Shown here: piece by piece, positions 1-64,000 of the stretch | Layout of the letters: each line of letters starts with the position of its first letter | How positions within the stretch are numbered: the stretch's first letter is position 1 | DNA from: a virus | Taxonomy: Duplodnaviria; Heunggongvirae; Uroviricota; Caudoviricetes | Strand: one strand, 5' to 3' | Length of the DNA stretch: 64,000 nt | IMG/VR virus record: IMGVR_UViG_3300029702_000002 | The notes under the pieces: model-generated | Seen by the model: only the letters and a program-made list of their open reading frames with translations | What the model was told of the DNA's origin: nothing | The model's database searches: none | Program-made: the position numbers and the translations under genes

Positions 1-388
1 AGATTAGGCTGGACTTATCTGTCAATTCGGAACAAATACGGGCCGTGGTCTGGCAACTAGAGCATTCGCAGTTATCGCGGAAACCGTGATCTACCGGTCG
101 AGAAAGAGGTTTAACTTTTTCATCCAACTTCATCACAGCATCGTGATAAGCGTTCCAGCCGTCATCTTTACCAAGTTGATAAATCTCTGAAGGCTCCATG
201 TAGTCTATATCGCAACCTTCTTCATCCGATCTATCTGGTCGCTTCCCTGGTAATCGCTCATAAAAACGATTTCTGTCTCGACGTTCGGCTCTCAGTGCTA
301 ACGCAAGAAGTTGCTCAAGCGAGGTATTTGCACCAGCAATAATTTCATTGAGAATATCTTCTGTGAGATCTTTCGCTACCGTGCTCAT
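1..388 (-). CDS. hypothetical protein, partial (start codon at 386-388, 3' end beyond window edge)
   Basis: Open minus-strand frame from ATG at 386-388 running off position 1 (MSTVAKDLTEDILNEIIAGANTSLEQ...); ATGA stop/start overlap with upstream ORF 385..768. Confidence 0.4.
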   Translation of the reverse strand, partial: MSTVAKDLTEDILNEIIAGANTSLEQLLALALRAERRDRNRFYERLPGKRPDRSDEEGCDIDYMEPSEIYQLGKDDGWNAYHDAVMKLDEKVKPLSRPVDHGFRDNCECSSCQTTARICSELTDKSSLI

Positions 389-768
389 TTATCTCTCTCA
401 GTATGTTGCGATGGCGTAAATTTGACGACATCAAATATTTTGGATGGCATCAACTTTATCCGCGAGCTTAGTTCGGCTCTTCTCTGTAATGCGGTTAATA
501 ATGTTTTCGTTCTGACGCCTTCGTGTATCCTCATCCCTGGCACAAGAACTACATCGCAGGGGAGATGCTCAGGTGACAAATCATTTTGGGCATCGCTAAT
601 CAGTCGTGTAATCTCTCTTTCAAGCCGACCGCCTAGCTCTGTTTTAGTGCAATGTTCTGACCAATCGCCAGCCTCAAGCAGCGCGAGAATGCTTAAAATA
701 TCGTCCAATAGATCAGTGGTATTATCGACTTCCTTCTGAAACTCACCGGCTACTGATTTATGCATCAT
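385..768 (-). CDS. hypothetical protein (127 aa)
   Basis: ORF track; protein-like composition; ATGA-coupled to neighbours on both sides; preferred over overlapping plus ORF 311..739. Confidence 0.5.
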   Translation of the reverse strand: MMHKSVAGEFQKEVDNTTDLLDDILSILALLEAGDWSEHCTKTELGGRLEREITRLISDAQNDLSPEHLPCDVVLVPGMRIHEGVRTKTLLTALQRRAELSSRIKLMPSKIFDVVKFTPSQHTERDK

Positions 769-1418
769 TCGTCATCCTCATCCGAGTCATCCTCATCACA
801 GGATGAGAGTAGTGGGTTAGTCATTCGCCCTACTTGAGTGGCGTAGCCACGCCGACAGAGATTGCGCAGCACACTGTATATTTCGAACATCTCGGTTCGT
901 TCATCGCCAACATCAAGCTCAGATGCTATAGCGTGGCATTCAGTCGCGAGAGCCGATATTTTCTGAAATAACTCTGCATTATTCACTGTTCGACTCCTGC
1001 GGCGTTCTGGTAGTGGCATCCAGTGTGTGACATTGCTAATCAGACCATATTCATTAGTTTGAGGATGGTTGCCGTTATCGTCTCCGTATTTAAGACTCTC
1101 CATAAAGCCATAATGCCTATCACCATTAACGCTCACAAAGCCGTAATAAGCAGGTATAACGCCGATCTCACACGTAACCAGTAAAGGAAAACTAGTTCTC
1201 CAATTTAGCTCGCCAATTACAGGCATTCGCTCACTACAGCTTATCCAACCATCCTTAGTTGCTGCTGTATTGGCATAGGCCTTACGGTGCTTCTGTAGCT
1301 CTGCTGCAATCGCTCTCACGACTTCAACTGGTGCCCTTGCAGCAAACTCAATGTTGGTGATCAGCTCATTAAGATATTTCTCGCTTGGGTAGCATTTCTT
1401 ATTGTTAACGGTGGTCAT
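765..1418 (-). CDS. hypothetical protein with acidic C-terminal tail
   Basis: ORF track 217 aa, ends DEDDSDEDDE; operon context. Confidence 0.5.
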   Translation of the reverse strand: MTTVNNKKCYPSEKYLNELITNIEFAARAPVEVVRAIAAELQKHRKAYANTAATKDGWISCSERMPVIGELNWRTSFPLLVTCEIGVIPAYYGFVSVNGDRHYGFMESLKYGDDNGNHPQTNEYGLISNVTHWMPLPERRRSRTVNNAELFQKISALATECHAIASELDVGDERTEMFEIYSVLRNLCRRGYATQVGRMTNPLLSSCDEDDSDEDDE

Positions 1419-1639
1419 TAGATAGCTCTCTCAACAACAAGCAATTCGTCGTAGTCATAATCCGTTTCGGAACCATCTGTACCGAACAGAGTCACTTTGT
1501 CACCTTCCATCCAGAAAGATTTAACCGCACATCGTTTGCCTTTAGATGTTATGACCACATCACCTGGGATTACATCTTCAGCGCGAACTTCTACTGTTCT
1601 CATCATGCTGACCCTCTTTGGTGAAAACGCCTGATGCAA
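1418..1639 (-). CDS. hypothetical protein (73 aa)
   Basis: ORF track; start overlaps stop of 765..1418. Confidence 0.4.
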   Translation of the reverse strand: MHQAFSPKRVSMMRTVEVRAEDVIPGDVVITSKGKRCAVKSFWMEGDKVTLFGTDGSETDYDYDELLVVERAI

Positions 1640-2021
1640 TACTGTTTATGATGCTGTCAGTACAGGGAGTAGAAAGCTGGGCATCTCCAGCTATTTTCAT
1701 GACTTCGACATCCGCATATCGAATACCGAGGTGTATCAGACCTGCTATACCTGACTTAAGTCGAACATTTTCCATAAACAGATCCTTTTCCCGCTGTTTA
1801 ACGGTCTCCAGCTCAACACGCAACTTCTCAATTTCGGCAGCCATGTAGTAACCAACCATAGCGAAAGTGGCGAAAGGGTAGTCAGAATCATCAGGAGATA
1901 CGGAGGCCATTAGCAGACCATCGTGCATGTTCTGGCTTCCATCAGTGATGGATACCGCATAAGAATCGCTGGTTTCCCGTTTATACAATACGACGACCGG
2001 GTTCTTGATTTTCTCTCTCAT
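1578..2021 (-). CDS. hypothetical protein (147 aa)
   Basis: ORF track; overlaps downstream ORF by ~60 bp in another frame. Confidence 0.4.
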   Translation of the reverse strand: MREKIKNPVVVLYKRETSDSYAVSITDGSQNMHDGLLMASVSPDDSDYPFATFAMVGYYMAAEIEKLRVELETVKQREKDLFMENVRLKSGIAGLIHLGIRYADVEVMKIAGDAQLSTPCTDSIINSIASGVFTKEGQHDENSRSSR

Positions 2022-2575
2022 TACGATGCCTCTAACTTATCTAACTCTTTCAGCCCTTCACGTACCGCGTTCACAATGCGTTCCAGATACTGGTATTTCG
2101 GGTTTGGTACCGTTGGCCAGTCGGCATACCACGGATCATCACCAAAGAGATTCAGCAGTTTGTTACCGACGCCGAAACAACAGCAGCTTTCTTTTACGTC
2201 ATCGGCGTTTTCCGCCTCGTCCCACATTTCGCGAGCCAGTACGGCGTCTATTTCTCTCTCTCTTCGTAACTTTATGATTTCTGACTTTACGAAAAGCAGA
2301 TTTGCATCGTTGTCATCGTCGACCGTGCTTAGCAGTTGAGGGTCGAAATTGTCGATTAGATAATCGTTGCTAACTCGCTTAATGAACGTCTGCACATCAT
2401 CACCGCCCATAGCAAACCAAGCCGCAGTCCACGCTTTTCCGTAGCAGGTGATGGTGATTCTTCCCTTACCAGGTTCGTAGTTTTCAATCATCACTCGAAC
2501 CGGATCGAGGCGTTCCAGATCCGTCAGCACAAAGGAAAGAACATCTATTTTTTCGACCTTCATGCAGCCTCCCAC
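2021..2575 (-). CDS. hypothetical protein (184 aa)
   Basis: ORF track; operon context. Confidence 0.5.
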   Translation of the reverse strand: MGGCMKVEKIDVLSFVLTDLERLDPVRVMIENYEPGKGRITITCYGKAWTAAWFAMGGDDVQTFIKRVSNDYLIDNFDPQLLSTVDDDNDANLLFVKSEIIKLRREREIDAVLAREMWDEAENADDVKESCCCFGVGNKLLNLFGDDPWYADWPTVPNPKYQYLERIVNAVREGLKELDKLEAS

Positions 2576-3201
2576 GCGCTCCAGATCAGCGATTTGTGTT
2601 TTTCATAACGTTTGATGTGTACCGGTTTCAGAAGCGCAATACCTTCAGTGACTTTCGCCTTTGCGCTTAATAACAACGGGTGTTCTATACCTATCCTCTC
2701 CATGTACTCGACAACATCAGCGTTGGCACCAATCTCCTTCCCGTTAAAAAGTACGTCCAGCATCAGCTCTTTCTCTGCAAGGTAGATAGCTGAAAACTCA
2801 GGATCGCGACTCACGATAGAAGAGGTATTGTCGAGCAGGTCAGCCAGCTTGATCATGCGCGTCTGCATGTCGAGATTTTGCTCCAGCTCCCGGACATTGA
2901 TGATGAAACGCTGTATTCGATTGCCGTCTTCTGGCCTTGCAATGTTGGTCAGAGCCTGAACCATTTCAGCTACGCGCTCACCGAAGTGATCACGAACCAT
3001 CTCTATGGTTACATGGGTGTCTTCGACCACATCATGCAGAAGCGCCGCGATTTGCATCTCCACGGTTCCGTCATGCAATGCAACAATCTCTCGGACAGCA
3101 ACCGGGTGGTTGATGTAGTTTTCGCCGGTATATTTTCTTTTCTGACCAACGCCACCATGAGCGCCAGCGGCGAACATATGTGCTTCGGAAATACTAGACA
3201 T
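2560..3201 (-). CDS. HD-domain (p)ppGpp hydrolase-like protein (small alarmone hydrolase type)
   Basis: Segment ENYINHPVAVREIVALHDGTVEMQIAALLHDVVEDT...FGERVAEMVQALT matches the recalled SpoT/Rel hydrolase HD motif (HPVAV...LLHDVIEDT). Confidence 0.8.
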   Translation of the reverse strand: MSSISEAHMFAAGAHGGVGQKRKYTGENYINHPVAVREIVALHDGTVEMQIAALLHDVVEDTHVTIEMVRDHFGERVAEMVQALTNIARPEDGNRIQRFIINVRELEQNLDMQTRMIKLADLLDNTSSIVSRDPEFSAIYLAEKELMLDVLFNGKEIGANADVVEYMERIGIEHPLLLSAKAKVTEGIALLKPVHIKRYEKHKSLIWSAWEAA

Positions 3202-3320
3202 TCTTAACTCCGTTGTTTTCTAGTTGTGGTTATTTTCACAAATAAGAAAAGGCAGAAAACAATTTATTTAAGGCCACAACTTATGGCCTTTATTTATTCA
3301 CGCAGAAGGATTTGTAGCGT

Positions 3321-3701
3321 CTAATTGCCGGATAAAATGGGGTGAGGTGCTTGCCAGTAGGCTCCACCGTTCCATGTGAATCCCATGCGAATAAGAGTGT
3401 TTATTGCGGCTTTGGTAGACTCAGATTCGACACTGGCTTTTCGAAACTCTTGAACCTCTTTCGCCAACTTGTATGTAATTGTGCTGGGGACGATTGCAGC
3501 CCAGCCTTTCTCATGACTGTTAATGACCATCTGGATGTGACCATCCAGAATAGGTTGATTAGGCATGTTATTGAAAATGTCTGCCTGTTTTTGAATGTGA
3601 AGAAAAAGCCTTGCCAGCTCCATTTGCTCACTACGAGACAAGGGATTATCAAGAGGGCTTTTTGCAAAAGCGGCTATACGCTGTGCGTCAATGCCAAACA
3701 T
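3321..3701 (-). CDS. hypothetical protein (126 aa)
   Basis: ORF track; operon context. Confidence 0.45.
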   Translation of the reverse strand: MFGIDAQRIAAFAKSPLDNPLSRSEQMELARLFLHIQKQADIFNNMPNQPILDGHIQMVINSHEKGWAAIVPSTITYKLAKEVQEFRKASVESESTKAAINTLIRMGFTWNGGAYWQAPHPILSGN

Positions 3702-4405
3702 CAGCGCACCTCACCATCTTTATGGCTGGAGCTAACTTCCGCCATTAAATGTCTTACGTAATCGACAAGAGAGCCACCTGGTGGAATCTGGCATTCCTCA
3801 ACTAACTGGAAGTAGATATCCGCTGCATTACGTGTATTACTACCCGCGCATATTCTTTCTTCCCGAAGTGCATGAAGCTCGTTGATCAAACGGTCACACT
3901 CTCCGTTACGCTGATCCACAACGGCCTCAAGCTCTGCGACGCGTTCACCTGGCGTCTTACCTTCTTTGCGTTGGATGGTAACGACGAAATCGCCAATTGC
4001 AGGGACGTTGTAATCCAGCTCAAGGTAGTTTTTGGCACCGCTGCGGACGAACTCACCCGCGAACATGGTGGCAAACATCGCAGAGGCCACTTCGCCGTTG
4101 AAAAGTGACTCCAGATCTAACGGAGTCCCGGCATCAAGAGCCTCTTTTGCTGTATCCATTGCATCCATGAACCGATCAAACTCATTGGCGCGCTTTTCCA
4201 GGTTTTTCCATTGCTCGCTCCAACGTTTGGCAACGAAGTCTATGAATGTTTTCGCGGATTCATCAAAATCCCCCTCAAACTTAACGATGCCTTTATCAAT
4301 AATGATCTGGCCTACCGCATCCTCTGCATAACCTTTCAATGTAAACTTGAAAGGAAAATCAGAATGGCCTGTGACGTTAAAATGCTCTAACTGGAGGTTG
4401 TTCAT
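3701..4405 (-). CDS. hypothetical protein (234 aa)
   Basis: ORF track; first gene of operon, promoter-type palindrome just upstream at 4448-4470. Confidence 0.5.
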   Translation of the reverse strand: MNNLQLEHFNVTGHSDFPFKFTLKGYAEDAVGQIIIDKGIVKFEGDFDESAKTFIDFVAKRWSEQWKNLEKRANEFDRFMDAMDTAKEALDAGTPLDLESLFNGEVASAMFATMFAGEFVRSGAKNYLELDYNVPAIGDFVVTIQRKEGKTPGERVAELEAVVDQRNGECDRLINELHALREERICAGSNTRNAADIYFQLVEECQIPPGGSLVDYVRHLMAEVSSSHKDGEVR

Positions 4406-4466
4406 GTGTTTTTCTCTTATCGTTTAGTAACTACATTCTTACACAAATTAGGTAAGTATTTACCTA

Positions 4467-6152
4467 TCATTTAACGCGTTTGAAAACGTATACGCTGACT
4501 GTGATCCCTGTGTCTTCAAACTCGTTGGTAAACGACTTCCCTCTGGCATAAACGTAATTATCCATCGTCATCCAGTCCAGTATTGGCGCAGTGCCCGGCA
4601 ATACTGCTACAAGACGCCCGCCGACTTTCAGATGCCCCAGCGCAGCCAGCGTGTGCTCTCTATGACGACCAAGCGAATACGGCGGGTTCATAACGATTTT
4701 GTCGAACTGATAACCTACGTTGTCCTCAGACCACTTTATGAAGTCGCAGCAAATCGTGTTCGTATACCCTTTTCCACGCAGGATATCAGCGAAGAGAGGT
4801 GCGATTTCTATGCAGGTAACATCTTCCAGATCGGCGTTAATATAGGCCAGAAGATCCCCACGTCCGGCTTGAGGCTCCAGCAGCTTCTCACCAGGCTTCA
4901 ATTCAGTGGCTCTGGCAACGTACTCAGCAATCAAGCGTGGGGTAGGGTAGAACTGGTGTGATTTTGTATCCGGTATTAAACCGGTAGCCACAATCGTATT
5001 TAGCGTATGGACGATGTCATACGGGAACTGCCAGTGCTTTTTCTCCTGCACGCCGCCAATGAAGCTCAGTGTGCGCTCAAGCTCTTCCACCTGCGACTTC
5101 TGGAGAGCTGAATCAGAGAAGTACCATACGCCTTTGTCTTTGCTCAATCGCCCGTCACGAAGCGCAGTGCGAACCGGCACGGAGATCGTCTTCTGGATTA
5201 ACCCGAACTGCTTTGGTGCCCGTGTTTTTGGCGCGGTGCGACATGGCGCGGGGATTGCAGCAGGCATACTGTAAGCCAGCACCTCATTCAACTTCCAGGC
5301 CACGTCAGGATGTATTTCAAAGTGAACGTTGCCGTTCTTGAACATCTTCACGCGCATCAGATTTCCATCGACGTTCATCCAGTCACCGGTCTGGCAGTCG
5401 TTTGCCCGATACGCAGCTGATAGCACCTCAGCAGTGCGGTTGATGGTAATAAATTCTTTGTGCGCGAAGAAATGAAGCAAGACACGCAGATCGTCGATAT
5501 AGTCCTCTTTGCGATAGTTCACACTAACGCTGTCCCGCCAGAAATCAGAAATGCAGTCAGCGATTATCAGACGTTCGCTGAAACCGTTTGTCTTATTTGT
5601 CTTGTGCGCAGGACTCAGCGCCTTAAACAAGCCATACACGCGCTCAGAGAGATATTTGTGCCTGTCATTCAGCAAATTAAGCATCGTGGGTATGACCGTT
5701 TCTGCTTTGAACTCCGGTACACCAACGAACTCTTTTACCTTCATCTGATAGCCGGTTCTGTCAGTTTTGATGACTTCCTGCTTACCCTCGATAAACTGCT
5801 CACGCCACTCGTCGCGACGGGAAGCTGGCATGATCAGCAGAACGTTAGTCATATCCGTGACCTTCCTCCAGTACTCGGCCCAAATATTCTGTTTCACCCA
5901 TTCCAGATCGACTTTATCCAGCCAAGCTCGATTCAAACGTGAGCGTTCTTCATCTGGTCGGTGGTTCAGTTGCAGCAGGCGATTAATCATGTTGTGGCGT
6001 TCGTCTCCATAAACGAAGTCGTGAACCTGATACATGAAGGCGATCTCCTTCTCGCACTCGGCCACAATTTCGTGGATGACGTTCATTTCCTGACGATAAT
6101 CGATAGCAGTGTTTGAGTTGGCATCGTCGATGATGGAAAGAGCTGTATTCAT
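4467..6152 (-). CDS. DNA N6-adenine methyltransferase with ~400-aa N-terminal domain of unknown function
   Basis: C-terminal LLEPQAGRGDL (SAM-binding motif I) and DKIVMNPPY (motif IV, NPPY) typical of amino-methyltransferases. Confidence 0.75.
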   Translation of the reverse strand: MNTALSIIDDANSNTAIDYRQEMNVIHEIVAECEKEIAFMYQVHDFVYGDERHNMINRLLQLNHRPDEERSRLNRAWLDKVDLEWVKQNIWAEYWRKVTDMTNVLLIMPASRRDEWREQFIEGKQEVIKTDRTGYQMKVKEFVGVPEFKAETVIPTMLNLLNDRHKYLSERVYGLFKALSPAHKTNKTNGFSERLIIADCISDFWRDSVSVNYRKEDYIDDLRVLLHFFAHKEFITINRTAEVLSAAYRANDCQTGDWMNVDGNLMRVKMFKNGNVHFEIHPDVAWKLNEVLAYSMPAAIPAPCRTAPKTRAPKQFGLIQKTISVPVRTALRDGRLSKDKGVWYFSDSALQKSQVEELERTLSFIGGVQEKKHWQFPYDIVHTLNTIVATGLIPDTKSHQFYPTPRLIAEYVARATELKPGEKLLEPQAGRGDLLAYINADLEDVTCIEIAPLFADILRGKGYTNTICCDFIKWSEDNVGYQFDKIVMNPPYSLGRHREHTLAALGHLKVGGRLVAVLPGTAPILDWMTMDNYVYARGKSFTNEFEDTGITVSVYVFKRVK

Positions 6153-6255
6153 AATTGCACCATTAAGAAAAGATTTGTTTAATGGTGCAATTATTTCAAA
6201 AATGAAAAGGTGCTAAATAGAAATTAACAGGCAATCCTTTAAATAAAGGTATTTG

Positions 6256-6927
6256 CTAATCATACTTTGAGGTATTTATAACCAGGATTTTGTTTGTATA
6301 AATCTTCTTAATATCCCATGTGACATTACCGGAATACCATTGACCGTTATATACTTGGTTTCCAGTTGCACCGGTCATAGTTACATAGACAGGTCTGTCG
6401 TAATCGGTTCGTCTATAGTTATAAACCCCAACCATAGCAGGCATTACCGCACACGGATACCCCACATCTATGGTAAATTGAGGGTCCGAAATAGTGATAA
6501 GTTTCGCATCAAGGGGCATCATCTCACCGTGATACACCATTGCGCCTGCGCTGTTATACATGGCAATGCCATAGCCAGAATGTGGTAACACCATATCAGA
6601 AAAAGCATAAACTGTTATTGTTCCGGGGCTACCATTTACCTGATGCAATCTGAGAGCATTGTATCCGTTACTATGCTCATGAATAAACATCATGTTCGCC
6701 TTATTACTGCTTTTTATGAAGAAAAAGCATGATTTGTTTGATGGGATTGATGTTTGAAAAACAGAACCTTTAGATGTAGACATTGTCCCTTTATTAATCA
6801 GATTTTGCGGAGTAAATTCTGGACTCATCCACAAACTTCCATCTGATTGAGTAATTGACATCCCGAACATAATTATCCCCAGTATGTGTATATGTAAGAA
6901 CCAAGCCCCGTATATAAATTTGACCAA
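6256..6927 (-). CDS. hypothetical protein (223 aa), possibly C-terminal part of a frameshifted gene
   Basis: ORF track; low-GC; overlaps upstream ORF 6873..7154 by 55 bp in another frame. Confidence 0.35.
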   Translation of the reverse strand: MVKFIYGAWFLHIHILGIIMFGMSITQSDGSLWMSPEFTPQNLINKGTMSTSKGSVFQTSIPSNKSCFFFIKSSNKANMMFIHEHSNGYNALRLHQVNGSPGTITVYAFSDMVLPHSGYGIAMYNSAGAMVYHGEMMPLDAKLITISDPQFTIDVGYPCAVMPAMVGVYNYRRTDYDRPVYVTMTGATGNQVYNGQWYSGNVTWDIKKIYTNKILVINTSKYD

Positions 6928-7154
6928 CTAACCGTATTTCCATTAATAGTAACTGTTGGAACAGGTAAATTAATGTAGTTGTCGTTGTTAAGAGGCATCA
7001 ATGACCACACGGCATGTAGCGATTTACCCGGTGGCGGATTGGAGTACGTCTTAGAGCCTGATGACGCAGTAAATCGATCAAGAAAAAAAATAGGAGTAAG
7101 GAAGCCAGTAACGTTAATTCCTTTATTGTTGTAAATCCCTGTACCGTATGCCAT
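6873..7154 (-). CDS. hypothetical protein (93 aa), possibly N-terminal part of a frameshifted gene
   Basis: ORF track; Gly/Asn/Thr-rich beta-type composition; same strand and contiguous with 6256..6927. Confidence 0.35.
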   Translation of the reverse strand: MAYGTGIYNNKGINVTGFLTPIFFLDRFTASSGSKTYSNPPPGKSLHAVWSLMPLNNDNYINLPVPTVTINGNTVSWSNLYTGLGSYIYTYWG

Positions 7155-7209
7155 TTTTCATCCTTGTTTTTTATCAACACAATATGGCCGATCATGCGGC
7201 CATATCAGA

Positions 7210-7779
7210 TCAATTAGAGCTTTGAAAGGCTTTGTGTGGCTGTGTTGCGAGGTTATGTCGATGGCTTAACTCACGCATCATGTCTTCAAGCCGACTCTTT
7301 GTGTCGTCGAGTTGGTCGGCCATTGCTCCCAAAAGCTGACGAACGGCCATCGGATCATCGCTGTTTAGTGATGGCATTTTATAACCCGCCTGAGAAGACA
7401 TAAGATTGAACGCAGACATCAACATCGTTAGAGAGGATTTAAGCCCAGCAATTTCACGATCTTTGCTGGCAATAATCGCCTCACTCTTGTTAGTGTCATC
7501 AGTTCGTTGAGTCTCGCTCACCATATCCAAAGTCGCCTGCAACTTATCAGCGCGCTCTTTTTCAGCAAGATAATGAACACCGAAATGATGTGCTAAAGCT
7601 ACAACCTGAGTTGGCTCTTCAAAGGTGGACTCAAAATTAAGTGCTGTAACCACTCTCTCAAATATGGAAACGTCTTCTATTCCTCGAAGAATGGCTAACA
7701 TTTTGACCAGTTCATTAGCATCCATTTCTTCGAATAAGGCGTTTTGTTCATCAGCTATCGCTTTGCATTTCTTGCACAT
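7210..7779 (-). CDS. hypothetical protein (189 aa)
   Basis: ORF track; conserved RBS/upstream motif at 7780-7815. Confidence 0.5.
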   Translation of the reverse strand: MCKKCKAIADEQNALFEEMDANELVKMLAILRGIEDVSIFERVVTALNFESTFEEPTQVVALAHHFGVHYLAEKERADKLQATLDMVSETQRTDDTNKSEAIIASKDREIAGLKSSLTMLMSAFNLMSSQAGYKMPSLNSDDPMAVRQLLGAMADQLDDTKSRLEDMMRELSHRHNLATQPHKAFQSSN

Positions 7780-7879
7780 GTGTTTTTCCTAATGCTTAAA
7801 CAAGTTGTTTTCTTATTGGCTTTATTGTGATGTGGCATAAAAGGGGAGCAAGCTAAACGTAAAGGTGCAAACTCTCTAT

Positions 7880-7916
7880 TTCGGTCAACGAAACACAAGG
7901 GCCATTTGGCCCTTGT
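7880..7916 (-). terminator. putative rho-independent terminator
   Basis: Hairpin ACAAGGGCC-ATTT-GGCCCTTGT (7895-7916) followed on the minus strand by a U-rich stretch. Confidence 0.45.
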
Positions 7917-8265
7917 CATTAACACGTTGCTTTACGGACTAGCGGATAAGCGAAGTAGATCGCCAGACCAATGAGGACGCCATCAGAAATGACAGACATC
8001 ATCTTTCCCGTAAAATCCACCAACACCGCCATCACCAGAAGAGCAATGACGGTCACAAGCCGGAATCTCTCAAGCATTAGAGATAAGCATCCAGTGACAA
8101 CTGAAGCGCCTGTGCGATCTTTTTCAGGGCCAGCTCTTCTTGTTCGCCAATACCGTCTTGGTCGGCAATATCAAGGCACAGACACAGTACATCTACTGCA
8201 TCATTAGTCCCGGCCACATCAGCCAGCTCACGTAAAGCCTGGGCATTAGCGCGGCGCGGTGAGGC

Positions 8266-8502
8266 TTAGTATTGAGCACGGATATTGGCGCTCATTTGGG
8301 CAATCTCACCAGCAAACGGAGAAAACGCAGGCAGAGCTGCAATTGTTTTCTCAAGAATGGAAATTTCCTTTGCGTCGCATGTGCCATCGGCATAGGAGAT
8401 CATGTACGCGCCCCACACGGTGGCTTCAACCGCATCTCGGTTCTCCATTTTTTTGACCTCGATAACAGCTTTACGAGTTTTCTTTTTGAATAAACCTAAC
8501 AT
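8266..8502 (-). CDS. hypothetical protein (78 aa); frame continues protein-like past an in-frame TAA
   Basis: ORF track; downstream in-frame 61 codons (~8080-8265) read ...DIADQDGIGEQEELALKKIAQALQLSLDAYL. Confidence 0.4.
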   Translation of the reverse strand: MLGLFKKKTRKAVIEVKKMENRDAVEATVWGAYMISYADGTCDAKEISILEKTIAALPAFSPFAGEIAQMSANIRAQY

Positions 8503-8595
8503 GTGCTTTCCTTTTGTTATTTGTTAAAACAAGTTGTTTTCTAGTTACATGAATTGCTTACGAAAAGACGGTCAATGCATATGCACTAACAACCG

Positions 8596-8793
8596 TCAGA
8601 AATAACCAAGTACCGAACCGACTGGAAAAACAAAAATCCCAACAACACGAGCCAAGGTCATACCAGCCTGAAACTGGAGATCACCAGAGCAAACGAGTTT
8701 TACAATGTTCGATACCCAACCGGCGGCCATGAGAGCTATGAAAGCCAGAATCGCCAGCCAAGTTTTTCCAAAGTGATTTGAAAACCAGTTCAT
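8596..8793 (-). CDS. small membrane protein (65 aa, two hydrophobic helices)
   Basis: ORF track; hydrophobic segments; ATGA coupling with 8790..9041. Confidence 0.45.
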   Translation of the reverse strand: MNWFSNHFGKTWLAILAFIALMAAGWVSNIVKLVCSGDLQFQAGMTLARVVGIFVFPVGSVLGYF

Positions 8794-9041
8794 ACAACCG
8801 CCTTAGTCACAGCATGATCCTGAGTAACTGGATGAACTTGAGGTATCGCATCCACCGTCATCCCATCCAGAGTGACAGGACGCTCTACTGGAGTGGTGGT
8901 AATTGTCGTCGACGGAGGTGTGGTGATGGATGAACCCGGCATCAAAAGGCTCTGGCCGGCTGGAACGGCTACCGTCGCCAGTGAAACTATAATGAGAACG
9001 TAGGCCATTGGTTTCAGCCTCTTTCTTTGAAAATTTTCCAT
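8790..9041 (-). CDS. small secreted/membrane protein (83 aa, Thr/Pro-rich)
   Basis: N-terminal hydrophobic segment MAYVLIIVSLATVAVPAG; coupled to downstream gene. Confidence 0.4.
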   Translation of the reverse strand: MENFQRKRLKPMAYVLIIVSLATVAVPAGQSLLMPGSSITTPPSTTITTTPVERPVTLDGMTVDAIPQVHPVTQDHAVTKAVV

Positions 9042-9297
9042 TCGAACTGTCCTTGTTGTTTTTCTCCTTCACTAAAGGCCGTGTACTTTTCGCTTCGCGT
9101 GAAGAACCAGAGGTAACAATCGCCCCCACGTTCGCAACAACTGACGCTTGCTTATCTAAACGTTCATTCAGCAACCGAACGGCAGTCTCTAGTTCATCAA
9201 GACGTGACAGAACACGACCGCTAAATAATTCGGCCAAAATTTGACGTAGTGAACGAGGACGTTTAGTTGCAGAAGTGAAATAGGTTTGACGTGCCAT
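8803..9297 (-). CDS. hypothetical protein (164 aa), overlaps 8790..9041 in another frame
   Basis: ORF track; N-terminal half protein-like, C-terminal half low-complexity; possible frameshift or overlapping genes. Confidence 0.3.
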   Translation of the reverse strand: MARQTYFTSATKRPRSLRQILAELFSGRVLSRLDELETAVRLLNERLDKQASVVANVGAIVTSGSSREAKSTRPLVKEKNNKDSSNGKFSKKEAETNGLRSHYSFTGDGSRSSRPEPFDAGFIHHHTSVDDNYHHSSRASCHSGWDDGGCDTSSSSSYSGSCCD

Positions 9298-9442
9298 GTG
9301 GACTCCATCCAGTGTCAGAAAGAGTTGCGGCTGGCGATTGCCAGCCGCCTTTCTCGTTCCATCCTGGAACTGTGTCTTACCGACACATTGTCATCCTGAC
9401 GCCGATAAGATACATGATTTAAAATGATAGGTAAACACTTAC

Positions 9443-10090
9443 TTACTGCTTGTTGTAAACAAAACCAATATCTTTCTTGTGAGGCATATCTGCTGCGGAA
9501 AAAGCTGCGATCTTCGCGAGTCGATCACATATTTCATTTTCACGATGCCCGGCGTGACCTTTAACCCACTTCCAGCGAACATTATGTCGACTTGCGGCCT
9601 CATCCAGACGCTTCCACAGATCAACATTCTTTACCGGTTTTTTGTCAGAAGTCATCCATCCATTGCGTTTCCACCATTTCATCCACTGTGTCATGCCGTT
9701 TTTCAGATACTGGCTATCAGAGTGCAAAATAACGTTGCATGGATATTTCAAACGCTCCAGCCCGATAAGTGCCCCCATCATCTCCATGCGGTTATTGGTG
9801 GTGCTATGAAAACCATCTGAGAACTCGCGTTCCTCACCACGATACTGGAGAACTATACCGTAACCGCCCGGGCCACCCGGATTTTTAAGGCAAGAGCCAT
9901 CACTGAAGATTTTCACGGTTTTAAGCTGGGGATTGAACTCTACGACAGGCGTTGTGGAATTGGTGCGGGGAGAATTTTTGTTTTTGGCTTTTTTGCGAGT
10001 TTTTTCTTGCGATCGGGCTGGTGTCTTCGTCGTCATATAAACTCCTGAATCAAGCGCCGCGCCGATTTTTTTCCTCGCGCGTGCGCACAC
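9443..10090 (-). CDS. rnhA: ribonuclease H (RNase HI family); true start probably internal Met near 10036
   Basis: VKIFSDGSC...GYGIVL...VILHSDSQY...KGHAGH..NE.CD motifs of RNase HI. Confidence 0.85.
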
Positions 10091-10624
10091 GCGTGCGTGT
10101 TAATAATTATTAAAATAAACAAATTACTTCCCAGAACAGGTTTTTATAAACCTGAACTGAACGAACGAAGTGAGTGAAGTTCACCTCGAACGAAGTGAGA
10201 GGTTGTCTTTTCAGGTAATACTCTCCCAGGGAGGTGAGTATAAAAATCCCTCACCAACCTGGTCGTTTCATAACCTGAAAAGTTATGGTCTAAGTCTACT
10301 GCCAGCTTAGACTTGGGAAGTTATGGATGACAGCACCCCAGAACCGAGATCTTCCCACACTTTATGAAGGGGAGTACTGGATTCAACCTCTCGAAACACC
10401 CCAGACTCGACAATCATAAAGTGACCCTTGTCTCCGCTCACTTTGGTTCCCCCTTCCCCGACACCTAAACGGCACCAGTTCTACGCTGGTAGTGAGCTTT
10501 TTTTAAACCTGACGCCAGTGACGCTTACCCCCACCCATCAGGTCGAGTCTCCAGTCTACGACTGGAAACTATCAGATCTTAGCACTTACAATTCACTTTA
10601 TGAATAGTTTGTACTTATCTATCA

Positions 10625-10876
10625 TTATGATTGATTATTTTCTCTACCATGTAGTTGAACATTCAAGGCAAACACCTCATTGATCAACTCACCTAAAAGC
10701 TGTTCAACAAGTTCGCGATGCTCGCCAAGATGCAAGCACTTAATTGCCCATTCGTACAAGTTGAAAGCCTGCTCACGATCTTTCATCATTTCACGAGCCT
10801 GGGCCAGAAAATCGCTCTCTACGAGCGCAACGACATTAGTCGGGTATGACATGTTGGTTTCCTTAAAGTGGTTCAT
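10625..10876 (-). CDS. hypothetical protein (83 aa)
   Basis: ORF track. Confidence 0.4.
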   Translation of the reverse strand: MNHFKETNMSYPTNVVALVESDFLAQAREMMKDREQAFNLYEWAIKCLHLGEHRELVEQLLGELINEVFALNVQLHGRENNQS

Positions 10877-10957
10877 AAAATCGATTTTAAAGCGTCTGGG
10901 AAGGGGTTCTAGTGGATTCTGTAGTGATGTTCAGGTCTGGAGTCTCTGATACAAAAC

Positions 10958-11016
10958 AGCCTGCTTCCGTATATTAATAATTAATATGTAGTTATTTATA
11001 TATACAGAAGCAGGCT
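10958..11016. repeat. ~60-bp palindromic element (copy 1 of 2): GCCTGCTTCCGTATAT ... ATATACAGAAGCAGGC around an AT-rich spacer
   Basis: Imperfect 16-bp inverted repeat; near-identical element at 58256-58312. Confidence 0.6.
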
Positions 11017-11037
11017 AATTACAGACGCCAGAACAAA

Positions 11038-11631
11038 CTAAGCAGCCTTCTTTGATGGTCTTTTTTTCCTGATCACATTCGCAGGATCATACCCTCCCAG
11101 ACTTTTCATGACGTCCAAAGGGATCTTGCTTATAGAGTGCCCAGCGTCCTGACAGAATCCTCGAAAAACAACGAGCATACTGCCACCTGGGTTGATGTTT
11201 ACTTCTACCTGACCCAGATTGACGTCAGGCTCGACAAACGCTACGCGGCCACCAGACAGAATAATCGTCTCATTCGCACACTCTGTTGCACGCTCATACC
11301 ACTTTGTATCTAGGGATTGAGGAATTAGCATCACTGTTGTAACTCCGCGAGCCTGCTCACGTATAGCCGCATCAATCCAGGGGGAGATTTTGGAGTAGGG
11401 TGGATTGAGGAAGGCAATTGTACCTGGCTGTCCCCATTCAGATTTCAAAGCATCACGCTCAACGCCTATGAAATTAGGCAGCTTTGCATTGTCCTTGTTG
11501 CAGGCAACGTCAACATCAAATGTCACTCCAAGATAACGTTGAATGGCAGAAAACAGCCAGTCAGGTGTTCTCCAGAGGTCACGAAGAGAGTTGTCGCGCT
11601 TTCGCTGTTTGATTTTTTCGGCTGCAATCAT
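11038..11631 (-). CDS. phage Dam-type DNA N6-adenine methyltransferase
   Basis: LWRTPDWLF ... FDVDVACN ... FLNPPY motifs. Confidence 0.8.
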   Translation of the reverse strand: MIAAEKIKQRKRDNSLRDLWRTPDWLFSAIQRYLGVTFDVDVACNKDNAKLPNFIGVERDALKSEWGQPGTIAFLNPPYSKISPWIDAAIREQARGVTTVMLIPQSLDTKWYERATECANETIILSGGRVAFVEPDVNLGQVEVNINPGGSMLVVFRGFCQDAGHSISKIPLDVMKSLGGYDPANVIRKKRPSKKAA

Positions 11632-11814
11632 CTTCTTTCTCGATAGGTAAGTAAATACCTATTTTTGCATTTGATTTTATGTCTGGCAATCAAATAAAAC
11701 GCGCCAGAAATGCAAACGAGAAGCTCTCTGGCGCGTTTTTGTGGTGCTGGGTATGTGATTGGCTTACCCAGCACTATAAAGCTCTCTATGGGCTTTATTT
11801 TCAGTAGGGGAACG

Positions 11815-12624
11815 TCATCCAATAGTGTACTCCGCGACAAACTTCTTAACGATCGGTGATTCTTCGTTCAATGTTAGATTTCCACCGTCTCTAACGGCAA
11901 TTCCTGTCGCTGGAAATACAGCCATCATTTGCCCAGCCTGAGTTGACGCAGTGTTAAGCGGATACGGTTTTTCTGGATTGCTCATTAAAGCAATCTTAAT
12001 ACTATTACTTGTAGCCTTCTTTTCTGTGAGAAGGTGTCTCATGGAAATTACCGTGTAAACACTAATATCTGGACCTCCGCTAAACCAATTAAGAAGGTTT
12101 AATATCTTATCCTTTGCTTTGACAGGCGCGTTATCGTAAGCGTCTAAAAAAATATCTTTCTCTAAACCCGCTTTATTGAAAAACGCATCATCTTTATCAC
12201 TTAGAGCAAAACGAGGACCTCTTGCAGTACGCGCTTTTTTATTTGTGTTGCTATCATTTGACTGTTGAACTTTTAATTCATCATTAATCTCAACACACCC
12301 TTCAACCTCGATGATCCCCAACTGTTCTGGTTCGTTTTCGGCAGCTTCACCACTTTCAGCGTTAATTACGTTTATAGGCTCATGCGCTAACTCCAACTCA
12401 TTTAAAGCTGAGCTGAAATCACCTGCTTTTTCTTCATTGAACAGTTCTTCGGCAACATCATCAGAACTCATGGCTACGCCAGCATCTAGGCCGAGCAGCA
12501 GATCGTCAATATCATCAGTATTTTCAACCTGCGCAGCTTTTTTTACTGGTTCATCAAGTGATTGCAACATGGCTGCCAGCTCGTCCAGATCATCATTTGT
12601 CATTACATTTTCAACCGAACTCAT
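11815..12624 (-). CDS. hypothetical acidic protein (269 aa)
   Basis: ORF track; Asp/Glu-rich N-terminal half. Confidence 0.5.
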   Translation of the reverse strand: MSSVENVMTNDDLDELAAMLQSLDEPVKKAAQVENTDDIDDLLLGLDAGVAMSSDDVAEELFNEEKAGDFSSALNELELAHEPINVINAESGEAAENEPEQLGIIEVEGCVEINDELKVQQSNDSNTNKKARTARGPRFALSDKDDAFFNKAGLEKDIFLDAYDNAPVKAKDKILNLLNWFSGGPDISVYTVISMRHLLTEKKATSNSIKIALMSNPEKPYPLNTASTQAGQMMAVFPATGIAVRDGGNLTLNEESPIVKKFVAEYTIG

Positions 12625-12747
12625 GTAAGTCTCCTTCTGTTTGGTTACATTTGCGTTTCGATGGCTACATTTTGACTAAACCTATCAGGCGGAAAAGTAT
12701 TAAATACAGGCAGGAAATGATTGAAAGGCGACTGTTCTTTAAAAGAA

Positions 12748-12785
12748 AGCCTACTTTAAACTTTTTAAAGTAGGCTTTTGTTTTA
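12748..12785. terminator. putative bidirectional rho-independent terminator
   Basis: 11-bp stem GCCTACTTTAA/TTAAAGTAGGC flanked by A/T runs, immediately 3' of the exonuclease gene. Confidence 0.5.
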
Positions 12786-13340
12786 CACAATTTCAGAGGG
12801 TAATTTAAAAAATCCGTACTTATTACGTGCCTTAAAGAAGCATTGCATCATTAAGTTTGTGTCATATAAGGCACTATGTGCTTTGGCATGATCGTATATA
12901 AAGCCAAGAGAGAAGGCCAACTCTTCAAGGCGGGGACGTTTACCGTCTTCTGTGGCCCACAATCCCGATAACATAGTATCTATAACAGGAACTTCTGGCA
13001 GTCTTACTCCATACCCTGAAAACTCGTGTCGAATAAATGGTATATCAAATGCTTCGCCGTTATGAGCAACCCACACACTACATGCCCCCATATAAGCGCC
13101 AATTTCGCTGGCATGATTTGACAACAAAGGTTCAGCTGCGAGCTGTTCCAATGAAATGCCATGAACGGCTTGAGCTTTCGGATCTATGTTTCTGCGAGGG
13201 TTAAAACGCATCTCCAGACTATCAATATGTCTCTGTGTCTCCAGTTCATAGCGGGTAATTGCGATTTCAATAATTTTATGACCAGCAAGGAAATCCAGTC
13301 CCGTAGACTCGATATCGATGCCTGCAACAATCGTTGTCAT
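12783..13340 (-). CDS. DEDDh 3'-5' exonuclease (DnaQ/epsilon-like)
   Basis: Exo I GIDIESTGL, Exo II WVAHNGEAFDIPF, Exo III HSALYDT. Confidence 0.8.
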   Translation of the reverse strand: MTTIVAGIDIESTGLDFLAGHKIIEIAITRYELETQRHIDSLEMRFNPRRNIDPKAQAVHGISLEQLAAEPLLSNHASEIGAYMGACSVWVAHNGEAFDIPFIRHEFSGYGVRLPEVPVIDTMLSGLWATEDGKRPRLEELAFSLGFIYDHAKAHSALYDTNLMMQCFFKARNKYGFFKLPSEIV

Positions 13341-13349
13341 CAGAACTCC

Positions 13350-13769
13350 TTACAACTTCTTAGCGCCCTTAAGTAGTGCGCTACGTACAAATTGAGCCGC
13401 TTTTTTCAAAGTTTCTTCACTGGTTTCACAGACAATCGGATCTTTCCACTTACCTGACACAGTGTTGAGAATATTGATTTGGTTGCTATCCAGACAAACA
13501 GAGATATAAAGCACCGTGCCACCAGCCAGCATCAAATGCATAGGAAACAGAGGCTTTTTACTGCCTTCACTGAACTGAGACATGGCGATGTTAATGGCTT
13601 CACCCACTTGTGTACCAACAAGCCCCTGCGCAGTTTCGAATATGGCACGAATAGCCAGACGAGCCTCTCGATCGCTCATAAGCGACCGGGAATGTTCGTC
13701 CGCTACACGAATCAAAGCCTCTGTTGTTTTCCGATCCAGTTCATCTTCAAGCAACATTTCACTAAACAT
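13350..13769 (-). CDS. hypothetical protein (139 aa)
   Basis: ORF track. Confidence 0.45.
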   Translation of the reverse strand: MFSEMLLEDELDRKTTEALIRVADEHSRSLMSDREARLAIRAIFETAQGLVGTQVGEAINIAMSQFSEGSKKPLFPMHLMLAGGTVLYISVCLDSNQINILNTVSGKWKDPIVCETSEETLKKAAQFVRSALLKGAKKL

Positions 13770-13830
13770 TTTTTATCCTTAACCCATTTTGAGAGTTTTA
13801 TTGTCGCAATGTCGAAGAGGCGAACAATTT

Positions 13831-14475
13831 CTAATGAACGGTCACTCGGCCACAGAACCGGTTTTCTATCTTTTCTACAGCGTTATCTAGCATTCTCATC
13901 ACTGATCTGGCTCTTGCTTCAACTGTGCGATACCGGTTGGAAACGACGAAGGTTTGCAGATCTCCCCTTTGCGGATGCAGGTGAATTTTTGTCAGTTCCC
14001 CGCACATCAACGCATCAATACGAGCGACATACAGACGGTCTAATGATGCTCGTTGTGACCGCAAGTAATCTCGCTCTGAGAGAGCGACCCCCGGGCGTAG
14101 GCCAGCAATGGCGTTAAAGTTTGAAATAGCAGTTTTGTGGCAAAACTTTTCGATATCGAGGGCTAACTCAATACACCGATCTTCATTTGTATGGCCGACC
14201 AAATCCAACGTGTAGGCCATAACATCAGCAGGTGTGCGATCGATAACAAAGCCTTCAACACCACGCGTAAGTAGCTCTATATGCTTTGCTATTTCCATTT
14301 GAATCTGAAGCCGCTCATATAGAGGCATAGAATCACCTACTCGAACACCGAGGCGGCTCATCAAACTTCCGACACCAGCATCCACGTAAGGGATTCCGTA
14401 ATGTTTGTCGATATATTTAGCCAGGGTTGTTTTCCCACTGCCCTGAGCACCAGTGATCCCAATCCGGTAATCCAT
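13831..14475 (-). CDS. P-loop nucleotide kinase (dNMP kinase-like)
   Basis: Walker A GITGAQGSGKTT at N-terminus; nucleotide-metabolism operon context. Confidence 0.55.
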   Translation of the reverse strand: MDYRIGITGAQGSGKTTLAKYIDKHYGIPYVDAGVGSLMSRLGVRVGDSMPLYERLQIQMEIAKHIELLTRGVEGFVIDRTPADVMAYTLDLVGHTNEDRCIELALDIEKFCHKTAISNFNAIAGLRPGVALSERDYLRSQRASLDRLYVARIDALMCGELTKIHLHPQRGDLQTFVVSNRYRTVEARARSVMRMLDNAVEKIENRFCGRVTVH

Positions 14476-14951
14476 TACGACCTTCTGTATACGATCTGCG
14501 AAAAGCCAGGCTCTTCCTCGCTGGCTCGTTGGGTATAAGCTGTTTCAACAGGCACAAAGCCTAAATTACGCATCATGCTTGCCGGGAAGAATGCATCGGC
14601 GTTTGGCACATCAACGCCGATGTGGGAGAGCCAAATCTCTTCAACATGCGGCATGAATAGCGAGTAAATTTGTTCCCCGCCAATCACCCACACAGGCTCT
14701 GGTAATCGCAACACATCATCCACACCAGCAGGGTAGAATCCATTTGGTACAAAGCCATGAGAGCGCGTCAAAACGAGGTTATGACGCTCTGGAAGAGGGC
14801 GTTTGAGACTTTCCATCGTTTTACGCCCCATAACGACAGTGGCGTTTTTGGTGAGTCTCTTAAATAGCTTCAGATCGGTAGAACAACGCCAGGGGAGTTC
14901 ATTCGCTATGCCGATCTCATAGTTACGGCCAACAGCAGCGATCATCTTCAT
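14475..14951 (-). CDS. dihydrofolate reductase
   Basis: MIAAVGRNYEIGIANELPW...VVMGRKT pattern and ~158 aa length. Confidence 0.85.
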   Translation of the reverse strand: MKMIAAVGRNYEIGIANELPWRCSTDLKLFKRLTKNATVVMGRKTMESLKRPLPERHNLVLTRSHGFVPNGFYPAGVDDVLRLPEPVWVIGGEQIYSLFMPHVEEIWLSHIGVDVPNADAFFPASMMRNLGFVPVETAYTQRASEEEPGFSQIVYRRS

Positions 14952-15361
14952 TTGCTCACCTCATAGATGACCGGTCGATGGTGAGAGTCGGCTAAAGCGG
15001 CACGGAGTCGAGGATCGTGCACCAGCGCAGCGATAAGCAGATCGCCTTTATGCTCCGCTAATGTGCGCTTAATATGCTTCTCATAACTGGTGCCATTCGG
15101 TACGAGATGAAGCCAGTCATAATCAACGCCAAAATCTTTCAGCCATCGTTTAGTTGGCGCTTCAAGAGTTTCAGAGCGGCTACTGATAAGCACCACTTCA
15201 GCCCCTGAGCGAGCAAAACCACGCAACATACGGCTGGTGGGGAAAATGAGTTCATCACCGGCAATGAGCTGGCCTGCATCCGCGTCAGATACTGATTTAC
15301 GATGGCTGGCATTTGCCAGCACACCTTCAATTTCGCATAAGACATACATACCTCTTGCCAT
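14948..15361 (-). CDS. hypothetical protein; start taken as ATG at 15359-15361, 2 nt after thyA stop
   Basis: ORF 14948..15409 trimmed to MARGMYVLCEIEGVL... start; sits between thyA and DHFR. Confidence 0.45.
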   Translation of the reverse strand: MARGMYVLCEIEGVLANASHRKSVSDADAGQLIAGDELIFPTSRMLRGFARSGAEVVLISSRSETLEAPTKRWLKDFGVDYDWLHLVPNGTSYEKHIKRTLAEHKGDLLIAALVHDPRLRAALADSHHRPVIYEVSK

Positions 15362-15362
15362 A

Positions 15363-16493
15363 TCACACCGCCACTGGAACCTTGATCCACGATAGAGGGT
15401 CATAGCCAAGAATTAAAACCTCGTCCCATTTGAAATCATCCAACTCTGACCATTCATGAGGGAAAATAACGACCGGATCTGAATGCTCTGGAGCCTGTCG
15501 TTTCATTAGCTCACACACACCTTCCATGTGGTTGTTGTACAAATGCACGTCAAAGCCAAAATGCACAAATGCACCGGCCATGTGACCCGTAATCTTCGCG
15601 AGAAAATGAGTGAGAATGCCATAGCCAGCAATATTGAATGGCATACCAACAAAAGTGTCTACGCTACGCTGTACGAGGCAGGAGTTGAGGATGCGTTTGG
15701 GGATTCCAAGTTCATCCAGTTCAGCTTCAGTAACACTGCCGTCCATCTCCAGATCGTATAGCATCTTGGTGTAGATAGACTCGTAACCGAGGCGACTGTG
15801 TTGAAGACCAATGTCAGTTGCCATCGTTAAACGGGTTTCAAAATCAAGCTCACGACTCCACAAAGAGAAGACAAAGTGGCAAGGTGGCAGTTTCATATCC
15901 TCAAGCTCGCCTACGTTCCATGCGTTAAGCATGATGCGACGATCGGTAGGGTTCGTGCGCAGTGTATCGACAATACGCTGTAGCTGATCGATTTCACGGG
16001 ACAGCACTACGCGATCTTCACTGATACCTAGGTATCCCTCGACTTTGTACCCGCGTTCACGGAAAGTAGCGATCTTGCTCAGATATTCACTATGGCTCAC
16101 GATGCGGGTATCTTCCCATCGACGCCACTGCTTACCGTAAACTGGCCCCAAATCGCCATTCTCATCGGCCCATGCATCCCAAATCTTAACGCCGTTATCC
16201 TTGAGAAATTGGATGTTGCCCGTGCCTTTCAGATACCACTCAAGTTCGACAAGCAGTGGCTTAAGATTTACCGCCTTTCCAGAAATAAGCGGCACAGTCC
16301 CACCAGTAAGCATGTAGTAAGAGGGAACGTAGCAGGTGCTTAAAGTACCAGTGCCTGTGCGATCATCAGCCTGCACGCCGCTTTTAAGCACCGTCTCAAT
16401 AACTTTTGCATACGATGCGTTTGTTACCTGACCGTTCGTATGCTCACGATTCAAAAGGAGTGACACAAAAACCTCACAAAGATAAGTAATCAC
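15363..16493 (-). CDS. thyA: thymidylate synthase with internal insertion
   Basis: DRTGTGT, WADENGDLGPVYGKQWR, LPPCH motifs; C-terminal PVAV. Confidence 0.9.
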   Translation of the reverse strand: MITYLCEVFVSLLLNREHTNGQVTNASYAKVIETVLKSGVQADDRTGTGTLSTCYVPSYYMLTGGTVPLISGKAVNLKPLLVELEWYLKGTGNIQFLKDNGVKIWDAWADENGDLGPVYGKQWRRWEDTRIVSHSEYLSKIATFRERGYKVEGYLGISEDRVVLSREIDQLQRIVDTLRTNPTDRRIMLNAWNVGELEDMKLPPCHFVFSLWSRELDFETRLTMATDIGLQHSRLGYESIYTKMLYDLEMDGSVTEAELDELGIPKRILNSCLVQRSVDTFVGMPFNIAGYGILTHFLAKITGHMAGAFVHFGFDVHLYNNHMEGVCELMKRQAPEHSDPVVIFPHEWSELDDFKWDEVLILGYDPLSWIKVPVAV

Positions 16494-16636
16494 TTATTCA
16501 TTACGTGAGTTTACATTTATTGAGGGAACAAGGCCAGATAGATAAAAAAATGGTGGCCATAGGCCACCAAAACGAATAGTTGTTTCAGGAATTTAACGCG
16601 CTAACACAATATACATAGATAGATAACTACCTACAA

Positions 16637-17506
16637 TTATTTTTTGATCATTCCGTACATTGCTGAGGCTTTAGCTTGCTCAACAAAGGAGGATAAATCG
16701 ACATCACTATAGGTTGGAGACTTCAGAATCTTTCCATCGGAAATTCGAAAACCGATCATCTTATCGGTACCATCAGCATGGCGAAATCCCAGGTCTGAAG
16801 AGTCGTATTTGCAGTTGGCCACAGCCTGGCGACGTTCCTCGACATCAGCAGGCCATAATTTTGTCATGTTAGACCGATGAATTTCGCCAACCAGCTCGAC
16901 TACATTGATACCGAGGAAATCAGCCAGTCGATAGGTCATCATGCACGCCACATAGATTTTGTTCATGACACGGCGCAGTTCCTGAATCAGCTCAGAATCC
17001 TTAACAGTCTTGTTCTCAAGTTTATCTGCCAGCTCTTCGAGCATATATGACGCCTCACGAGCTTCCTGAAATGGCATTGCCATATCATCGAAAACAGTGT
17101 TACCGGGCACAAAAATTGTCTGCATAAAGCGATCAATGCTCTGTTCCTGCGTGTAATAGGTCATGCCGGTAGAAATACCACCTTTGATGGCGACCATCGT
17201 ACCAACACCAACGTATAAAAAGTCGGCCATTGCATCCAGCAGTTGCTCAATATCCCCATTCATTGCGGCTGGAATACCTTCCACTACAGCTTCTTCATGA
17301 ATCAGGCTTGCACGGAGACGAAGCAGCTCTGGTGTCGGCATAACGCGTCTCGGATGCTGGAAGAGTTCATGAAACTGATCGACCATCTTGTAAATACTTT
17401 CAGTAGCTACACCATGACCTTCATGCAACTCATATGGTTCTGGCTTAAATCCAATGAGACGATCGGTGGCAAGTTTCAGGTGGTCAGTCAGTTTGGTAAA
17501 GTTCAT
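16637..17506 (-). CDS. hypothetical protein, possibly all-alpha NTP pyrophosphohydrolase (MazG / dimeric dUTPase-like)
   Basis: Weak resemblance only (HP..PELLRLRASLIHEEAVVE); nucleotide-metabolism context. Confidence 0.3.
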   Translation of the reverse strand: MNFTKLTDHLKLATDRLIGFKPEPYELHEGHGVATESIYKMVDQFHELFQHPRRVMPTPELLRLRASLIHEEAVVEGIPAAMNGDIEQLLDAMADFLYVGVGTMVAIKGGISTGMTYYTQEQSIDRFMQTIFVPGNTVFDDMAMPFQEAREASYMLEELADKLENKTVKDSELIQELRRVMNKIYVACMMTYRLADFLGINVVELVGEIHRSNMTKLWPADVEERRQAVANCKYDSSDLGFRHADGTDKMIGFRISDGKILKSPTYSDVDLSSFVEQAKASAMYGMIKK

Positions 17507-17583
17507 GCTAGTTTTGTTCCTTCTTAATTCTTGTGATCCATTGTGGCCCAGCGTTGCCAGGCCACATAATGCTTTGTATCGGT

Positions 17584-18726
17584 TTACAGGTCTGCAAACT
17601 GGCTTAGAGAAGCCTTATCCACGGTAGAATCGATCTGACCTACCAGATATGTGCTTTGCTCTGCCTCTTGTGGTGCAATTTGCAGTGTGTCGGTTAACAA
17701 CCACTTGTTCATCCAGACCAGCGGATCTGTGGTAACTTCTGGAAATAAAGCCTTCAGGCCAAGACGATTCATAGCCAGATTGGTGCGGTATTTTACATAG
17801 GTCTTCAGAATATCCGCGTTTAAACCAATCATCGAACCGTCTTTGAAGAGATAGTCTGCCCAGTTCATTTCTTGTTCGGCGACTGATTTCATGGTGTCGT
17901 AAATGACGTTTTCTTCATCAGCAGCAATCTCTTTCCACAATAAACCTTCGCGACCGGTACGCATGAAGCGGATCATGCGTTCAGTTCCTTCGCAATGCAG
18001 AGCTTCATCACGGGCAATAAAGCGCATAATTTTGGTGTTACCCTCAAGCAACTTCCGTTCGCCAAAGGCAAACGTACATGCAAAACTTACATAGAAACGG
18101 ATCGCCTCAAGCGCATTAATGGACACCAACGTGCGGAAAAGCTGACGATGCAAAGGGTATGGCTCCCAGCCATATTCATTTACGTACAGACGTTCAAACT
18201 CCTTCTCACCTAACGACTGGCGCTCGCATGTCATCCCATAAAGCCTGTCATATTCAGCAGAGATACTGATCGCTCGGTTGATGATTTCTTCATCCGTAAC
18301 AATACCGTCAAAAACAATACTCGGATCGTCCACCATGCCACGAATAATGTGGGTGTAGCTACGGCTATGGATAGTCTCAGAGAAAGACCACGTTTCAACC
18401 CACGTTTCCAGTTCAGGAATAGAGATAAGCGGCAGCAGCGTTGCATTTGGGCTACGTCCCTGAACTGAATCGAGTAACGTTTGATAACGGAGATTGCTCA
18501 GAAAAATGTGACGTTCGTGGTCCCGCAGCTTCGTGTTGAAGTCGATACGATCGCTCGAAATATCAACTTCTTCCGGCCGCCAGAAGAAAGACAATTGACG
18601 TTCAATCAACTTTTCAAAATCACGGTATTTTTGCTGATCGTAACGTGCCACGTTGACAGATTGTCCGAGGAACATAGGCTCTTTGGTTGCATCATTAGCA
18701 CCCAAACGGAACGTTGAATATGACAT
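17584..18726 (-). CDS. nrdB: ribonucleotide reductase small (beta) subunit, class I
   Basis: NrdB-like di-iron motifs and length; adjacent to nrdA. Confidence 0.9.
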
Positions 18727-18833
18727 GTGTTTTTCCTTTTTCTTTTTTTGGTGCGTTTAAACAAGTTGTTATCTTATGTGTTTAAACAAGGCTTACAAAT
18801 CAAAGAGAAGGTGGGGATATCCCCCACCATATG

Positions 18834-21149
18834 TCAGATTTTGCAGGCTCCGTCGCACTCATCTTCTGGCTCGACGGCTACAGCTTGCGTCAGTGGATTC
18901 TGCGGTTCGTCGTCATCACGCTTTCCTGCCCCATCTCTGGTGTTGTGGTAGTAAAGCGTTTTAACTCCCATCTTGTAGGCGAGAAGCAAATCTGACAGTA
19001 GCGTCATCATTGGGACTTTATCGCCTTCAAAGCGAGAAGGGTCATAGTTGGTATTGGCTGAAATAGCCTGGTCAAAGAACTTCTGGATGATCGCCACCTT
19101 TGTCAGATAGCCGCGGTTGTCCGGCATATCCCACAGGTATTCATACTGTTCCTTCAGTTTTTCAAACTCAGGCACGACCATCTTGACGATGCCGTCCTTA
19201 GAAGATTTCACTGACACCGGGCCACGAGGCGGTTCGATGCCGTTGGTGGAATTAGTGATCTGGCTGGAAGTCTCGCATGGCATTTGTGCCGTCAGTGTGG
19301 AGTTGCGAAGGCCGTATTTTGCAATACGTTCACGCAGTTCTTCCCACGGCATCTTTAACTCAAAGTTGGTTTCGCCACTTTCGTCTAATGAAGAACGGTA
19401 ATGGTCGATCGGCAACTGACCAATTGCGTATTTGGTCTGCTCAAACCAGTCACACTCACCTTTTGCTTCAGCAAGTCGGCAGCTGGCATCAAGAAGGTAA
19501 TACTGGATAGCTTCGAACGTTTCATGCACCAGTTTATTGCCAGCGGTATCAGAATAACGAACGCCATTCTTTGCCAGGTAATAAGCAAAGTTGGTTACAC
19601 CAATTCCCAAGCTACGACGAGCTTTGGCAGGCACTTCGGCTGCCTCCATCGGATAGTCTTGATAATCCAGTAACGAATCCAGTGCAGCAACGGCATAGAA
19701 CGCCACCTCTTTAAGAGACTCCAGTGAACGGATGGCTCCGAGGTTAAAAGCGGATAAAGTGCATAGCGCGATCTCACCGTTCGGGTCGTCGGTAAATGCC
19801 AGTGGAAGGGTGGGTAGGGTGATCTCCATACACAGGTTTGACTGGCGAACAGGTGCAAGAGCAGGAATGAAAGCGCCATGCTCATTAATATGATCGACGT
19901 TCGCAATATAAATTCGGCCCGTGGACGCTCGTTCCTGCATCAGAGATGAGAACAGCTCAATGGCAGGTACTGACTTCTTGCGAATTGAATCATCGGCTTC
20001 GTATTTATGGTACAGCTTTTCAAACAGCTCCTGGTCTGTGAAGAAGGCTTCGTACATATCAGGCACATCATGCGGGCTGAACAGAGTGATGTTCTCGCTT
20101 CTGACGAGTCGACGGTACATTAGACGGTTACTCATGACGCCGTAATCAAGATGGCGAACGCGGTTTTCATCAATACCACGGTTATTTTTCACCACCAGCA
20201 GACTTTCAACTTCAAGATGCCAGATCGGGTAAAACGCTGTTGCTGCGCCACCACGAACACCACCTTGCGAACAAGATTTAACAGCCGTCTGGAAATGCTT
20301 CAGGAATGGAATAACTCCAGTATGGGTGGCTTCACCATTGCGGATCTCGCTGCCCAGCGCACGGATACGGCCAAAACCAATACCAATTCCAGCACGACGT
20401 GAAACGTAGTCGATAATTGCGGCTGAAGCTGCACTAATCCCTTTCAGACTATCGCCAGACTCAATCAGCACACAACTGGAGAACTGACGGGTTGGAGTAC
20501 GGACGCCGGCCATGATTGGTGTGGGCAGAGACAGTTTGAACGTACTTGTAACGTCATAGAAACCTTTGACCATCTCCATACGTGTTTTGCCAGCGCAGTC
20601 GTCTTCCCAATTCTGGAACAGACACATGCCTACCAGCATATAGATATGTTGCGGTCCCTCATGAATCTCACCAGTAACACGGTTTTGAACGAGGTATTTG
20701 CTTTGCAACTGCACCGTAGCTGCATAGCCAAAAAGATCGTCACGTTTCGGCTTAATGTAATTGCCGAGTTCTTCGATCTCTTCAAACGAATAATGTGTCA
20801 GCAAATCCTTGTCATAAACGCCCTTGTTAACGTTCTTGACAATGTGTTGGTAGAAGTTCGGATAGTCGTAACGACCGAAGGCATCTTTGCGGATTTTAAA
20901 AATGTTCAGGCGGGCAGCCACCTGTGAGTAATTTGGTGCTTCTGGTGAGATCAAATCAGCGGCAGATTTAACCAAAGCCTCATGCAACTGGCTGGTGGTC
21001 ATCCCATCAAAAATGCTGGCCGCAGCTCCCATTGCTACAGCGGATGCGCTTACACCACGAATGCCTTCTACGCCATACATTACGACGCGGTTGTATTTTT
21101 CTTCGGATAACGGCTCTGTTTGGCCGTTACGTTTTACGATGCTTATCAT
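18834..21149 (-). CDS. nrdA: ribonucleotide reductase large (alpha) subunit, class I
   Basis: 771 aa; N-terminal ATP-cone-like MISIVKRNGQTEPL; conserved catalytic core. Confidence 0.9.
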   Translation of the reverse strand: MISIVKRNGQTEPLSEEKYNRVVMYGVEGIRGVSASAVAMGAAASIFDGMTTSQLHEALVKSAADLISPEAPNYSQVAARLNIFKIRKDAFGRYDYPNFYQHIVKNVNKGVYDKDLLTHYSFEEIEELGNYIKPKRDDLFGYAATVQLQSKYLVQNRVTGEIHEGPQHIYMLVGMCLFQNWEDDCAGKTRMEMVKGFYDVTSTFKLSLPTPIMAGVRTPTRQFSSCVLIESGDSLKGISAASAAIIDYVSRRAGIGIGFGRIRALGSEIRNGEATHTGVIPFLKHFQTAVKSCSQGGVRGGAATAFYPIWHLEVESLLVVKNNRGIDENRVRHLDYGVMSNRLMYRRLVRSENITLFSPHDVPDMYEAFFTDQELFEKLYHKYEADDSIRKKSVPAIELFSSLMQERASTGRIYIANVDHINEHGAFIPALAPVRQSNLCMEITLPTLPLAFTDDPNGEIALCTLSAFNLGAIRSLESLKEVAFYAVAALDSLLDYQDYPMEAAEVPAKARRSLGIGVTNFAYYLAKNGVRYSDTAGNKLVHETFEAIQYYLLDASCRLAEAKGECDWFEQTKYAIGQLPIDHYRSSLDESGETNFELKMPWEELRERIAKYGLRNSTLTAQMPCETSSQITNSTNGIEPPRGPVSVKSSKDGIVKMVVPEFEKLKEQYEYLWDMPDNRGYLTKVAIIQKFFDQAISANTNYDPSRFEGDKVPMMTLLSDLLLAYKMGVKTLYYHNTRDGAGKRDDDEPQNPLTQAVAVEPEDECDGACKI

Positions 21150-21222
21150 GTATCACCAAATAAAGAGGGCCACTAAATATAGTGGCCCATGTTAATAGAT
21201 AAGCACTTACCTATCAATGAAA

Positions 21223-21792
21223 TCAAATGAGAGACTTAAGAACATCGCGCACCTGGCGGAACTGATCTGTTTGCATACCGGTATGGATGGCAGCCACCGC
21301 ATCAGCCAAATGTTCGTTTTTGTTCACGAGAACATCCTGTCCAGATTGCTTACGACGCAGCCACGGTGCTTTAGGGTGTTTTTTCGTAGCCCACTGGATA
21401 ATCTCTTCTTTCGATGTAGTAAGTTTATTGCCGACAAAATGCTTGATTTCGTTTGGAGTAACCTGGATCAATGGCTTATCCACACACGCAAGTACACCGA
21501 TACAAATACCGTAAGACGTCTGCGAACGAGAGTTTTGGCTCCCAACCGGTAGCTCACAAAAAACCATATTTGCCTTATCAATGATTGGCTTCGCAACACG
21601 CCATATTTCACTGGCTCGGCGCAGATCGTCACTGTTCACACGAACGGTCTTTTTGTTACTCCCCGCTTTAGTCTCAACAAGAGTAAGGCCGTGAATCTCA
21701 AGTTCGTCCGTCTCAAGGTCTAAAGTGCCCACAGCAAGCCCAAAGTTGCTCATTGAGGGATCAACACCAACTACGCTGATTTTTTTACTCAT
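21223..21792 (-). CDS. RuvC-like Holliday junction resolvase
   Basis: N-terminal VVGVDPSMSNFGLAV and C-terminal EHLADAVAAIHTG motifs. Confidence 0.7.
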   Translation of the reverse strand: MSKKISVVGVDPSMSNFGLAVGTLDLETDELEIHGLTLVETKAGSNKKTVRVNSDDLRRASEIWRVAKPIIDKANMVFCELPVGSQNSRSQTSYGICIGVLACVDKPLIQVTPNEIKHFVGNKLTTSKEEIIQWATKKHPKAPWLRRKQSGQDVLVNKNEHLADAVAAIHTGMQTDQFRQVRDVLKSLI

Positions 21793-21801
21793 ATAGTCTC
21801 C

Positions 21802-22560
21802 TTACCATGTTCCCCATATAGGGTTTTCCAATAATCTCGCCTCCAACGAATTGGCTACTATTGCCGTTTGCAACGTTGGTTGGGGATAGTTTGCAAAGTC
21901 TGAATACTCATTTTCCTGCGTGACACGTTTATCTGCGGCATGTTTATCTGCGGCATGTTTTACACCACTTGCTATGAAATGACGCATGATGCCCAACAGC
22001 CTCCGACTGTCTGCACTATCGTTTGCTAAAACATGAGGGAGCTGAAGTTCGATTTCTACCATTTCTCCATACTTACCAACAAACTGTAGTTTGTCCGCAC
22101 TGTACTTTTTATCCCTCCTTTGGATAAGGAAACCAGTAAAAGCATCACCTGGCGATGCCAAACTATCCACCCGCTTATTGGCAAGTCGAATAAGGTTCGT
22201 GAAAGCCATACAGTGATGCGCACCCATTCCCCCAAAGAACCCTTCGCTATTAATGTTAAGATCTTCAGTTTCATGGGATGCAATAAACCCAGGCCCGACG
22301 TTGGGAAGATATCCCCCCTCAACAAAAGGATTAATCAGGATCGGCGCAATACATCCAGGTGGTAGTGATTTCAAACTTTGCATCAATGGCGTCTCGGATA
22401 TTAGACCAAGCAACGCGGCGAATTGTACTCCGTCAATATTGTTGCTGCCCCACAGAATACGTGGAGCCGCACCATTGGAAGTATGCCCATTGATCAGTTT
22501 TATCGACTGCATCACTGCAAATACCTGCAAAAACTGCGAGCGGCTTAATTTAAACGACAT
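21802..22560 (-). CDS. hypothetical protein (252 aa) containing a KHAAD tandem repeat
   Basis: ORF track; 15-bp tandem DNA repeat at ~21926-21965. Confidence 0.5.
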   Translation of the reverse strand: MSFKLSRSQFLQVFAVMQSIKLINGHTSNGAAPRILWGSNNIDGVQFAALLGLISETPLMQSLKSLPPGCIAPILINPFVEGGYLPNVGPGFIASHETEDLNINSEGFFGGMGAHHCMAFTNLIRLANKRVDSLASPGDAFTGFLIQRRDKKYSADKLQFVGKYGEMVEIELQLPHVLANDSADSRRLLGIMRHFIASGVKHAADKHAADKRVTQENEYSDFANYPQPTLQTAIVANSLEARLLENPIWGTW

Positions 22561-24466
22561 AGCTGCGCCCCTCTTTAACTTCCAGCGTAATAGTTTCCCG
22601 GAACCATGACTTCATCTCTTTATGGGAGATAATCAGCACAGTACCTCGCTCGCGAGCTTTGGACTCCAGAATACCCATGAGGCGTTCAAGACCGGCTGTA
22701 TCGAGTGCATCGTCAATTTCGTCGCCGATAAACAAATCGATGTTTTTACTCGCCCGGTTACTAACTAGATCCTGCAATGCCAAAGAACACGCAATGCGAA
22801 CCTTCCGCTTCTCACCACCAGAGAGGGTCTGGAACGACTTACTTGAACCTTTCTTCTGCACACTAATGTTGAATTTGTCGCGATACTCACCTTTTTTAGT
22901 GACATCCATCGTCGACCACTCAGCAGTAATATTCCCGTCAGACAACGTATTGAGATACTCGGCAGTGCGTGTATTCAGGAAAGGCGTAACAGACGTCAAA
23001 ATATGAGAACGCACCCCGGCAGGAGAGTAGACCTGACGAGCTTTTTCCAATAGCAACGTTTGTTCCTGAATAGCCTTCAACTCATCTTTTAAGGACTTGA
23101 AGGTAGACTTACTGGATACCAGGTTATCTTCGTGTCTGGCGATAAGAGCAATAAACGGATTAATCTCTTTTGATATACGATCGACCTCAGTACGAGCACG
23201 AGTCACAAGAGACTCAATAGCAACAACCTCCTTCTCACGATGACGCAAAGATGAGAGTTGTTTCGTAAGCTCTTCAATCCGGGCAATGATAGCCGTTACA
23301 TCAGGTGTCGTTTTAACAAGGGCAGACTCAATGCTTAACGCTTTCTCAAGATTCGTTTTGTGTTTAGCCATTGCCTCTGCAAGTGTCTTCGCCTGACCAA
23401 TTTCCTGACGTGCTTGTTCAATGAAATTCTCCTTCACCGTTGATAGATCTTCTTCGCAGTAGGCTTTGCCACAAGTAGGGCATGGTGATCCCACTTTAGT
23501 ACCAACCTCTTCTGCTTTGGTCTTAAAATTACGCGCGCGGTTCATTGCATCAGCCTGACTATTTTCTGTAGCTTTGATGCTTGCCCGAATATCAGTTATC
23601 GCACCACGAACTTTGAGCAACTTGGCGTCATGTTCTTCTTTTGAGGCTAACTTTTTGCGCTCACTTTCGATTGCCTTCTCGGTATCACGGATCTGTTCGG
23701 GAAGAGTGCGGATCTCAAGTTCAACTTCCGTTAACTCAACTTCGGCACTGGCCAGCCCAGCCAGGGCATCGTCATAACGTTTAGAACGCTCTTGCTCCCA
23801 TGATTCAGAGGAGGCTTTCGCTGACTCAATTTCTGACTGTGTTGCCTCAATGGTCGAGATTGTCGACTCCAATTTGGTTTTAACCACATCCATACGTGCG
23901 GCAGCTGCATTAGCTCGCTCACGAGCAATAGCGTAGGCGCGTGTCAGTCTGTCAACGCCAGCGGCTTCTTCTACGATGGTTTTGAGGTTTTTGTCGGACA
24001 TTCCAGGTAAATCTGGCATAGCTTCTTGGCTCGCATAGATGGAAGCCATGAAAACCTCTTTAGATGCACCGATCAGACGCTCGACGAACTCTTGCGTCAG
24101 CGCATCTTTGCCTTTCGTCATATCGCCGTCTTCACCACGAACGATAAGCCGATTTTTGAACTCTTTGTGTTTACGGTGACGAATGATCGCATATCTCTTG
24201 CCTTCATCCTCGATGGTTACTGCAACACGACAGTTCTTTTCATGGTCGGTAGACAACACATCGTCACCCTTCACACCATGAGCTGTTTCGCCATAAAGAC
24301 ACCACATCAGGCTATTCATTAGCGTTGACTTTCCAGAGCCATTACTTGATGCGGAACTATCATCACTATTAACACCCTGAATGAGCACTAAACCACGCTG
24401 ATCTAACTCGACCTCCGCGCTGGCGATAGCCATAAAATTCTCAACCTGGAGCTTTAAAAACTTCAT
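22550..24466 (-). CDS. sbcC: SbcC/Rad50-like recombination ATPase
   Basis: Walker A GSGKST, long coiled-coil, CPTCG zinc hook, C-terminal signature/Walker B. Confidence 0.85.
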   Translation of the reverse strand: MKFLKLQVENFMAIASAEVELDQRGLVLIQGVNSDDSSASSNGSGKSTLMNSLMWCLYGETAHGVKGDDVLSTDHEKNCRVAVTIEDEGKRYAIIRHRKHKEFKNRLIVRGEDGDMTKGKDALTQEFVERLIGASKEVFMASIYASQEAMPDLPGMSDKNLKTIVEEAAGVDRLTRAYAIARERANAAAARMDVVKTKLESTISTIEATQSEIESAKASSESWEQERSKRYDDALAGLASAEVELTEVELEIRTLPEQIRDTEKAIESERKKLASKEEHDAKLLKVRGAITDIRASIKATENSQADAMNRARNFKTKAEEVGTKVGSPCPTCGKAYCEEDLSTVKENFIEQARQEIGQAKTLAEAMAKHKTNLEKALSIESALVKTTPDVTAIIARIEELTKQLSSLRHREKEVVAIESLVTRARTEVDRISKEINPFIALIARHEDNLVSSKSTFKSLKDELKAIQEQTLLLEKARQVYSPAGVRSHILTSVTPFLNTRTAEYLNTLSDGNITAEWSTMDVTKKGEYRDKFNISVQKKGSSKSFQTLSGGEKRKVRIACSLALQDLVSNRASKNIDLFIGDEIDDALDTAGLERLMGILESKARERGTVLIISHKEMKSWFRETITLEVKEGRSYVV

Positions 24467-24695
24467 ATAACACCTCTGATACCGTGTGTTAGCTTTTGGC
24501 CTTCTTTCAATCTGAACTCCGTATGCGCCGGGAAGGATCTGCGCCTCAATACGCCTTTTCTTGTTAACCTTCCAAGATAAAACGCTACGGGATTTCCTTG
24601 TGGCGGGTAGGGCTTGTGAAACATCACCGTCTGGCCTCGTTCAAGTCTTTTCATCGTGATGGCAAAGTCTCGAAAGCTCCCATAACGACTTTGCC

Positions 24696-25781
24696 TCACA
24701 CAGCCTCCGAACTCTCCGCTTCGGTGAGGATTTCCTGACACAAAATATCCAACTTGCTCAGATCAAATCCGCCGTCAGTATCGTGGACAATCTTGCAATA
24801 AGCAGATACCGACTCTCCCAGGCTATCGATTTTGCTGGTTTCCGTTGTGCTTGCTGTCCCTTCCATCATTGATGACTTACGGATGAAGTTGCACACAACA
24901 CCTTTTGCACCCATTGTTTTAAGGATGTTCTGGTACTTAATGCCTTCTTCATCGTTCTCGATTACGGCGCGGAAACGCACGTAGTTGCCGCGAATTTGGT
25001 CATCGGCAACATAATCTTCCAGGTTAATGAATTTAGGCGCACTGGTTTCGTAGTGACTGAAACTGCCGTCCGGGTTTACGATCATGTAACCAGCCAGAGA
25101 TCCAACATCTCCCCAATTTTGATGGGTCAGCGCACCGACACTGATAACTCCAGGAATGACCTCTTTGTGGTTGTGGTAATGCCCACTAAGCACGAGACGA
25201 AAGCCGATATCCTTTAACTCCTGCGCATCGATACCGACGTCAGGCATTGTTGGAATGGCTTTGTTAATGGATGTATGGATAACAACGTCATGGTTATCAC
25301 CTTCTACGCTCTTACGTAATGCTTTCAGATCGCTGATAAGCTCCGCATGATTGTTACGCCAGCTAATCAGGTGGACAGTCACATCACCAATTTTTATTGA
25401 GTGTGGGCGCTTGCCACATACGATTACCACGCCGATAGAACTCAGCGATGCTGCTGCGTTGGCGCTATATACTGAATCGTTGGTTTCAAGATCGTGATTA
25501 CCGGCCAGCATTACTACTATCAGATCAAGCTCGTTGATAATCCACTTGTACGTTTCAGTTACGTAATGCAAAACAGAAGGGGACACAGTTCCTCGGACGT
25601 GAAATGTATCACCGGCAACCAACATGTACTTACAACCGGCCTTCTTCATGGCGATGGCTGCTTCTTTCGTTGCTTCCAACTGTATTTCAAGTCTGGAGTT
25701 AAGCCCCTCTGCGTTCGTCGTGGAGAACGCATCCCATTTGTGGTAGTGGCAGTCAGAAATGACGCCGTATGGCAAAGTCAT
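24696..25781 (-). CDS. sbcD: SbcD/Mre11-like nuclease
   Basis: Calcineurin-like phosphoesterase motifs (GDTFH, GNHD, GHYH). Confidence 0.85.
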   Translation of the reverse strand: MTLPYGVISDCHYHKWDAFSTTNAEGLNSRLEIQLEATKEAAIAMKKAGCKYMLVAGDTFHVRGTVSPSVLHYVTETYKWIINELDLIVVMLAGNHDLETNDSVYSANAAASLSSIGVVIVCGKRPHSIKIGDVTVHLISWRNNHAELISDLKALRKSVEGDNHDVVIHTSINKAIPTMPDVGIDAQELKDIGFRLVLSGHYHNHKEVIPGVISVGALTHQNWGDVGSLAGYMIVNPDGSFSHYETSAPKFINLEDYVADDQIRGNYVRFRAVIENDEEGIKYQNILKTMGAKGVVCNFIRKSSMMEGTASTTETSKIDSLGESVSAYCKIVHDTDGGFDLSKLDILCQEILTEAESSEAV

Positions 25782-26035
25782 GTGTTTTTCCTTTGTGGTT
25801 ATTTTGATACAAATTTTAAGAGCAATGAGAAGGTAAACAACTATGCATAACGGTATGTTAGGAATGAAACGAGCGTCTTAATATACAAAATTTATAAGTA
25901 AGTATATACCTATTTATTGTGGCGCAACTTTGCTTGTCTGTATGACTAAAAATAAGACAGGATCACTGTAGAACGCTATGAGAGCTATTTTGAGGAGGCG
26001 TAGATTCTATCTACGCCAATATACGATCTGGAGGG

Positions 26036-26680
26036 TTACAGCGCGTCAGTGGGCTTTTTACGCGCTGCGTTTATGCTTATGACGCCAGCTTTTGGACGTG
26101 GGTCAACAAGGTTAAGCTCTTCTTCGCTGTGGTATTCGAGGTCGAACTCACGTTTTACATGTCTGATGTAGATTGCGGTGAGCAGGCTATCTTTGGTCAG
26201 AAAGTGTCCGTAGGATTTGCGGATCACTTCTTCTACCTTCTCGATTTTCTCACCACCCATACAGAGATGATTAAACCGGCTGTGTTTCCGCAACATTTCG
26301 TCTACTGGGCCTGAGTAAACCTTGTCTACTTTCCCAAAACGGATGATTTTTCCTGTGTCTGCGGATACGAGGCAAATCAGCTTGTCTGGTGATAAACGAT
26401 CTCGCCACGTCACACCTGAACGGAGTGTGTTGAAGTAGGGGGCATCCAATCCGATGATCGGTTTACGAAATGCGAGTAATGGAACGTACCTGATGCAACT
26501 GTTTAAATGAAAATTCACACCAGCCTTATCAAGTTTAATTCTGGTTTCGTAGATCGGGCACTTCGCCGCTATACCGCAGATGTCACAAAGCAACTTCTGC
26601 TTATTCAGGTTGGAATTTGATTCGATAGTGTAGGATCCGTCTTCAAGACGACGAACCCAGCGCGTGCGTTTTAGATCCAT
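26036..26680 (-). CDS. hypothetical Cys-rich protein (214 aa)
   Basis: ORF track; CDICG...C...H..C cluster near N-terminus. Confidence 0.5.
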   Translation of the reverse strand: MDLKRTRWVRRLEDGSYTIESNSNLNKQKLLCDICGIAAKCPIYETRIKLDKAGVNFHLNSCIRYVPLLAFRKPIIGLDAPYFNTLRSGVTWRDRLSPDKLICLVSADTGKIIRFGKVDKVYSGPVDEMLRKHSRFNHLCMGGEKIEKVEEVIRKSYGHFLTKDSLLTAIYIRHVKREFDLEYHSEEELNLVDPRPKAGVISINAARKKPTDAL

Positions 26681-26759
26681 ATGTCATTTTTCTGTGATTG
26701 TTAGCCGAGGCAACGATAACCCACCAGGTGCGCCGAAGGTAGTAAATGCCTGTTTTAAT

Positions 26760-26985
26760 TATTCACATATCCACAGGATAGATCCTAATAAAGAGATCCA
26801 TAGATAGATCCTTGTATAGATCAAATAAGATCCCCGATCGCTGTAAGCCGCGCCACGACTGGTCTGAAGCCATGTTCATGTATGCTGTCAGCGGTAATTG
26901 ATAGTCTGTCAGCGGTTCACCGTATGCTGCCAACTGTTTTTGGTATTCTGTCAGCGGCAAATCAAGTATGCTGTCAGCGGTTGAA
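26760..26985. promoter_or_regulatory. plasmid-type replication origin region: DnaA box, GATC cluster, five iterons
   Basis: ATATCCACA at 26767-26775; six GATC sites within 26782-26839; TATGCTGTCAGCGGT-like repeats at 26881-26981. Confidence 0.7.
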
Positions 26986-27000
26986 TGACAAAGGTGTCCA

Positions 27001-28096
27001 CATGTCCACAAAAAATAAAAAAGGTAAAAATAACAAAGAAGTAGAAGATAATCTCGACAACTTTGAAGAAGGTTCCCTTGAATTGTACACAGGGGAACTT
27101 GTCCCTAATAGCAACAATACAGTCCAACCAATTGCGTTGATGCGGCTGGGATTGTTCGTGCCCACGCTCAAGGGGACAAAATACAGCAAGCGTAACAAGC
27201 CAAATGAGATCGATGCTTCAAAGGAGCTTGTTCAGCTCGAAGTAGCCCGTTCTGAAGGCTATTCCGATATCAAGATAACCGGTCCTCGTCTCGACATGGA
27301 TCATGATTTCAAAACGTGGGTGGGCGTTGTGCGTTCGCTGGCAGAATACGGCGAACCTAACGGTCGTGTCGAGTTAAGCATCACGAAATTTGCGAAGTTT
27401 TGTGGCTATCCATCGTCACAGATCCGCAAAACACTCCGCGACCGGCTTACAAACAGTCTTTTGAAGATCATGCGTACAACTCTGTCTTTCCAGAGAACGT
27501 ATGAAGAAAAGAACGTCGACGGCTCTAACAAGATCTCGCTTCTGATGGTGCACCTCATCAATAGCGTGGACTACAACGAGCAGAAAGATACGGTGGTGTT
27601 CTATGCAGAACCGAAGCTGGCCGAACTATATCGCTTTGACCATAAGGTTCTTTTGCAGTTAAAGGTTATCAATAAGCTACCACGCAAAGAAACAGCACAG
27701 GCTCTGTACACCTTCATCGAAAGTCTTCCAACCAAGCCTGCGCCGGTGTCGCTTGCTCGATTGCGTGCGCGACTCAATTTGAGTAGCAGGAATGTCAGCT
27801 CGCAGAATCAGACTATACGCAACGGCTTAAAAGCTCTCCAAGATTTGGGTTATCTCGAATACAGCGAGATTAAACGAGGGCGGTCGATCTATATCCAGAT
27901 TCACAGCCGCAATCCAAAACTCAAAGTCGCACCGCCAAAACCTGAAGACATCGAACCCAAAAAACTAGATGAGAAAGCTGGGGAAATTGATGCCAAACAG
28001 AACATTATCAACAAGATAACCGAACTTTCGCAGAATTTGACGCCTGAAAATATCAAGATGATTGAGATCCTTTCCAATAGTCTCAAACTGCTTTGA
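27001..28096 (+). CDS. repA: iteron-binding plasmid replication initiator RepA; start moved to ATG at 27001
   Basis: ORF 26882..28096 trimmed because its 5' extension overlaps the iterons; flanked by iteron arrays; recalled resemblance to P1/RepFIB RepA (NSNNTVQP..ALMRLG). Confidence 0.8.
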
Positions 28097-28628
28097 TATG
28101 CTGTCAGCGGTGAAATGTATGCTATCAGCGGCTATTTTTCTGAAAAGTATGCTGTGAACGGTTAAAGATATGCTACCAGCGGTATAGTGAGATGAACGTA
28201 TGCTGTGGGCGGTAAATCATCTATCACCACTCAATGCTCTGTCATACCTCCCCAGTGGTTACTAACCTCGAAGAGTGCATTCCATATAGGTTTGCGCTCA
28301 CTAACATTCTATTGCTATTGCGCTGATTGCTTGTAGTGAAAGGCATTTATTGCCTGCTGCTCCCTGATAGAACGTATGCTGTCAGCGGTGTTTTATTGAG
28401 GAATTTTTGTTTGGATATGCTATCAGCGGTAATTAATGGTATATGTCAGACCTTCGTATGCTGCCAGCGGTAATTTTGTTCTGGTTATACCCATACCGGT
28501 ACACATTATTCATGCAATGTCTTAAGTATGCTGTCAGCGGTAAAAAATCGAGTAAAGTATGCTGTGAGCGGTGAGATAGACTCTCGATATGCTATCAGCG
28601 GTAGTTGATTGTGTATGCTGTCAGCGGT
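28096..28628. repeat. downstream iteron array, 12 copies in three clusters (copy-control type)
   Basis: Copies begin at 28096, 28117, 28147, 28168, 28199, 28374, 28415, 28457, 28526, 28557, 28587, 28613. Confidence 0.85.
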
Positions 28629-28675
28629 GACGACTATGAAATATGACTGCGGAACGTGCCGCAGTCAGTTTGCAT

Positions 28676-28888
28676 TTAGTGTATTTTCTTTAACAGACCC
28701 CAAAGTGTTCCGGCTTTTGTAGTCAGTTTTCCTGTTTCTGGATCGTACATACGCCATTCACGCCGCTGGTGGACGATATACCCATCTTCACGTTCCAGAC
28801 GCTCAAGAATGCCAGGCTGCTTGAAACCCTTAGCACGCCAGTAGCCGCTTGTTTTCTCGATTTCCAGACCTGCCAGTGTTAATGCCAT
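28676..28888 (-). CDS. hypothetical protein (70 aa)
   Basis: ORF track. Confidence 0.4.
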   Translation of the reverse strand: MALTLAGLEIEKTSGYWRAKGFKQPGILERLEREDGYIVHQRREWRMYDPETGKLTTKAGTLWGLLKKIH

Positions 28889-29223
28889 TATCCAACCTCC
28901 TTGCAGTCATCGAAAAGGTAGCTTTGCTGAGAAGCGTGAACACCATAGAAGCCCTTGTATTTGTTGTATACGAAGTGGTCTTCTCCGACGCCGGTTAATT
29001 TGCCATTACGATTTGTGAGATATGGGGATGACAACACTCGATCGTCACGCACAACATAGAACTGGTCGCCGCTGTCTACGACCATCGCTCCATATGGTGC
29101 TTTTATGACGTCGGTAAGAGCGCCATTCTTAACGTCGGCTACAGACATTTCACACTGATAAACAGTGGTGTCGGCCACAACGATCGAAGAAAGGAACAAC
29201 AGCGCGAATGGGATGGCCTTCAT
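28888..29223 (-). CDS. secreted protein with signal peptide (111 aa)
   Basis: N-terminal MKAIPFALLFLSSIVVA signal-peptide-like segment. Confidence 0.5.
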   Translation of the reverse strand: MKAIPFALLFLSSIVVADTTVYQCEMSVADVKNGALTDVIKAPYGAMVVDSGDQFYVVRDDRVLSSPYLTNRNGKLTGVGEDHFVYNKYKGFYGVHASQQSYLFDDCKEVG

Positions 29224-29400
29224 GCTGCCACCTCTTTGATTACATCAAATGCTGAATTAAATACGAGCACGATAGCCAAAGCGTTTATGACTACGTCGTT
29301 CACCGGGGAAAAGACTTTACGAATGACACCGGTGAAAATGCAGTCGATGACAAAAGCTATTGAAACGATGAGTAACAAGTATTCAATAAAAATCTTCATG
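29223..29400 (-). CDS. small membrane protein (~59 aa, below ORF-track cutoff)
   Basis: Manual translation MKIFIEYLLLIVSIAFVIDCIFTGV...; stop overlaps start of 28888..29223. Confidence 0.35.
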
Positions 29401-29438
29401 ATAGGTAGATACTAACTTATATAAATTTTACTGTAAAC

Positions 29439-29714
29439 TCACTCAAAAGTGCTGATGCTTAAAATACGCTCAAGATGTGCGGCATCTTCATCACTGATTT
29501 GTTGAGTCTCTTCTACGTACCAACAGTTGCCGTTATGCCAACAAACACCATCATCATCAACCATCACTGAATCAGCGTCATGACCTGTATATTCAACGAG
29601 AATACGCTGGATCAGCGCGTCAGTTTCTTCGTCGTTAAGGCCATCGGCTTTGACCATAAAAAGCGGAAACACGTCATAGACAGTGCTGGTAACGATTCGA
29701 ACTAAAACTCTCAT
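29439..29714 (-). CDS. hypothetical protein (91 aa)
   Basis: ORF track; conserved RBS motif upstream. Confidence 0.45.
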   Translation of the reverse strand: MRVLVRIVTSTVYDVFPLFMVKADGLNDEETDALIQRILVEYTGHDADSVMVDDDGVCWHNGNCWYVEETQQISDEDAAHLERILSISTFE

Positions 29715-29769
29715 GTGTTTTTCCTTTTGTGGTTAGTGTTTACTTATTTTGTTAGTTATGAATAGGCGA

Positions 29770-30195
29770 TCAATCTTCTTGTTTAGGGAAAAACTGTTCA
29801 ATAACTCTGTCAACGGCTGTGTCTATATGGAGTAGATGCCACACAACCATATCTTTGCTCCCCATGCCTTGTGTGAATATCACGTCATACTTACGCCATG
29901 CGCAGTGGAACCAATATGCTGAGTCATCAATTGGTAAATCCTCTCCCGCCTCTTTGAAGTATTTCAGCAGCATTGCTTGCTCTGCCGTTGGCGTTGGACC
30001 TATTTCCTGAGCGTACATACGGATAAATCGCTGCCAGTCTGTCTCGTCGGTGGTCGGATCTGGTGGATTCATTTCGGCGATAGCGTTTCGTAGCTGATGC
30101 GCCCAATCAGGTTCAGGAAAGCCTTTTGCTGCTTCATCATCAATAACATCCAGAGCCACGTTTGCGGCATCGTAGAGTTTCTTAATAGCTGTCAT
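29770..30195 (-). CDS. hypothetical protein (141 aa)
   Basis: ORF track; conserved upstream motif at 30205-30232. Confidence 0.5.
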   Translation of the reverse strand: MTAIKKLYDAANVALDVIDDEAAKGFPEPDWAHQLRNAIAEMNPPDPTTDETDWQRFIRMYAQEIGPTPTAEQAMLLKYFKEAGEDLPIDDSAYWFHCAWRKYDVIFTQGMGSKDMVVWHLLHIDTAVDRVIEQFFPKQED

Positions 30196-30286
30196 GTTTT
30201 CTTATTTTTTTAAACAAATTGTTTTCTTAATAAGATAATTGCGATAAAAAAGGCGTCCAACTGGACGCCTGAACTTTTTAGGGGAG

Positions 30287-31117
30287 TTATTTCACTGTAA
30301 TGAAAGGAGTGTTAGCCCCTTGAGTCATGTACTGCGGTAACTGGCCATTCCATTTATTGATGGCTTCCAGTTCCATAACGTTCGGGTTTTGACGCAGAGC
30401 TTCACCGCGCAGACGAATGGCGTCTGCTTCTGCTTGCGCACGAGCACGGATAGCATCAGCTTCACCATTAGCCTGTTCACGTAGCATATTCGCCTCAGCT
30501 TTACGTTGTTCAACTTCCTGCTGACGTTGCAGAGTACGCTGGTTAGCCGTTACTTTGGCGTTAATAGATTCAATGACAGTTTTTGGGTAATCAGGCTTTC
30601 CAACCCATGACAGGCTCAGTACCTCAATACCAACCGGAGACATCTCTTTCTGAATATCTTTCAGTGCGTTGTCCAGCAATTGTGCCTTACCACCGTCGAT
30701 AAATGAGTCAGTGGTCATACGGCTGGCCAAACGGTTTAGAGAGTCGGCAATTTTCTGACGCAGATCTGATTCGGTGATATCGTCTACGCCTTTGCGATAG
30801 GTCTGGAACACCGTCGTTACCTTGTCACGATTAACCAGATACGCAACGCCAATTTTGTGACCAATAGCAGTACCGTCACTCATCTGGAATGTGAACGGCT
30901 CGTCGTAGGTCTTCATTTGTTTGAAGGTCGGGAATACGTAAAGTTCGGTGTTAAGACCTGTCCATTGGCGACCAACGCCAACCACTTCACCAATCCCTTT
31001 GTCTTCACCTAATTTGTTTACTTTGATGCCAACGTATCCAGGCTCCACGCGATCACAGCCAGTAAGACCCATTGTGCAAATAGCCGCCAGAGCAACTGCA
31101 AGTAAACCTTTCTTCAT
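30287..31117 (-). CDS. SPFH/band-7 (prohibitin/HflC-like) lipoprotein
   Basis: Lipobox LTGC after signal peptide; SPFH-type core followed by coiled-coil EA/AQ-rich region. Confidence 0.75.
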   Translation of the reverse strand: MKKGLLAVALAAICTMGLTGCDRVEPGYVGIKVNKLGEDKGIGEVVGVGRQWTGLNTELYVFPTFKQMKTYDEPFTFQMSDGTAIGHKIGVAYLVNRDKVTTVFQTYRKGVDDITESDLRQKIADSLNRLASRMTTDSFIDGGKAQLLDNALKDIQKEMSPVGIEVLSLSWVGKPDYPKTVIESINAKVTANQRTLQRQQEVEQRKAEANMLREQANGEADAIRARAQAEADAIRLRGEALRQNPNVMELEAINKWNGQLPQYMTQGANTPFITVK

Positions 31118-31120
31118 TAC

Positions 31121-31321
31121 TTATTTCCCCTTTGCTTTGATTAATGAGTTGATAAACTTACGACCAGCAATAAGACCGATTACAGGAGCACCAAAACCAA
31201 CGATAACTCCAAACATGACGGCTAAATCACTCTTGGTAGAAATCAGCGACGGAACCAGTAAACCGTAGATGAGAGCCACTGAAAGGCCTGTGGCTACTGC
31301 CAATAGATAGATTTTGATCAT
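31121..31321 (-). CDS. small two-helix membrane protein, candidate SPFH partner
   Basis: 66 aa, two hydrophobic helices; immediately upstream of the SPFH gene. Confidence 0.5.
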   Translation of the reverse strand: MIKIYLLAVATGLSVALIYGLLVPSLISTKSDLAVMFGVIVGFGAPVIGLIAGRKFINSLIKAKGK

Positions 31322-31413
31322 GTGTTTTCCTATGTGGTTGTTATGCGAAAATAATAAGTAAGTGCTTATATATTTTCAAGAGATAAAAAAGGCGTCCTGT
31401 GGACGCCTTGTGT

Positions 31414-32487
31414 TTACTCTTCTACTGACTCGGTGGGGTTGTCTTTTGCTCTTCGGTCGTCGATTGCCTGCAAAGCCGCAATGATTTCAGCCAGTGGCTT
31501 CTCCCGATACATCTCGACGATCTGCGATTTGGTGTATTTCTTGTCACCAATTTCAACTCGCCCGCTGGCGTTCTTTGGCAGGTATCCTTCTTCCAGCATG
31601 TACTCGACGAGCGATTCGATAACGTCGAGGCCACGAGTAGGATCGAAGTAGAATTTCCAGGTGCATTTGCCATACGGTGGTGCAACTTTGTTTTTGATGC
31701 ATTCTGCGCCTACGTCCTGGCCGATCTTCTCTTTACCATCCTTCATCACCGATGCACCAAGACGGATACGTACAGAAGCGTAGAACTTCGGTGAATCTCC
31801 ACCTGGCGACGTAGTAGGGTCGCCAAACATTACACCGATTTTTGTGCGAACCTGATTCAAGAAGATGATGCAGGCGTTGTATTTGCGTGCCCACAAAGCC
31901 AGAGTAGGGAAGTTCGCACTCGTCGCACGAGCCAGTGCCGTATTGTCGTTCATGTTTAGCTGATCTTTGTCTTTGGCAGTGCCTTCAGCCATCTTTTCGA
32001 ACTTCTCCGCTTTGGAGTTCGGAACCATAGACGCAAGAGAGTCAGCCACGATACAGATTGGTGCTGATTCGGGGATAAGCTCTTCATCACGAACCAATTT
32101 AAGTATTGTGCCGATCAACTCTACAGAGTCTTCGAAGGTATCTGGCTGCTTGTATACCCACTGACCGTCATCCTCATCTGCGTTCAGGCCATTGGCGACA
32201 GCCAGGCCAACGTCAAAACTGTTTTCATGATCGAGGAATACCGCCAGACCATCTTGTTTTTGAGCGGAGATCATCGCTGCTGTTGCAAGGAACGTTTTCC
32301 CTGCACTTGGAGGACCGAATACTTCGACGATACGACCACATGGGAAGCCGCCATCGTAACGACCAGAAATAGCTTTGTTTAACGGTGGAAAGCCTGTATC
32401 AATCCAATGAGTTACTTTCTGAATTTCGTCGTTGCTACCGATTTTCTTTTTCAGAGCAAGTGCCAGTGCGGATTTTCCTTTTGCCAT
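31414..32487 (-). CDS. RecA/UvsX-like recombinase
   Basis: Walker A GPPSAGKT; RecA-fold core; 357 aa. Confidence 0.85.
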   Translation of the reverse strand: MAKGKSALALALKKKIGSNDEIQKVTHWIDTGFPPLNKAISGRYDGGFPCGRIVEVFGPPSAGKTFLATAAMISAQKQDGLAVFLDHENSFDVGLAVANGLNADEDDGQWVYKQPDTFEDSVELIGTILKLVRDEELIPESAPICIVADSLASMVPNSKAEKFEKMAEGTAKDKDQLNMNDNTALARATSANFPTLALWARKYNACIIFLNQVRTKIGVMFGDPTTSPGGDSPKFYASVRIRLGASVMKDGKEKIGQDVGAECIKNKVAPPYGKCTWKFYFDPTRGLDVIESLVEYMLEEGYLPKNASGRVEIGDKKYTKSQIVEMYREKPLAEIIAALQAIDDRRAKDNPTESVEE

Positions 32488-32489
32488 GA

Positions 32490-32762
32490 TCAGGCTCCTT
32501 TTGTTTCGTTGATTCGTTTTAAAGCGGCGGATTCATCGAATACAATCGCATCGTGGTTAAGGAGTCTGGATACACGAGCGAGGATTTTTACGACCTGCTC
32601 GCTGACTAATCCAAACTCGCGATCTGTCGCTTTCATTCCGGCAGCGCCTAGAATTGACGGCAGTGCGATGACAGCGTACTCACCGTGATAAAAGACAATC
32701 TCTTTTGCCAGTTGGGCAGGGGTGGTTGTAGCGCCATTGATAATCGATTTAAGCATTAGCAA
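32490..32762 (-). CDS. hypothetical protein (90 aa)
   Basis: ORF track. Confidence 0.45.
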   Translation of the reverse strand: MLMLKSIINGATTTPAQLAKEIVFYHGEYAVIALPSILGAAGMKATDREFGLVSEQVVKILARVSRLLNHDAIVFDESAALKRINETKGA

Positions 32763-33751
32763 TACCTTTCGAATGGAAGAACAAACACTTCAAGGTCTTC
32801 AAGGAACGAACGGAAATTCAGCTCGTAGCACAGTTGCTCGAATGCTTTCACGTCACGATTGCCTTTGATTGTTTCGATTTCGGTAGGCGGAAACTTCGTC
32901 TCAATCAGGTTCATTAGCGTGATGTTTCTCTTGAACGCTTCGAGCATTCGACAGCCTGTTTTCTCGTTGAAGGCATTCTTCGCTAGTTTGTTGAAGGCGG
33001 TCTTATGACGCCCTTTATTAACCACGATTGAGCCGTCGTTGATGCCGCGTACCATCGTTGCGACACTTCCCCATTCATGCAGCAGCTCTTTCGCACCGCC
33101 AGCACCAATGCCACCAACACCGCTAATGTTGTCCGAGTTATCGCCTTGTAATGCTTTTGCTTCCAAAAATGCGCGAGGCGTGGCGAATCCTGTCAGCTCC
33201 GCAAATTGCTCAAAATTAACCTGCTTGTTTTTGGCGTCTTCACGCAGGCTTACCCAGCTTACGTTTTCACGAACTAACTGAAGCCAGTCGCTATCGCCTG
33301 TTAACAGATAGATGTGTTCAACGATTGGCTGCGGTGCAATGCTGGCTACCAGCAGCCCGGCCAGATCATCCGCTTCTGCATCTTTTGCAATGAGTTGGGT
33401 AACTCCAAGCGCGGTCATCATTTTGAGGATGTATGGCTTCTGGATAGCAAAGCCTTCCTTCATCTTTTTCATATCAGGATCGTCGTCGCGATTTGCTTTG
33501 TAGTCCGGGTAAAAGTCGCGACGCTTGTCACTAAATCCATCCCAAAGAATCATAGGTCGGGCATGGAGGATGGAGGCATAACGACGGACGTTCTTAACAA
33601 AGCCGAAAGCAGCCTGTACTTCCATTTCGCCGTTGTGCAATTTGTCAGATTGTTGGTGGTAATAACCCAGGCTATTGCCATCTACGAAGAGATAATTCAC
33701 CGGTACATTCCTTCCAAAAAGTAAGGCGTCCGTAGACGCCTTACTGGTCAC
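32756..33751 (-). CDS. 5'-3' exonuclease / flap endonuclease
   Basis: LFVDGNSL, LTGDSD, GDNSDNISGVGGIG motifs. Confidence 0.85.
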   Translation of the reverse strand: MTSKASTDALLFGRNVPVNYLFVDGNSLGYYHQQSDKLHNGEMEVQAAFGFVKNVRRYASILHARPMILWDGFSDKRRDFYPDYKANRDDDPDMKKMKEGFAIQKPYILKMMTALGVTQLIAKDAEADDLAGLLVASIAPQPIVEHIYLLTGDSDWLQLVRENVSWVSLREDAKNKQVNFEQFAELTGFATPRAFLEAKALQGDNSDNISGVGGIGAGGAKELLHEWGSVATMVRGINDGSIVVNKGRHKTAFNKLAKNAFNEKTGCRMLEAFKRNITLMNLIETKFPPTEIETIKGNRDVKAFEQLCYELNFRSFLEDLEVFVLPFERYC

Positions 33752-33760
33752 GTAATGGGA

Positions 33761-34789
33761 TTACAGAGAGTCCAGCTCTCTCAGTAGGTCATCCAGACCT
33801 TCATCTTCCGTCGCAGATGCGGCTGCTACAGATGTCGCTGCGACTGCTTCAGACTCTTTGACTGATACTGCAACGGCAGCGGAACTTGCTTCTGGTTTAA
33901 ATTCAGTTTCAACGGCACGGAGGATTTCTTCATCAACCAGACTGGTTGGTTCAGAAGCTGGGGTATGAGCGGTAGCTACAGCCGTCGCTCCTTCTGTATG
34001 ACCAGTGACAGAGCCAAATCCAGGTAGTGCCGCAGCCGATGTTTTCGCGGTTGAGGAAATTGCTGGTGCAGATGCTGCGGCAGTTGGTGCAGCGATGCCA
34101 ATCAGACGACCCATAGTGCGAACTGTCGACAGAAGACGAGTTTCATCAGCCTGATTTGCGTATGCGATCAGATCATGCTGGGTATTCCAGAATTTATCTT
34201 CGATATCGCCTTTGTAGACTTTACGCTTAGGCGAGACGTCATATTTGGTATCGCGACCAGAGCCAGTACGTTTAATCAGGAATGCGTAGCCTTCCTCTTT
34301 GCTCAGTGGATTGCCGATATCATCAGCGATGTCTTCGGTGATTGCTTTGCAGATATCATCGAATACAGTAGACGGCAGCTCGATTAACTGGCATTTCTCA
34401 GCATCTGCGAAATCCTCACGAGCAGAAAGAATGCCGTTGACCAGGTAGCGAGGAGTGGCACGCATTTGACCGATGCGTTCTTCCATTGCTTTGTTACCCT
34501 TGTGACGAGCGCGACCTTCCATCACCATTTCGCATAGCTGACAAGCGCGACCGTGAGTATGTTGCTCACAAATATAAGCGTTGGTTGCTTCTTTACCTTC
34601 CTCGTTCTGATACTTAACGTAGTGCATACCGAAAGTCTGGAAGAACTTACCGTTTGGGTCGTCTTTATTCGGGAAGATGCGGATATAGTTGACGCCGTCT
34701 TTTAAGCGAGTCAGATCAACGTTGTTACCACGTTTGGCGGCAATGTCTTCACGAGTTTTGTTAAGCAAATCAAGTAATGTCTTAGACAT
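33761..34789 (-). CDS. T4 gp32-like single-stranded DNA-binding protein
   Basis: IRIFP...YICEQHTHGRACQLC zinc-site pattern resembling recalled gp32; acidic C-terminal tail DEGLDDLLRELDSL. Confidence 0.7.
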   Translation of the reverse strand: MSKTLLDLLNKTREDIAAKRGNNVDLTRLKDGVNYIRIFPNKDDPNGKFFQTFGMHYVKYQNEEGKEATNAYICEQHTHGRACQLCEMVMEGRARHKGNKAMEERIGQMRATPRYLVNGILSAREDFADAEKCQLIELPSTVFDDICKAITEDIADDIGNPLSKEEGYAFLIKRTGSGRDTKYDVSPKRKVYKGDIEDKFWNTQHDLIAYANQADETRLLSTVRTMGRLIGIAAPTAAASAPAISSTAKTSAAALPGFGSVTGHTEGATAVATAHTPASEPTSLVDEEILRAVETEFKPEASSAAVAVSVKESEAVAATSVAAASATEDEGLDDLLRELDSL

Positions 34790-34906
34790 GTGTTTCTCCT
34801 TGTTGTGATTTGGCCGATGGCGCTATGCGCGTTGGGCTTTCGTTCATTCGTGGCTCTTTCGAGCTGTTAAATGATAGATCAGCACTTACTTATTATCTAT
34901 CAAAAA

Positions 34907-35338
34907 TCAACGGGGAGTAATAAAGCGTTCAGAGCCTAATCGCTCTAATTCAACAATGGCCATCTTCGACGCCTGAACAATCATGTCTCGGCGATGCGAA
35001 AAGGCGGCAACAGCATGTTTGTATATGTCTGCGATGTGCCGTGCTTCATCCAACTTCTGCCGTTTAGATAGATACTGTGGGTTTGTTTTAACCTTAGCGT
35101 CTAGTACAGATTCGTTGAACTTAATGCCGTTCATACTCAAGTTTTTACGCTCTGTGTCGTATAGCTTTGCTTCAACAGCTTCAAGGTTAAGTTTTGCCTC
35201 TGCGACACTTCTTTCTGCATGGGCGAGCTTTGAACCATACTCCATCAACAGGCGAGGTTGCTGACGCCAGACTTCCTCCAGATTGTCGCGGTCGAATTCA
35301 AGATCGGACATGATTTTTTCGTAGATATCTGCACTCAT
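34907..35338 (-). CDS. hypothetical protein, possibly UvsY-like recombination mediator
   Basis: Size and position next to gp32-like/UvsX-like genes; weak resemblance only. Confidence 0.35.
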   Translation of the reverse strand: MSADIYEKIMSDLEFDRDNLEEVWRQQPRLLMEYGSKLAHAERSVAEAKLNLEAVEAKLYDTERKNLSMNGIKFNESVLDAKVKTNPQYLSKRQKLDEARHIADIYKHAVAAFSHRRDMIVQASKMAIVELERLGSERFITPR

Positions 35339-35482
35339 TTTTGATAGGTTCCAACTTACTTTAGTGTATTTGATTGTATCAAATAAAAAGAGCTTTACTG
35401 CTATGATTAGCGGTAGACAGTATGGGAGCTAAAGGGCAGAATCAGGGCATAAAGCGAACAGAACAAAGTGAGAATAAAATCA

Positions 35483-36448
35483 ATGAATAAAGCTAACAAT
35501 CAAGCAAAAGCAGAAAAGCCTGTGCCGACTAAAGAACTGTCCCCACCCCCAAAAGTTAAGACTGCGAGGTCAGCAGCAGAAAAAAATAAAACTGAAGGCA
35601 TGACATATCCGAAGACCAGCGCAGAAGGACACGCTGGTGAGTACTTATTTGCTTATTGGATTTCTCGTTATTTCAAATGGCCTTGTCGACTGCTGGATAT
35701 TGATATGGGGTTGGATGCACAGGTTGAAATCTATGAAAATGAACTTTCTACCGGTATGTTTATTGGCGTTCAGGTAAAAACCACCTCACGCACAATGAGT
35801 AGTAGTCTAGGAGTACAGATCCCCTATAAAAATTTAAAGTATTGGGGGGAATGCGATTTCCCTATAGTGATCGTTTTAATTTGTCTAAACGAAGATAATA
35901 AGCATGAAGAGCCAGATATTTACTGGCGGCATTTAGACAAACAAACCATCGCATCGTTATCAAGTACAGCGGATTACAATAACTCAGGAAGTACATCAGT
36001 AACATTTAACGAAGACCAATATCTGAAATCTCCAAGGGATAGAGAGAAATGGCTTAGATTATGGCTATCTAGTGAAGATCTGAAGATCATTGAACGATGC
36101 GAAGGTATTGAGAGAAACATTACTGCATTAGGGAAATTCTTTGAAGAAACAATTGTGGACGGGGATTTAAAACAGGGACTACCAACTCTTGATTTTTTTC
36201 GTAATTTAAACGATTTGTTGGACTCATATGATGAGGTGGAATTGGCTATTAGAGGTAACAATCGACTAGAGTATCTATCAGAGGAAGTTAAATCACTTAA
36301 AAAATGTCATGAGCGCTATATGCCTAAAATTATGTATGCCTTTGAACAGGCGTGCGAATCAAATAGTGTCATGATGAGTGATTTCGATCCGTATTCCCCT
36401 ATAAATAATAAACTCCATACTATACTAGTTAATAATAGAATTTATTAA
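35483..36448 (+). CDS. PD-(D/E)xK nuclease-like protein of unknown function (start may be GTG at 35468)
   Basis: GEYLF...D.GLDAQVEI...IGVQVKT resembles a D..E.K nuclease core; lower-GC plus-strand insert with own terminator. Confidence 0.55.
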   Translation: MNKANNQAKAEKPVPTKELSPPPKVKTARSAAEKNKTEGMTYPKTSAEGHAGEYLFAYWISRYFKWPCRLLDIDMGLDAQVEIYENELSTGMFIGVQVKTTSRTMSSSLGVQIPYKNLKYWGECDFPIVIVLICLNEDNKHEEPDIYWRHLDKQTIASLSSTADYNNSGSTSVTFNEDQYLKSPRDREKWLRLWLSSEDLKIIERCEGIERNITALGKFFEETIVDGDLKQGLPTLDFFRNLNDLLDSYDEVELAIRGNNRLEYLSEEVKSLKKCHERYMPKIMYAFEQACESNSVMMSDFDPYSPINNKLHTILVNNRIY

Positions 36449-36454
36449 CTAAAA

Positions 36455-36482
36455 GGCCCGTTATATAACGGGCCTGTTTATT
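36455..36482 (+). terminator. rho-independent terminator
   Basis: GGCCCGTT-ATAT-AACGGGCC hairpin followed by TGTTTATT. Confidence 0.7.
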
Positions 36483-36623
36483 ATATTAAGCGACCTTCTT
36501 ACCAAAAATGTTGGATAGCGAGACTCTGGTTTGGCACTTCAGCCTGTACTGTCTTACATCGCCAATCTTGTTTACTTCCATAAACTCTTTTCTCTCTGGC
36601 CACCTTCATGGTGTTCTCTTTGT

Positions 36624-39600
36624 TCATTTGCTAATAGTCTCCGCTACCTCTGCAAGAATTGCTTCCAGCTTTTCGCCTTCCTCTGGGCGAAAGTACAAAA
36701 TATTCGGGTTAAATCCGTAGAAAACGGTCACATCCAGCTCCGGCAGATACTCTTTGCGTCCAACCAGGTCGGATGGTTTGCTCTTGTTGTTGAAGAGCGA
36801 CGTCGCCCGGCTGCCACACGTCAGCACATAGGTCGGATGCACCAGATTGATCTCTTCACGTATAAAGTCGGTGAACTGGCCGATCTCGTCTTTGGTGTAG
36901 TCTTTTTCTTTGTCTTTAACCTTCTTGCAAACGCCTGTGACATAGAGATCGCCCATGCGTAAATCTCCAGCCGTCAATAGCTTGGCCTTAAAATCGTCGT
37001 ATCCGTTCTCCATGAAGTAACCGGTTCGAGCATCATTGCCGTTCGCATTGTCCAGAATGATCATGATTTTCGGCTTAATGCCAATGCTGGGGCGGATTAG
37101 TTCATCACCTAAGCCCATTTCAGCCGCCATCCGTGTCATGAGTGCGTTAATTTCAGCCGATCGTTTGGGGTTCATCTCAAACGGACGTGAGGCTTTAACT
37201 GCGTCTATGACAAGGTTTCCCATCAATTCTGCCTGGTCGCGGAGACGCTCTGGATCAGTTGCTGGCAGACTACCTGGCTCGATGGATGCAAACGCACCTA
37301 CTTTTTGCAGTGATTCGCGCACTCGACTATTACAGGCACGTTTCTCGACAGCTTCTTCGAATTGCGCCAGTGACTCGAATTTGCCGCCAACTTTTTCTCG
37401 CGCTCTCATGATGGCTTGGCAGCCATTCTCAGAACACCCCTTCACAGCAGAGAAGGGCGCATACAGAACCTGGCTGCCATCTTCAAGCGTGCGGATCTCG
37501 ATTCGGTTAGATGACACGTTAACGTCTGGTGGCAATACGCGAATACCATAGGTCAGCGCATCTTTAACCAGCCCTTGGTGTTTATCTTCGCCAAGAATAG
37601 TGAGAGCAGCAGCGAAAAACTCTGCGGGATAATGAGTTTTCAACCACATAGATTGATAACTGATTAAAGAATAAGCAACGGAGTGTGATTTATTGAACTG
37701 ATAGGCTCCGTTTTTCTCAAATGCGGTCCAGATCTCCTTCGCTTTCATCTCTGATAGCCCTGGATGTGACGCTGTAACGCGTACTGCGTTTATAGGTAGT
37801 TTTGCGCCGTGCTCAAGTGCCTCTTCGACAGTTTTCAGAGTTCCGTCTTCGCATTTAAAATGTTCCGCACGGTGAATGCGCTGTGTAGTGCCATCTTCCA
37901 GCTCAACGTCTATCCAGCCAGCTTGAGCCTGAACGATGAACTTCTCGCCCATGCTCTTCATTTTTTCCATGTTCTTCTTACCGATTGCGGAACGCACAGC
38001 GTCAGCTTCAGCCATTGTGAAGCCGGCAAGCAATCGAGTCGCGTTCATCGTCTGTTCCTGATAGAGAATCACGCCATTTGTTTCCGCGGTAAGTTCATCA
38101 AGAACGGGGTGTAATGATTCCGGCGTCATAAAGCCTTTGGCGACAGAAACATAGTCATCCAACATGCCTGATTGAATTGGCCCCGGCCGGAAGAGCGCAG
38201 TTGTAGCGACGACCGTTTTAAAGCTCATTGGCTCAATTCCACCACCTAAATCTTTAAGCAGCTTGCGCATTGGGCCTGATTCAAGCTGGAAAACACCTTG
38301 AGTGTACCCAGCAGCAAAACCATCCAGCACCTTGCGATCTTCAAGAGAAATGGCATCAAGATTGATATCTTCACCTGTGTTCTCTTTTATGTAGCGTTTT
38401 GCACTATCGAGCAAATCGAGAGTTGCCAGGCCAAGCACGTCCAGCTTAATTAGGCCCATAGCCTCGCAGTAACGCTTGTCAAATGCGATACAACGCGCGT
38501 CACCACGGCGCTCAACCGGTGTACGTTCTGTCAGAGGAACACCTGCTACGATCATCCCTGCCGCATGTCTACCAAAGCCACGCATAAGGCTTTGTAACTT
38601 GCAGGCTGCATTGAATGCATCAGGATATTTTGTTGCGTATTTGTCGAGACTTGCCAGTTGTTCGCGCAGCTCTTCCAATGGAAGGCTATCATCCTCGACG
38701 TTCTTCAGTTCTTTTGATACCGCCATATCTGCGGACTCCACACCATAAATACGAGCGGTATCACGTAGTGCAGAGGCTGCGCCCAGGTAGGTGAAGTTCG
38801 GAATACCCGCAACGTAATCTTCGCCGTAGCGTTCATTCAGATACTCGATCACCTCATGGCGACGTGCCTGGCTGAAGTCCAAGTCCGCATCCGGCAAGTC
38901 GAGACGCTCAGGGTTGATGAAACGCTCAAACAGAAGACCGTGACGGATTGGGTCGACGTTGGTTATGCCTATGCACCACGCCACCAGAGAACCGGCAGAG
39001 GAACCACGACCAGGCCCAACGGGAATGCCAGTTTCACGACTATGATTCATCAGATCGCGTACCATCAGGAAGTAACCACAAAATCCCAGGCGAGTCAGCG
39101 TGTCCATTTCGTACTTTAGCCGCTCAACATAAACCCTGTTCTCAGAAGCAGGTGGTGTGTAGCCAAACTCTTTTGTGGTAAGACGTTTACGCAGCCCTGC
39201 AACAGCCAGTTTCATAAGCGTTGCAGGCTCGTCGTCTGCCATCTTTGGCAGTGCTGGCGGCAATTCATGCCAGCGCCATGTGCAGGCATCGATAATGGTA
39301 TCCTGCGTTGTTGAGGCCATTGCAGCTGTTACCGGCACATCCATGCGAACGGAGAAGGCTTTAAGCGCCTCAAGGAGATGGCGGCGACCATTGACGGCGT
39401 TATCTCGCTGGTGGGGGATACGCAGACGATGCGGCTGGTCGATTTTGATGTTGTTCGTAACCATGTGCGCAATGTCTTTAATGTCTGCATCGTCGATCGA
39501 TTCGTAATAAGCGGGATAGAACGCCACTGGCTCTATTTTCAATGCGCTGGCGACTTTCATCGCCCGGACGTTAATCTGGTCGTAGAATGGGGTAGGGTGC

Positions 39601-40142
39601 GGATAAACCACACTATAGAAGTTGTCTTTTCCACCCGCTGTAATCAGTGTGCTTATGATTTTTGCAAAATCGTTGCGTTGGAACACGCTACCGATGTCGG
39701 AAGTAAGCAGGATGATGTTGCCTTTGGCATATGTAGAAACCAACTGTTCGAGCGAGAGACGCGGTACAAAGTAGAACTGTTCTCGTGTGTTGGCCGCCGT
39801 CATTAGTTCGCAGATGTCGCGATATCCTTGCTCATTTTTAATTAGAGCGGTAAACGAGTAGTTACGTCCCCGCTCTAATGATTCCATACATCTCATAGAT
39901 TCTTTAGCAAGTTTAGCCCGGTGCTCGTATGTGGGATCATCAACAATGTTTAGTTTCACACCACAAATAACCGCCATGTCGTCACCAGCGGCACGTTGTA
40001 GTGGAATAACGCTCGCAATATTCATGCTATCTGCTGAAATTACAGCGGTGTAGCCAGCTTCTCTGGCAATCTTCACCGCGTTTTCTGCTTTTAGAGCCGA
40101 CTCCCCAAGTGAGAAGTCAGTTCGAACCATCAGTGCCTTCAT
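36624..40142 (-). CDS. dnaE: DNA polymerase III alpha-like replicative polymerase
   Basis: 1172 aa; degenerate N-terminal PHP region, C-family polymerase core motifs. Confidence 0.85.
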   Translation of the reverse strand: MKALMVRTDFSLGESALKAENAVKIAREAGYTAVISADSMNIASVIPLQRAAGDDMAVICGVKLNIVDDPTYEHRAKLAKESMRCMESLERGRNYSFTALIKNEQGYRDICELMTAANTREQFYFVPRLSLEQLVSTYAKGNIILLTSDIGSVFQRNDFAKIISTLITAGGKDNFYSVVYPHPTPFYDQINVRAMKVASALKIEPVAFYPAYYESIDDADIKDIAHMVTNNIKIDQPHRLRIPHQRDNAVNGRRHLLEALKAFSVRMDVPVTAAMASTTQDTIIDACTWRWHELPPALPKMADDEPATLMKLAVAGLRKRLTTKEFGYTPPASENRVYVERLKYEMDTLTRLGFCGYFLMVRDLMNHSRETGIPVGPGRGSSAGSLVAWCIGITNVDPIRHGLLFERFINPERLDLPDADLDFSQARRHEVIEYLNERYGEDYVAGIPNFTYLGAASALRDTARIYGVESADMAVSKELKNVEDDSLPLEELREQLASLDKYATKYPDAFNAACKLQSLMRGFGRHAAGMIVAGVPLTERTPVERRGDARCIAFDKRYCEAMGLIKLDVLGLATLDLLDSAKRYIKENTGEDINLDAISLEDRKVLDGFAAGYTQGVFQLESGPMRKLLKDLGGGIEPMSFKTVVATTALFRPGPIQSGMLDDYVSVAKGFMTPESLHPVLDELTAETNGVILYQEQTMNATRLLAGFTMAEADAVRSAIGKKNMEKMKSMGEKFIVQAQAGWIDVELEDGTTQRIHRAEHFKCEDGTLKTVEEALEHGAKLPINAVRVTASHPGLSEMKAKEIWTAFEKNGAYQFNKSHSVAYSLISYQSMWLKTHYPAEFFAAALTILGEDKHQGLVKDALTYGIRVLPPDVNVSSNRIEIRTLEDGSQVLYAPFSAVKGCSENGCQAIMRAREKVGGKFESLAQFEEAVEKRACNSRVRESLQKVGAFASIEPGSLPATDPERLRDQAELMGNLVIDAVKASRPFEMNPKRSAEINALMTRMAAEMGLGDELIRPSIGIKPKIMIILDNANGNDARTGYFMENGYDDFKAKLLTAGDLRMGDLYVTGVCKKVKDKEKDYTKDEIGQFTDFIREEINLVHPTYVLTCGSRATSLFNNKSKPSDLVGRKEYLPELDVTVFYGFNPNILYFRPEEGEKLEAILAEVAETISK

Positions 40143-40320
40143 GTGTTTTTACCTTTCTGGTTTTTTTGATTTTGTCATTGGGGAAGCCTACGAACTTCCC
40201 ATGCATCGAAATCGCAACTTCTTTTGCTGATTGGTGACAATCGGGCTTGTCTGGACACACCAGACAAGCCTTACCAGTTTCAGAAGCAGCGATAAGAGAG
40301 CCGAAACATCCTTTACGCAC
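40117..40320 (-). CDS. small Cys-containing protein (67 aa)
   Basis: ORF track; CLVCPDKPDCH cluster. Confidence 0.35.
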   Translation of the reverse strand: MRKGCFGSLIAASETGKACLVCPDKPDCHQSAKEVAISMHGKFVGFPNDKIKKTRKVKTHEGTDGSN

Positions 40321-40322
40321 GA

Positions 40323-41558
40323 TTAACCAAATATTTTTTGAACAACTTCACGAGCCGCTTGTGCAGAAGCTGAAGGGAGTTTGTTAATGAAAGAACGCTC
40401 AATACCTGTCACAAAGTCGCCTCGCATCATTCCAATCTTGGCCGACAACAAAAGTTCACGAGGGCCAATTGGCTGACTGATAAGGTGTTCTTCGTATCCA
40501 TCGCGAACGATACCGGCAAACTTAACCATCTTTTCTGCGTATTCATCCACGATACCGGCATTTATCAACATGTTGATCTCTGCCTCTTTGCTCATGTATT
40601 TCACATTCGAAACGATGCCAAAACGCGAAAAGTTCGCGGCGTTCTGGATGTTTGTACCCTGGTACAAGCCGGTTTCATCACCAGATCCGTTCGTGTTGCC
40701 AGTGCCAATGAAAGCAAACCGTTCATGCGGAGTAATGCGACGCCATTCTGGAGTCGCCTCTTTGATGACCAACGCTTCACCTTCCAGCACTGGCTGATAC
40801 ACGCCAAGAATCTGTGGAAACGCAAAGTCGTATTCATCCGCGAGGTAAACCCAGCCATGCTTCATTGCGAGCGCAAGCAAGCCAGGCTCGAAATACGTAG
40901 AGCCATCACGCGCCAGAATTTGTCCCGTAACATGAGCCTCTTCCATTGATGCTGTATGTTGGGCACGGATTAACGGACGATTGAGCAAAGCACATAGTTG
41001 TGTAGGCAATGAAGATTTGCCTGTTCCTGCATGACCCCACAAATAGCCAGGTATGCCAAGTTCAAGCATCATGAAAATGTCTTTGATCAGTTCGAAGTCG
41101 CCATATACGTATCCCTTCTTCACTTCTGGAACGAACTCTGGAAACGGCGTATTGACGTTGACGCTAACCATGAGCGGCGTCCCACGTTTTGTTCCGAGTT
41201 CTTTCACCGTTACATTTAGCAGTTCGTGAGCTGCGACCAGATCTGTCTTGTACTCAACTGTGCCTGTGTAGCCTGGGCTACTGGTCACGCCAGATGATTT
41301 GGCCATTTCGCTTTTTTGCTCGGCACGTTTAGCTTGAATTGCATCAAGTGCCTTTTTCGATAGCGTTGGCTCATCTGGAAACTGTGTTGTGTACATTTTC
41401 AGTACGGTGTCAGGATCGGCATCTTTTACTGACTCAGGAATGCCCTCGCAATTACCATTGGCTACATGGGACTTAAAATAGTGAAATGATTTTCCGCACC
41501 ACTTGCAAACAAGGTAATCAGAAGGATTTTTTTCATTTTGCAGTGCAGTAGTAGTCAT
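40323..41558 (-). CDS. MoxR/CobS-like AAA+ ATPase
   Basis: Walker A GHAGTGKS, Walker B YLADEYD; N-terminal Cys cluster CKWCG...C. Confidence 0.75.
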   Translation of the reverse strand: MTTTALQNEKNPSDYLVCKWCGKSFHYFKSHVANGNCEGIPESVKDADPDTVLKMYTTQFPDEPTLSKKALDAIQAKRAEQKSEMAKSSGVTSSPGYTGTVEYKTDLVAAHELLNVTVKELGTKRGTPLMVSVNVNTPFPEFVPEVKKGYVYGDFELIKDIFMMLELGIPGYLWGHAGTGKSSLPTQLCALLNRPLIRAQHTASMEEAHVTGQILARDGSTYFEPGLLALAMKHGWVYLADEYDFAFPQILGVYQPVLEGEALVIKEATPEWRRITPHERFAFIGTGNTNGSGDETGLYQGTNIQNAANFSRFGIVSNVKYMSKEAEINMLINAGIVDEYAEKMVKFAGIVRDGYEEHLISQPIGPRELLLSAKIGMMRGDFVTGIERSFINKLPSASAQAAREVVQKIFG

Positions 41559-41653
41559 GCGTTTTTCCTTTGTTTTCTAATGAGCGTTCAACTTCTTATA
41601 TAAATATATCATTATCTATCGTAAGTGGTTACTTATCGTTAAGGCTGTTTTGT

Positions 41654-43762
41654 TCACTTTAAAATGATACGAGATAGTTCAGTAACTACAGATGAACCAA
41701 GACTATCAACGCTCGTTACCAGGGCATGATTTGAGTAAAATCTCTCCGGTGCGTCAGTCATGATGCCAATTGCCATCAAATCAATATCAGTCTGCGTTTC
41801 AATTTGCTTCGCAACTGAACGCAAATGAGCGTCAAAACCTCTCCCAACAGCCCACGGCGCGCCATCACTCAGAACAAGCATGATCTTCCTGTCCTCCATG
41901 CGACCGGAAAATAACGATGCAAGGCTGGCTATGCTTTCACCATCCACGTTATTAAGAAGTGGGAATGTGTAGCCTACGCACCCCATACGTGAGCGAACTT
42001 CGCGAGAATTTACCTTTTCATTCCAATTTTTGATGATAGGTAGCATTAAAGATTCAAAGCGAGAGAACTCATACTTGACAGCCTTAAGTTCTCCTGCCGC
42101 CATATGACTACCAAATGTAGTGAAGCCGGTGATAATGTTGGGAACATTTATTCGATCAAGTGCATCGGCGATGGTATATGCACTTGCAAGAGCTAGTTTT
42201 ATCGTTTCGCCACTCATTGAACCCGATAAATCAATCACTTGTTGAACACAGGCGTTAACGGCTTTAGATTCTTCTTTTTTACGAAACACGCGATCATCAT
42301 TCATTGTTAATCTGTAGATACTTGAACCATGAATGCGCCCCCGACGCTGGCCAGGTATAAACTGAACTCTGTTTCTGCTTGCTATTGCACGTTCCAGGTC
42401 TTTTGCCAGCGTCGACGAAACACCTGACGAAAGGTGCTTTTCAATATATTTGTCGAAGAGTTGGTTGCCTTCAGGAACGATGCGATAACGGCTGATTGGA
42501 TATCCACCTAAATCAATATCGGAGAATGTTTTAATAAGCCGTTTGATATGGGCTTCTGCCTGATCAATCGAGCCGATGAAGTCGTATGAGCGATTGTATG
42601 GCCTGTATTCGCTTTTCGAGCTTTCTGTTAACTCGCTTTTAATCGTTTCGGATAGCGCATCTTCTGTCATGCCTCCGACTTCATCTTCCATGCTATCCAA
42701 CTCCTCTAAAGCCTCTTCCAGACTCATTTTTGACGGAGTTGGAATGTCTGAAGAGCCGTCTTCTGTCGATTTTCTTTTTTCGTGGTCAGTGGTAAATGAT
42801 TCTGACGCCGCGTTATCAGAAGCACCAGAATCTGATACCTCTTTATCATTTTCTGTATCATCGAATATTGTTTCTGATGATTCAGAATTATCTGAATCAT
42901 CACTGTCGTTATTATCATGTTTGTGCTTACTGTGTGATTCTGATATGATAGATTTGTGATTATCTAACGCTGAGGGTGTCTCATGATCTTCGTTGTCTTC
43001 ATTGTTTTCTCCAGAGGCATCCGTCTGGTCAGCGTCTGAAGGATCGGAAGTTTTTCCCGGAGCTGACTCCTTACCTTTGCTTTCACTTTCAGTGTCTTTG
43101 AGGATCTTAGCTATGGTCGCAGCCACCTTTACACAATCCTCGGTGCAAGACATGTTACGCACGGCCACATCGATACCATGTTCTTTTAATAATGAAATTG
43201 GTTTCTCAATGACATGCCAATATTCATCCATGAAATCTACGAACGGTGCTTGGCCATCCCAGGCTCTTACAACCGGACAGAGAAAGAAGTTTAGAAAAAG
43301 CGCGCGCTGATCTTTGCCACAATAAGCAATAGCCTCTGAAGCCTTTGGTTTAAAGACTTTTTCGATTATAAGGCGCTGAGTTGCCATCAGATTACGTCTT
43401 GTTCCGTTAAAGACCTGACCCATTTTTCGCTCGATGAACACGTCTTCTAAGGCATTCCATAGCGACCAGGAAGGAACGCGTCCTTTTTCTCTCATTTTGT
43501 TGGACACACGAATATCGGTAAACAAAATGTGAGCAACCTCATGATCGAGAAATCCGCGCACAGCATTCATCAATGCCGGTGTTGCGTTATCCGGGATTGA
43601 TGGGATGTTTACGAGAATTGGCTCTCCATCATCGTTATAGCGTACATAAGCGTCGTCCCCTCGTTCTGCAACAGGGATGTTTTTACCTGAAAGGAGAGCG
43701 ACTACTCGTTTTACACTGTCACGGAAGTCCTGAACCTCTTTGATGGAACGTTTTTTAGACAT
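41654..43762 (-). CDS. CobT-like protein with acidic disordered region and C-terminal VWA domain
   Basis: MIDAS-like DLSGSMSG motif; long Asp/Glu/Ser-rich central region. Confidence 0.75.
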   Translation of the reverse strand: MSKKRSIKEVQDFRDSVKRVVALLSGKNIPVAERGDDAYVRYNDDGEPILVNIPSIPDNATPALMNAVRGFLDHEVAHILFTDIRVSNKMREKGRVPSWSLWNALEDVFIERKMGQVFNGTRRNLMATQRLIIEKVFKPKASEAIAYCGKDQRALFLNFFLCPVVRAWDGQAPFVDFMDEYWHVIEKPISLLKEHGIDVAVRNMSCTEDCVKVAATIAKILKDTESESKGKESAPGKTSDPSDADQTDASGENNEDNEDHETPSALDNHKSIISESHSKHKHDNNDSDDSDNSESSETIFDDTENDKEVSDSGASDNAASESFTTDHEKRKSTEDGSSDIPTPSKMSLEEALEELDSMEDEVGGMTEDALSETIKSELTESSKSEYRPYNRSYDFIGSIDQAEAHIKRLIKTFSDIDLGGYPISRYRIVPEGNQLFDKYIEKHLSSGVSSTLAKDLERAIASRNRVQFIPGQRRGRIHGSSIYRLTMNDDRVFRKKEESKAVNACVQQVIDLSGSMSGETIKLALASAYTIADALDRINVPNIITGFTTFGSHMAAGELKAVKYEFSRFESLMLPIIKNWNEKVNSREVRSRMGCVGYTFPLLNNVDGESIASLASLFSGRMEDRKIMLVLSDGAPWAVGRGFDAHLRSVAKQIETQTDIDLMAIGIMTDAPERFYSNHALVTSVDSLGSSVVTELSRIILK

Positions 43763-43860
43763 GGCTAATCCTTTGTTATGAAAACAAATTATTTACTAGT
43801 GTGTTTAATGTAGCACTGCGCGAACAGGGAACTAAGCCATTCGCGCAGGGAGAAGAGGGG

Positions 43861-44073
43861 TTAACAGATTCTGACGGCTAAAGACCCGGAGCCGGTATTG
43901 AGAAGCGTGAAGCGTTTGTTGTTAAGTTCGAATATAAAGCCAGTTGTGTCATTCACACCAACCTGAATCTGCTCATTCGGTAGATCGGTGAGGATGTCAG
44001 CTACACACTCATCAGCTAATTTCTGTACGTGTCCGATCTCAAGAGCGATTAGGCTGGAAATAGTGGTGTTCAT
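43861..44073 (-). CDS. hypothetical protein (70 aa)
   Basis: ORF track; divergent from HTH gene. Confidence 0.4.
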   Translation of the reverse strand: MNTTISSLIALEIGHVQKLADECVADILTDLPNEQIQVGVNDTTGFIFELNNKRFTLLNTGSGSLAVRIC

Positions 44074-44250
44074 TCAATCAATCCATTCTAACTTATACTA
44101 TGGTAAGGAATACTACTAAAATTTATATCAATACTGAATACATTCATATCATATGCAAGTTGATTTTCTTACCTGTTTTGGGCTAATTTTTCTCCGTGCA
44201 ATGGCCTTTAACCGGTCTTTTAAGTGCCTATCGAAAAAAATGATAATAGC

Positions 44251-44278
44251 TTTACAACCCTAACCTTTGATGTAATAT
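44251..44278 (+). promoter_or_regulatory. putative sigma70-type promoter for the HTH regulator gene
   Basis: TTTACA (44251-44256), 16-bp spacer, TAATAT (44273-44278); flanked by TTACAACC/GGTTGTAA inverted repeat. Confidence 0.4.
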
Positions 44279-44324
44279 CGGTAAGCACTTACCAGAGAGA
44301 ATTGAACGCGCAAAGGTTGTAACC

Positions 44325-44711
44325 ATGTCTGATAACAAGATTGAATTTATAGAAAGTCGCTACGCTGCTTTTATCGCAGGGTTGATTGAATCCTCACCTA
44401 TGAGCCAGGCCCAGATAGCCAAAACAATTGGGTATAAAAACGCCAACAACCTTTCTTTAATTAAAAGCGGCAAAATTCCTTTGCCTATCGATAAGGTTCG
44501 TCCGCTGGCGCTGGCACTGGGCATTGAGCCAAGTCGTCTTATGATGATGGTGCTGGAAGAACGCCAACCCGAACTCGCAGCATTTTTATACAAAGAAGGC
44601 ACTGCTCCTCTTAACGAGGACGAAAAACAGGTTCTTGCTGCATATAACGAGCGATTCGGTAAAGAGAAAGGCGCATCACAAAAGGTTGTTGAGGCCATAA
44701 AGTCTCTATGA
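44325..44711 (+). CDS. helix-turn-helix transcriptional regulator
   Basis: MSQAQIAKTIGYKNANNLSLIKSGK HTH-like segment; 128 aa. Confidence 0.6.
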   Translation: MSDNKIEFIESRYAAFIAGLIESSPMSQAQIAKTIGYKNANNLSLIKSGKIPLPIDKVRPLALALGIEPSRLMMMVLEERQPELAAFLYKEGTAPLNEDEKQVLAAYNERFGKEKGASQKVVEAIKSL

Positions 44712-45809
44712 AAAATTTACACGAATAAGCTCTGTTGATAGACGATCTCCCTTAAATTTGTGGTCAATTTCGTCTAAATCCGGTTGCTCTACGATTGATG
44801 CGATGTACGTCGAGAAACTTTCTAAGGCGTCTCGCATCTCGTCCATATAATCGTGCCGGTCGTAGACCCGATCTATCCCCTCAAGACTGTGGTTCATGAT
44901 TTTACGTGATACCTCCTGGCTTATGCCTAATGCTGGGAAGTAACTACGCGCAGTACGGCGCAAATCTCGGGGTGTAAATGGCTCAAGCTCCATCAGTTCT
45001 GGTCGTTCCAGAATACGACGTAATGCCTGGGCTATTGCCACTTTAGACATAGGAAGGTCTTTCCCGATTTTTTTATTCGAAGGCACGAGCCACTGGCTGT
45101 CTTTACCATATTCGAACAACTCTTCAATACAAGTGCGCATTAATGAGCTTAAAGGCAGAGAATGCTCACGGGCAGATTTGTTCCTCTTGCCTTGATTCCA
45201 AACCCCACGCTTAAGATTGAACTCACTTTTTTTAGCCCGCAGTACTTCGTCAGGTCGTCTTGCGGATACAAGACATAGCCTGGCCGCCCATTTTGTACCA
45301 GCACACACATTGAAGTAGTCCCATATATTCCAGAACACCCATACCTCTGCGTCGGTCAGCTTCCGCTCGCGAGGTGTGGGCTTTGCGCCACCGGCAACTT
45401 TGTTAAGTGACATATCGTTTAACGGTGACACGTCTATCATCCCCTGGAAGGCGCACCAGCTAAGGAACTGCTTCATCAGAGAGAAAACGCGGCGGCCCAT
45501 AACAATTTTGCCATCCAGTATTAGTGGGTTGACCAGTTGGTTCACCATGAACCTATTAATGTCACTTACTTTTACATCGGCAATGTGCGGCAAAACATGT
45601 ATCAAAATACAATGAACAGCGATCTCTGGCCGACGTCTGGTTATCAGCAGAGATAAGCGAGTGAATAACATGAATGCGTCCGAGAATCTCATGTCATTGC
45701 TGACCTGGGAGATCATAACGGCCTGCATTTGAGATGCTCTTTCGAGATACTCTATCGCCTCTTTTGAGGTGTTCTCCGCAGCGCGTGCTCTGTCAAAGCT
45801 ATTTTTCAT
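44706..45809 (-). CDS. int: tyrosine recombinase / phage-type integrase
   Basis: C-terminal TPRDLRRTARSY ... NHSL ... VYDRHDY catalytic pattern. Confidence 0.8.
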   Translation of the reverse strand: MKNSFDRARAAENTSKEAIEYLERASQMQAVMISQVSNDMRFSDAFMLFTRLSLLITRRRPEIAVHCILIHVLPHIADVKVSDINRFMVNQLVNPLILDGKIVMGRRVFSLMKQFLSWCAFQGMIDVSPLNDMSLNKVAGGAKPTPRERKLTDAEVWVFWNIWDYFNVCAGTKWAARLCLVSARRPDEVLRAKKSEFNLKRGVWNQGKRNKSAREHSLPLSSLMRTCIEELFEYGKDSQWLVPSNKKIGKDLPMSKVAIAQALRRILERPELMELEPFTPRDLRRTARSYFPALGISQEVSRKIMNHSLEGIDRVYDRHDYMDEMRDALESFSTYIASIVEQPDLDEIDHKFKGDRLSTELIRVNFS

Positions 45810-45907
45810 ATGACAATCACCGAGTTACGCCGATGCACTGTATAAGTAAACAGTATATTAGGCATAGATTCTTATAGGATCAAGAGTAAAAGTAACTCAT
45901 TTTCAGC

Positions 45908-45940
45908 AATGATTCCATACATAGTAGGTATGGAATCATT
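45908..45940. repeat. perfect 13-bp inverted repeat AATGATTCCATAC / GTATGGAATCATT, 7-bp spacer
   Basis: Read directly; half-site recurs at 48975-48990 and 49988-50003. Confidence 0.8.
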
Positions 45941-46059
45941 GTGGGCATTTTTTATAAAATCTGTGATTCTTCTCAGGATAAATTATCTAAACTAAAAATT
46001 GTGTTTTGTGTTGGCATCTGCTTGAATAGACGCATGTTTATTCAGATATGGAATAATCA

Positions 46060-46596
46060 GTGAACAACCAAATTCATTGGGACTACCCATTCTCAGAAGA
46101 ATTCGGCAGTGGGATGGTACACAGACAATTCACTGTGGGAAGCACTATTTATGCCGTTGGGTTTGAACAAATATTGACGATGGATGATTTCACACGTAAG
46201 GGAGTTGATATCCTAAATGTACATCCAACATTCCGGTTTCCTCTGAGTGGTGTATGGGGAGTGATTTTTGACGAAATTGACCCTGTAGAAATGGATTTCA
46301 AAGGATTTCGGCATATCCAACATCAAGGCTTGGCAGGTGGTCAAGTGCTTTTGAATGTTGCAAGTATAATCTTTGACCATTATACTGTTTGTAACGCAGG
46401 AGCTTATGTCTTCTCCGCCGCAGTCGACCATCAGCATTTACGCAGAACTGACTTGGTAGACATTTACTGTAAGATACTGGGTCTAAATGGAAAACGTAAA
46501 AGTAGATTGTTCGCCAATGGTTTTCCTGGATGGGAGGCATACTGTGATGTACCAACAGGAGGAAGAGGCTATGTCGTCACGACTGAAAGTTATTAA
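46060..46596 (+). CDS. hypothetical protein (GTG start, no clear RBS)
   Basis: ORF track only. Confidence 0.3.
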   Translation: MNNQIHWDYPFSEEFGSGMVHRQFTVGSTIYAVGFEQILTMDDFTRKGVDILNVHPTFRFPLSGVWGVIFDEIDPVEMDFKGFRHIQHQGLAGGQVLLNVASIIFDHYTVCNAGAYVFSAAVDHQHLRRTDLVDIYCKILGLNGKRKSRLFANGFPGWEAYCDVPTGGRGYVVTTESY

Positions 46597-46798
46597 TTAT
46601 TACCCCACCTCTGCAGAACGTTTGAGCCTTGAAATGGGCGAAAGACTACAGAAAGCTGCTGGTCAGGATTTAAAGAACAAGTTGGGTTCAGGGGAAATTA
46701 AACTGATTAACGGTAAATATGTAGGTGAAAGCCTGAAAGTTAATAGCACCTCTATGCTAAAAGCGCGGTTGCGTAAAGCGTATATCCCCGCTAAATGA
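46571..46798 (+). CDS. hypothetical small protein (start at internal ATG with GGAGG RBS)
   Basis: ORF 46487..46798 trimmed to ATG at 46571 preceded by GGAGG. Confidence 0.4.
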   Translation: MSSRLKVINYYPTSAERLSLEMGERLQKAAGQDLKNKLGSGEIKLINGKYVGESLKVNSTSMLKARLRKAYIPAK

Positions 46799-46802
46799 AA
46801 AG

Positions 46803-46830
46803 GCCTATATGGGCCTTTTCATTTTTATAG
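46803..46830. terminator. putative bidirectional terminator between convergent genes
   Basis: GAAAAGGCC ... GGCCTTTTC hairpin flanked by A/T runs. Confidence 0.5.
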
Positions 46831-47070
46831 TGTACTCACCAGCGCCGCAAATTCCGTATACCCCCCAATATGCTCTCCATGTATGAATATCTGAGGTATG
46901 GTATCCACTGGTTTACCAACCAGGTTGCTCAACGTTTCTTTGTTGATCCCCGCAGATGTAATATCTATATACTCATAATCACCGTAGCCATGTCCCTTTA
47001 GTTGCTTCGCCAGCTCGACCGCACGTTTGCAGTATGAGCAGTTATCTCGTCCGTAGATAGTGATCGTCAT
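46825..47070 (-). CDS. glutaredoxin / NrdH-like redoxin
   Basis: IYGRDNCSYCKRA CxxC motif; 81 aa. Confidence 0.8.
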   Translation of the reverse strand: MTITIYGRDNCSYCKRAVELAKQLKGHGYGDYEYIDITSAGINKETLSNLVGKPVDTIPQIFIHGEHIGGYTEFAALVSTL

Positions 47071-47243
47071 AACTTAACAAATACCTTTATAAATATTGAT
47101 TCGAACATATCAGACTATACTACAAACAGATTTTTTTGATAAGTATGTAGTAACTTATTGATTGACTAGTAAACAATTGAAGTGATTACGACAATAGATT
47201 ACAGTAAGGATTGCCTTGAAATGTACATTTTATAGAGGTTTTA

Positions 47244-48152
47244 ATGATTGGTAAGTTGTCTGATTCTTTGATTGAAAATAAATACAACGAATTTAGAGAA
47301 GAAATATCTTTACTTTTTGACTATTTAAATCAGATAAATGATACAACAAAGAAAAATATAAAACGTCTTCTTAAAGAAGTGGAGTATGCACAAAATCCAG
47401 ATACTATTATTAATATTAATGAAACTATTAAGATTAAGTGTGGCACAACGTTAGCTCGCCATTTATGTTCAAACCCATATACAGGTTCAACATTAGAGAT
47501 AGGTAACAGCGCCATTGATTTAGAAGAAAAGATAAGATTGTGTAATACTTTGAAAAATAAACAATATCAGTGGGTTATTACTGAAGCCTATGAGTTACTG
47601 GAAGACTATATTGAGGCAATATATGTCTATACTGTATGTGTTCGAAATGATTTATGGTCCTCAAGTGATTTTGGTAAGGTTGAAGATGATGAAATTGGGA
47701 AAAGGGAAGTTTATTACAGATTATTAAAAGCAAAAAGTAACCCATCGAAAAAAATAACTAAAATTTTCAGAAATAAAATACCTGGCTTCAAAGAGATAGA
47801 AACAAACAACAAGATTGGCAAAAACTATCGCTTTAACATCAAGCTAATTGAACTACTAAGACATACAATAGTACACAATAGTGGACGATTCAATGATACA
47901 GAAAAATTTATAAATAAGGTTTTAGATGAATCTGAAATAAACGGTAAGAAAAGAGTTATTGGAGAAAGAGCTGTTAGAAGTTACATTACTAAAGTGCAAG
48001 AAGATGATATTGTGATGCTCTTAGAAAGACCATCTGAAATTTTAGGTTCTTTTGGTGGGTATTTTAACAGAGCAAAATTTTTACTAAGTGATATTTTAGA
48101 ATACTCACTAATCATTAAAGAAGAACTAAAATCATATCTAGGCAATCATTAA
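47244..48152 (+). CDS. HEPN-like (Abi-type) protein, candidate abortive-infection factor
   Basis: R-x4-H motif in LLRHTIVHNSG; AT-rich gene with AGAGG RBS and own terminator. Confidence 0.5.
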   Translation: MIGKLSDSLIENKYNEFREEISLLFDYLNQINDTTKKNIKRLLKEVEYAQNPDTIININETIKIKCGTTLARHLCSNPYTGSTLEIGNSAIDLEEKIRLCNTLKNKQYQWVITEAYELLEDYIEAIYVYTVCVRNDLWSSSDFGKVEDDEIGKREVYYRLLKAKSNPSKKITKIFRNKIPGFKEIETNNKIGKNYRFNIKLIELLRHTIVHNSGRFNDTEKFINKVLDESEINGKKRVIGERAVRSYITKVQEDDIVMLLERPSEILGSFGGYFNRAKFLLSDILEYSLIIKEELKSYLGNH

Positions 48153-48157
48153 CAAAA

Positions 48158-48185
48158 AAGGGGCCGAAGCCCCTTTGGATTTTGC
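48158..48185 (+). terminator. rho-independent terminator
   Basis: AAGGGGC-CGAA-GCCCCTT hairpin followed by TGGATTTT. Confidence 0.65.
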
Positions 48186-48330
48186 GCTTAAAAAAGTGTT
48201 GCTAGGATGTTAGCAAGCTATGGTTAAGAACGTCTGCCGTAATTGTCTATCACAGCGTTGAGCTGTCTGGTTTATGTTAGCGGAGTCTTAATCGAGTTGA
48301 TTAAAAGGCCAAACCGCTCAACGCTGTGTC

Positions 48331-48417
48331 TGGCGGAGAGTAATGGAATCGAACCATCATCGCTTGCGCAATGGGACGGTTTTCAAGACCGCTTGAGCAC
48401 CATGCTCCCTACTCTCC
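48331..48417 (-). tRNA. tRNA-Ser (anticodon UGA), class II with long variable arm
   Basis: Manual fold: acceptor GGAGAGT/ACTCTCC, anticodon loop CUUGAAA, long variable arm, T-loop TTCGATT, encoded CCA. Confidence 0.75.
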
Positions 48418-48630
48418 AATTGTTGTGGTGCCGGGTGCTTCCCGGTGTCCTTTGGCTGGTTATCCACCGTGGACGGAGCCAATAGTCATCACAAAGGATC
48501 AATATAACCATTTCCCCGCGTGCGCTTAGCCGCATTCACCACAACGAAAAGAGCACTGTATGACGTTTGCACGGACTTACGCTTCAAACAGGGCAGTCTC
48601 GGCGGTTCTCAATGCTCTTTCCTGTTGTGT

Positions 48631-64000: not shown

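Follow-up and report, generated by a model that had tools for sequence, protein, structure and literature searches.

The question raised by this locus is whether a short frame in the window, by which we mean the whole 64,000-nucleotide stretch of DNA that was analysed, encodes an alarmone hydrolase, and if so what such an enzyme would do for the element that carries it. The initial annotation had placed at 2560-3201 a phage-borne, stand-alone SpoT/Rel-type (p)ppGpp hydrolase of about 210 aa, without giving a strand. The ORF list contains exactly this frame, on the minus strand and complete with ATG start and stop, and the resulting coding sequence (2560..3201, minus strand) specifies 213 aa; its identification as a hydrolase draws on the ORF list, Pfam, identity to SSU5_099, an AlphaFold2 model and Foldseek. 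The translation contains YINHPVAVREIVALHDGTVEMQIAALLHDVVEDT, which is the segment that had been quoted as HPVAV...LLHDVVEDT. The minus-strand codons for H56, D57, V58 and V59, including the HD dyad, occupy 3025..3036, as established by translation, a scripted residue check and alignment, and they are directly followed by the codons for E60 and D61 (3019-3024, minus strand), read from the translation within the core LLHDVVEDT.

A GGAG ribosome-binding site (3208..3211, minus strand) stands 6 nt before the ATG at 3201, and the TGA stop codon (2562..2560) forms an ATGA overlap (2560..2563, minus strand) with the ATG (2563..2561) of the next gene, a 180-aa frame at 2021..2563 on the same strand that has no Pfam or PADLOC match and goes by 'Eae-like' in phage Cyrano and, in RefSeq, by 'phiTE_072 family protein'. 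A GGGAGG is found within the final hydrolase codons, ahead of the downstream ATG. Given the GGAG site, the ATGA overlap and the internal GGGAGG, the gene can apparently be translated, with translational coupling to the gene downstream, the overlap and the GGGAGG having the appearance of the arrangement expected for coupling; the downstream gene was also called as co-transcribed with the hydrolase. The 4-nt overlap is identical in SSU5, where SSU5_099 ends at 6642 and SSU5_100 starts at 6639, and the coding sequences 84513-85154 and 83974-84516 of plasmid CP057798.1 overlap in the same way.

On the 5' side of the hydrolase is an intergenic region (3202..3320, minus strand), delimited by a three-way DNA alignment, and beyond it an 'Eaa-like' gene of 126 aa in the same orientation (3321..3701, minus strand), which has no Pfam match. 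From about 3222 onward the intergenic DNA is backbone, conserved in both SSU5 and the hydrolase-less Cyrano, and it includes a 7-bp GC-rich hairpin (3270-3290) whose stem is kept in SSU5 and whose loop differs. A consensus scan of 3202-3320 returned no minus-strand sigma-70 promoter, and the only terminator-like hairpin in this interval was the one at 3270-3290, on the plus strand, with the number of terminator-like sites in all being within shuffled expectation. The Eaa-like gene and the hydrolase are part of a leftward block of small accessory genes, and the block is composed of small lambdoid-type early genes (Ea22/Eaa/Eae-like).

The element itself could be identified by comparison with complete sequences. 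At 99.996% identity the window matches the E. coli plasmid pRHB14-C22_3 (CP057798.1), a circular molecule of 108,954 bp from pig faeces in the UK, and maps to it from 81954 through the origin to 36999. This plasmid encodes a major capsid protein, portal, terminase, tape measure and tail fibre, and also ParB-like proteins, DnaE, primase, ligase, NrdAB, thymidylate synthase and an integrase. By megablast, the window shows over its first 12 kb 95-97% identity, across 82-89% of that length, to three Escherichia phages, Cyrano, CMS-2020a and PhiR41_1, the values for Cyrano and CMS-2020a being 97% across 85-89%; for Salmonella phage SSU5 the identity is 84% across 52%. The features that define an SSU5-type phage-plasmid, namely a circular plasmid of ~100-115 kb, a siphovirus structural module, replication/partition genes and collinearity with phage SSU5, are all present, and the carrier is such a phage-plasmid. 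Because the window is nearly identical to a circular phage-plasmid with structural genes, the description of the gene as phage-borne was a fair one, in the phage-plasmid sense. The element carries, in addition, plasmid-specific variants of tRNA-Thr(UGU), tRNA-Asn(GUU) and tRNA-Ser(UGA), and these Thr, Asn and Ser tRNAs match the isoacceptor types of known PARIS/AriB targets, with Thr also being a target type of FaRel2. A methionyl-tRNA synthetase gene is located on the same element just beyond the window, and in sister plasmids this gene is directly followed by a second hydrolase paralogue, degenerate in having HG in place of HD.

The profile and sequence searches support the domain assignment at a level well above chance expectation. 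Within residues 8-135 Pfam recognises HD_4 (PF13328, E=1.2e-18, scoring 67.8 bits where 27.2 is the cut-off) together with HD (PF01966, E=6.7e-6), PHROG 990, 'metal-dependent phosphohydrolase', matches at E=1.4e-54, and the NCBIfam model TIGR00691 (spoT_relA) matches at E=1.2e-24 over profile positions 1-123 of 687 only, which is the hydrolase part. A sequence search of the PDB returned 22 sequences at E<=0.01, all of them hydrolases of the RelA/SpoT homologue (RSH) superfamily or small alarmone hydrolases, including SpoT (7qpr/7qps), Rel (5xnx/1vj7/6s2t), MESH1 (3nr1/5vxa) and small hydrolases (7qoe/7qoc/6yvc), and the best of these matches were SpoT/Rel hydrolase domains at E of about 1e-12 to 1e-13. 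The domain proposed at the outset is therefore borne out by HD_4, PHROG 990, the hydrolase part of TIGR00691 and the PDB matches alike. It is also the only domain, as Pfam finds nothing besides HD_4/HD, the predicted structure is one compact all-helical domain and there is no synthetase domain, so that the protein is indeed stand-alone and close to the length first estimated. A long bifunctional RSH of the SpoT/Rel kind was considered and ruled out, since the protein has 213 aa and its scores fall far under the equivalog/subfamily cut-offs (86.6 bits against 499.2 for TIGR00691, and 60.7 against 947 for a second profile).

The active site is complete. The motifs HP, LLHDV(V/I)EDT and KLAD..N align column for column with those of SpoT, M. 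tuberculosis Rel and human MESH1, and H56 and D57, E60 and D61, H32, R22, D121 and N125 are all present and aligned to the three proteins. Alignment to SpoT and MESH1 was the check that the initial annotation had proposed, and both the HD pair and the ED pair came through it. In an alignment of 63 homologues, R22, Y24, Y29, H32, P33, H56, E60, D61, T62, K118, D121, N125 and E143 are invariant, with near-invariance at H15 and at D57, where, among the sequences inspected, the homologue P0009 has a glycine. From the structures of RelSeq and MESH1, we take H32, H56, D57 and D121 to be the Mn2+ ligands and E60 and D61 to be the catalytic pair, and we assume that a basic residue and an Asn bind the 3'-pyrophosphate, as expected of an RSH hydrolase. 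By this assignment the metal ligands (H..HD..D), the ED pair, the basic residue and the Asn are all intact.

An AlphaFold2 model built from the homologue alignment is all-helical, with a mean pLDDT of 97.0 and a pTM of 0.92. The top Foldseek matches in the PDB were only RSH hydrolases, comprising MESH1, C. glutamicum RelH, a P. aeruginosa small alarmone hydrolase, T. thermophilus Rel and full-length SpoT, and the alignment with MESH1 (3nr1) gave TM-scores of 0.69/0.81 and an rmsd of 2.7 Å. Against viral predicted structures, many phage HD-domain or (p)ppGpp-hydrolase-like proteins were recovered. Compared with MESH1 (179 aa) and with environmental homologues of 165-180 aa, the protein has ~35 extra C-terminal residues, which in the model form helices at 175-189 and 193-212. 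One consideration arising from the structural matches is that the best of them include the complexes of MESH1 with NADPH (5vxa) and PAPS (9chy), and the metabolic promiscuity of small alarmone hydrolases has been noted (PMC9765508), suggesting a non-alarmone phosphatase whose real substrate, as reported for metazoan MESH1, is NADPH, PAPS or another 3'/2'-phosphorylated metabolite. However, the identity to MESH1 is only 27-30%, the rescue from toxins that is described below for the SSU5 orthologue is explained by removal of a 3'-pyrophosphate, and we found no evidence of a phage need for NADPH depletion, such that this proposal appears highly improbable.

The closest characterized relative is found in phage SSU5. 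A tblastn search of 50,697 phage records had SSU5 as its top match, at 87.3% identity and 100% coverage and in a single place in that genome, where it corresponds to SSU5_099 (AFL47026.1), a protein of 213 aa annotated 'putative guanosine polyphosphate pyrophospho hydrolase/synthetase'. As the sole tblastn match in the SSU5 genome, SSU5_099 was identified as the PaSpo(SSU5) construct of Jimmy et al., who assigned the SSU5 protein to the PaSpo subfamily and regarded it as a hydrolase that stands alone (Jimmy et al. 2020, PMC7229694). Judged by sequence identity, which is 87% to PaSpo(SSU5) versus 20-30% to the small alarmone hydrolases and MESH1 of the PDB, the protein would belong in the same subfamily, and taken with its domain, residues and fold it is almost certainly a PaSpo-family hydrolase. 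The two genes share 89% nucleotide identity with a dN/dS of 0.18 (Nei-Gojobori), which indicates purifying selection where the gene is intact.

What the enzyme does is best approached through this orthologue. In co-expression experiments in E. coli, PaSpo(SSU5) neutralised all five of the validated toxSAS toxins, CapRel, PhRel, PhRel2, FaRel2 and FaRel (PMC7229694 Table 1), and it serves as a helper for the expression and purification of CapRel(SJ46) (PMC9712102); FaRel2 is likewise detoxified by PaSpo(SSU5) during purification, with leaky expression being enough (PMC11559606). The latter paper, from 2024, states that PaSpo acts 'by removing the tRNA modification', citing Jimmy et al. and Kurata et al. 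The in vitro experiments of Kurata et al., in which aminoacylation of FaRel2-pyrophosphorylated tRNA was restored, were performed with MESH1 and ATfaRel. The evidence on PaSpo and toxSAS thus appears to be one of co-expression rescue, with direct repair of tRNA in vitro belonging to MESH1 and ATfaRel and applying to PaSpo by analogy. Both functions that had been suggested for the window's gene, suppression of the stringent response and neutralisation of toxins, had already been proposed for phage hydrolases (PMC7229694 Discussion), and of these the second stands on co-expression for the 87%-identical SSU5 orthologue and would extend to this copy by analogy.

Taking together the domain, the catalytic residues, the fold, the orthology and the rescue by the orthologue, the gene probably provides an active PaSpo-type 3'-pyrophosphohydrolase that shields the element from toxSAS abortive infection. 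In such a scheme the element would enter, or reside in, a cell with a toxSAS abortive-infection system, for example the CapRel of phage SJ46. The Mn2+ held by H32, H56, D57 and D121 would act together with E60-D61 to cleave the 3'-pyrophosphate off a ribose, and by analogy the substrates might be (pp)pApp, (p)ppGpp and the pyrophosphorylated 3'-CCA end of tRNA. With the product of the toxSAS undone, translation could go on and the element could replicate, and a lowering of host (p)ppGpp may be an added effect. Because the hydrolase would act on the product and not on the toxin protein, one enzyme could cover all toxSAS classes. The gene for CapRel(SJ46) is carried by a temperate phage of Salmonella, an identical CapRel is found in E. 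coli prophages, and this occurrence in both hosts means that a target exists within the host range of the element. The literature searched contained no case in which a phage hydrolase of this kind rescued a phage from toxSAS defence during infection, and a December 2025 phage paper presents the role of such phage hydrolases as still a hypothesis.

The gene order around the hydrolase bears on a different possibility, in which it is the type IV antitoxin of a cis-encoded toxSAS module, similar to ATfaRel, and so a component of an addiction or defence module belonging to the plasmid itself. Small alarmone hydrolases can indeed be antitoxins (ATfaRel, PbcSpo subfamily), and the translational coupling to the downstream gene is what such a module might show. 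Against this, no RelA_SpoT synthetase domain was detected by Pfam in the 8-10 neighbouring ORFs, the coupled gene included, and the only Pfam matches above the curated cut-off among the flanking ORFs were DUF4942 and DUF551. PADLOC returned no match for the hydrolase or for the three genes closest to it, and the annotation of the identical plasmid CP057798.1, with its 119 features, lists no synthetase-like gene. The downstream 180-aa gene persists without the hydrolase in Cyrano, which would not be expected of a toxin, and the SSU5 protein was itself classed by Jimmy et al. as standing alone (PMC7229694). With no toxSAS partner adjacent or annotated on the plasmid, the antitoxin proposal is largely refuted and was rejected, having next to no probability left; the gene is an orphan hydrolase and not an antitoxin.

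The distribution of the gene is informative as to how it is used. It was found in 41 of 5,426 complete E. coli genomes (36 of them with the full length), and each of the 43 occurrences in E. coli is plasmid-borne. The neighbouring backbone methyltransferase is present in 249 of the same 5,426 genomes (187 full length), so that the hydrolase is carried by roughly 15-20% of E. coli SSU5-type elements (36-41 of 187-249 backbone carriers). In PLSDB, of 291 plasmids matching the 1.8-kb neighbourhood, 40 hold at least 80% of it. Among the 50,697 phage records, tblastn matches of at least 60% identity are confined to three, two of which are SSU5, and the gene is absent from the records of Cyrano, CMS-2020a and PhiR41_1. 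In the case of Cyrano the conserved intergenic region joins the Eae-like gene directly.

Where traces of the gene remain, they take several forms. Only its first 39 nt are left in pF404-2, beside two deletions. In AP026520.1 the match is split in two, with two transposase genes annotated beneath and no HD-domain gene listed, which is consistent with an IS insertion, and in another plasmid an IS5/IS1182-family transposase is annotated over a 44-nt remnant. The protein cluster P0011 is a 139-aa truncation of the hydrolase, and two further clusters are fusions to its C-terminus, of an AAA-ATPase N-terminus in P0010 and of an Ead-like N-terminus in P0012, with the catalytic HD dyad being lost from both. 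Klebsiella SSU5-type elements have a homologue of 51-58% identity in the same accessory region, located upstream of the DUF4942 methyltransferase, whereas the E. coli hydrolase is downstream of it. The hydrolase is thus an accessory gene that has been repeatedly deleted, truncated or fused, and its absence from most related phage-plasmids together with its frequent decay indicates that any benefit is conditional. We infer that the gene is selected where present yet easily lost, as would be expected of a conditional counter-defence or accessory gene.

This pattern is of direct relevance to the first of the two functions originally suggested, in which the enzyme degrades host (p)ppGpp and thereby sustains a high rate of rRNA, ribosome and nucleotide synthesis in the lytic phase, or adjusts host physiology while the element is resident as a plasmid. 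In fold and active site the protein matches the (p)ppGpp 3'-pyrophosphohydrolases SpoT, Rel and MESH1, and the genes just upstream, nrdAB, thymidylate synthase and DHFR, represent a heavy investment in nucleotide supply that would fit a need for an unrestricted host. It has been proposed, moreover, that alarmone build-up restricts phages and that phage hydrolases bypass the restriction (PMC7229694 Discussion), and a 2026 preprint describes the stringent response as a barrier to infection. Yet E. coli already has its own SpoT, the literature searched yielded no data on (p)ppGpp hydrolysis by PaSpo, and ~80% of related E. coli phage-plasmids do without the gene, which fits conditional counter-defence better than a core function in host takeover. 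Suppression of the stringent response as the reason for carriage consequently seems rather unlikely, though it is compatible with counter-defence and the two are not exclusive.

That all E. coli copies are plasmid-borne, and hence resident, also allows for immunity by lysogenic conversion, with the hydrolase of the resident plasmid guarding its host from (p)ppApp-synthetase toxins, such as Tas1-type type VI effectors or those of other mobile elements, and thereby favouring carriage of the plasmid. PaSpo(SSU5) does neutralise FaRel, a (pp)pApp maker, and bacterial small alarmone hydrolases and the Aph1-type (p)ppApp hydrolases are distant relatives in sequence and fold (7smg, 6yvc). The hydrolase is nevertheless situated among early genes of lambdoid type and not beside plasmid maintenance or cargo genes, and no evidence was found for Tas1-type toxins acting on E. 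coli in nature, leaving this explanation improbable.

Within the preferred reading of counter-defence against toxSAS, a narrower version can be entertained tentatively, as possible though doubtful. Here SSU5-type phage-plasmids would possess a kit for the protection of tRNA, to which the tRNAs and the methionyl-tRNA synthetase described above would also belong, and of which the hydrolase may be one arm; its native substrate would be damaged tRNA with a 3'-pyrophosphorylated CCA, and the extra C-terminal helices may mediate the recognition of tRNA. If this were true, counter-defence during infection could be tested directly on two natural opponents found in the same hosts, an SSU5-type element and the CapRel of SJ46.

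The finding itself is an ordinary one, since the PaSpo family already has a name and its type member, from SSU5, has been tested against five toxSAS toxins. The gene is an intact PaSpo orthologue whose exact sequence was already public as 'HD domain-containing protein', the annotation also given to identical or near-identical copies in dozens of sequenced E. coli plasmids, and this could become 'small alarmone hydrolase, PaSpo family'. The patchy presence of the gene and its many decay forms offer a natural system for the study of counter-defence by phage hydrolases against toxSAS such as CapRel. Whether such counter-defence operates in real infections is a wider question that is not particular to the window's gene, and in the literature searched it is still posed as a hypothesis.

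Comparison with known systems places the protein among enzymes of one domain type. The long RSH enzymes SpoT and Rel (7qpr, 5xnx, 1vj7, 6s2t) have the same hydrolase domain and motifs, but at ~700 aa compared with 213 aa they also contain synthetase, TGS and ACT/RRM domains that the present protein lacks. MESH1 (HDDC3; 3nr1, 3nqw, 5vxa) of human and Drosophila is the closest solved fold, with the HD, ED, KLAD..N and R/K motifs aligned, and it resembles the toxSAS-neutralising hydrolases in its ability to rescue cells from toxSAS and to repair pyrophosphorylated tRNA in vitro; it differs in being metazoan, in its 179-aa length, in a reported NADPH phosphatase activity and in having no extra C-terminal helices. 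The PbcSpo-subfamily proteins, C. marina ATfaRel and the hydrolase of Salmonella phage PVP-SE1, similarly consist of the RSH hydrolase domain alone and are able to neutralise every toxSAS class, and for ATfaRel the neutralisation is abolished by the active-site substitution D54A. They are members of another subfamily, however, and ATfaRel is in an operon with the toxin FaRel, unlike the present gene, which has no toxSAS partner. The nearest system remains PaSpo(SSU5), which has the same length of 213 aa, the same catalytic residues and the same type of phage-plasmid carrier, and which occupies the same slot, with an Eaa-like gene and a hairpin-bearing intergenic region upstream and an Eae-like gene downstream. 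The differences are in the host, which is Salmonella for SSU5 and E. coli here, and in 27 substitutions, of which about half are in the last 65 residues, in the C-terminal helices, and none are in the motifs.

A divergent paralogue of the phage-plasmid's alarmone hydrolase is found in three E. coli SSU5-type contigs (L006-L008), where it is represented by the 231-amino-acid protein P0009, encoded at 5001-5696 of L006 and L007 and lying outside the window. P0009 is 63% identical to the hydrolase, but it has replaced the catalytic HD dyad with HG and H15 with tyrosine, and a plasmid-borne methionyl-tRNA synthetase gene lies directly 5' of its gene. The paralogue may be a catalytically impaired derivative that binds tRNA or nucleotide. 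The window's own plasmid carries metG and apbC just beyond the window, at 77195-80486 of the CP057798.1 record, and no P0009-like paralogue is annotated there in the slot directly downstream of metG.

Decayed forms of the hydrolase itself include protein clusters P0010, P0011 and P0012, which comprise one 139-amino-acid truncation and two in-frame fusions, one with an AAA-ATPase N-terminus and the other with an Ead-like N-terminus, with both fusions lacking the catalytic HD dyad. In plasmid pF404-2 the equivalent of window positions 1258-3162 has been deleted, leaving only a 39-nt 5' remnant of the hydrolase gene (1501-1539 of contig L012). A GC-rich intergenic hairpin upstream of the hydrolase (AAGGCCA-loop-TGGCCTT, window 3270-3290) is retained in Cyrano, an Escherichia phage that has no hydrolase gene, and its SSU5 counterpart has a stem longer by one pair and a different loop; this hairpin could act as a terminator, an RNA-stability element or a binding site.

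The position of the hydrolase gene also differs between hosts. In the Klebsiella SSU5-type contigs L009-L011, a homologue approximately 52% identical to the hydrolase (5001-5639) is encoded directly 5' of the DUF4942 methyltransferase gene, whereas in E. coli and Salmonella the hydrolase is two genes downstream of it, indicating that the gene has moved within the same accessory region. The DUF4942 protein of the window (561 amino acids, 4467-6152, minus strand) has a SAM-methyltransferase region at its C-terminus and matches the PADLOC mad2 model (1.1e-15) as well as type II methyltransferase models. Its gene belongs to the conserved SSU5-type backbone; among 5,426 complete E. coli genomes, 249 carry it. 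The protein is probably an orphan self-protecting methylase.

A 321-amino-acid DUF4365-domain protein is encoded at window 35483-36448 on the plus strand, opposite to its neighbors, a small hypothetical-protein gene and dnaE. It gave a partial match to the PADLOC Aga_REase-PNTD1-PNTD2 model (E=2.2e-10), and the gene may be defence or nuclease cargo of the phage-plasmid.

[quoted passage not shown] A megablast search of complete E. coli genomes placed them at 991 plasmid positions and only 13 chromosomal ones, and they are therefore variants that belong to mobile elements, not duplicates of the host's own tRNAs. The toxic alarmone synthetase FaRel2 targets tRNA-Gly and tRNA-Thr, and the three window tRNAs may be counter-defence tRNAs. 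Finally, a DUF1778 protein (window 60589-60858) is followed by a GNAT N-acetyltransferase (60866-61387), both on the plus strand; the CP057798.1 record carries annotations for the two genes at 33588-34386. TacA/TacT-type toxin-antitoxin pairs, whose toxins acetylate aminoacyl-tRNA, usually have this gene order. The two genes probably form an addiction module of the plasmid.

Follow-up and report, generated by a model that had tools for sequence, protein, structure and literature searches.

Two methyltransferase genes on a phage-plasmid

Why does a phage-plasmid carry two adenine methyltransferase genes, and what does the long N-terminal region of the larger enzyme do? The window, by which we mean the whole 64,000-nucleotide stretch of DNA that was analyzed, is an SSU5-type Escherichia coli phage-plasmid with 97.5% identity to Escherichia phage Cyrano, and plasmid pN1131_1 is a 99.9% identical relative. 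The annotation of pN1131_1 includes dnaE, a DnaB-like helicase gene, and a partial RepB-family initiator gene. In the annotations of both Cyrano and pN1131_1, the two methyltransferase genes lie in the early/replication arm of the element. The initial annotation had described two open reading frames as amino-methyltransferases with NPPY motifs; both lie on the minus strand, and the coordinates and the assignment were both borne out, the latter by PHROG, Pfam, and TIGR matches. The features are as follows.

4467..6152, minus strand: large gene (ATG start, 561 aa) for a DUF4942 + predicted gamma-class N6-adenine methyltransferase protein; PHROG 6263; orthologue of SSU5_095
5886..6152, minus strand: aa 1-89, helical, acidic (pI 4.9), and poorly conserved (25% mean pairwise identity)
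5238..5885, minus strand: aa 90-305, DUF4942 core, conserved and under the tightest constraint in the gene (dN/dS 0.039)
4971..5237, minus strand: aa 306-394, variable basic (pI 9.8) linker and small alpha/beta domain with an invariant G366
4467..4970, minus strand: aa 395-561 and stop codon, minimal class-I SAM methyltransferase domain of the gamma class, without a C-terminal target-recognition domain
4938..4955, minus strand: QFYPTP, aa 400-405, the 'TP' helix cap (motif X of TaqI/EcoKI-like enzymes), preceding the catalytic core
4851..4880, minus strand: LEPQAGRGDL, aa 425-434, read as motif I, the SAM-binding loop
4677..4688, minus strand: NPPY, aa 489-492, catalytic motif IV; N489, P490, and P491 are invariant in a 21-sequence alignment
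11038..11631, minus strand: 197-aa phage Dam-family N6-adenine methyltransferase, with NPPY (aa 76-79) at 11395-11406

The 561-aa protein matches PHROG 6263 'DNA methyltransferase' over its full length (aa 1-561 against profile positions 1-548 of 548, E=3.9e-299), which rules out a chance ORF; its RefSeq name is 'DUF4942 domain-containing protein'. The gene is under purifying selection, with an overall dN/dS of 0.084 against the SSU5 orthologue. In the E. coli lineage (the window and Cyrano), a perfect 14-bp inverted repeat spans the start codon. The repeat is degenerate in SSU5 and in Klebsiella pJN2-26 and is therefore specific to this lineage, and we do not regard the hairpin as a regulatory feature of the whole family.

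The smaller ORF scores above both curated cut-offs over its full length (PF05869, 131.8 versus 28.1 bits; TIGR01712, 113.9 versus 97.05), and these matches likewise exclude a chance ORF. Its product has 39% identity to the Dam-type enzymes of Stx-converting phages, has relatives in 1,979 phage records, and shows nothing unusual in comparison with the phage Dam family. By analogy with characterized members of this family, whose target we take to be GATC, the 197-aa enzyme probably targets GATC as well.

Catalytic domain of the large protein

The catalytic domain of the large protein is of the class-I SAM-dependent Rossmann-fold type. The TP, motif I, and NPPY elements occur in the gamma-class order, and all three are invariant or nearly so across the family. 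DNA enzymes lead the sequence-profile ranking (M.TaqI, E=1.9e-5; PADLOC Type II MTase, E=3.7e-10; PADLOC mad2, E=1.1e-15), and the matches to rRNA methyltransferases in NCBIfam and Pfam are weak and below threshold. A TP-capped helix combined with NPP(Y/F) characterizes the TaqI/EcoKI-like DNA enzymes (PMC5512222). The predicted class of the 561-aa protein is thus that of M.TaqI and the EcoKI HsdM-like enzymes, gamma-class N6-adenine DNA methyltransferases, but the architecture differs. The chain terminates at aa 561 together with the final strand of the catalytic fold, leaving no recognition domain after the core, and no HsdS-like partner gene was found near the large gene in the Pfam scan of the flanks or in the pN1131_1 annotation. 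The 394-aa N-terminal region (DUF4942 and the small basic domain) has no counterpart in these enzymes. Since the protein lacks a C-terminal recognition domain such as that of M.TaqI, DNA binding and any sequence choice would have to come from its N-terminal two thirds.

Outside the family, the closest relatives of the catalytic domain lie within phage proteins of 1,200-3,900 aa (PHROG profiles), which we read as putative DarB-type polyvalent proteins. DarB of phage P1 is an antirestriction protein (PMC5512222). Residues ~395-520 match PHROGs with profiles of 1,259-3,925 positions, as well as 'structural/virion' proteins of Vibrio, Pseudomonas, and Aeromonas phages. The DarB-type module and the 561-aa protein have in common the TP + NPP(Y/F) signature and the mobile-element setting. 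A DarB-type polyvalent module has a helicase C-terminal and an LPD36 domain N-terminal to the methyltransferase, an arrangement that the 561-aa protein does not share: Pfam detected no SF2/SNF2 helicase, the N-terminal partner is DUF4942, and no LPD36-type GxGU motif was recognized by eye, the local motif being (I/L)GG(V/I) at aa 365-368. Nor is the protein a Type IIG/IIL fused restriction-modification enzyme, in which an N-terminal nuclease, a gamma-class methyltransferase, and a C-terminal recognition domain are joined; the matches to the PADLOC mad2 and Type IIG models are confined to the methyltransferase domain. M.EcoGIX and M.BceJIII are plasmid-encoded, single-strand-specific, promiscuous orphan m6A methyltransferases, and M.EcoGIX shields pESBL from restriction on entering a new host (PMC7736820). 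Homology to these two enzymes was rejected because they belong to the beta class with a DPPY motif; they share the common fold with the 561-aa protein, and the relation is one of functional analogy alone.

The DUF4942 module

The initial annotation had left the N-terminal ~400 residues without an assignment. A family can be assigned, as Pfam DUF4942 (PF13708) matches aa 140-295 with 74.5 bits against a cut-off of 25, but the earlier statement holds to the extent that DUF4942 is itself an uncharacterized family. Profile alignment with a stand-alone DUF4942 protein covers residues 23-303 (hhalign probability 99.2%), and from these two matches we set the module at approximately aa 20-305. The distal part of the poorly conserved aa 1-89 (from ~aa 20) belongs to the helical start of the module. 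The core contains the invariant residues W95, M108, W116, T156, L179, S180, H183, T185, N186, I196, W258, D262, H277, N289, L292, and R305, and is closed by an AIPxxxR motif, at which the stand-alone DUF4942 proteins also stop. Conservation of the core far exceeds what is usual for target-recognition domains, an observation that runs against our main reading given below.

The predicted model is confident (pLDDT 87, pTM 0.80) and has no relative among solved structures; the family profile found no match to PDB sequences in the N-terminal domain. A Foldseek search of the N-terminal 395 residues against BFVD returned just two uncharacterized phage proteins of 247-271 aa. Nothing in DUF4942 was recognized as a catalytic fold or motif. 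A metal-binding or catalytic HxExH site was considered, and this idea is weakened by the replacement of H183 by Y and of H281 by C in the stand-alone branch.

DUF4942 also exists on its own. Plasmid pRHB13-C14_3 (IncK2/Z) encodes an autonomous 282-aa DUF4942 protein (Pfam, E=8e-50) beside a mobC/nikA/relaxase module, and no methyltransferase was found near this gene. The stand-alone proteins share W95, M108, W116, T156, the LS..TN motif, H277, N289, and AIPxxxR with the window protein, but have neither the small basic domain nor the methyltransferase domain. According to PMC6980539 and PMC10893270, DUF4942 follows YeeV/YeeW-like ORFs in the SRL island (orf56/L0010) and also appears in SPI-3. 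PHROG 38825, a 299-position profile that matches aa 129-302, may represent a stand-alone phage form. Because DUF4942 occurs without a methyltransferase, its role may extend beyond assisting the catalytic domain, and the conserved core together with the autonomous 282-aa form speaks against a mere recognition domain.

The basic domain and exchange of C-terminal halves

Residues 306-394 comprise H325-332, E335-337, E342-344, H352-364, E368-370, E373-375, and H381-390 (H, helix; E, strand) and are the least conserved structured part of the protein. This region accompanies the methyltransferase domain in PHROG 9133 proteins. Lineages have exchanged entire C-terminal halves: P0045, a Klebsiella-type allele, shows 94% identity in the core and 49% in the methyltransferase domain. 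The basic, variable aa 306-394 is a possible specificity region, and its variability together with the swaps fits a diversification of specificity.

Distribution and genomic neighborhood

The combination of DUF4942 with a methyltransferase, which might have been taken as peculiar to this element, turned out to be widespread on mobile elements. It forms 614 clusters at 50% identity and is found on 2,535 plasmids in PLSDB (3.5%), including IncHI2 conjugative plasmids, and in lambdoid prophages. The large gene is present in 249 of 5,426 complete E. coli genomes (4.6%). Among the best 149 relatives of the N-terminal domain, the sample used for the architecture tally, 134 fall within 450-600 aa, and NPP[FYW] is present in 131 of those 134.

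The claim that no restriction endonuclease is encoded nearby was upheld. Pfam and PADLOC scans of ~20 flanking ORFs found no restriction enzyme, and none is named in the annotations of Cyrano, SSU5, and pN1131_1 (bases 1-50,000 and 66,844-108,529 of the last). Within these ORFs and annotations, the large gene is a solitary methyltransferase gene, some of whose neighbors belong to no detected family: 3701-4405, 6256-6927, 7210-7779, and 11815-12624 gave no convincing match in Pfam or PADLOC. As several neighboring ORFs thus lack a detectable family, a novel nuclease partner is possible. The neighbors are not conserved between the phage-plasmid, the lambdoid prophages, and the IncHI2 plasmid, and some vary even within SSU5-like elements. 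What recurs is the setting: the family occurs in early or accessory operons, repeatedly beside other orphan methyltransferases. The companions in prophages are N6_N4 and C5 methyltransferases, and in the IncHI2 plasmid a Dam-family gene lies 1.8 kb from the DUF4942-methyltransferase gene.

Restriction pressure on the element

The avoidance of palindromes shows that the element is under restriction pressure. Twelve of the 64 6-bp palindromes are absent from the 64-kb window, and the median observed/expected ratio is 0.57 for 6-bp palindromes versus 0.95 for non-palindromes (p=3e-9). Among 4-bp palindromes, CTAG and GTAC alone are clearly depleted; TCGA is at expectation, and GATC is not depleted (260 observed versus 246 expected). 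No target can therefore be deduced from these counts, and guessing a motif from site statistics was abandoned.

Proposed function and alternatives

We lean, with little more than even confidence, towards reading the 561-aa protein as an orphan m6A DNA methyltransferase that is active and shields the SSU5-type phage-plasmid from restriction. From the comparisons above we infer the DNA substrate, the activity, a target motif, what the N-terminal module does, and a benefit against restriction. In such a mechanism, the C-terminal 167 residues would bind SAM, flip an adenine, and methylate it through NPPY. The DUF4942 module (aa ~20-305) and the basic domain (aa 306-394) would supply DNA binding and any sequence choice; our most likely guess for the role of DUF4942 is DNA targeting. 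The DNA of the element and of the lysogen would become methylated, and the element would thereby be protected from restriction on entry to a new host. The small Dam-family enzyme would act as a second, independent methyltransferase.

A different substrate for the large enzyme, whether adenine in RNA or a protein, from either host or phage, would fit the sub-threshold rRNA methyltransferase matches and the minimal catalytic domain, which resembles that of partner-dependent RNA and protein enzymes. We consider it very unlikely, given that DNA enzymes head the ranking (M.TaqI, the PADLOC Type II MTase and mad2 models, and PHROG), that the TP-capped helix and NPP(Y/F) are a DNA-enzyme signature, and that mobile elements carry the family alongside other DNA methyltransferases. 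It is more improbable still that the locus is a cryptic restriction or defense system, the nuclease being one of the family-less neighboring ORFs or DUF4942 itself in a Type IIG-like fusion. Although such ORFs are present and the PADLOC mad2 and Type IIG models match part of the protein, these matches do not extend beyond the catalytic domain, the neighbors differ in prophages, in IncHI2, and partly among SSU5-like elements, and the large gene is stably carried in complete E. coli genomes. Methylation might instead serve the element's own economy by controlling plasmid-prophage replication, packaging, or the lysis-lysogeny switch. Cleavage at pac in phage P1 is controlled by Dam methylation, and the element, a plasmid prophage, encodes replication functions of its own, both methyltransferases being encoded in the early/replication arm. 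GATC is not avoided, and the inverted repeat over the start codon suggests regulated expression in the E. coli lineage. Nevertheless, this explanation is quite unlikely, since the same family is found in lambdoid prophages and IncHI2 plasmids, whose replication and packaging systems differ, and exchange of the C-terminal half among lineages is hard to square with a co-evolved cis-regulatory target.

Another alternative, a two-function 'mini-polyvalent' protein, holds that DUF4942 is an autonomous establishment or anti-defense module, having its own activity or binding partner, fused to a low-specificity adenine methyltransferase, the fusion serving to deliver two counter-defense activities at once. 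Its occurrence alone beside mobilization genes, in the SRL island and SPI-3, and perhaps as PHROG 38825 points in this direction, as do the strong constraint on the core, its invariant polar residues (S180, H183, T185, N186, D262, H277, N289, and R305), a confident model that resembles no solved structure, and a catalytic domain of the type seen in very large phage proteins that we read as polyvalent. We nevertheless judge it unlikely, because DUF4942 has no recognized catalytic fold or motif, the replaced histidines of the stand-alone branch weaken a metal or catalytic site, and the near-universal fusion in this subfamily would be just as likely were DUF4942 to supply the DNA binding that a minimal catalytic domain needs. 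We also put forward, tentatively, the proposition that DUF4942 is an unrecognized module of mobile genetic elements, autonomous, with a novel fold and a role in establishment or counter-defense, which in this subfamily captured a minimal adenine methyltransferase to yield a compact protein with two activities, comparable to the giant polyvalent proteins. Candidate partners of such an autonomous module are incoming DNA, a replisome component, and a host defense protein.

Relevance to mobile elements

Both methyltransferase genes are already catalogued and form an ordinary orphan phage pair. In the literature on DUF4942, SSU5, pHCM2, and the IncHI2 methyltransferase, we found annotation mentions in passing, and no functional data, motif, activity, or restriction phenotype. 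DUF4942 is the part likeliest to repay work, considering its presence on 3.5% of PLSDB plasmids, its strong constraint, and its lack of a solved-structure relative. SSU5-type phage-plasmids are common in clinical Enterobacterales. If the enzymes widen the host range by defeating restriction, they would have a bearing on the spread of resistance-carrying elements, and also on phage therapy and the engineering of SSU5-type and IncHI2 elements. One IncHI2 plasmid that bears the DUF4942-methyltransferase gene also carries mcr.

The two methyltransferase genes and their genomic context

Both ORFs that the initial annotation had described as NPPY amino-methyltransferases are present at exactly the following coordinates:

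4467-6152, minus strand: large gene, encoding a 561-aa protein with NPPY at aa 489-492
11038-11631, minus strand: small gene, encoding a 197-aa protein with NPPY at aa 76-79

The Dam-type label of the small protein agrees with Pfam PF05869 (131.8 bits, cut-off 28.1) and TIGR01712 (113.9 bits, cut-off 97.05). Judged by its sequence, it is a textbook phage Dam-family enzyme; 1,979 phage records contain relatives, and it shares 39% identity with Stx-phage enzymes. The large protein is matched end to end by PHROG 6263 'DNA methyltransferase' (E=3.9e-299), and its gene has a dN/dS of 0.084 against the SSU5 orthologue, which marks it as a genuine gene, and one under selection. The feature is commonplace and has been catalogued before: besides its PHROG entry, the gene is named 'putative DNA modification methylase' or 'DNA methyltransferase' in two SSU5 records and 'DUF4942 domain-containing protein' in RefSeq.

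Window bases 4000-12000 match Escherichia phage Cyrano and phage CMS-2020a over their full length at 97.5-97.7% identity, and Salmonella phage SSU5 at about 83% identity across 57% of the length; Klebsiella SSU5-like elements give weaker matches. The 109-kb E. coli plasmid pN1131_1 carries a gene 99.9% identical to the large gene. Together, these similarities indicate that the window is part of an SSU5-type phage-plasmid. Both methyltransferase genes sit in a long block of early and accessory genes, which contains:

Minus strand: Ea22/Eaa-like genes, HD-domain protein, RNase H, exonuclease, dihydrofolate reductase, thymidylate synthase, ribonucleotide reductase

In pN1131_1, the dihydrofolate reductase of the nucleotide-metabolism block bears the PGAP name 'trimethoprim-resistant dihydrofolate reductase DfrA51'. 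Its apparent counterpart in the window, going by length and position in the gene order, is ORF 14475-14951 (minus strand); in that case, a phage-plasmid housekeeping gene would be flagged as a resistance gene. pN1131_1 also has a 768-nt 'LEM-3-like GIY-YIG domain' gene on the strand opposite to its neighbors. Window ORF 58423-59190 (plus strand), equal in length and strand, is probably its counterpart, and the gene looks homing-endonuclease-like rather than like one for a restriction enzyme.

Catalytic domain of the large protein

Pfam gives only sub-threshold methyltransferase matches at aa ~400-520. Across 21 aligned homologs, the most distant at 33% identity, the motifs QFYPxP, I (E-P-x-A-G-x-G) and NPP vary little or not at all. 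The full-length AlphaFold model (pLDDT 81) folds aa 395-561 into a Rossmann domain and aa 325-390 into a small alpha/beta unit, after an N-terminal region of helices and beta structure. The best match of the family profile among all PDB sequences is M.TaqI (E=1.9e-5). Iyer et al. (PMC5512222) recognize TaqI/EcoKI-like gamma-class adenine methyltransferases in polyvalent proteins by a TP-capped helix with NPP(Y/F) after it. The large protein has the catalytic-domain features of this class but ends directly after the catalytic fold, and therefore lacks the C-terminal recognition domain of M.TaqI and other gamma-class enzymes. The catalytic module is shared with large phage proteins, which we read as DarB-type polyvalent proteins, whereas their helicase is absent. 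Being beta-class enzymes with a DPPY motif, M.EcoGIX and M.BceJIII are no more than functional analogs.

DUF4942 module

The initial annotation left the N-terminal ~400 aa unassigned. Pfam places aa 140-295 in DUF4942 (PF13708; 74.5 bits, cut-off 25), itself an uncharacterized family. Conserved residues form a block at aa 90-305 in an alignment of 55 sequences (down to 26% identity). Modeled separately on these sequences, aa 1-395 (pLDDT 87, pTM 0.80) matched just two uncharacterized phage proteins of 247-271 aa among viral predicted structures; the region is therefore no recognizable target-recognition domain, nuclease or helicase. Among solved structures, no relative of the module was found.

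A stand-alone DUF4942 protein of 282 aa adjoins mobC/nikA/relaxase on an IncK2/Z plasmid. It aligns with window residues 23-303 (hhalign probability 99.2%) and ends at the common AIPxxxR motif, so the module spans about aa 20-305 and can occur with no methyltransferase attached. Published ORF lists add the SRL island, where DUF4942 follows YeeV/YeeW-like ORFs, and SPI-3 (PMC6980539, PMC10893270), in both papers as an annotation label only; our literature search turned up no experiments on DUF4942 proteins. Within the fused family, core aa 90-305 is best conserved (mean pairwise identity 50%, dN/dS 0.039), and identity is lowest in the most variable parts, aa 1-89 (25%) and aa 306-394 (28%; pI 9.8). 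In homolog P0045, identity to the window protein drops from 94% in the core to 49% in the methyltransferase domain, so lineages have exchanged the C-terminal half (intragenic mosaicism). Judged by eye in the alignment, that half of P0045 is Klebsiella-type.

Distribution

Searched in full with HMMER, aa 1-395 gave 614 clusters at 50% identity. Of the 149 best, 134 have lengths of 450-600 aa, and NPP[FYW] is present in 131 of these; the two-part DUF4942-methyltransferase architecture is fixed in a widespread family. Among 5,426 complete E. coli genomes, 249 carry the large gene, nearly always on a plasmid of ~105-120 kb; the N-domain (tblastn, about 27% identity) is on 2,535 of 72,556 PLSDB plasmids, 1,376 of them typed conjugative. 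The mcr-carrying conjugative Salmonella IncHI2A plasmid p751-mcr (3560-4372, 6153-7844) has the same pairing as the phage-plasmid, with a 563-aa DUF4942-methyltransferase gene and a Dam-family gene 1.8 kb away. Distant homologs in Variovorax and an Enterobacterales genome lie in prophage early regions with repressor, replication and recombination genes, next to further solitary methyltransferases (N6_N4 and C5 types). What remains of interest is the widespread DUF4942 module without a solved-structure relative.

Two SSU5-like E. coli plasmids (NZ_CP062914.1 and NZ_JBWDPT010000001.1) keep only the gene part for the first ~150-160 aa. Two short families, PHROG 16000 and PHROG 25525, fit these remnants and have the look of alleles that were truncated or replaced.

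Site avoidance and proposed function

The whole window (1-64000) strongly avoids 6-bp palindromes, which is evidence that restriction acts as a pressure on the element. Twelve of the 64 are absent, including AAGCTT, TCTAGA, CTCGAG and CCATGG, with 9-18 copies of each expected, and GAATTC occurs twice (18 expected). The median observed/expected ratio is 0.57 for palindromic vs 0.95 for non-palindromic hexamers (Mann-Whitney p=3e-9). Among 4-bp palindromes, only CTAG and GTAC are avoided, and GATC is as frequent as expected. Site avoidance and methyltransferases therefore occur together in this element; the enzymes' targets are not readable from these 4-bp and 6-bp statistics.

Protective self-methylation, as the initial annotation proposed, is a reasonable hypothesis. 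The analysis establishes the architecture, motifs, fold, orphan status, distribution and selection of the large protein, whereas its substrate, activity, target motif and phenotype are inferred. With a slight inclination in its favor, we read it as a solitary m6A DNA methyltransferase that would protect the phage-plasmid and whose minimal catalytic domain would get its DNA binding from the N-terminal two thirds. Specificity would most likely lie in aa 306-394, a variable basic segment, and in the C-terminal half that lineages exchange, and the conserved DUF4942 core would probably serve a constant function, e.g., DNA clamping, targeting or partner binding. Alongside the Dam-family enzyme, such methylation would shield the phage-plasmid from restriction on entering new hosts.

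The chief alternative, which we hold possible but unlikely, gives DUF4942 an independent establishment or counter-defense function and makes the protein a compact polyvalent-type fusion; the module does occur alone, and is also half of a fixed architecture. That methylation is epigenetic housekeeping for the element seems rather improbable. We give still less credence to an RNA or protein substrate: the fold matches include METTL5, KsgA and Erm, so the fold by itself is no bar to one; against it, M.TaqI is the best PDB match of the family profile. Least probable is half of a cryptic restriction system.

On orphan status, and consistent with the initial annotation, Pfam and PADLOC found no nuclease or defense match in ~20 flanking ORFs; from the defense library, only methyltransferase models matched, and only on the two enzymes. 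The annotation stretches covered in Cyrano, SSU5 and pN1131_1 (the last at bases 1-50,000 and 66,844-108,529) name no restriction enzyme, and the neighbors of the large gene differ between element types, with no conserved neighborhood. A novel partner is still conceivable, because some neighboring ORFs have no family assignment, but unlikely.

Start-codon inverted repeat and CRISPR protospacer

Two further features concern the large gene:

5446-5477, plus strand: protospacer inside the DUF4942 core
6153-6166 and 6179-6192: perfect 14-bp inverted repeat, AATTGCACCATTAA / 12-nt spacer / TTAATGGTGCAATT, directly upstream of the ATG at 6152

A 32-nt spacer in E. coli AST85 (NZ_AP043644.1) matches the protospacer perfectly; it is the first of its type I-E CRISPR array and adjoins cas2e. 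Immediately 5' of the protospacer, at the PAM position, lies ATG (5443-5445), a functional type I-E PAM. Nine chromosomal matches were counted in complete E. coli genomes, AST85 being the one inspected.

As RNA, the repeat lengthens to a 16-bp hairpin in which the Shine-Dalgarno-like GGTG and the AU of AUG are buried (region z-score -4.85). The repeat occurs nowhere else in the window, is conserved in Cyrano, and degenerate in SSU5 and Klebsiella pJN2-26, and may represent lineage-specific translational or operator control.

Follow-up and report, generated by a model that had tools for sequence, protein, structure and literature searches.

What is encoded, if anything, by the roughly 500 bp of structured sequence that separate rnhA from its upstream neighbour in a phage-plasmid of the SSU5/pHCM2 type? 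The window analysed, a stretch of 64,000 nucleotides from an E. coli element of this type, shares 99% identity with Escherichia phage CMS-2020a and 85% with SSU5. The locus lies in a cluster of genes of replication and nucleotide metabolism (Dam, DnaQ-like exonuclease, RNase H), and every gene around it is encoded on the minus strand. Its downstream neighbour is rnhA (9443..10036, minus strand; RNase HI; Pfam RNase_H, E = 8.7e-45), and directly upstream, in all relatives that were read, including the divergent L003, is a gene for a 76-aa protein to which no function has been assigned (10625..10855, minus strand; phrog_5343, CYRAN_80). The original prediction had marked positions 10090-10625 as a candidate cis-regulatory region, small RNA or origin-like element. 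The region is real, and the unit within it is redrawn here to extend along the minus strand, which proved to be the informative one, from a promoter at ~10584 to ~10125, with the addition of a conserved CGCGCGAGG and A-run at 10081-10066. We give an even chance to the reading that positions 10584-10125 of the minus strand form an independent gene, whose product, transcribed from its own promoter, is a non-coding RNA of ~445 nt that is stable and highly structured.

The sequence features that had first drawn attention to the region are all present: the alternating purine-pyrimidine tract CGCGCGTGCGCACACGCGTGCGTG (10076-10099), the direct repeat GAACGAAGTGAG (10163-10174 and 10188-10199), of which an 11-mer occurs exactly twice in the 64 kb, both times here, the palindrome GTGAAGTTCAC (10174-10184), and abundant hairpins, with both strands folding better than their shuffles (z = -3.5 and -4.0). 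The purine-pyrimidine tract itself was rejected as a structured element or terminator, as its folding is no better than that of shuffled sequences (z = -1.2; +1.0 in SSU5).

The element (10125-10584), like the stretch 10130-10545 within it, is 92-100% identical to its counterparts in phage-plasmids of E. coli, Salmonella, Klebsiella, Enterobacter and Cronobacter, versus 70-85% for the flanking genes; judged by these alignments, the RNA is constrained more strongly than the genes on either side. The element was found in 687 PLSDB plasmids and in 232 of 5,426 complete E. coli genomes (4%), nearly always as a single copy (median of one place per genome, highest three), and no annotated feature lies beneath the best matches in these complete genomes. 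The RNA is confined to SSU5/pHCM2-type phage-plasmids of Enterobacteriaceae, among which it is retained while neighbouring genes change between clades: the downstream gene may be rnhA, a 103-aa ORF, or an inserted gene of ~200 aa, and the L003 clade keeps the RNA without rnhA. Because this divergent clade carries the RNA above different downstream genes, a cis-regulatory role of the region, as far as it concerns rnhA, is weakened.

On the minus strand the RNA is predicted, from covariation, to fold into ~12 helices. The RNA alignment comprised 448 columns, and the structured core (10207..10544, minus strand) contains helices P1 to P11; on alignment A2, 98.6% of the cells of the curated structure are paired. 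Compensatory changes were found in 24 pairs, versus 8.2 +/- 1.7 in shuffles (0 of 500 reached the observed value) and 3 to 6 in slid controls, and a free search recovered 11 helices with at least two covarying pairs, versus 1.1 in column-permuted alignments. The structure-aware comparison with relatives that had been proposed as a check supports the curated structure. At 12 of the pairs G-U is the most frequent combination, which is valid on the minus strand only, and for this reason the RNA is assigned to that strand. Invariant unpaired blocks of the core include GAUGGGUGG, ACCAGCGnAGAAC, GGGGAAGGGGGAACCAAAG and GAUCUCGGUUCUGGGGU. A single divergent lineage (L003, L092 and L094) supplies nearly all of the deep covariation, the remaining sequences being at least 88% identical. 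This dependence on a single lineage reflects the outcome of searches for divergent homologues: a search of genome contigs by way of the adjacent 76-aa protein yielded two Kluyvera loci only, and BLAST with the L003 version, tblastn in phages and a second viral scan added three L003-like sequences and no more. Several alternative long-range pairings covary as well, so parts of the fold are unsettled.

Known RNA families do not account for the region. At the gathering score, Rfam 15 matched two tRNAs and nothing else in the whole window; at E <= 10, positions 9900-11100 gave chance-level matches of miRNA and snoRNA type only, the best of which (E = 0.022) fell on a separate hairpin at 10953-11021. 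C4, RNAI, ROOL, GOLLD, group I and II introns, RNase P, 6S RNA and tmRNA were thus set aside for want of an Rfam 15 match, and neither a tRNA nor a tmRNA was found when these were sought in the region.

The 5' limit of the RNA is indicated by a promoter (10576..10604, minus strand) with an extended -10 element, TGcTAAGAT, at 10584-10576 and a weak -35 element, TTCATA, at 10604-10599. The sequence TGnTAnnAT is the lone conserved block of an otherwise hypervariable stretch and persists in all clades, including that of L003. A generic promoter scan did not list this promoter because it matches just 8 of 12 positions plus the TG. Transcription would start at ~10570, the start and the -35 element both being placed by spacing. 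The transcript would then open with a 5'-terminal hairpin, P0 (TCCAGTC-GTA-GACTGGA; 10550..10566, minus strand), which has a stability of its own (z = -4.9) and is present in each clade in a wholly different sequence (CCGGA/TCCGG, GCTGGCAGAT/ATCTGCCAGC, GATTTCGA/TCGAAATC or GTCATT/AATGGC). Towards the other end, a variable hairpin, H3 (CAGGUUU-AUAA-AAACCUG), is followed by a conserved tail, UUCUGGGAAGUAA (together 10124..10154, minus strand); the stem of H3 varies and keeps its pairing, as in one relative with CAGGG/CCCUG. This tail is probably the 3' boundary of the RNA, and the similarity between L003 and its relatives L092 and L094 ends just past UCUGGGUA, at a gene insertion. No canonical terminator was found at the 3' end. 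Beyond it, the stretch 10066..10123 consists of an AT-rich spacer (10101-10123), the purine-pyrimidine tract, which ends in CGCGCGAGG (10081-10073), and a run of seven A residues (10072-10066). Most of its sequence is poorly conserved; only CGCGCGAGG and the A-rich run are conserved, and they persist in L003 and L092 despite a different downstream gene. The stretch may be part of the element.

Between the core and H3, the duplicated sequence noted at the outset takes on a structural meaning: the repeat UCACUUCGUUC forms the loops of two 3' hairpins. H1 (CCUC-UCACUUCGUUC-GAGG; 10184..10202, minus strand) holds the first copy and is invariant in the RNA family. H2 (10153..10183, minus strand) presents the second copy (10173-10163) on a stem, UGAACU/AGUUCA, that differs from its counterpart in the L003 clade (GAAACC/GGUUUC) by three compensatory pairs. 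Thermodynamic folding favours a competitor of H2, GAGGUGA/UCACUUC, which corresponds to the palindrome of the original prediction.

The same loop was found on other stems in 173 distinct hairpins of viral and metagenome contigs, the stems being unrelated except in one family of 73 members from soil. The module is characterised by a conserved loop (TCACTTCGTTC, with position 6 free) on differing stems. In many phages and metagenomes it is present, with locations that include the interior of genes for replication initiators, the flanks of tRNA genes on their far side, and arrays of REP-like type. In five phages it lies in frame in the interdomain linker of the initiator gene, after iteron-like repeats and an AT-rich stretch; one of these initiators is of the Phage_rep_O family (6e-26), and its gene is followed by that of a DnaC-like loader. 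Where several copies are present they are co-oriented at 8 of 9 phage loci, whatever the direction of the genes, and at 10 of 14 in metagenome contigs. In a second, unrelated phage group, represented by three sequences, this hairpin forms the end of a non-coding region of ~500 nt that is likewise structured. The unrelated loci that bear the motif matched no Rfam family apart from tRNAs, the phages that bear it have no close cultured relatives, a JBD44-type initiator has iterons and lacks the loop motif, and the literature yielded no match to the loop sequence. Wobble pairs in the stems (0 G-T versus 3 A-C) are uninformative as to the functional strand. An origin-specific hairpin was rejected, as the metagenome scan showed copies beside tRNA genes and in REP-like arrays.

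Expression of the region can be read from published data for phage Cyrano, in which the sole ORF ever annotated in the region, CYRAN_81, corresponds to 10441..10307 (minus strand; 44 aa, GTG start). In RNA-seq of Cyrano lysogens, CYRAN_81 stands at 117 normalised units versus 6 to 10 for CYRAN_79, 80, 82 and 83 (PMC9928086, Table 1 and S1 table), a signal counted over the 135-nt mis-annotated ORF and presumed to come from its strand. The signal is 12-fold above that of the neighbours, rnhA among them, is at the level of the putative repressor CYRAN_45 and tracks it over five conditions (PMC9928086 data). In lysogens, RNA from the region thus builds up to roughly the level of the putative repressor, and the early genes beside it are silent. 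Of the three roles first proposed, that of a small RNA is supported, by a promoter, a 5' hairpin, covarying helices and accumulation in lysogens, except that at ~445 nt the RNA is a large one. A literature search turned up no account of such an RNA in elements of the SSU5 or pHCM2 kind.

Such an RNA would act in trans and in its folded state, by binding proteins or assembling with itself into a scaffold, rather than by antisense pairing. Complementary 12-mers elsewhere in the window numbered 2, versus 3.45 in shuffles (the window holds 64 of the ~108 kb of the element), and the window contains no complementary copy of the loop; an antisense regulator of targets in the window was accordingly rejected. 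The terminal hairpins may protect the RNA or dock a widely conserved factor, and the role is presumably tied to the plasmid (lysogenic) state. Most likely the RNA would control either the replication of phage DNA or the expression of early genes, or else interfere with competing phages, as suggested by the place of the RNA in a replication-gene cluster and by the recurrence of the loop hairpin at phage replication-initiator loci. Put in its boldest form, the proposal is that a new class of large, ornate phage-plasmid RNAs made in lysogeny begins with this one. Its two terminal UCACUUCGUUC hairpins, a module also present at the replication-initiator loci of unrelated phages, would engage a factor of replication or RNA processing that is widely conserved, and the RNA would thereby either prime or license the lytic origin of its own element or serve as a decoy that silences the replication of superinfecting phages; taken whole, this is a speculative proposal, and we consider it unlikely to hold in full. 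The 'inhibition phenotype' of oop and ori-lambda provides a partial precedent (PMC3349717).

The alternative that survives best is that the element is a transcribed replication origin, lytic or secondary, in which a promoter-driven, G-rich, structured RNA would remain hybridised through its 3' end in a persistent R-loop. H1 and H2 would then be extruded from the displaced strand, next to the AT-rich tract, as hairpins for loading or priming, and RNase HI, whose gene comes immediately downstream, would process the RNA to a primer, an arrangement resembling ColE1 RNA II, the origins of T4 that depend on R-loops, and mitochondrial OH. The setting in a replication cluster and the co-orientation of multiple hairpin copies favour this reading, as does the composition of the RNA-like strand, which has 2.5 G-runs per 100 nt versus 0.4 to 1.0 in neighbouring genes and a GC skew of +0.15. 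The AT-rich tract and A-run come after the hairpins, and a primer or origin model accounts equally well for the adjacency of rnhA, the G-runs and the AT-rich tract. A ColE1-type pre-primer would likewise possess a conserved extended -10 promoter and a covarying minus-strand fold. The origin reading keeps some weight because the repeat-bearing hairpin also sits in origin-type linkers of the initiator genes of other phages, the layout of which matches that of ori-lambda inside gene O (PMC3349717). Against it, Tandem Repeats Finder detected no array or iterons in 10040-10625, the two copies of the loop motif being the sole repeat; cumulative GC skew, one of the checks proposed for an origin-like element, passes straight through the region without inflection; and a plasmid replicon with a Rep3-type RepA and iterons is located at 26.9 kb. 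Moreover, rnhA is missing from the L003 clade, the sequence of the AT-rich tract is not conserved, the hairpin is not specific to origins, and a 5' hairpin conserved in structure only, together with accumulation in lysogens, fits a stable RNA better than a primer. The direct tests do not support the origin-like element of the original prediction, and we regard a transcribed origin as a doubtful explanation. With respect to a lambda-type origin, there is an AT-rich tract at 10101-10123 and no adjacent initiator gene, the neighbours being the 76-aa protein and RNase H. In a consensus scan, which may overlook a countertranscript, the sole promoter-like site on the plus strand (10563-10592) points away from the element, and a terminator-like site of that strand falls inside rnhA.

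Rather less probable is an RNA for immunity or attenuation, encoded in the leader of an early operon and produced constitutively, that would halt read-through into the downstream genes in lysogeny (rnhA ... ant in SSU5), as do c4 of P1, CI of P4 and CA of N15 in their systems. The RNA does lie directly upstream of the downstream genes and in the same orientation, the operon downstream of it in SSU5 (rnhA ... ant) includes an anti-repressor gene (ant), and the 12-fold fall in RNA from element to rnhA in lysogens would be expected of attenuation. The 3' part can adopt mutually exclusive folds, H1 plus H2 versus GAGGUGA/UCACUUC in the window and GAGG-GAAA-CCUC in L003, and it carries a duplicated 11-mer. 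However, the repeats are direct, and no copy of a target complementary to the loops was found within the window; Rfam C4 and related models gave no match; the length of 445 nt and the complexity are far beyond those of known immunity RNAs; the genes that would be attenuated vary by clade; and a canonical terminator is absent.

It is extremely improbable that the region is a small protein gene missed by annotation, the transcript being the mRNA of CYRAN_81, which is carried as a CDS in Cyrano and listed among its morons (PMC9928086), given that the frame begins with GTG, is broken by frameshifts (indels of 1-2 nt) or stops in eight relatives and has no ORF counterpart in L003, that variable columns show no third-position bias (10:8:10 by codon position in the clade, 19:22:18 versus L003), and that nucleotide conservation exceeds that of neighbouring genes, with compensatory changes in pairs. 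With no reading frame conserved among relatives, the region is judged to be non-coding, as had been predicted.

SSU5/pHCM2-type phage-plasmids are frequent in clinical Enterobacteriaceae, and within their early region the stretch with the strongest conservation would be an unannotated RNA gene that is on in the lysogen, which annotation pipelines now leave empty or call a hypothetical protein or 'moron'. As the hosts are genetically tractable and transcriptome data exist, its function is directly testable. The hairpin with the conserved loop seems to be a module that is widespread in the genomes of phages and bacteria and has not been described before; it merits a study of its own.

Bacterial RNAs this large and structurally complex are rare, and over the years have been recognised as ribozymes, as the cores of ribonucleoproteins or as cages that assemble themselves. 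One close likeness is to ROOL and GOLLD, phage and prophage RNAs of large size and marked structure whose function and protein partner are likewise not known: these too are hundreds of nucleotides long, have many covarying helices, belong to temperate phages or mobile elements, and are more conserved than the surrounding genes. The RNA described here differs in being smaller (~445 nt), in being limited to one phage-plasmid group of Enterobacteriaceae, in escaping the Rfam models for both families at the gathering score and at E <= 10, and in not lying beside tRNA genes, those of the window being 38 kb away. ColE1 RNA II shares a promoter at ~0.5 kb on the upstream side, a transcript that is conserved, folded and G-rich and has an A-run and AT-rich stretch distally, a link to RNase H, and expression in the plasmid state; but there is no homology, no unit like the antisense RNA I was found, a separate RepA/iteron origin exists here, rnhA is dispensable in one clade, and priming is here a proposal. 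Like c4 of P1 and P7, CI of P4 and CA of N15, the RNA comes from a phage-plasmid, where it heads an early operon and is made in the lysogen, and it carries repeated short elements, but it is five to six times larger, lacks complementary target repeats and is not matched by the Rfam C4 model. For H1 and H2 alone, two further comparisons apply. REP and BIME elements are multicopy extragenic palindromes that carry a GTAG tetranucleotide and are associated with a RAYT transposase; they resemble the loop hairpin in being short, intergenic, present in many genomes in either orientation and sometimes in inverted pairs, but classical REPs conserve the entire palindrome, whereas here the loop is conserved on wholly different stems, and the window has just two adjacent copies, while a REP-like family sharing the loop occurs in soil metagenomes. 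The right-side palindrome of lambdoid origins is matched in position, as the hairpin in initiator genes comes after iterons and an AT-rich stretch, although the lambda palindrome has a different loop from that of H1 and H2.

The intergenic stretch at 10624-10037 holds an independent, non-coding and strongly constrained RNA gene, termed the element here (about 10584-10125, minus strand). Identity of positions 9900-10900 to Escherichia phage CMS-2020a (99%), to PhiR41_1 and Cyrano (98%), and to Salmonella phage SSU5 and Klebsiella phage-plasmids (80-85%) places the window in the SSU5/pHCM2 group of phage-plasmids, as an E. coli member. The genes surrounding the element are all on the minus strand: those for a methyltransferase of the Dam type (11631-11038; Pfam Dam, 2.5e-38), for a 76-aa protein without a known function (10855-10625) and for RNase HI (rnhA, 10036-9443; Pfam RNase_H, 8.7e-45). 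In the intergenic stretch, no feature of known function is annotated in any record; the Cyrano record has a 44-aa 'hypothetical protein' there, CYRAN_81. Between the Dam and 76-aa genes is an AT-rich hairpin, nearly perfect and about 69 nt long (AGCCTGCTTCTGTATATA...TATACGGAAGCAGGCT, 10953-11021), that gave the best Rfam matches, at chance level (miRNA-like, E = 0.022); it might be a palindrome bound by protein or terminate transcription in both directions. A minus-strand cluster at 48331-48783 comprises three tRNA genes (Ser-TGA, Thr-TGT, Asn-GTT).

Aligned with the window were six SSU5-like relatives plus L003, a divergent relative (a plasmid of Cronobacter sp. JZ38). Positions 10130-10545 are 92-100% identical to the SSU5-like relatives, and the coding sequences flanking the element 60-88% (mostly 70-85%) in the same alignment. 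The element was found in 687 plasmids of PLSDB (Klebsiella, Escherichia, Enterobacter, Salmonella, Citrobacter and Cronobacter) and in 232 of 5,426 complete E. coli genomes, almost all of which carry just one copy (median one place per genome, highest three), with 232 of the 234 places plasmid-borne and no annotation beneath it in the best 5 of the 234 matches. L003 keeps the element although rnhA is absent, and two L003-like contigs (L092 and L094) have a gene of about 200 aa inserted directly after it. In eight relatives, the CYRAN_81 frame (10441-10307, minus strand) is interrupted by indels of 1-2 nt or by a stop codon in frame; in L003 it has neither start nor stop, and its variable columns are distributed 10:8:10 over the codon positions (19:22:18 against L003). 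These disruptions and the 10:8:10 spread show that no coding frame is conserved in the relatives, in agreement with the original prediction of structured sequence without a plausible ORF.

The published re-analysis of LF82 RNA-seq data on phage-plasmid Cyrano lists CYRAN_81 as a 'moron' expressed 12-fold over local background (PMC9928086). In LB it reached 117 normalised units, against 6-10 for CYRAN_79, 80, 82 and 83 (S1 table of PMC9928086), and over five conditions its log2 level (6.8-10.4) ran parallel to that of the putative repressor CYRAN_45 (6.4-10.4) (PMC9928086). Thus, RNA from the element region accumulates in lysogeny while the neighbouring genes are silent. Two further genes stand out in the published transcriptome of the lysogen: CYRAN_43 ('hypothetical protein'; OV696614.1 40268-40822), at 723-fold over background and about 7,000 normalised units, and CYRAN_40 (OV696614.1 39144-39356), at a level of about 150; these could be additional abundant RNAs or morons of Cyrano-type phage-plasmids.

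The RNA of the element has a multi-helix structure and is encoded on the minus strand. A model built with RNAalifold and manual curation from 56 sequences (alignment A2) has 102 pairs in 12 helices, with standard pairs in 98.6% of cells. Two-sided changes occur in 24 pairs, compared with 8.2 +/- 1.7 in shuffles (none of 500 reaching the observed number) and 3-6 when partners were slid by 1-3 columns; most derive from the L003 lineage (three sequences) and Klebsiella-type clades, the remaining alignment being at least 88% identical. Compensatory pairs are present in 9 of the 12 helices, and when conserved helices of 5 bp or more were sought without bias, 11 had at least two covarying pairs, versus a mean of 1.1 and a maximum of 3 in column-permuted alignments. 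G-U is the commonest state in 12 pairs, which would be A-C mismatches on the plus strand; the folded strand is therefore the minus strand, like that of the flanking genes. Non-nested pairings with at least two covarying pairs each were also found (A2 columns 36-43/305-312, 57-61/281-285, 121-125/325-329 and 216-221/304-309), as was one with a single covarying pair (112-117/218-223; GGAACC/GGUUCU, in L003 AGAAUC/GAUUCU). The distant helices P2 (columns 61-67/120-126, window about 10497-10436) and P11 (308-313/325-330, about 10255-10233) have identical strand sequences, CUCAC/GUGAG, which differ in the L003 clade in both helices, so that strand-swapped pairings between them also covary. Tertiary contacts, a conformational switch, pairing between molecules or coincidence in a single lineage could account for the non-nested pairings and for the likeness of P2 and P11, and the shared strands could also stem from an ancient internal duplication.

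Sequence 5' of the core is hypervariable apart from one block, TGnTAnnAT (10584-10576), which is an extended -10 promoter conserved in all clades including L003. About 10 nt further on is hairpin P0 (10566-10550, minus strand), the sequence of which differs in each clade with pairing always kept. The pattern is typical of a unit with its own transcription start and a 5' stem-loop that protects the RNA, and transcription probably begins near 10570. On the 3' side, a long arm (P9-P11) is followed by H1 (10202-10184; CCUC[UCACUUCGUUC]GAGG), H2 (10183-10153; stem UGAACU/AGUUCA enclosing the second loop copy, with three compensatory pairs against L003), a variable hairpin H3 and a conserved tail, UUCUGGGAAGUAA, ending near 10124, all on the minus strand. 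Homology between L003 and L092/L094 stops directly past UCUGGGUA, the counterpart of this tail. No canonical terminator was found after the tail, beyond which conservation across clades is limited to CGCGCGAGG (10081-10073) and an A-rich run.

The many hairpins, the direct repeat GAACGAAGTGAG (10163-10174 and 10188-10199) and the palindrome GTGAAGTTCAC (10174-10184) of the original prediction were all located. Within the 64 kb, the repeat's 11-mer core has exactly two occurrences, both in the element. The palindrome forms the stem of a hairpin (GAGGUGA/UCACUUC) that is favoured thermodynamically and competes with H1 and H2, and L003 has an analogous alternative, GAGG-GAAA-CCUC. The alternating purine-pyrimidine tract is also present (10076-10099) and folds no better than shuffled sequence.

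The two hairpins near the end of the RNA (10153-10202) are copies of a widely shared module. Scans of IMG/VR with CCTCTCACTTNGTTCGAGG and DCTCTCACTTCGTTCGAGH and of metagenomes with CTCTCACTTCGTTCGAG found, besides SSU5-like loci, at least 173 distinct hairpins in viral and metagenome contigs (among L015, L056, L061, L069, L081, L096-L126 and L129-L248), each with the 11-nt TCACTTCGTTC as its loop on a stem of 3-16 bp that reaches past the searched bases. At least 73 of these are one soil family with a common stem, in REP-like arrays with inverted sister hairpins; the stems of the rest are unrelated. Loop position 6 may be U, A or C, and a sister family has G3/C9 in place of A3/U9, which together suggest an inner two-pair mini-stem closing a triloop. 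At five phage loci of at least four lineages the hairpin is in the interdomain linker of a replication-initiator gene, on the coding strand and in frame, encoding ..LTSFE.. (L015, Pfam Phage_rep_O, 6e-26, with a DnaC/IstB-like loader next; L108, phrog_270, 3.6e-33; L126, phrog_16167, 8e-43; L119, 7e-20; L113, a weak match, 2e-4). L119 and L126 share a stem, and iteron-like repeats and an AT-rich stretch precede the hairpin in L015, L108 and L113; ori-lambda occupies the corresponding place within gene O (PMC3349717). Among the matches listed, five copies adjoin a tRNA 3' end, all five on the opposite strand, and some copies precede intrinsic terminators (e.g. L056, L061 and L098). Where a contig has several copies, they usually point the same way (8 of 9 viral loci, and 10 of 14 metagenome loci among the matches listed), and orientation relative to genes varies between genomes. 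These varied contexts indicate a promiscuous module with a conserved loop rather than an origin-specific signal; with no covering Rfam family and no literature match, it appears to be previously undescribed.

In an unrelated phage group (L081, L065 and L035), a non-coding, structured region of some 500 nt has the loop hairpin at its end; in L081 this region is at about 6890-7470, between oppositely oriented genes, and the other two have homologous stretches. Compensatory changes number 7 on the motif strand and 5 on the opposite one, one-sided changes 18 and 6, respectively; a whole hairpin is inserted in two of the three sequences, and a terminator-like stem follows the loop hairpin. This region may be a second large structured RNA sharing the terminal module. 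Two related metagenomic phages, L105 (5168-7322) and L096 (2573-5287), carry the same cassette after each short gene, consisting of a GC-rich hairpin (..CACCGCTTCGGCGGTG..), the conserved-loop hairpin and TAACTAACTAACTAA, which has stop codons in all three frames; four cassettes, all co-oriented, lie within 2.2 kb of L105.

There is about an even chance that the element specifies a structured, stable RNA acting in trans in the plasmid state, through its fold rather than by antisense pairing. Complementary 12-mers to the rest of the window were not in excess (2, versus 3.45 in shuffles), and the window has no complementary copy of the loop motif. The fold would act by protein binding or self-assembly, and the terminal hairpins would shield the RNA or dock a conserved factor. 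The site in the replication cluster points to replication or early-gene control, or interference with rival phages, as the role that such an RNA would have.

An RNA-primed or R-loop origin is considerably less likely, even with rnhA adjoining, G-runs at 2.5 per 100 nt (0.4-1.0 in neighbouring genes), a GC skew of +0.15, an AT-rich tract and the loop hairpin recurring in initiator genes. Neither tandem repeats nor iterons were found in the element region, cumulative GC skew runs monotonically across it with no origin signal, and the plasmid replicon lies 16 kb away, with a Rep3-type RepA (26882-28096, plus strand; Pfam Rep3_N, 5e-9) and iterons (26876-26981; 42-nt repeat period, about 21-nt iterons) overlapping its start. 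An origin is also disfavoured by the absence of rnhA from L003 and by the loop hairpin being distributed non-specifically. Of the three options originally proposed (cis-regulatory region, small RNA or origin-like element), the RNA is borne out by folding and expression, and the origin failed the direct tests of iterons and GC skew.

A leader-type immunity or attenuator RNA would fit an element that heads an operon (including ant in SSU5), a 12-fold fall in RNA level downstream and the alternative folds at the 3' end, but it is improbable given the RNA's size, the variable downstream genes and the absence of complementary repeats. A small protein gene is scarcely credible with the CYRAN_81 frame so broken and its changes so spread over codon positions.

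The RNA matches no Rfam 15 family at the gathering score or at E <= 10, and no tRNA or tmRNA was found at the element. Neither Rfam nor the searchable literature gave a description of it, and its sole trace is the mis-annotated 'moron' CYRAN_81. It is classed with the large structured RNAs of temperate mobile elements, as the same kind of RNA and a new, separate family among them.

Follow-up and report, generated by a model that had tools for sequence, protein, structure and literature searches.

A triplicated, terminator-like hairpin at fixed positions in SSU5/pHCM2-type phage-plasmids

Introduction

Palindromic sequences that act on transcripts or on DNA have been described in several phages and plasmids. 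In phage lambda, the sib sequence lies past a terminator and completes a longer structure on read-through RNA only, and the RNase III sites of T7 occur as several related copies, forming long intergenic hairpins in polycistronic transcripts. Integron attC sites carry the core boxes R' and R'' (GTTRRRY), and the centromere repeats of N15 and the C1 operators of P1 are dispersed palindromic cis sites of phage-plasmids.

Phage-plasmids of the SSU5/pHCM2/pMT1 type are common and carry resistance and virulence cargo, and their transcriptional organisation is essentially uncharted. We analysed a stretch of 64,000 nucleotides from a member of the Caudoviricetes (IMG/VR record IMGVR_UViG_3300029702_000002; the whole stretch is hereafter called the window) together with its relatives, following up the original prediction of a palindrome present there in two copies. 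Our results suggest that this element is most likely a family-specific, triplicated terminator-like hairpin, ordinary in kind and conserved as an element. Its placement at three block boundaries would provide a first map of transcription units in these replicons.

Structure of the element

We detected two quasi-palindromes of ~55 bp in the window (Table 1), with the common arms CCTGCTTCYGTATAT / ATATACRGAAGCAGG. Both copies have the 15-nt arms CCTGCTTCCGTATAT and ATATACAGAAGCAGG, in which 14 of the 15 positions are complementary; at arm position 9, a C.A mismatch on the plus strand corresponds to a G.U wobble on the minus strand. Copy 1 and copy 2 are 82% identical over 56 nt, and the predicted duplication of a ~60-bp palindrome with near-identical arms and AT-rich centres was verified at its coordinates, the arms being 15 nt long. 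Five matches to the arm pattern (<=3 mismatches) were found in the window against 1.21 expected, a number that none of 100 shuffles reached, and the sharing of arms between the two copies is far above chance. Because nearly all genes of the window lie on the minus strand, we describe the element on that (coding) strand.

Folded as RNA, the minus strand reaches -32.1 (copy 1) and -30.8 (copy 2) kcal/mol, with z of -5.7 and -7.3, and the plus strand folds more weakly, at -29.6 and -24.9 kcal/mol; the DNA hairpins of the copies have energies of -14 to -17 kcal/mol (z -7 to -9). RNA folding gives a stem of 17-18 bp, a small internal loop and then a 6-7-bp apical helix, which amounts to the ~20 bp of near-continuous double-stranded RNA expected of an RNase III site. 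The stem base on minus-strand RNA, CCUGC/GCAGG, provides the G+C-rich, stable stem-loop expected of terminators. In a MAFFT alignment of 47 distinct hairpins, the apical motif TAAGT-N-ACTTA is conserved and its central base is free.

Each copy is flanked by a weak outer inverted repeat, TCTGG...CCAGA, 18-27 nt beyond the arms. This outer repeat was found at all three sites that the element occupies in complete relatives, with some compensated pairs at site 3, and at site 1 of SSU5-type relatives it is the perfect pair GTCTGGGAGTT / AACTCCCAGAC. RNAalifold did not retain the outer stem at site 1, and TCTGG/CCAGA 7-mers are not enriched in the window; TCTGGG alone clusters near copy 1. This hexamer occurs in 8 and 2 copies on the two strands of the window, against ~12 expected on each, and is under-represented away from this cluster. 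Three of the eight coding-strand hexamers fall at 10090-10620, a region of ~530 bp with short ORFs only, which is bounded by the RNase H gene on one side and by the 76-aa ORF after copy 1 on the other.

Table 1. Coordinates of the element, its neighbours and the gene blocks (window positions unless another record is named)
Feature	Position	Strand	Remarks
Copy 1 (site 1), inner hairpin	10960..11014	-	arms 10960-10974 and 11000-11014; 25-nt AT-rich centre
Copy 2 (site 2), inner hairpin	58257..58311	-	arms 58257-58271 and 58297-58311; 25-nt AT-rich centre
Outer inverted repeat, copy 1, left arm	10934..10942		plus-strand reading GGTCTGGAG; imperfect pairing with 11025-11034
Outer inverted repeat, copy 1, right arm	11025..11034		plus-strand reading ACGCCAGAAC
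Outer inverted repeat, copy 2, left arm	58234..58242		plus-strand reading TTCTGGTGG
Outer inverted repeat, copy 2, right arm	58331..58339		plus-strand reading CGCCCAGAA
T-rich tail of copy 1	10949..10959	- (coding)	CTGTTTTGTAT
T-tract of copy 2	58246..58256	- (coding)	TCTTTTAAAAG
Dam-type adenine methyltransferase gene	11038..11631	-	PF05869, E 2.5e-38; copy 1 after its 3' end
SSU5_038 homologue (phrog_2500)	57400..58140	-	opens helicase/primase block; copy 2 upstream
Conserved block, copy 2 to SSU5_038 homologue	58154..58213	-	operator-like palindrome and weak sigma-70-like pair
GIY-YIG gene	58423..59190	+	PF22945; variable cassette on the opposite strand, own terminator 59205-59239; no part in the function of the repeat
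Small parB-like gene	59243-59602	-	within 59243..60270 unit
parA	59602-60270	-	within 59243..60270 unit
Site 1	SSU5 78304-78360		3' of Dam gene
Site 2	SSU5 33458-33513		between variable cassette downstream of parAB and SSU5_038 homologue (helicase/primase block)
Site 3	between SSU5_130 and terS		spans start of SSU5 record
Block A (putative)	terS to par region		virion, lysis and partition genes
Block B (putative)	SSU5_038 to dam		replication and nucleotide metabolism
Block C (putative)	small ORF after dam to SSU5_130		accessory and regulatory genes

Distribution among phage-plasmids

The 601-nt stretches around each copy are 99.5-100% identical to 'Escherichia phage CMS-2020a' (CP053388.1), and the window is also near phages Cyrano and PhiR41_1, all of them SSU5/pHCM2-type phage-plasmids of about 108 kb; the window itself is an E. 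coli phage-plasmid of this type. Complete relatives carry three copies at fixed places (sites 1 to 3), and the third copy for the window's own genome type lies outside the window, at CP053388.1 61526-61580. Loci for counting each site were sampled through neighbouring proteins, independently of the element's sequence. All 83 loci whose upstream sequence was long enough had site 2, in each case 106-120 nt upstream of the start codon. Site 3 was present in 74/74 evaluable loci and precedes terS by 115-117 nt, or by 94-95 nt in one clade, and recognisable arms were found at site 1 in 69 of 78 evaluable loci. The plasmid pMT1 retains site 3, and in the distant L291 contig site 1 alone was found, PLSDB being without relatives of L291 or L292.

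The search for further copies in relatives and in the host, suggested along with the original prediction, was productive: besides the third site, 801 PLSDB plasmids match the element, 760 of these non-mobilizable, and the element is almost never found in the E. coli chromosome. The plasmids come from seven host genera: Klebsiella, Escherichia, Enterobacter, Yersinia (pMT1), Salmonella (pHCM2 type), Citrobacter and Cronobacter. Among complete E. coli genomes, 260 of 5426 (about 5%) have the element, with 995 of the 997 places plasmid-borne. The two remaining places, the only chromosomal matches among the 5426 genomes, are at ~954492 in NZ_CP103694.1 (the chromosome of E. coli ST12468) and may represent an integrated or mis-assembled phage-plasmid. 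Full-text literature searches returned no description of the element. Against Rfam 15, the window matched nothing but tRNAs at gathering thresholds, and at permissive E-values the sites gave no hits beyond generic miRNA-precursor hairpins, which scored 15-26 bits where the thresholds are 46-117.

Some sequence records end at the element. The SSU5 record NC_018843.1 (position 1; 103263-103299) starts within the copy 3 loop, and the ends of several IMG/VR contigs (L137, L150, L241 and L340) lie at or beside a copy. These ends are most simply explained as assembly breaks at a three-copy palindrome and, short of end-mapping, are not to be taken as physical genome ends. The hairpin in three copies would account for the frequent three-place breaks in short-read assemblies of these replicons.

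Gene context and block layout

The gene context given in the original prediction was borne out by Pfam, with Dam (PF05869) beside copy 1 and GIY-YIG (PF22945) beside copy 2. Copy 2 precedes the start of the SSU5_038 homologue by 116 nt, lies 112 nt from the GIY-YIG start, and separates the upstream, co-directional parA/parB-like unit from the replication genes. Neither Pfam nor PHROGs gave a function for the flanking small proteins or the SSU5_038 homologue. Within the highly conserved 116-nt stretch following copy 2, the operator-like palindrome TAGGTAGTTACTTACTTA (58154-58171) directly precedes the ribosome-binding site, and TTCCAA-17-TATCAT (58185-58213) forms a weak sigma-70-like pair. The promoter scan did not flag this pair; judged by its sequence, it would be a promoter.

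The operator-like palindrome has the form TARGTA-N6-TACYTA, with 15 matches (<=1 mismatch) in the window against 0.22 expected, including positions 4449, 9428, 11644, 21196, 25895, 49534, 52887, 58154 and 62901. In the copies that we checked, before Dam and before the SSU5_038 homologue, it stands just 5' of the ribosome-binding site, and before Dam it is conserved even at 61-75% Dam identity. It looks like a set of dispersed operators of one regulator, or a common 5'-UTR hairpin. We also detected a second intergenic palindrome, AGAAAACAA-N-TTGTTT, with 10 matches (<=2 mismatches) against 0.45 expected. It occurs at 7798, 8527, 18759, 30212, 57376 and 60306 (minus strand), and is found upstream of the helicase, parA and other genes. 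In all relatives it also stands before terS, 40-60 nt 3' of site 3, with almost no variation.

The three copies would divide the circular, nearly unidirectional genome into three blocks (Table 1), a layout that we deduce from their positions. At the border of two of these blocks, the segment between the parB-like gene and copy 2 (58312-59242) is a hotspot for alternative cargo. The window and PhiR41_1 carry the GIY-YIG gene there and Cyrano carries CYRAN_30; SSU5 has three genes, one of them a DUF2971 gene. In L046 the segment encodes another protein, of 218 aa, and in L064 two further ones. In comparisons of the hotspot with L001 (3311-4138), L004 (31523-33435), L046 and L064, the swapped segment reaches the hairpin base. 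The hairpin marks an accessory-gene hotspot beside parAB and offers a practical typing signature.

Other features of the window include a minus-strand tRNA cluster at 48331-48783 (Ser-TGA, Thr-TGT and Asn-GTT), of which ARAGORN called three and Rfam two. To its 5' side, a region with short ORFs only (48800-49560) contains a long hairpin at 49243-49332 with 24-nt arms (96% complementary) and a 42-nt loop, followed by TTTTGTTC on the minus strand. At least 14 iteron-like repeats, GTATGCTGTCAGCGGT, were detected at 26876-28635 in two clusters ~1.1 kb apart, presumably the plasmid replication origin.

Evidence for a probable coding-strand terminator

The element lies where intrinsic terminators are expected, at 3' gene ends and in sense orientation. 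The hairpin starts 22-27 nt past the stop codons of SSU5_037, SSU5_088 (Dam) and SSU5_130 in SSU5, 23 nt past the Dam stop in the window and 24 nt past CYRAN_30 in Cyrano. The 9 nt past the coding-strand stem contain on average 5.5 T (site 2) and 4.4 T (site 1), compared with 2.4 in the background and with 3.9 and 2.8 on the opposite strand; site 3 has no T-tract, its 2.9 T per 9 nt being background. Site by site, the U-tract reads TCTTTT at site 2, where it is retained in nearly all variants while the sequence downstream differs (TCTTTTAAAAGA, TCTTTTTCTATG, TCTTTTACGACC and others), and it is mostly present at site 1 (CTGTTTTGT), whose orthologues have the tails CTTTTTAAG, CTTTTCCTT or TTTTTTGTA. 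A hairpin scan returned the two window copies as the most stable hairpins with a T-rich tail on the minus strand, copy 1 at -27 kcal/mol. The tails on the plus strand are CTAATTAC and CATAACTT, and since both the T-tract and the G.U wobble fall on the minus strand, the putative terminator looks unidirectional. Of the bidirectional terminator that had been proposed, the terminator is supported, but apparently in one direction only.

Base pairing within the stem has been maintained during divergence. In the 47-hairpin MAFFT alignment, pairing was kept in 96% of cells compared with 37-54% with a slid partner, and three pairs were altered on both sides, a count that 13 of 500 shuffles reached. Among 67 distinct arm haplotypes, the 14-bp core is nearly always paired, and changes on both sides that keep Watson-Crick pairing were found at positions 2, 5, 6, 7, 8, 9 and 10, with CCTGCTTTCG/CGAAAGCAGG and CCTGCGTC/GACGCAGG as examples of compensated arms; the arms of the distant L291 contig, CTTGCTCCCATA/TATGGGAGCAAG, have three compensated pairs. 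This covariation is real but modest, because most of the sequences are close relatives. Non-Watson-Crick transitions, read on the coding strand, comprise 48 haplotype instances of G.U in 10 site/position classes and 13 of C.A in 4 classes; by independent classes (10 vs 4) the strand bias is not significant alone, and we regard its lean toward a coding-strand hairpin as suggestive, not decisive.

Variation among relatives points in the same direction. Those with 64-72% Dam identity have no hairpin at site 1 and keep a right-arm remnant only, and beside this remnant stands an unrelated canonical terminator, AAGAGATTCAGGCAC-TTAC-GTGCCTTAATCTC followed by TGTTTTTCT. In the divergent L134 clade, the T-tract is lost together with arm pairing in L374-L376, whose arms are mismatched, and is retained as TTGTTTGTAG or TTTTTTAAAG in L377-L379, whose arms are intact. 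Elsewhere in the window, three short minus-strand terminators (33721-33744, 31389-31409 and 30251-30270) have the common stem AGGCGTCC/GGACGCCT and good T-tracts, and this trio is a second family of paralogous terminators in the genome.

We judge it somewhat more probable than otherwise that the element is a terminator or insulator, that is, a coding-strand RNA hairpin that punctuates three co-directional blocks of genes at their 3' ends. The GC-clamped stem (CCUGCUUC/GAAGCAGG) stands directly before a U-rich tract at sites 1 and 2 and would act there as a factor-independent terminator. Copy 1 would stop the block ending in dam, and copy 2 would keep transcripts that run out of parAB and the cassette from entering the helicase/primase block, which has a conserved promoter/operator region of its own; a strong stop between parAB, which we assume to be expressed in plasmid life, and the replication genes would be a sensible insulator. 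The hairpin at site 3, within a longer nested palindrome and without a U-tract, is probably a weaker or conditional stop or a processing hairpin. The element's sequence, copy number, fixed positions, pairing and flanking T-tract are observed, and from them we infer both the stopping of RNA polymerase at the copies and which promoters would restart transcription. The original prediction had named, as an outcome that would speak against it, only two copies at which transcripts simply terminate, and half of this applies: copies are present in hundreds of replicons, not two, and transcript ending is still the likeliest function. As a plain terminator, the element would be a useful annotation and not a discovery.

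Alternative explanations

Several features fit a plain terminator poorly. One alternative is a hairpin serving mainly RNA processing or stability, in which ~25 bp of double-stranded RNA, as modelled, might be cut by RNase III or block 3' exonucleases and so segment polycistronic transcripts. The 55-nt hairpin lacks the compactness of terminators, with -dG/L of 0.39-0.50, and an approximate form of the classical terminator discriminant gave -48 and -21 for the window copies compared with +7 to +48 for short terminators in the window. A consensus terminator scan called neither window copy, because its loop limit is 8 nt, and site 1 of the SSU5 type carries C.A and T.C mismatches on the coding strand. 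Along with the poor discriminant, processing is favoured by the length of the duplex, by the outer inverted repeat at all three sites, and by site 3, which has no T-tract and instead lies in a nested palindrome of ~130 nt (-52 to -62 kcal/mol), some of whose outer pairs are compensated. By analogy with lambda sib/tI, the outer TCTGG/CCAGA stem, with its 3' arm beyond the T-tract, would form on read-through transcripts only. However, the T-tract is conserved at sites 1 and 2, a canonical terminator replaces the element in a divergent clade, and the outer stem at site 1 was dropped by RNAalifold, so that we consider processing an unlikely, if credible, main function. Less probable still is a mobile element of the MITE or REP kind, or a cleavage or homing site of the adjacent GIY-YIG nuclease, both of which had been put forward for the palindrome. 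Small size, terminal inverted repeats and the nearness of one copy to the GIY-YIG start would suit these readings, but the sites are fixed and orthologous, the window copies have no flanking direct repeat as target-site duplication (coding-strand flanks TAG|...|CTG and ATG|...|TCT), and no presence/absence polymorphism was found between close relatives. We rejected a MITE or host repeat on account of the fixed sites and the near-absence of the element from E. coli chromosomes. A GIY-YIG target was likewise rejected because the element is present without the gene, in SSU5 and Cyrano, which have other genes there, and in pMT1. Several other cassettes alternate with this gene, which lies tens of kb from two of the three sites. 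Taken together, mobility and nuclease targeting appear highly improbable.

The conservation of the arms suggests another kind of explanation, in which the copies form a set of cis sites. Between the L134 clade and the window, identity is 86-100% for the arms but 53-62% for the flanks and 77% for the adjacent coding DNA, and within the clade the 14-nt arms are identical despite diverged flanks; this clade also has a different terminator in place of the ordinary one that lies upstream of Dam at ~700 nt from site 1. The three paralogues share one consensus yet vary independently within genomes, and gene conversion as the cause of their likeness was rejected because the variants are site-specific. 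Near-invariant arms beside unalignable flanks are compatible with a factor that reads sequence. Such a phage-encoded RNA- or DNA-binding factor might recognise the arms (CCTGCTTC...GAAGCAGG) and/or the apical TAAGT-N-ACTTA with its free central base, for example as an antiterminator opening the three blocks in lytic growth or as a repressor-type roadblock, and the placement of sites at the boundaries of structural, replication and accessory blocks would agree with this. Yet ordinary orthologous terminators are equally conserved between the window and SSU5 (17-24 of 19-24 nt), which is why we rejected orthologue conservation as a sign of special constraint for that pair, and it is only against the more distant L134 clade, where one control terminator was compared, that arm conservation stands out. 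The distant L291 and L292 moreover change their arms by compensated pairs, as structure-only constraint predicts, and no candidate factor was identified, so that recognition by a specific factor seems rather improbable. If it were true, it would give a handle on the plasmid-to-lytic switch. A little more doubtful is a cis site acting as a cruciform or palindrome in DNA, whether a lytic origin, a pac site near terS with two secondary sites, or a recombination junction. The AT-rich centre between GC-richer arms should favour cruciform extrusion, consistent with the DNA hairpin energies, site 3 is fixed before terS in genomes whose TerL is of the Terminase_6N/Terminase_3 type, homology of the window with Cyrano/SCU-175 stops exactly at copy 2, and the cassette 5' of site 2 varies between relatives right to the stem base. 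On the other hand, the strand-specific T-tract and wobble bias are unexpected for a double-stranded site, as is replacement by an ordinary terminator; GC skew does not switch at the sites, homologous recombination gives such a junction at any conserved island, and pac sites are normally unique. Considered as a whole, a set of factor-read cis sites, whether a switchable stop opened on induction or a cruciform-type DNA site for replication, packaging or module exchange, is unlikely without being negligible. If true, the stops would isolate the structural, replication and accessory blocks in plasmid life and be opened together on induction.

Comparison with known systems

A terminator-like hairpin, the reading that we prefer, resembles the intrinsic terminators of enterobacteria and their phages in its stem-loop with a GC-rich base after a stop codon and in the coding-strand T-tract at sites 1 and 2, and its stem likewise evolves via G.U and compensated pairs, with a canonical terminator in its place in some relatives. 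It differs from them in its length of ~55 nt, its AT-rich upper stem and its poor discriminant, and in that the same sequence stands at three sites, one of them without a T-tract. The outer TCTGG/CCAGA repeat resembles the read-through-only structure of lambda sib/tI; compared with the RNase III sites of T7, the internal loops are different and the outer stem is weak in the window copies.

Among repeated elements, REP/BIME sequences and MITEs are similar as short, imperfect, intergenic 3' palindromes whose sequence is conserved between copies, but the element has three copies at fixed orthologous sites in one replicon family and shows no evidence of mobility. Integron attC sites are likewise imperfect palindromes, 55-60 bp in size, that close a variable cassette on its 3' side, as the element does at site 2; the attC core boxes, however, are not evident in the element, no integron integrase lies nearby, the cassette is single, and the other two copies are not beside variable cassettes. 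Finally, the N15 centromere repeats and P1 C1 operators are also few, scattered copies of one palindrome, and one copy of the element lies downstream of parAB. Unlike those sites, the element has arms ~40 bp apart centre to centre and strand-specific flanks, and it is located at the 3' ends of genes rather than at promoters.

Follow-up and report, generated by a model that had tools for sequence, protein, structure and literature searches.

A conserved small gene between the sbcD- and sbcC-like genes of SSU5-like phage-plasmids, with a possible accessory role

The sbcD-sbcC locus and the start of the small gene

The window analysed here (the whole 64,000-nucleotide stretch of DNA) comes from an E. 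coli SSU5/pHCM2-like phage-plasmid and is 99% identical to phage Cyrano. Its minus strand carries an sbcD/Mre11-like metallophosphoesterase gene (24696-25781; 361 aa) and an sbcC/Rad50-like ATPase gene (22550-24466; 638 aa), within a phage replication/recombination module (ASCH, RuvC-like, NrdA). The first product matches Pfam Metallophos (E 2.9e-9) and PHROG 100, ‘SbcD-like subunit of palindrome specific endonuclease’ (E 5e-92), and its counterpart in Cyrano is annotated as ‘SbcD-like’. The second matches Pfam AAA_23, SMC_N and SbcC_Walker_B as well as PHROG 77, ‘SbcC-like’ (E 4.5e-165), and has a CPTC zinc-hook-like motif in its central part. Together, the flanking genes fit the SbcCD / Mre11-Rad50 type of nuclease, which pairs a metallophosphoesterase with a coiled-coil, SMC-like ATPase bearing a CxxC hook. 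The NCBIfam Rad50/SbcC matches to the ATPase are partial, and since all NCBIfam matches fall below the equivalog cut-offs, the two genes are regarded as a diverged phage-type pair.

Between these genes lies a gap of 229 bp (24467-24695), as noticed in an earlier, sequence-only reading of this DNA. That reading assigned to the gap a 63-aa Arg/Lys-rich ORF starting at ATG 24654 (24652-24654, minus strand) and overlapping the sbcC start. Both the ATG and the overlap are present, with the stop TGA (24465-24463) sharing an ATGA with the sbcC ATG. However, the proposed start is probably wrong, and the reading frame conserved among relatives gives a product that is probably 78 aa, encoded from GTG 24699 (24463-24699, minus strand; 78 codons plus stop). 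This GTG (24699-24697) overlaps the sbcD stop TGA (24698-24696) as GTGA, and a GGAGG Shine-Dalgarno-like motif (24704-24708, minus strand) is located 4 nt upstream, inside the sbcD 3' end, in alignment columns that are invariant or nearly so among relatives.

ATG 24654 corresponds to Met16 of the 78-aa form. It is doubted as a start because most of predicted helix 1 (residues 6-20 in the AF2 model) would be lost, no Shine-Dalgarno motif precedes it, and in relatives the gene begins at the sbcD stop. At this sbcD/small-gene junction, the Cronobacter-type lineage L014 has an ATG start in TGATG, L016, L017 and L018 have ATGA, and insert-bearing Klebsiella elements have a GTG start in TAGTG. The Klebsiella counterpart of the internal ATG is found one codon upstream of its position in the window. 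The SSU5_074 annotation starts at this internal ATG. An N-terminal Y-G-x-(F/I)-R motif is common to alleles of 33% identity.

The interval originally singled out (24463-24741) has the coordinates of a program-listed 92-aa GTG ORF, which is also the PGAP call in several plasmids. As a family-wide product, this ORF from GTG 24741 was rejected: its 14-codon upstream extension holds two in-frame stops in the overlap region of L016, and relatives begin with an ATG at the sbcD stop. A -1 frameshift fusion of SbcD with the small ORF also seemed conceivable, as the frame of the latter extends without a stop over 14 codons of sbcD. It was dismissed because 24741-24700 contains no slippery heptamer and the frame is closed in L016.

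At the other junction, an AGAGG Shine-Dalgarno-like motif for sbcC (24473-24477, minus strand) lies 6 nt ahead of the ATG, within the 3' end of the small gene, and (A/C/T)GAGG is kept there in all insert-bearing relatives. Both junctions thus combine an overlapping start and stop with a Shine-Dalgarno motif within the upstream gene, which is the arrangement expected for translational coupling of sbcD, the small gene and sbcC. Ribosomes that terminate at the end of sbcD would restart at the small gene, and those terminating at the end of the small gene would restart at sbcC. Since the family-wide start falls on the sbcD stop codon, no non-coding spacer is left in the gap.

Coding status and the hairpin

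The dN/dS ratio was calculated by the Nei-Gojobori method for the window versus pHCM2, SSU5, pSTM_Phi and Yersinia. It amounts to 0.08-0.14 for the 63-codon core and 0.13-0.19 for 77 codons, against 0.8-1.7 in the two alternative frames of the small gene. The flanking genes have an omega of 0.03-0.05, meaning that the small gene (~0.13-0.19) evolves 3-4 times faster. Its N-terminal 14 codons are only weakly constrained (omega 0.3-0.65), an observation that speaks against the reading favoured below.

Could the ORF be a remnant in decay, or a frame that merely happens to be open in non-coding spacer DNA? Its annotated lengths are inconsistent (92, 88, 78, 77, 63 or 53 aa, or none), the protein belongs to no Pfam or NCBIfam family, and the Yersinia copy lacks the last 4 codons. 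Nevertheless, dN/dS is well below 1 in a single frame, and 11 insert-bearing lineages with 70-99% DNA identity align without gaps, frameshifts or internal stops. In addition, the 78-aa-type sequences share 25 invariant residues, of which 14 remain so when the type-B alleles (33% identical) are included. Because of the dN/dS pattern, a remnant or chance frame is effectively refuted and hardly deserves credence. As judged from these substitutions, the sbcD-sbcC interval is a genuine protein-coding gene, coding throughout. The sequence-only reading had named absence of the insert from relatives and absence of synonymous-site conservation as grounds for giving up the ORF; on both counts the comparison with related loci gave the opposite, with relatives keeping the insert and a substitution pattern that is that of coding sequence.

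The same reading described a hairpin and suggested a regulatory RNA. The inverted repeat, with a 9-bp stem and a 17-nt loop, is indeed present at 24661-24695 (minus strand), with arms GGCAAAGTC (24695-24687) and GACTTTGCC (24669-24661), and falls within codons 2-13 of the small gene, with AUCACGAUG following the stem. An 11-mer, GACTTTGCCAT, common to the 3' hairpin arm and the sbcD start was judged to be a chance repeat.

A functional RNA or DNA structure acting as terminator, attenuator, processing site or small RNA, with the ORF being incidental, would draw on this repeat, since in its extended form the stem takes the GTG start and the sbcD stop into the pairing and would bury both. The Klebsiella clade moreover has its own, different hairpin, in which GGAGG pairs with a downstream CCTCC (z -1.4 to -1.8). 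Against dinucleotide shuffles, however, the 81-nt hairpin region of the window scores a z of only about -0.44 to -0.55, and perfect 9-bp inverted repeats with 3-40 nt loops are expected ~9 times per 64 kb by chance and are present 41 times. The hairpin is restricted to the E. coli lineage. Its arms are not conserved in pHCM2, SSU5, Yersinia, Klebsiella, Citrobacter, Enterobacter, L014 and L016, and are mutated without compensation in the pHCM2/SSU5 clade. For pHCM2, SSU5, Yersinia, Citrobacter, Enterobacter, L014 and L016, the corresponding regions score z +0.3 to +1.2 and thus are no more stably folded than shuffles. Relatives as a whole range from -1.8 to +1.2 with differing structures, which is not the picture of a conserved RNA structure. 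A terminator or attenuator was rejected given the 17-nt loop, the lack of a U-tract, the z of -0.55 and the lack of conservation; terminator prediction on the minus strand gave no call between 22400 and 26200, and Rfam gave no match on either strand of 24300-24900 at E up to 1. With substitutions that are codon-periodic besides, a structural element in place of a gene is highly improbable. The hairpin would rather be a lineage-specific feature of the 5' coding region, which at most tightens coupling by burying the GTG. Our verdict is an ordinary accessory phage gene, whose function we infer, and not a regulatory RNA.

The gap had also been called GC-richer than its surroundings. Its GC content is 48.5%. 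The flanking genes have 47.3% and 46.7% and the window as a whole 45.3%, and 28% of all 229-nt windows are at least as GC-rich as the gap. A foreign GC-rich insert was therefore rejected.

Distribution and predicted fold of the small protein

The small protein matches PHROG 37951 (function unknown) with an E-value of 1.5e-38, residues 19-90 of the 92-aa translation aligning with positions 4-75 of the 77 in the profile. PHROG 37951, SSU5_074 (YP_006906706.1) and WP_044790589.1 represent the same family, a hypothetical protein of SSU5- and pHCM2-like phage-plasmids, and these genes also sit between a metallophosphoesterase and an AAA/SbcC-like ATPase, as in the window. The start differs between public records (63, 77, 78, 88 or 92 aa), and the record of phage Cyrano omits the gene. 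No paper mentioning these three identifiers was found, and public records hold no function or fold for the family.

Hundreds of SSU5-like plasmids and phages carry the gene in conserved form, and it lies between sbcD and sbcC at every inspected locus. A profile search of 1.84 billion representatives and two word-indexed searches gave no homologues outside SSU5-like elements, nor any outside the sbcD/sbcC slot. Two weak matches, P0026 and P0027, were discarded as remote homologues, being low-complexity, repetitive proteins.

The Klebsiella rep_cluster_2469 plasmids, a sister clade, and the outgroup phages BUCTxx99 and nickie lack the small gene, and their sbcD and sbcC overlap by 4 nt. The insert is thus a true insertion relative to some relatives. 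Because sbcD and sbcC overlap directly in these elements, a gain rather than a loss is suggested, most likely in the SSU5 clade at a formerly direct overlap. The sister clades without the gene have SbcD 70% and SbcC 55% identical, a distribution that counts against a nuclease accessory. Within the family, two small-gene alleles of ~33% identity occur on SbcD backgrounds that are 94-98% identical, with mosaic breakpoints around the gene, and the alleles flanking the 33%-identical allele have been shuffled independently. In Rhizobium phage RHEph10, the slot holds three small ORFs (gp060-gp062) versus one gene in the window. The one adjoining sbcC, gp062 (77 aa), overlaps the SbcC-like start by 4 nt like the window gene; it was the one ORF of the three to be compared and shows no similarity to the small protein (hhalign E 0.45).

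The small protein is predicted to be ~9 kDa and strongly basic, with a pI of 11.7 for the window product and, over all alleles, a pI of 10.3-11.7 and a net charge of +8 to +13. One of two AF2 models was confident (pLDDT 78.5, pTM 0.66); the other, from alignment A2, was unusable (pLDDT 43.5). The predicted topology consists of a helix, a strand, a loop, a helix and a beta-hairpin wing, suggesting a winged-helix-like fold. The best structural match is eS10, followed by ArsR, PadR and MarR. Folds used for comparison were the N-terminal domain of eS10 (S10_plectin), ArsR, PadR, MarR, Z-alpha and SSV1 F-112. Compared to winged-helix domains, the canonical helix 2 of the HTH is replaced by a Pro-rich loop (KPYPPxGNP), and the most conserved block (FPAHTEF) forms the predicted wing, in which F56, H59 and E61 are invariant.

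On the sequence level, Pfam, PDB sequences and hhalign provide no tie to any winged-helix family. In Pfam, no match to S10_plectin (PF03501) or another family is returned for any of 14 family members at E up to 10. An hhalign comparison with human eS10 gives an E of 0.33 with a probability of 0.18. Searches of Pfam, NCBIfam, PADLOC and PDB sequences returned nothing significant, the sole PDB match (yeast L25/uL23, E 1.3) being taken as noise, and the BFVD viral fold search returned weak matches only, to uncharacterised proteins. The suggestion of a small nucleic-acid-binding protein, also made from the sequence alone, agrees with purifying selection in its own frame only, wide conservation, basic alleles and the predicted fold; the binding itself we infer from these.

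Proposed role and comparison with Lamassu

Taken together, we favour, with moderate confidence, a genuine 78-codon gene in the nuclease operon of SSU5-like elements, with a basic product, predicted to be winged-helix-like, that would serve as an accessory of the SbcCD-like nuclease. The small protein would bind nucleic acid as a dispensable accessory factor, tethering or targeting the SbcCD-like complex to DNA or DNA ends, or modulating its activity. The functional tie to SbcCD is drawn from position and overlapping codons.

Another, less probable but still serious explanation is that the gene is real but independent of SbcCD, i.e. moron-like, with the sbcD/sbcC junction being a permissive, well-expressed landing slot. 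The protein might then act as a small transcription regulator of winged-helix type, take part in host takeover, or serve in anti-defence or exclusion. The junction is empty in close and distant relatives, and in RHEph10 it is occupied by three small ORFs, the 77-aa one being dissimilar. The faster evolution compared to the neighbours, the divergent alleles with mosaic breakpoints on near-identical SbcD, and structural neighbours that after eS10 are mostly transcription regulators point in the same direction. The gene-less sister clades, the RHEph10 slot ORFs and the shuffled flanks are equally compatible with a free-riding accessory gene and with a nuclease subunit. On the other hand, a generic moron is expected to move, while no homologue is found outside this exact slot, and the start/stop overlaps are kept on both sides across lineages. 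There is no PADLOC match, and a protein of 78 aa with a degenerate helix 2 is a poor, though possible, candidate for a classical dimeric HTH repressor.

The start is mis-annotated in public records. Its correction concerns a gene found in hundreds of Enterobacterales phage-plasmids that are common in clinical settings, among them S. Typhi pHCM2, the Y. pestis plasmids related to pMT1, and SSU5-like elements of Klebsiella and E. coli. The orphan family PHROG 37951 gains a fold hypothesis and a defined start codon, although the practical value is modest. Should the protein act together with the SbcCD-like nuclease, bacterial viruses would offer a simple example of a DNA-binding accessory subunit of Mre11-Rad50; if not, the gene would be one more small phage accessory gene.

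In Lamassu systems, the gene order is effector, small protein, ATPase. Here (LmuA-LmuC-LmuB; DdmABC), the small protein LmuC is likewise encoded beside an SbcC/Rad50-derived ATPase. Membership of Lamassu was rejected for the window locus, since the ATPase alone matches LmuB models, and weakly (best E 5.5e-23) compared to phage SbcC (E 4.5e-165). Neither the nuclease nor the small protein has a PADLOC match, and the LmuC and LmuA models gave no hit. The window nuclease is, in contrast, a full metallophosphoesterase of SbcD-like type, its surroundings are a phage replication/recombination module, and relatives function without the small gene. LmuC contacts dsDNA, is likely a specificity factor and has models that match HTH-type regulators (PMC12663957). 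By analogy only, it sets a precedent for an SbcC-derived ATPase having a small, HTH-like partner that binds DNA.

A bolder proposal, which we consider rather unlikely, is that a phage Mre11-Rad50-type nuclease has a third subunit that had escaped notice, namely the small protein, which would bind the SbcC-like ATPase and DNA and set substrate or end specificity. The two ~33%-identical alleles would then confer different specificities, and the arrangement would resemble that of LmuC in Lamassu, or of the winged-helix ‘kite’ and kleisin modules of SMC complexes.

A conserved gene in the sbcD/sbcC interval

In the window, sbcD and sbcC are indeed apart, as the sequence-only reading had noticed, with 229 bp between the sbcD stop TGA (24698-24696) and the sbcC start ATG (24466-24464). 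Judged from sequence comparison, this interval is a gene. It aligned with zero gaps to 11 relatives that carry the insert, the most distant at 70% DNA identity (E. coli pGS04EC-1, pHCM2, SSU5, Y. pestis pG8786, Citrobacter, pSTM_Phi, Enterobacter, three Klebsiella plasmids and Cyrano). Nei-Gojobori estimates for the window versus the group of pHCM2, SSU5, pSTM_Phi and Yersinia gave a dN/dS in its own frame of 0.08-0.14 for the 63-codon core and 0.13-0.19 for 77 codons, compared to 0.8-1.7 in the other two minus-strand frames and 0.03-0.05 in the flanking sbcD. In sbcC, a single comparison escaped dS saturation, with a ratio of 0.013. Relatives without the insert and a lack of synonymous-site conservation had been named as counting against the ORF; the opposite was found on both counts, since the insert is kept in these relatives and its own frame is under purifying selection. 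The encoded protein matches PHROG 37951, a function-unknown family (E 1.5e-38), and no family was matched in Pfam, NCBIfam or PADLOC. The interval had also been described as GC-richer, but at 48.5% GC its excess over the flanking genes (47.3% and 46.7%) is trivial, and 28% of all 229-nt windows reach at least this value.

The small basic ORF proposed by that reading is a real coding gene with a strongly basic product, and the 63-aa frame does open at ATG 24654, its TGA overlapping the sbcC ATG; its start, however, probably lies further upstream. No Shine-Dalgarno sequence was read before ATG 24654. The open frame extends back to GTG 24741, and GTG 24699-24697 overlaps the sbcD stop as GTGA, with GGAGG (24708-24704) located 4 nt before it. 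Relatives start at the same junction, with ATG in TGATG in a Cronobacter-type locus (L014), ATG in ATGA in three further insert-bearing relatives (L016, L017, L018) and GTG in TAGTG in Klebsiella. A 92-aa form as the family-wide product was ruled out, because L016 has two stops in the extension beyond this junction. The stretch from the junction to Met16 retains a Y-G-x-(F/I)-R motif even across 33%-identical alleles and makes up most of predicted helix 1 (residues 6-20). Together, these features make the predicted product 78 aa long (24699..24463, minus strand) and leave no non-coding DNA in the gap.

At the 3' end of the small gene, AGAGG (24477-24473) and the ATGA overlap lead into sbcC; type-B alleles, a divergent class, have a 9-nt spacer with GAGG in place of this overlap. 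Start/stop overlaps on both sides are a classical signature of translational coupling, here putative. In the Yersinia copy (L005, Y. pestis pG8786), a premature TGA (AGA to TGA) at the equivalent of window 24475-24477 drops the last 4 residues and parts the small-gene stop from the sbcC ATG.

Some records already list the ORF as a hypothetical protein (SSU5_074, WP_044790589.1), and a literature search found no paper naming these identifiers. Among public records of the locus (L001-L013), the annotation is absent in Cyrano and spans 63 aa in SSU5 and 92 aa in pHCM2, Citrobacter and pSTM_Phi; others give 88 aa (Y. pestis), 77 aa (Klebsiella) or 53 aa (Enterobacter cloacae OW849523). The gene is an ordinary small accessory phage gene of a function-unknown family; new are the start assignment, the selection evidence, the fold hypothesis and the gain/allele pattern.

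Genomic context

Over 22550-25781 (3.2 kb), the window shares 99.1-99.6% identity with the Escherichia phages CMS-2020a and Cyrano, and this segment aligns gap-free to Salmonella phage SSU5 at 76% identity. With a 601-bp probe spanning the small-gene locus, 804 matching plasmid records were retrieved, from Klebsiella, Escherichia, Enterobacter, Yersinia, Salmonella, Citrobacter and Cronobacter, 763 of which cover at least 80% of the probe. On these sequence grounds, the window is an SSU5/pHCM2-like phage-plasmid.

Both flanking genes are located on the minus strand and encode a 361-aa sbcD-like metallophosphoesterase (25781..24696; Pfam Metallophos; PHROG 100 'SbcD-like', E 5e-92) and a 638-aa sbcC-like SMC-like ATPase (24466..22550; AAA_23, SMC_N, SbcC_Walker_B; PHROG 77 'SbcC-like', E 4.5e-165) with a CPTC hook-like motif. 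The neighbourhood is a replication/recombination module; in Cyrano, an ASCH-domain gene lies upstream, and a hypothetical gene, a RuvC-like resolvase and NrdA lie downstream. An AT-rich intergenic stretch of 254 bp (25782-26035; GC 0.33-0.39) separates the ASCH-domain gene (26680..26036) from sbcD. This is likely the promoter region of an sbcD/small gene/sbcC operon; a consensus scan retrieved no minus-strand sigma-70 site in it. An ORF 3' of sbcC (21802-22560, minus strand), 252 aa long in the mechanical ORF list and a 247-248-aa hypothetical protein in relatives, overlaps the 3' end of sbcC (22550-24466) by 11 nt, so the chain of overlapping genes runs on towards the RuvC-like and NrdA genes.

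Hairpins at the junction

The reported inverted repeat, GGCAAAGTC (24695-24687) and GACTTTGCC (24669-24661) with a 17-nt loop, is present within codons 2-13, and an extended stem would bring the GTG start and sbcD stop into the paired region as well. It does not stand out as a feature: the predicted fold of the 81-nt region is not more stable than that of dinucleotide shuffles (z -0.55), and the window has 41 perfect 9-bp inverted repeats with short loops, where random sequence would give around 9 per 64 kb. No U-tract follows the hairpin, a terminator scan made no call, and Rfam returned no family match at this region. The arms are limited to the E. coli lineage, with two mismatches already in pGS04EC-1. 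Their positions hold unrelated sequence in the pHCM2/SSU5/Yersinia/Citrobacter/Enterobacter clade, L014 and L016, where folding is again no better than for shuffles (z +0.3 to +1.2).

The Klebsiella IncFIB SSU5-like plasmids (L006, L011, L012) carry another hairpin, in which the Shine-Dalgarno motif GGAGG pairs with a downstream CCTCC(C/G)C. It encloses the sbcD stop and the small-gene GTG (equivalent of window 24690-24712; z -1.4 to -1.8) and may be an independent, lineage-specific coupling hairpin. At most, the E. coli and Klebsiella hairpins would be lineage-specific modulators of re-initiation; neither is a conserved RNA element. The 11-mer GACTTTGCCAT (24659-24669, minus strand), made up of the 3' hairpin arm and 2 further nt, has an exact second copy at 25769-25779, at codons 1-4 of sbcD (ATGACTTTGCCATAC). 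With one mismatch allowed, it has 6 matches in the window compared to 1.5 expected; the recurrence was judged to be chance.

Distribution, predicted fold and possible role

Three large searches retrieved homologues solely in SSU5-like elements of Enterobacterales, and in all inspected loci with the gene, it sits in the sbcD/sbcC slot. Klebsiella rep_cluster_2469 plasmids (SbcD 70% and SbcC 55% identical to those of the window) and the outgroup phages Stenotrophomonas BUCTxx99 and Pseudomonas nickie are without it, and their sbcD and sbcC overlap directly by 4 nt, which makes a gain in the SSU5 clade parsimonious. In Rhizobium phage RHEph10 (L020:3593-4548), three small ORFs of 116, 101 and 77 aa occupy the same slot, the last overlapping sbcC by ATGA; this 77-aa ORF, the one of the three compared, shows no similarity to the small protein. 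On this evidence, the junction appears to be a landing site used repeatedly in a wider group of ~110-kb siphophages. In Xanthomonas phage JGB6 (L022), the annotation divides the SbcD-matching region into several short ORFs; a split gene, an intervening element or poor annotation could each account for this.

The type-B alleles (P0024, P0028) encode 72 aa and are ~33% identical to the window protein, on backbones with SbcD still 94-98% identical; in DNA identity profiles, mosaic breakpoints lie around the small gene as well as within sbcC. Compared to window 22550-25781 in 100-nt bins, L016:3919-7145 shows a mosaic recombination patch. Within sbcD, DNA identity is 91-99% for the initial ~1000 nt and 82% for the final ~90 nt; it drops to ~50% in the small gene, and within sbcC it reaches 74-92% in the initial ~1500 nt and is back at 94-98% in the final ~400 nt. 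The 5' 450 nt of L016 sbcC are closest to SSU5 (85-95%), while its small-gene allele is 28% identical to that of SSU5; therefore, small-gene alleles are shuffled independently of their flanks. Such shuffling, and a slot that is empty in some relatives and has unrelated occupants in others, fit the main rival reading, in which an unrelated accessory gene makes use of a permissive junction in the operon. The slot and allele evidence supports this explanation about as well as a role linked to SbcCD.

All alleles are strongly basic, with a pI of 10.3-11.7 and a net charge of +8 to +13. An initial AlphaFold model, built on a shallow alignment, was of low quality (pLDDT 43.5); with two divergent type-B sequences added, pLDDT 78.5 and pTM 0.66 were obtained. 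The predicted elements are H6-20, E25-28, H37-47, E51-55 and E59-64, with a Pro-rich loop (KPYPPxGNP) where canonical helix 2 would be and a wing (FPAHTEF) as the most conserved block. Sequence-level searches with the small protein show no link to winged-helix families. With moderate confidence, the model suggests a minimal winged-helix-like domain and, with low confidence, a protein that binds nucleic acid.

What can be seen directly is a 78-aa product, basic and conserved, whose start and stop codons overlap sbcD and sbcC, respectively. It would be co-produced with the nuclease and may bind DNA or RNA. We favour a dispensable accessory of the SbcCD-like complex, possibly in DNA-end/substrate engagement or activity modulation, because of the exclusive linkage to the sbcD/sbcC slot and the precedent of Lamassu LmuC. 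LmuC, the small subunit of the SbcCD-derived Lamassu system, makes contact with dsDNA, and models of it look like HTH regulators (PMC12663957). No Lamassu model was matched by the nuclease or the small protein, and the likeness is one of analogy, not membership.

Follow-up and report, generated by a model that had tools for sequence, protein, structure and literature searches.

Phage P1 encodes its own Dam methylase and uses a separate origin, with repL, for lytic replication. RepFIB replicons, which are found in F, P307 and the IncFIB virulence and resistance plasmids, carry iterons on both sides of repA. In the oriR-repA-incA replicon of P1 (IncY; K02380, AF234172), DnaA boxes are followed by GATC heptamers, a G+C-rich spacer, five direct iterons spaced by about 21 bp, the repA gene and a control array that begins at the repA stop. 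Iteron control in general proceeds through DnaK/DnaJ monomerisation, titration and handcuffing (PMC6090056), and repL serves as a marker of P1 (10.1101/2025.09.12.675607).

Several related replicons have been described in enterobacterial phage-plasmids. The RepA of pECOH89 was reported to be 100% identical to that of p09EL50 (PMC3999498), the pECOH89 plasmid group was labelled RepFIB/Rep3 (PMC4270462), and the SSU5 supercommunity was typed as IncFIB (PMC7969092; 10.1101/2025.09.12.675607). An 'IncpKPHS1' group of Klebsiella phage-plasmids, including phage ST13-OXA48phi12.3, was published as having only four iterons after repA, without any recognised domain in RepA (PMC6735626). Cyrano, a sister SSU5-like element, has a copy number of about 5.5 per cell, and ciprofloxacin induces it (PMC9928086). 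No origin or iteron map was found in the published descriptions of pECOH89 and p09EL50.

The window analysed here is a stretch of phage-like DNA of 64,000 nucleotides, for which an original prediction had proposed a P1/F-type iteron replicon and maintenance as a plasmid prophage. We find that the region 26759-28667 is, with high probability, the low-copy maintenance replicon that a pECOH89/p09EL50-type phage-plasmid of the SSU5 supergroup carries, and a diverged homolog of P1 oriR-repA-incA. The predicted layout of origin, initiator and copy control was borne out: the order is P1-like, and RepA is a true homolog of the iteron-binding P1 RepA. The observation is correct yet not new, because the replicon is already in PMC3999498, PMC4270462 and PMC7969092; both the replicon and the plasmid-prophage lifestyle are known from the literature and from typing schemes, and are real but ordinary. 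New at the annotation level are the full iteron map and the finding that the iteron is common to Klebsiella pKPHS1-type elements.

Results

The element and its distribution

The window corresponds to the E. coli plasmid pRHB14-C22_3 (CP057798.1, 108,954 bp, circular), with 2 mismatches over 64 kb. Its genes for terminase, portal, capsid, tape-measure and tail-fiber proteins, together with rep, ParA and toxin-antitoxin genes, make this record an SSU5-supergroup phage-plasmid, a kind of circular element of about 100-120 kb in which siphovirus structural genes are combined with plasmid rep/par; the backbone of P1, in contrast, is that of a myovirus. The surroundings of repA are syntenic with SSU5, and the annotation of the complete 108,954-bp record contains no second Rep gene.

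Among 5,426 complete E. coli genomes, 120 carry the replicon, with 186 of 186 places on plasmids and 0 on chromosomes. The predicted plasmid prophage is thus in agreement with the carriers, which are phage-plasmids found only extrachromosomally in these 120 E. coli genomes. Among the carriers in PLSDB, 136 of 143 are non-mobilizable, and their size is mostly about 110 kb. Near-identical replicons are also present in records deposited as phages, namely PhiR41_1 (host given as MG1655) and CMS-2020a; a literature search found no publication describing phage PhiR41_1.

Essentially the same replicon is carried by pECOH89 and p09EL50. The RepA of the window and that of p09EL50 are identical at 362 of 364 positions, the DNA of the 2-kb module is 98.9-99.9% identical within this group, and the carriers are alike (non-mobilizable, about 110 kb). 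The PlasmidFinder type of the pECOH89 / p09EL50 replicon is 'IncFIB(H89-PhagePlasmid)', a label that 25 papers use; the MOB-suite name of the pECOH89-type replicon is rep_cluster_488.

The RepA initiator

27002..28096, + strand: repA, 364 aa plus stop; P1 RepA / RepFIB family, Rep3 superfamily

The RepA-like open reading frame had been predicted at 27001..28096. The frame itself stands, as 364 residues of a P1 RepA homolog, while its start is shifted to the ATG at 27002; the start given by PGAP falls inside the first iteron. BLASTP aligns the protein with phage P1 RepA over 278 aa at 46% identity (E 4e-86), spanning residues 20-284 of the 286 of P1 RepA, and tblastn gives 43.5% (E 2e-64); similarity to an iteron-binding initiator is therefore evident. 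The profile search against Rep families that had been proposed as a check also gave a match, to Pfam Rep3_N (E 3.9e-9), with 37.5 bits against a gathering cut-off of 22.4. All 120 of the 120 homologs among the matches listed carry PF01051, as do all the RepB/RepA proteins of Klebsiella and Salmonella plasmids that are about 50% identical; phage-borne matches named 'RepFIB replication protein A' are 41% identical. No NCBIfam match was obtained for RepA or for the neighbouring genes.

The AF2 model of RepA consists of a WH1-WH2 core at about residues 65-305 (pLDDT about 80-90), a linker and a C-terminal helical hairpin at 327-363. When it was compared with the PDB using Foldseek, the best 15 matches were all Rep-type initiators (E 6e-7 to 1e-2), among them RctB domains 2-3, RepE, pi, the WH1 domains of MSBI1.176 and of pPS10 RepA, and a Rep-DUE complex. 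The model suggests a two-winged-helix fold like that of RepE and pi, with TM-scores that are moderate (0.37-0.53 per target, normalised by target length). The WH1-WH2 fold is shared with F RepE, R6K pi, pPS10 RepA and V. cholerae RctB domains 2-3 (Foldseek probability 0.97-1.00), whereas no sequence similarity to these four proteins was detectable by phmmer or profile. Searching the PDB sequences by phmmer with the single sequence and with a four-sequence profile returned no Rep protein, RepE being absent at E up to 10; the link between RepA and the solved Rep structures is consequently one of fold.

P1 RepA is shorter than the protein described here, which has about 55 extra residues in its tail. 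We considered this C-terminal tail as a phage-plasmid-specific feature and rejected the idea: RepFIB-family proteins commonly have the tail, with P1 RepA as the short outlier.

The origin

26759..26775, + strand: tandem DnaA boxes TTATTCACA (26759-26767) and ATATCCACA (26767-26775), with a 1-nt overlap; left edge of the origin
26779..26840, + strand: GATC (Dam) block of six sites, with five (A/T)AGATC(C/A) heptamers and a terminal CGATCG; 63% A+T
26841..26880, + strand: G+C-rich spacer (G+C content 58%) with GCCGCGCCACG, a sequence conserved in both P1 and Klebsiella
26880..26981, + strand: five direct origin iterons, the equivalent of P1 incC, starting at 26881, 26902, 26923, 26944 and 26967
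26898..26928, + strand: candidate repA promoter TTGATA-19 nt-TATGCT, overlapping iterons 1-3; weak, tentative
26990..27010, + strand: ribosome-binding site AAAGG (26990-26994) and DnaA-box-like 9-mers GTGTCCACA / ATGTCCACA (26994-27010), the pair spanning the repA ATG

One DnaA box had been predicted, at 26767-26775, and ATATCCACA is indeed located there; the adjoining TTATTCACA at 26759-26767, an exact fit to TTATNCACA, had been missed and gives a tandem arrangement like that of P1. In the alignment, both boxes fall on the DnaA binding site annotated in P1 (K02380 729-746), and in the Klebsiella relatives the same place is taken by TTATCCACTTATCCAC as DnaA boxes. Since the exact DnaA box is not enriched by count (2 found against 2.84 expected in the whole window), the weight given to the boxes derives from their position and from the alignment to the annotated P1 site.

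The six GATC sites expected in about 60 bp were found within 59 bp (26781, 26795, 26807, 26819, 26829 and 26836), and they form the densest 70-bp GATC cluster of the window, the mean of which is 4.06 per kb. P1 has five such sites against the six here, and each site is positionally homologous to an annotated P1 Dam site. By homology with P1, the block is the putative region of methylation-dependent opening and SeqA sequestration.

The spacing of the origin iterons, 21/21/21/23 or about two helical turns, is close to that of P1 incC, where the starts are 21-22 bp apart, and recurs unchanged in the Klebsiella and PhiR41_1 relatives; the five-iteron geometry is invariant among relatives whose RepA is 85-99% identical. 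The origin core, comprising the DnaA boxes, the GATC heptamers and the G+C-rich spacer, is 77% identical to the experimentally mapped P1 oriR core over 118 bp (E 2.3e-18), and the DnaA boxes, every GATC heptamer and the spacer are all in register with annotated features of the P1 records. The iteron itself differs: the P1 iteron is the 19-mer GATGTGTGCTGGAGGGAAA, the unit here is the 16-nt core (G/A)TATGCTGTCAGCGGT, the two consensus sequences show no resemblance, and a search of P1 for the iteron of the window gave no origin-type match.

These data bear on the designation "P1/F-type". An F-plasmid replicon of the oriS/RepE type (IncFIA) has the same generic layout, with DnaA boxes, iterons, rep and further iterons, and its RepE shares the fold of RepA; but RepE was not matched at E up to 10 by phmmer or profile among the PDB sequences, while P1 RepA reaches 46% identity and the DNA of the origin core aligns with P1, and we regard an IncFIA assignment as extremely improbable. 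The P1 half of the designation accordingly holds for both RepA and origin DNA, and the F half does not, RepE being reached by fold and not by sequence. P1-type is preferred because P1 oriR is a homolog of the origin core at the nucleotide level and F RepE is related by fold only. The replicon is, more exactly, of the P1-oriR / RepFIB type: the RepFIB replicons have the RepA family in common with it, but RepFIB plasmids differ in their iterons and incompatibility group and are not phage-borne. It belongs to the same replicon family as P1 and would fall outside the IncY incompatibility group of P1, the iteron sequence being unlike that of P1.

We likewise attach practically no credence to the possibility that the module is an inactive relic in an element that persists by other means. 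The repA frame is intact, the phasing of the five iterons is kept across E. coli and Klebsiella, repA is the sole annotated Rep gene of a circular plasmid and the carriers are always extrachromosomal; nothing was found in favour of a relic.

A stricter sigma-70 scan upstream of repA gave no + strand promoter, and TTGATA-19-TATGCT is the sole candidate from a relaxed scan, with 9/12 matches and a 19-nt spacer, and lacks conservation in Klebsiella. The annotated promoter of P1 scores 8/12 under the same rule. As the promoter is not convincingly located, autorepression of repA is proposed by analogy. Further downstream, GTGTCCACA and ATGTCCACA each have 2 mismatches to the DnaA box, the stretch 26990-27010 is nearly invariant in the Klebsiella relative, and the equivalent P1 leader carries CTATCCACA. 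The pair is possibly a right-hand DnaA site, like the one on the right side of P1.

The downstream iteron array and its probable role in control

28097..28213, + strand: control-array cluster 1, five direct iterons, beginning at the base after the repA stop
28252..28267, + strand: non-iteron motif CCAGTGGTTACTAACC, within the 161-bp gap between clusters 1 and 2
28375..28471, + strand: control-array cluster 2, with three direct iterons at intervals of 41 bp
28527..28628, + strand: control-array cluster 3, with four direct iterons; phage PhiR41_1 lacks the last three
28644..28667, no strand assigned: G+C-rich hairpin with a 9-bp stem, terminator-like on both strands; right boundary of the replicon

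Iterons were sought in the whole window with the pattern TATGCTGTCAGCGGT and up to 3 mismatches, using 100 shuffles as control. This count of the 15-mer, which had also been proposed as a check, gave 19 matches against 1.57 expected, and none of the 100 shuffles reached 19. The replicon region holds 17 of the 19 matches, all on the + strand, with 5 upstream of repA and 5+3+4 downstream, which is the predicted arrangement of five upstream iterons and twelve downstream ones in three clusters. The informative unit is the 16-nt core (G/A)TATGCTGTCAGCGGT.

The incA array of P1 likewise begins at the repA stop, but it has 9 control iterons, three direct and the rest inverted, against 12 here, all direct and in three clusters. 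Counted by orientation, 12 of 12 control iterons are direct here, and P1 incA has 3 direct and 5-6 inverted, the sixth inverted copy being annotated in the P1 record and too diverged for the iteron scan. This contrast implies that the geometry of pairing may differ. Among relatives with RepA 85-99% identical the array ranges from 9 to 12 copies.

The motif CCAGTGGTTACTAACC is also present close to the control iterons in the replicons of Klebsiella, SSU5 and PhiR41_1, and is absent from P1. It was considered as a repeated centromere and rejected, because it is single-copy in the window. The hairpin at 28644-28667 faces a convergent gene (28676-28888, - strand). With a permissive threshold, Rfam gave no RNA family in 26500-28900, and there is no evidence of antisense-RNA control.

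The all-direct orientation, unlike P1 incA, the spread of three clusters over 530 bp, the conserved non-iteron motif that separates clusters 1 and 2, and the fact that no obvious centromere repeats were seen upstream of parA could also suit a function that is not mainly incA-like, such as a second origin, a pairing or partition site, or a landing pad for a factor using the inter-cluster motif. We consider this very unlikely. Like incA, the array starts exactly at the repA stop; neither DnaA boxes nor a GATC cluster lie beside the downstream clusters, and close relatives keep the plasmid state with 9-12 copies; such variation without plasmid loss fits a dispensable, tunable regulator. The downstream clusters are hence treated below as an incA-like control array.

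Klebsiella and SSU5 relatives

The Klebsiella pKPHS1-type elements have a RepA that is 85-87% identical and an iteron core that is identical. They are also alike in their five origin iterons (21/21/21/23), tandem DnaA boxes, GATC block and all-direct control array, and differ in their control iterons, which number 9 and form two clusters, against 12 in three here. The iteron count and the absent RepA domain published for this group (PMC6735626) are corrected by these 9 control iterons and by the Rep3_N match of RepA described above.

SSU5, pHCM2 and pLF82 (Cyrano) share the backbone and the neighbouring genes. Their RepA, which has the C-terminal tail, is 48% identical, and the origin core is homologous (77% over 137 bp), but the iteron is unrelated (approximately AACCACTGTAGAGAG) and the control array is of mixed orientation. 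In SSU5 the origin core is apparently duplicated. A heteroresistance preprint (10.64898/2026.08.19.745698) was set aside as not relevant; it concerns an IncFII-like CopA/RepA phage-plasmid family, which is unrelated.

Other maintenance and replication genes

11038..11631, - strand: Dam-family N6-adenine methyltransferase (PF05869, E 2.5e-38), also annotated in the plasmid record
59243..59602, - strand: small partner ORF of ParA, 119 aa; partition operon 59243..60270
59602..60270, - strand: ParA-type ATPase, 222 aa, with MipZ/AAA_31/CbiA/ParA domains; phrog_164 (ParA-like partition protein), E 4e-51
60550..60858, + strand: TacA antitoxin (TacA1, E 8.6e-26)
60866..61387, + strand: GNAT acetyltransferase toxin with GNAT domains, forming a TacAT-type pair with TacA

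The par and toxin-antitoxin genes expected at 59.2-61.4 kb were identified as a ParA-type ATPase, its partner ORF and a TacA/GNAT pair. The partition operon is 31 kb away from the replicon and contains a small type of ParA, whereas P1 has an adjacent type Ia parAB. A repeat search upstream of parA revealed no obvious centromere-like repeats. Like P1, the element is a phage-plasmid with a Dam-type methylase, and this enzyme possibly supplies the methylation of the origin GATC sites in trans.

The element also has replisome genes of its own (dnaE, primase, DnaB-like helicase/AAA ATPase, ligase and RNase H), and no separate lytic origin was identified in this analysis. Both points would fit a RepA/iteron module that acts as the lytic (vegetative) origin, alone or in addition to prophage-plasmid maintenance. 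We judge this quite unlikely, given that the module is homologous to oriR, the plasmid origin of P1, and that a large negative-control iteron array typifies low-copy control and is unexpected for runaway replication.

Discussion

A mechanism for this low-copy maintenance replicon may be proposed by analogy with P1 and other iteron replicons. RepA monomers would occupy the five evenly phased origin iterons, with host DnaA on the left-edge tandem boxes and perhaps on the weaker pair at the repA start as well. The Dam-methylated block of GATC heptamers would be opened for helicase loading and, while hemimethylated, sequestered by SeqA. RepA bound at the origin would shut down its own promoter, and the twelve downstream iterons would titrate RepA and handcuff the origin iterons, resulting in a low copy number. 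The distant ParA operon and the TacAT module would secure inheritance.

A broader reading sees a P1-oriR derivative in which the host-factor core was kept and the RepA-iteron specificity was swapped, with the all-direct array of 9-12 copies, the motif AGTGGTTACTAAC and the two-helix RepA tail forming an extra regulatory layer. As a whole we hold it to be unlikely; if it were true, a second factor or a phage-encoded replisome partner could couple copy number to the lysis-lysogeny state.

E. coli, Klebsiella and Salmonella commonly harbour SSU5-group phage-plasmids, which can carry resistance genes, e.g. blaCTX-M-15 on pECOH89. An exact map of the replicon is useful for annotation, considering where PGAP places the RepA start, and also serves replicon typing, prediction of incompatibility, and the building of mini-replicons and curing tools. 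As the iteron is identical in the Klebsiella pKPHS1-type elements, incompatibility is expected with that group, and as it is unlike the iterons of P1 and SSU5, compatibility is expected with P1 (IncY) and with the SSU5/pHCM2/pLF82 types. The E. coli pECOH89 and Klebsiella pKPHS1 groups are therefore predicted to be mutually exclusive, and both to coexist with P1 and the SSU5/pHCM2 types. No new biological principle is involved; the comparison of sequences suggests a clear case of iteron replicons evolving by modules: the host-factor core would have been conserved and the specificity module replaced.

Organisation of the replicon

The near-consensus DnaA box and the cluster of six GATC sites named in the original prediction are both present as described, and the module that contains them could be mapped as follows (positions in the window).

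26759-26767: DnaA box TTATTCACA, an exact fit to TTATNCACA
26767-26775: DnaA box ATATCCACA, the one originally predicted
26781-26839: six GATC sites
starts 26881, 26902, 26923, 26944 and 26967, + strand: five origin iterons, spacing 21/21/21/23
26994-27010: weaker DnaA-box pair GTGTCCACA and ATGTCCACA, across the repA start codon
27002-28096, + strand: repA, 364 aa; its ATG (27002) lies seven bases past an AAAGG ribosome-binding site
28097-28213, + strand: control cluster 1, five iterons (15-mer scan)
28252-28267: motif CCAGTGGTTACTAACC, no iteron, single copy in the window
28375-28471, + strand: control cluster 2, three iterons (15-mer scan)
28527-28628, + strand: control cluster 3, four iterons (15-mer scan)
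28644-28667: hairpin with a 9-bp stem that ends the module and faces a convergent gene

Since TTATTCACA directly precedes ATATCCACA and overlaps it by one base, the DnaA site is a tandem pair. The exact box is not enriched on its own in the window (2 seen, 2.84 expected), and its significance rests on context. The GATC sites form the densest 70-bp cluster of the window, which averages 4.06 GATC/kb, and the heptamer block that carries them is 63% A+T. With at most 3 mismatches allowed, the 64-kb window contains 19 copies of the 15-mer TATGCTGTCAGCGGT against 1.57 expected from dinucleotide shuffles, and 0 of 100 shuffles reached 19. All but two of these copies (17 of 19) lie inside 26881-28628, on the + strand throughout, with five before the open reading frame and 12 in three clusters after it, as had been proposed. 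An information profile of the 17 copies gave a core of 16 nt, (G/A)TATGCTGTCAGCGGT, with flanks that are A/T-biased and otherwise uninformative.

The initiator RepA

The predicted RepA-like frame of 364 aa ending at 28096 holds, except that its start had been placed one base too early, at 27001. The protein passes the gathering threshold of Pfam Rep3_N (WH1; E 3.9e-9, 37.5 bits vs 22.4), and it shares 46% identity with RepA of phage P1 across residues 20-284 of the 286 in P1 (E 4e-86), a match also found by tblastn; the profile search proposed earlier thus supports an initiator. Because neither phmmer nor profile searches reached a solved Rep structure, RepA was modelled from a 35-sequence alignment. 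In the model the core (about residues 65-305) has a pLDDT of about 80-90, and the termini are disordered, the one exception being a hairpin of helices at residues 327-363. Every top PDB fold match is a Rep-type initiator: V. cholerae RctB domains 2-3, F RepE, a Rep-DUE complex, R6K pi and the pPS10 RepA WH1 domain. The tail of about 55 residues consists of a proline/acidic linker that leads into a two-helix hairpin; C-terminal tails of this kind are widespread in the RepFIB family, P1 RepA being a short outlier. Promoter scans upstream of repA pinned down no position.

In plasmid records PGAP annotates a RepA of 404 aa with its ATG within iteron 1 (window 26882-28096; 6183-7397 and 483-1697 in the plasmid records L001 and L010), and its additional 40 residues (MLSAVIDSLSAVHRMLP...) are iteron sequence read as protein. 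The start at 27002 has a ribosome-binding site, is used in the record of phage PhiR41_1 and gives the form seen in several database homologs; the PGAP start is probably set too far upstream. The family is also labelled 'replication helicase' in PHROG 775 and several RefSeq phage records, including the P1 records NC_005856 and NC_050152. This is a propagated misannotation: members of the family have winged-helix domains and bind iterons as initiators; they are not helicases.

Relationship to the P1 origin

The replicon was compared with two GenBank records of P1 (K02380 and AF234172), in which the DnaA site, Dam sites, incC iterons 10-14, PrepA and incA iterons 1-9 have been mapped experimentally. 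Base-for-base alignment of the origin core to P1 oriR takes in the tandem DnaA boxes, every GATC heptamer, the terminal (C/T)GATCG and the G+C-rich spacer GCCGCGCCACG (77% pairwise identity, 118 bp, E 2.3e-18). Homology ends where the iterons start, and the P1 19-mer GATGTGTGCTGGAGGGAAA is unrelated to the iteron core of the window. Here and in P1 alike, the repA stop codon marks the beginning of the control array. The replicon therefore belongs to the P1 oriR / RepFIB lineage, with the host-factor core conserved and the RepA-iteron specificity module replaced. P1 differs in having five GATC sites rather than six (one heptamer, intact here, has decayed to AGGTCC) and 14 iterons rather than 17, and in lacking both the RepA tail and CCAGTGGTTACTAACC, which lies here between control clusters 1 and 2. 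In P1 parAB is adjacent, whereas the small ParA type found here is 31 kb away. The incA iterons of P1 are mostly inverted whereas the control iterons here are all direct, and therefore the pairing geometry may differ.

Of the 'P1/F-type' designation in the original prediction, the P1 part stands on RepA (46%) and the origin core (77%); the F part does not, as an F RepE-type assignment failed on sequence, RepE being unreached by phmmer and profile searches. The observation is thus confirmed and its interpretation supported, 'P1-type' being the more exact term.

In Salmonella phage SSU5 (JQ965645) the gene order around repA is the same as in the window. The origin core there is seemingly duplicated in tandem (2258-2385 and about 2640-2735), with iterons after each copy, and in the copy nearer repA most GATC sites have decayed to GAACC or GACCC. 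Adjoining the origin of the window is a conserved divergent ORF of 214 aa (26036-26680, - strand; phrog_2105), syntenic in SSU5 (SSU5_070), Klebsiella and PhiR41_1, for which no Pfam match was found.

Variation of the control array

Among near-identical replicons the five-iteron origin is unchanged in the window, PhiR41_1 and the Klebsiella relative, whereas the control array has 12 iterons here and 9 in each of the other two. PhiR41_1 (3631-4075 vs window 28097-28628) is without the last three, giving 5+9 vs 5+12. Such size changes probably arise by recombination among the repeats and may serve to adjust copy number; the variability fits a tunable regulator, although this fit is correlative only. 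It is possible, but less economical, that the downstream clusters serve a function other than copy control. CCAGTGGTTACTAACC is kept beside the control iterons in the Klebsiella (two copies), SSU5 and PhiR41_1 replicons. Within the control arrays of related phage records, the small CDSs labelled 'hypothetical protein' are iteron-repeat ORFs (window 28443-28574; PhiR41_1 3977-4093; 2710-2838 in the related phage record L006) and probably spurious.

Carrier element and distribution

The window differs by 2 mismatches in 64,000 bases from the E. coli RHB14-C22 plasmid pRHB14-C22_3 (CP057798.1; 108,954 bp, circular), window position 1 being record position 81954. Genes for terminase, portal, major capsid, tape-measure and tail-fiber proteins lie on this plasmid, together with dnaE, primase, ligase, RNase H, nrdAB, thyA, a Dam-family methylase and an integrase-family recombinase; only one Rep gene is annotated in the complete record. 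The par and toxin-antitoxin genes predicted at 59.2-61.4 kb were found, and the methylase lies within the window.

11038-11631, - strand: Dam-family N6-adenine methyltransferase, phage type (PF05869, E 2.5e-38)
59243-60270, - strand: ParA-type ATPase and small partner, confirmed by homology
60550-61387, + strand: TacA/GNAT toxin-antitoxin pair, confirmed by homology

A cluster of three tRNAs, Ser(tga), Thr(tgt) and Asn(gtt), lies at 48331-48783 (- strand); the pECOH89 paper gave Thr and Asn only (PMC3999498). Just outside the window, the plasmid carries the chromosomal-type housekeeping genes metG (methionine-tRNA ligase) and apbC, an unusual cargo (CP057798.1 77195-80486; 27195-30486 in our numbering of L008, the same record).

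The 1.9-kb replicon was found in 120 of 5,426 complete E. coli genomes, with all 186 matching places on plasmids, none on chromosomes, and one carrier record per genome. It is present in 143 PLSDB plasmids (136 non-mobilizable) and in three records deposited as phages. The conservation of the five-iteron origin and the exclusive carriage on plasmids contradict the notion that the replicon is a relic. The proposed maintenance as a plasmid prophage is supported by phage structural genes and Rep, ParA and toxin-antitoxin genes on one circular plasmid record, and by a replicon only ever found on plasmids. No complete E. coli genome had two plasmids bearing it (120 carrier records in 120 genomes), which fits incompatibility, though only weakly, since chance at 2.2% prevalence would give no more than about 2.6 co-occurrences.

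The replicon itself has been described before: it is the RepFIB-family replicon of pECOH89/p09EL50 type, carried by SSU5-supergroup phage-plasmids. The window RepA is identical to that of p09EL50 at 362 of 364 positions. We take pECOH89 to be the reference of the type label 'IncFIB(H89-PhagePlasmid)', which is routinely used (25 papers). According to Falgenhauer et al., p09EL50 RepA shares 100% identity with its counterpart on the phage-like plasmid pECOH89 and 48% with the pLF82 protein (PMC3999498). For this plasmid group, Lanza et al. had named the initiator RepFIB (Rep3 superfamily) and suggested that its members live as plasmid prophages in the manner of P1 (PMC4270462). Pfeifer et al. 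assigned the elements to the SSU5 supercommunity, mostly IncFIB by PlasmidFinder (PMC7969092), and SSU5 IncFIB rep genes are included in typing tools (2025 preprint, 10.1101/2025.09.12.675607). The sister element Cyrano (pLF82) is kept at some 5.5 copies in each cell, and ciprofloxacin induces it (PMC9928086). A base-level map of a pECOH89-type origin was not found in the literature, the sole iteron description being that of the Klebsiella 'IncpKPHS1' cousins, where four iterons were counted after repA and no domain was recognised in RepA (PMC6735626). On reanalysis, these relatives have 5 + 9 iterons that share the core and the 21/21/21/23 origin spacing of the window; their RepA is 85-87% identical to that of the window, in which Rep3_N was found.

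Proposed mechanism

By analogy with P1, whose specific features were taken from the annotated records, and with other iteron replicons (general principles reviewed in PMC6090056), a mechanism may be proposed. DnaK/DnaJ/GrpE would turn RepA dimers into monomers, which would fill the five phased origin iterons, while DnaA would occupy the left tandem boxes and perhaps also the weaker pair across the repA start codon; the GATC-heptamer block between, fully methylated, would then be opened for helicase loading. After firing, the hemimethylated block would be sequestered by SeqA. RepA on the origin iterons would repress repA transcription, and the 12 downstream iterons would titrate RepA and pair with the origin iterons ('handcuffing'), limiting copy number. 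Use as a lytic origin is unlikely, since the module is homologous to oriR and has a large array for negative control. For the plasmid origin proposed here, segregational stability would come from the ParA operon and the TacAT module.

The present analysis adds a full feature map, evidence that the origin core and P1 oriR are homologous in nucleotide sequence, an iteron core that the window has in common with Klebsiella pKPHS1-type elements and several annotation corrections. The common iteron core predicts a common incompatibility group. The element's own predicted Dam-family methylase is relevant to an origin expected to rely on its GATC cluster, and could free origin methylation from the host.
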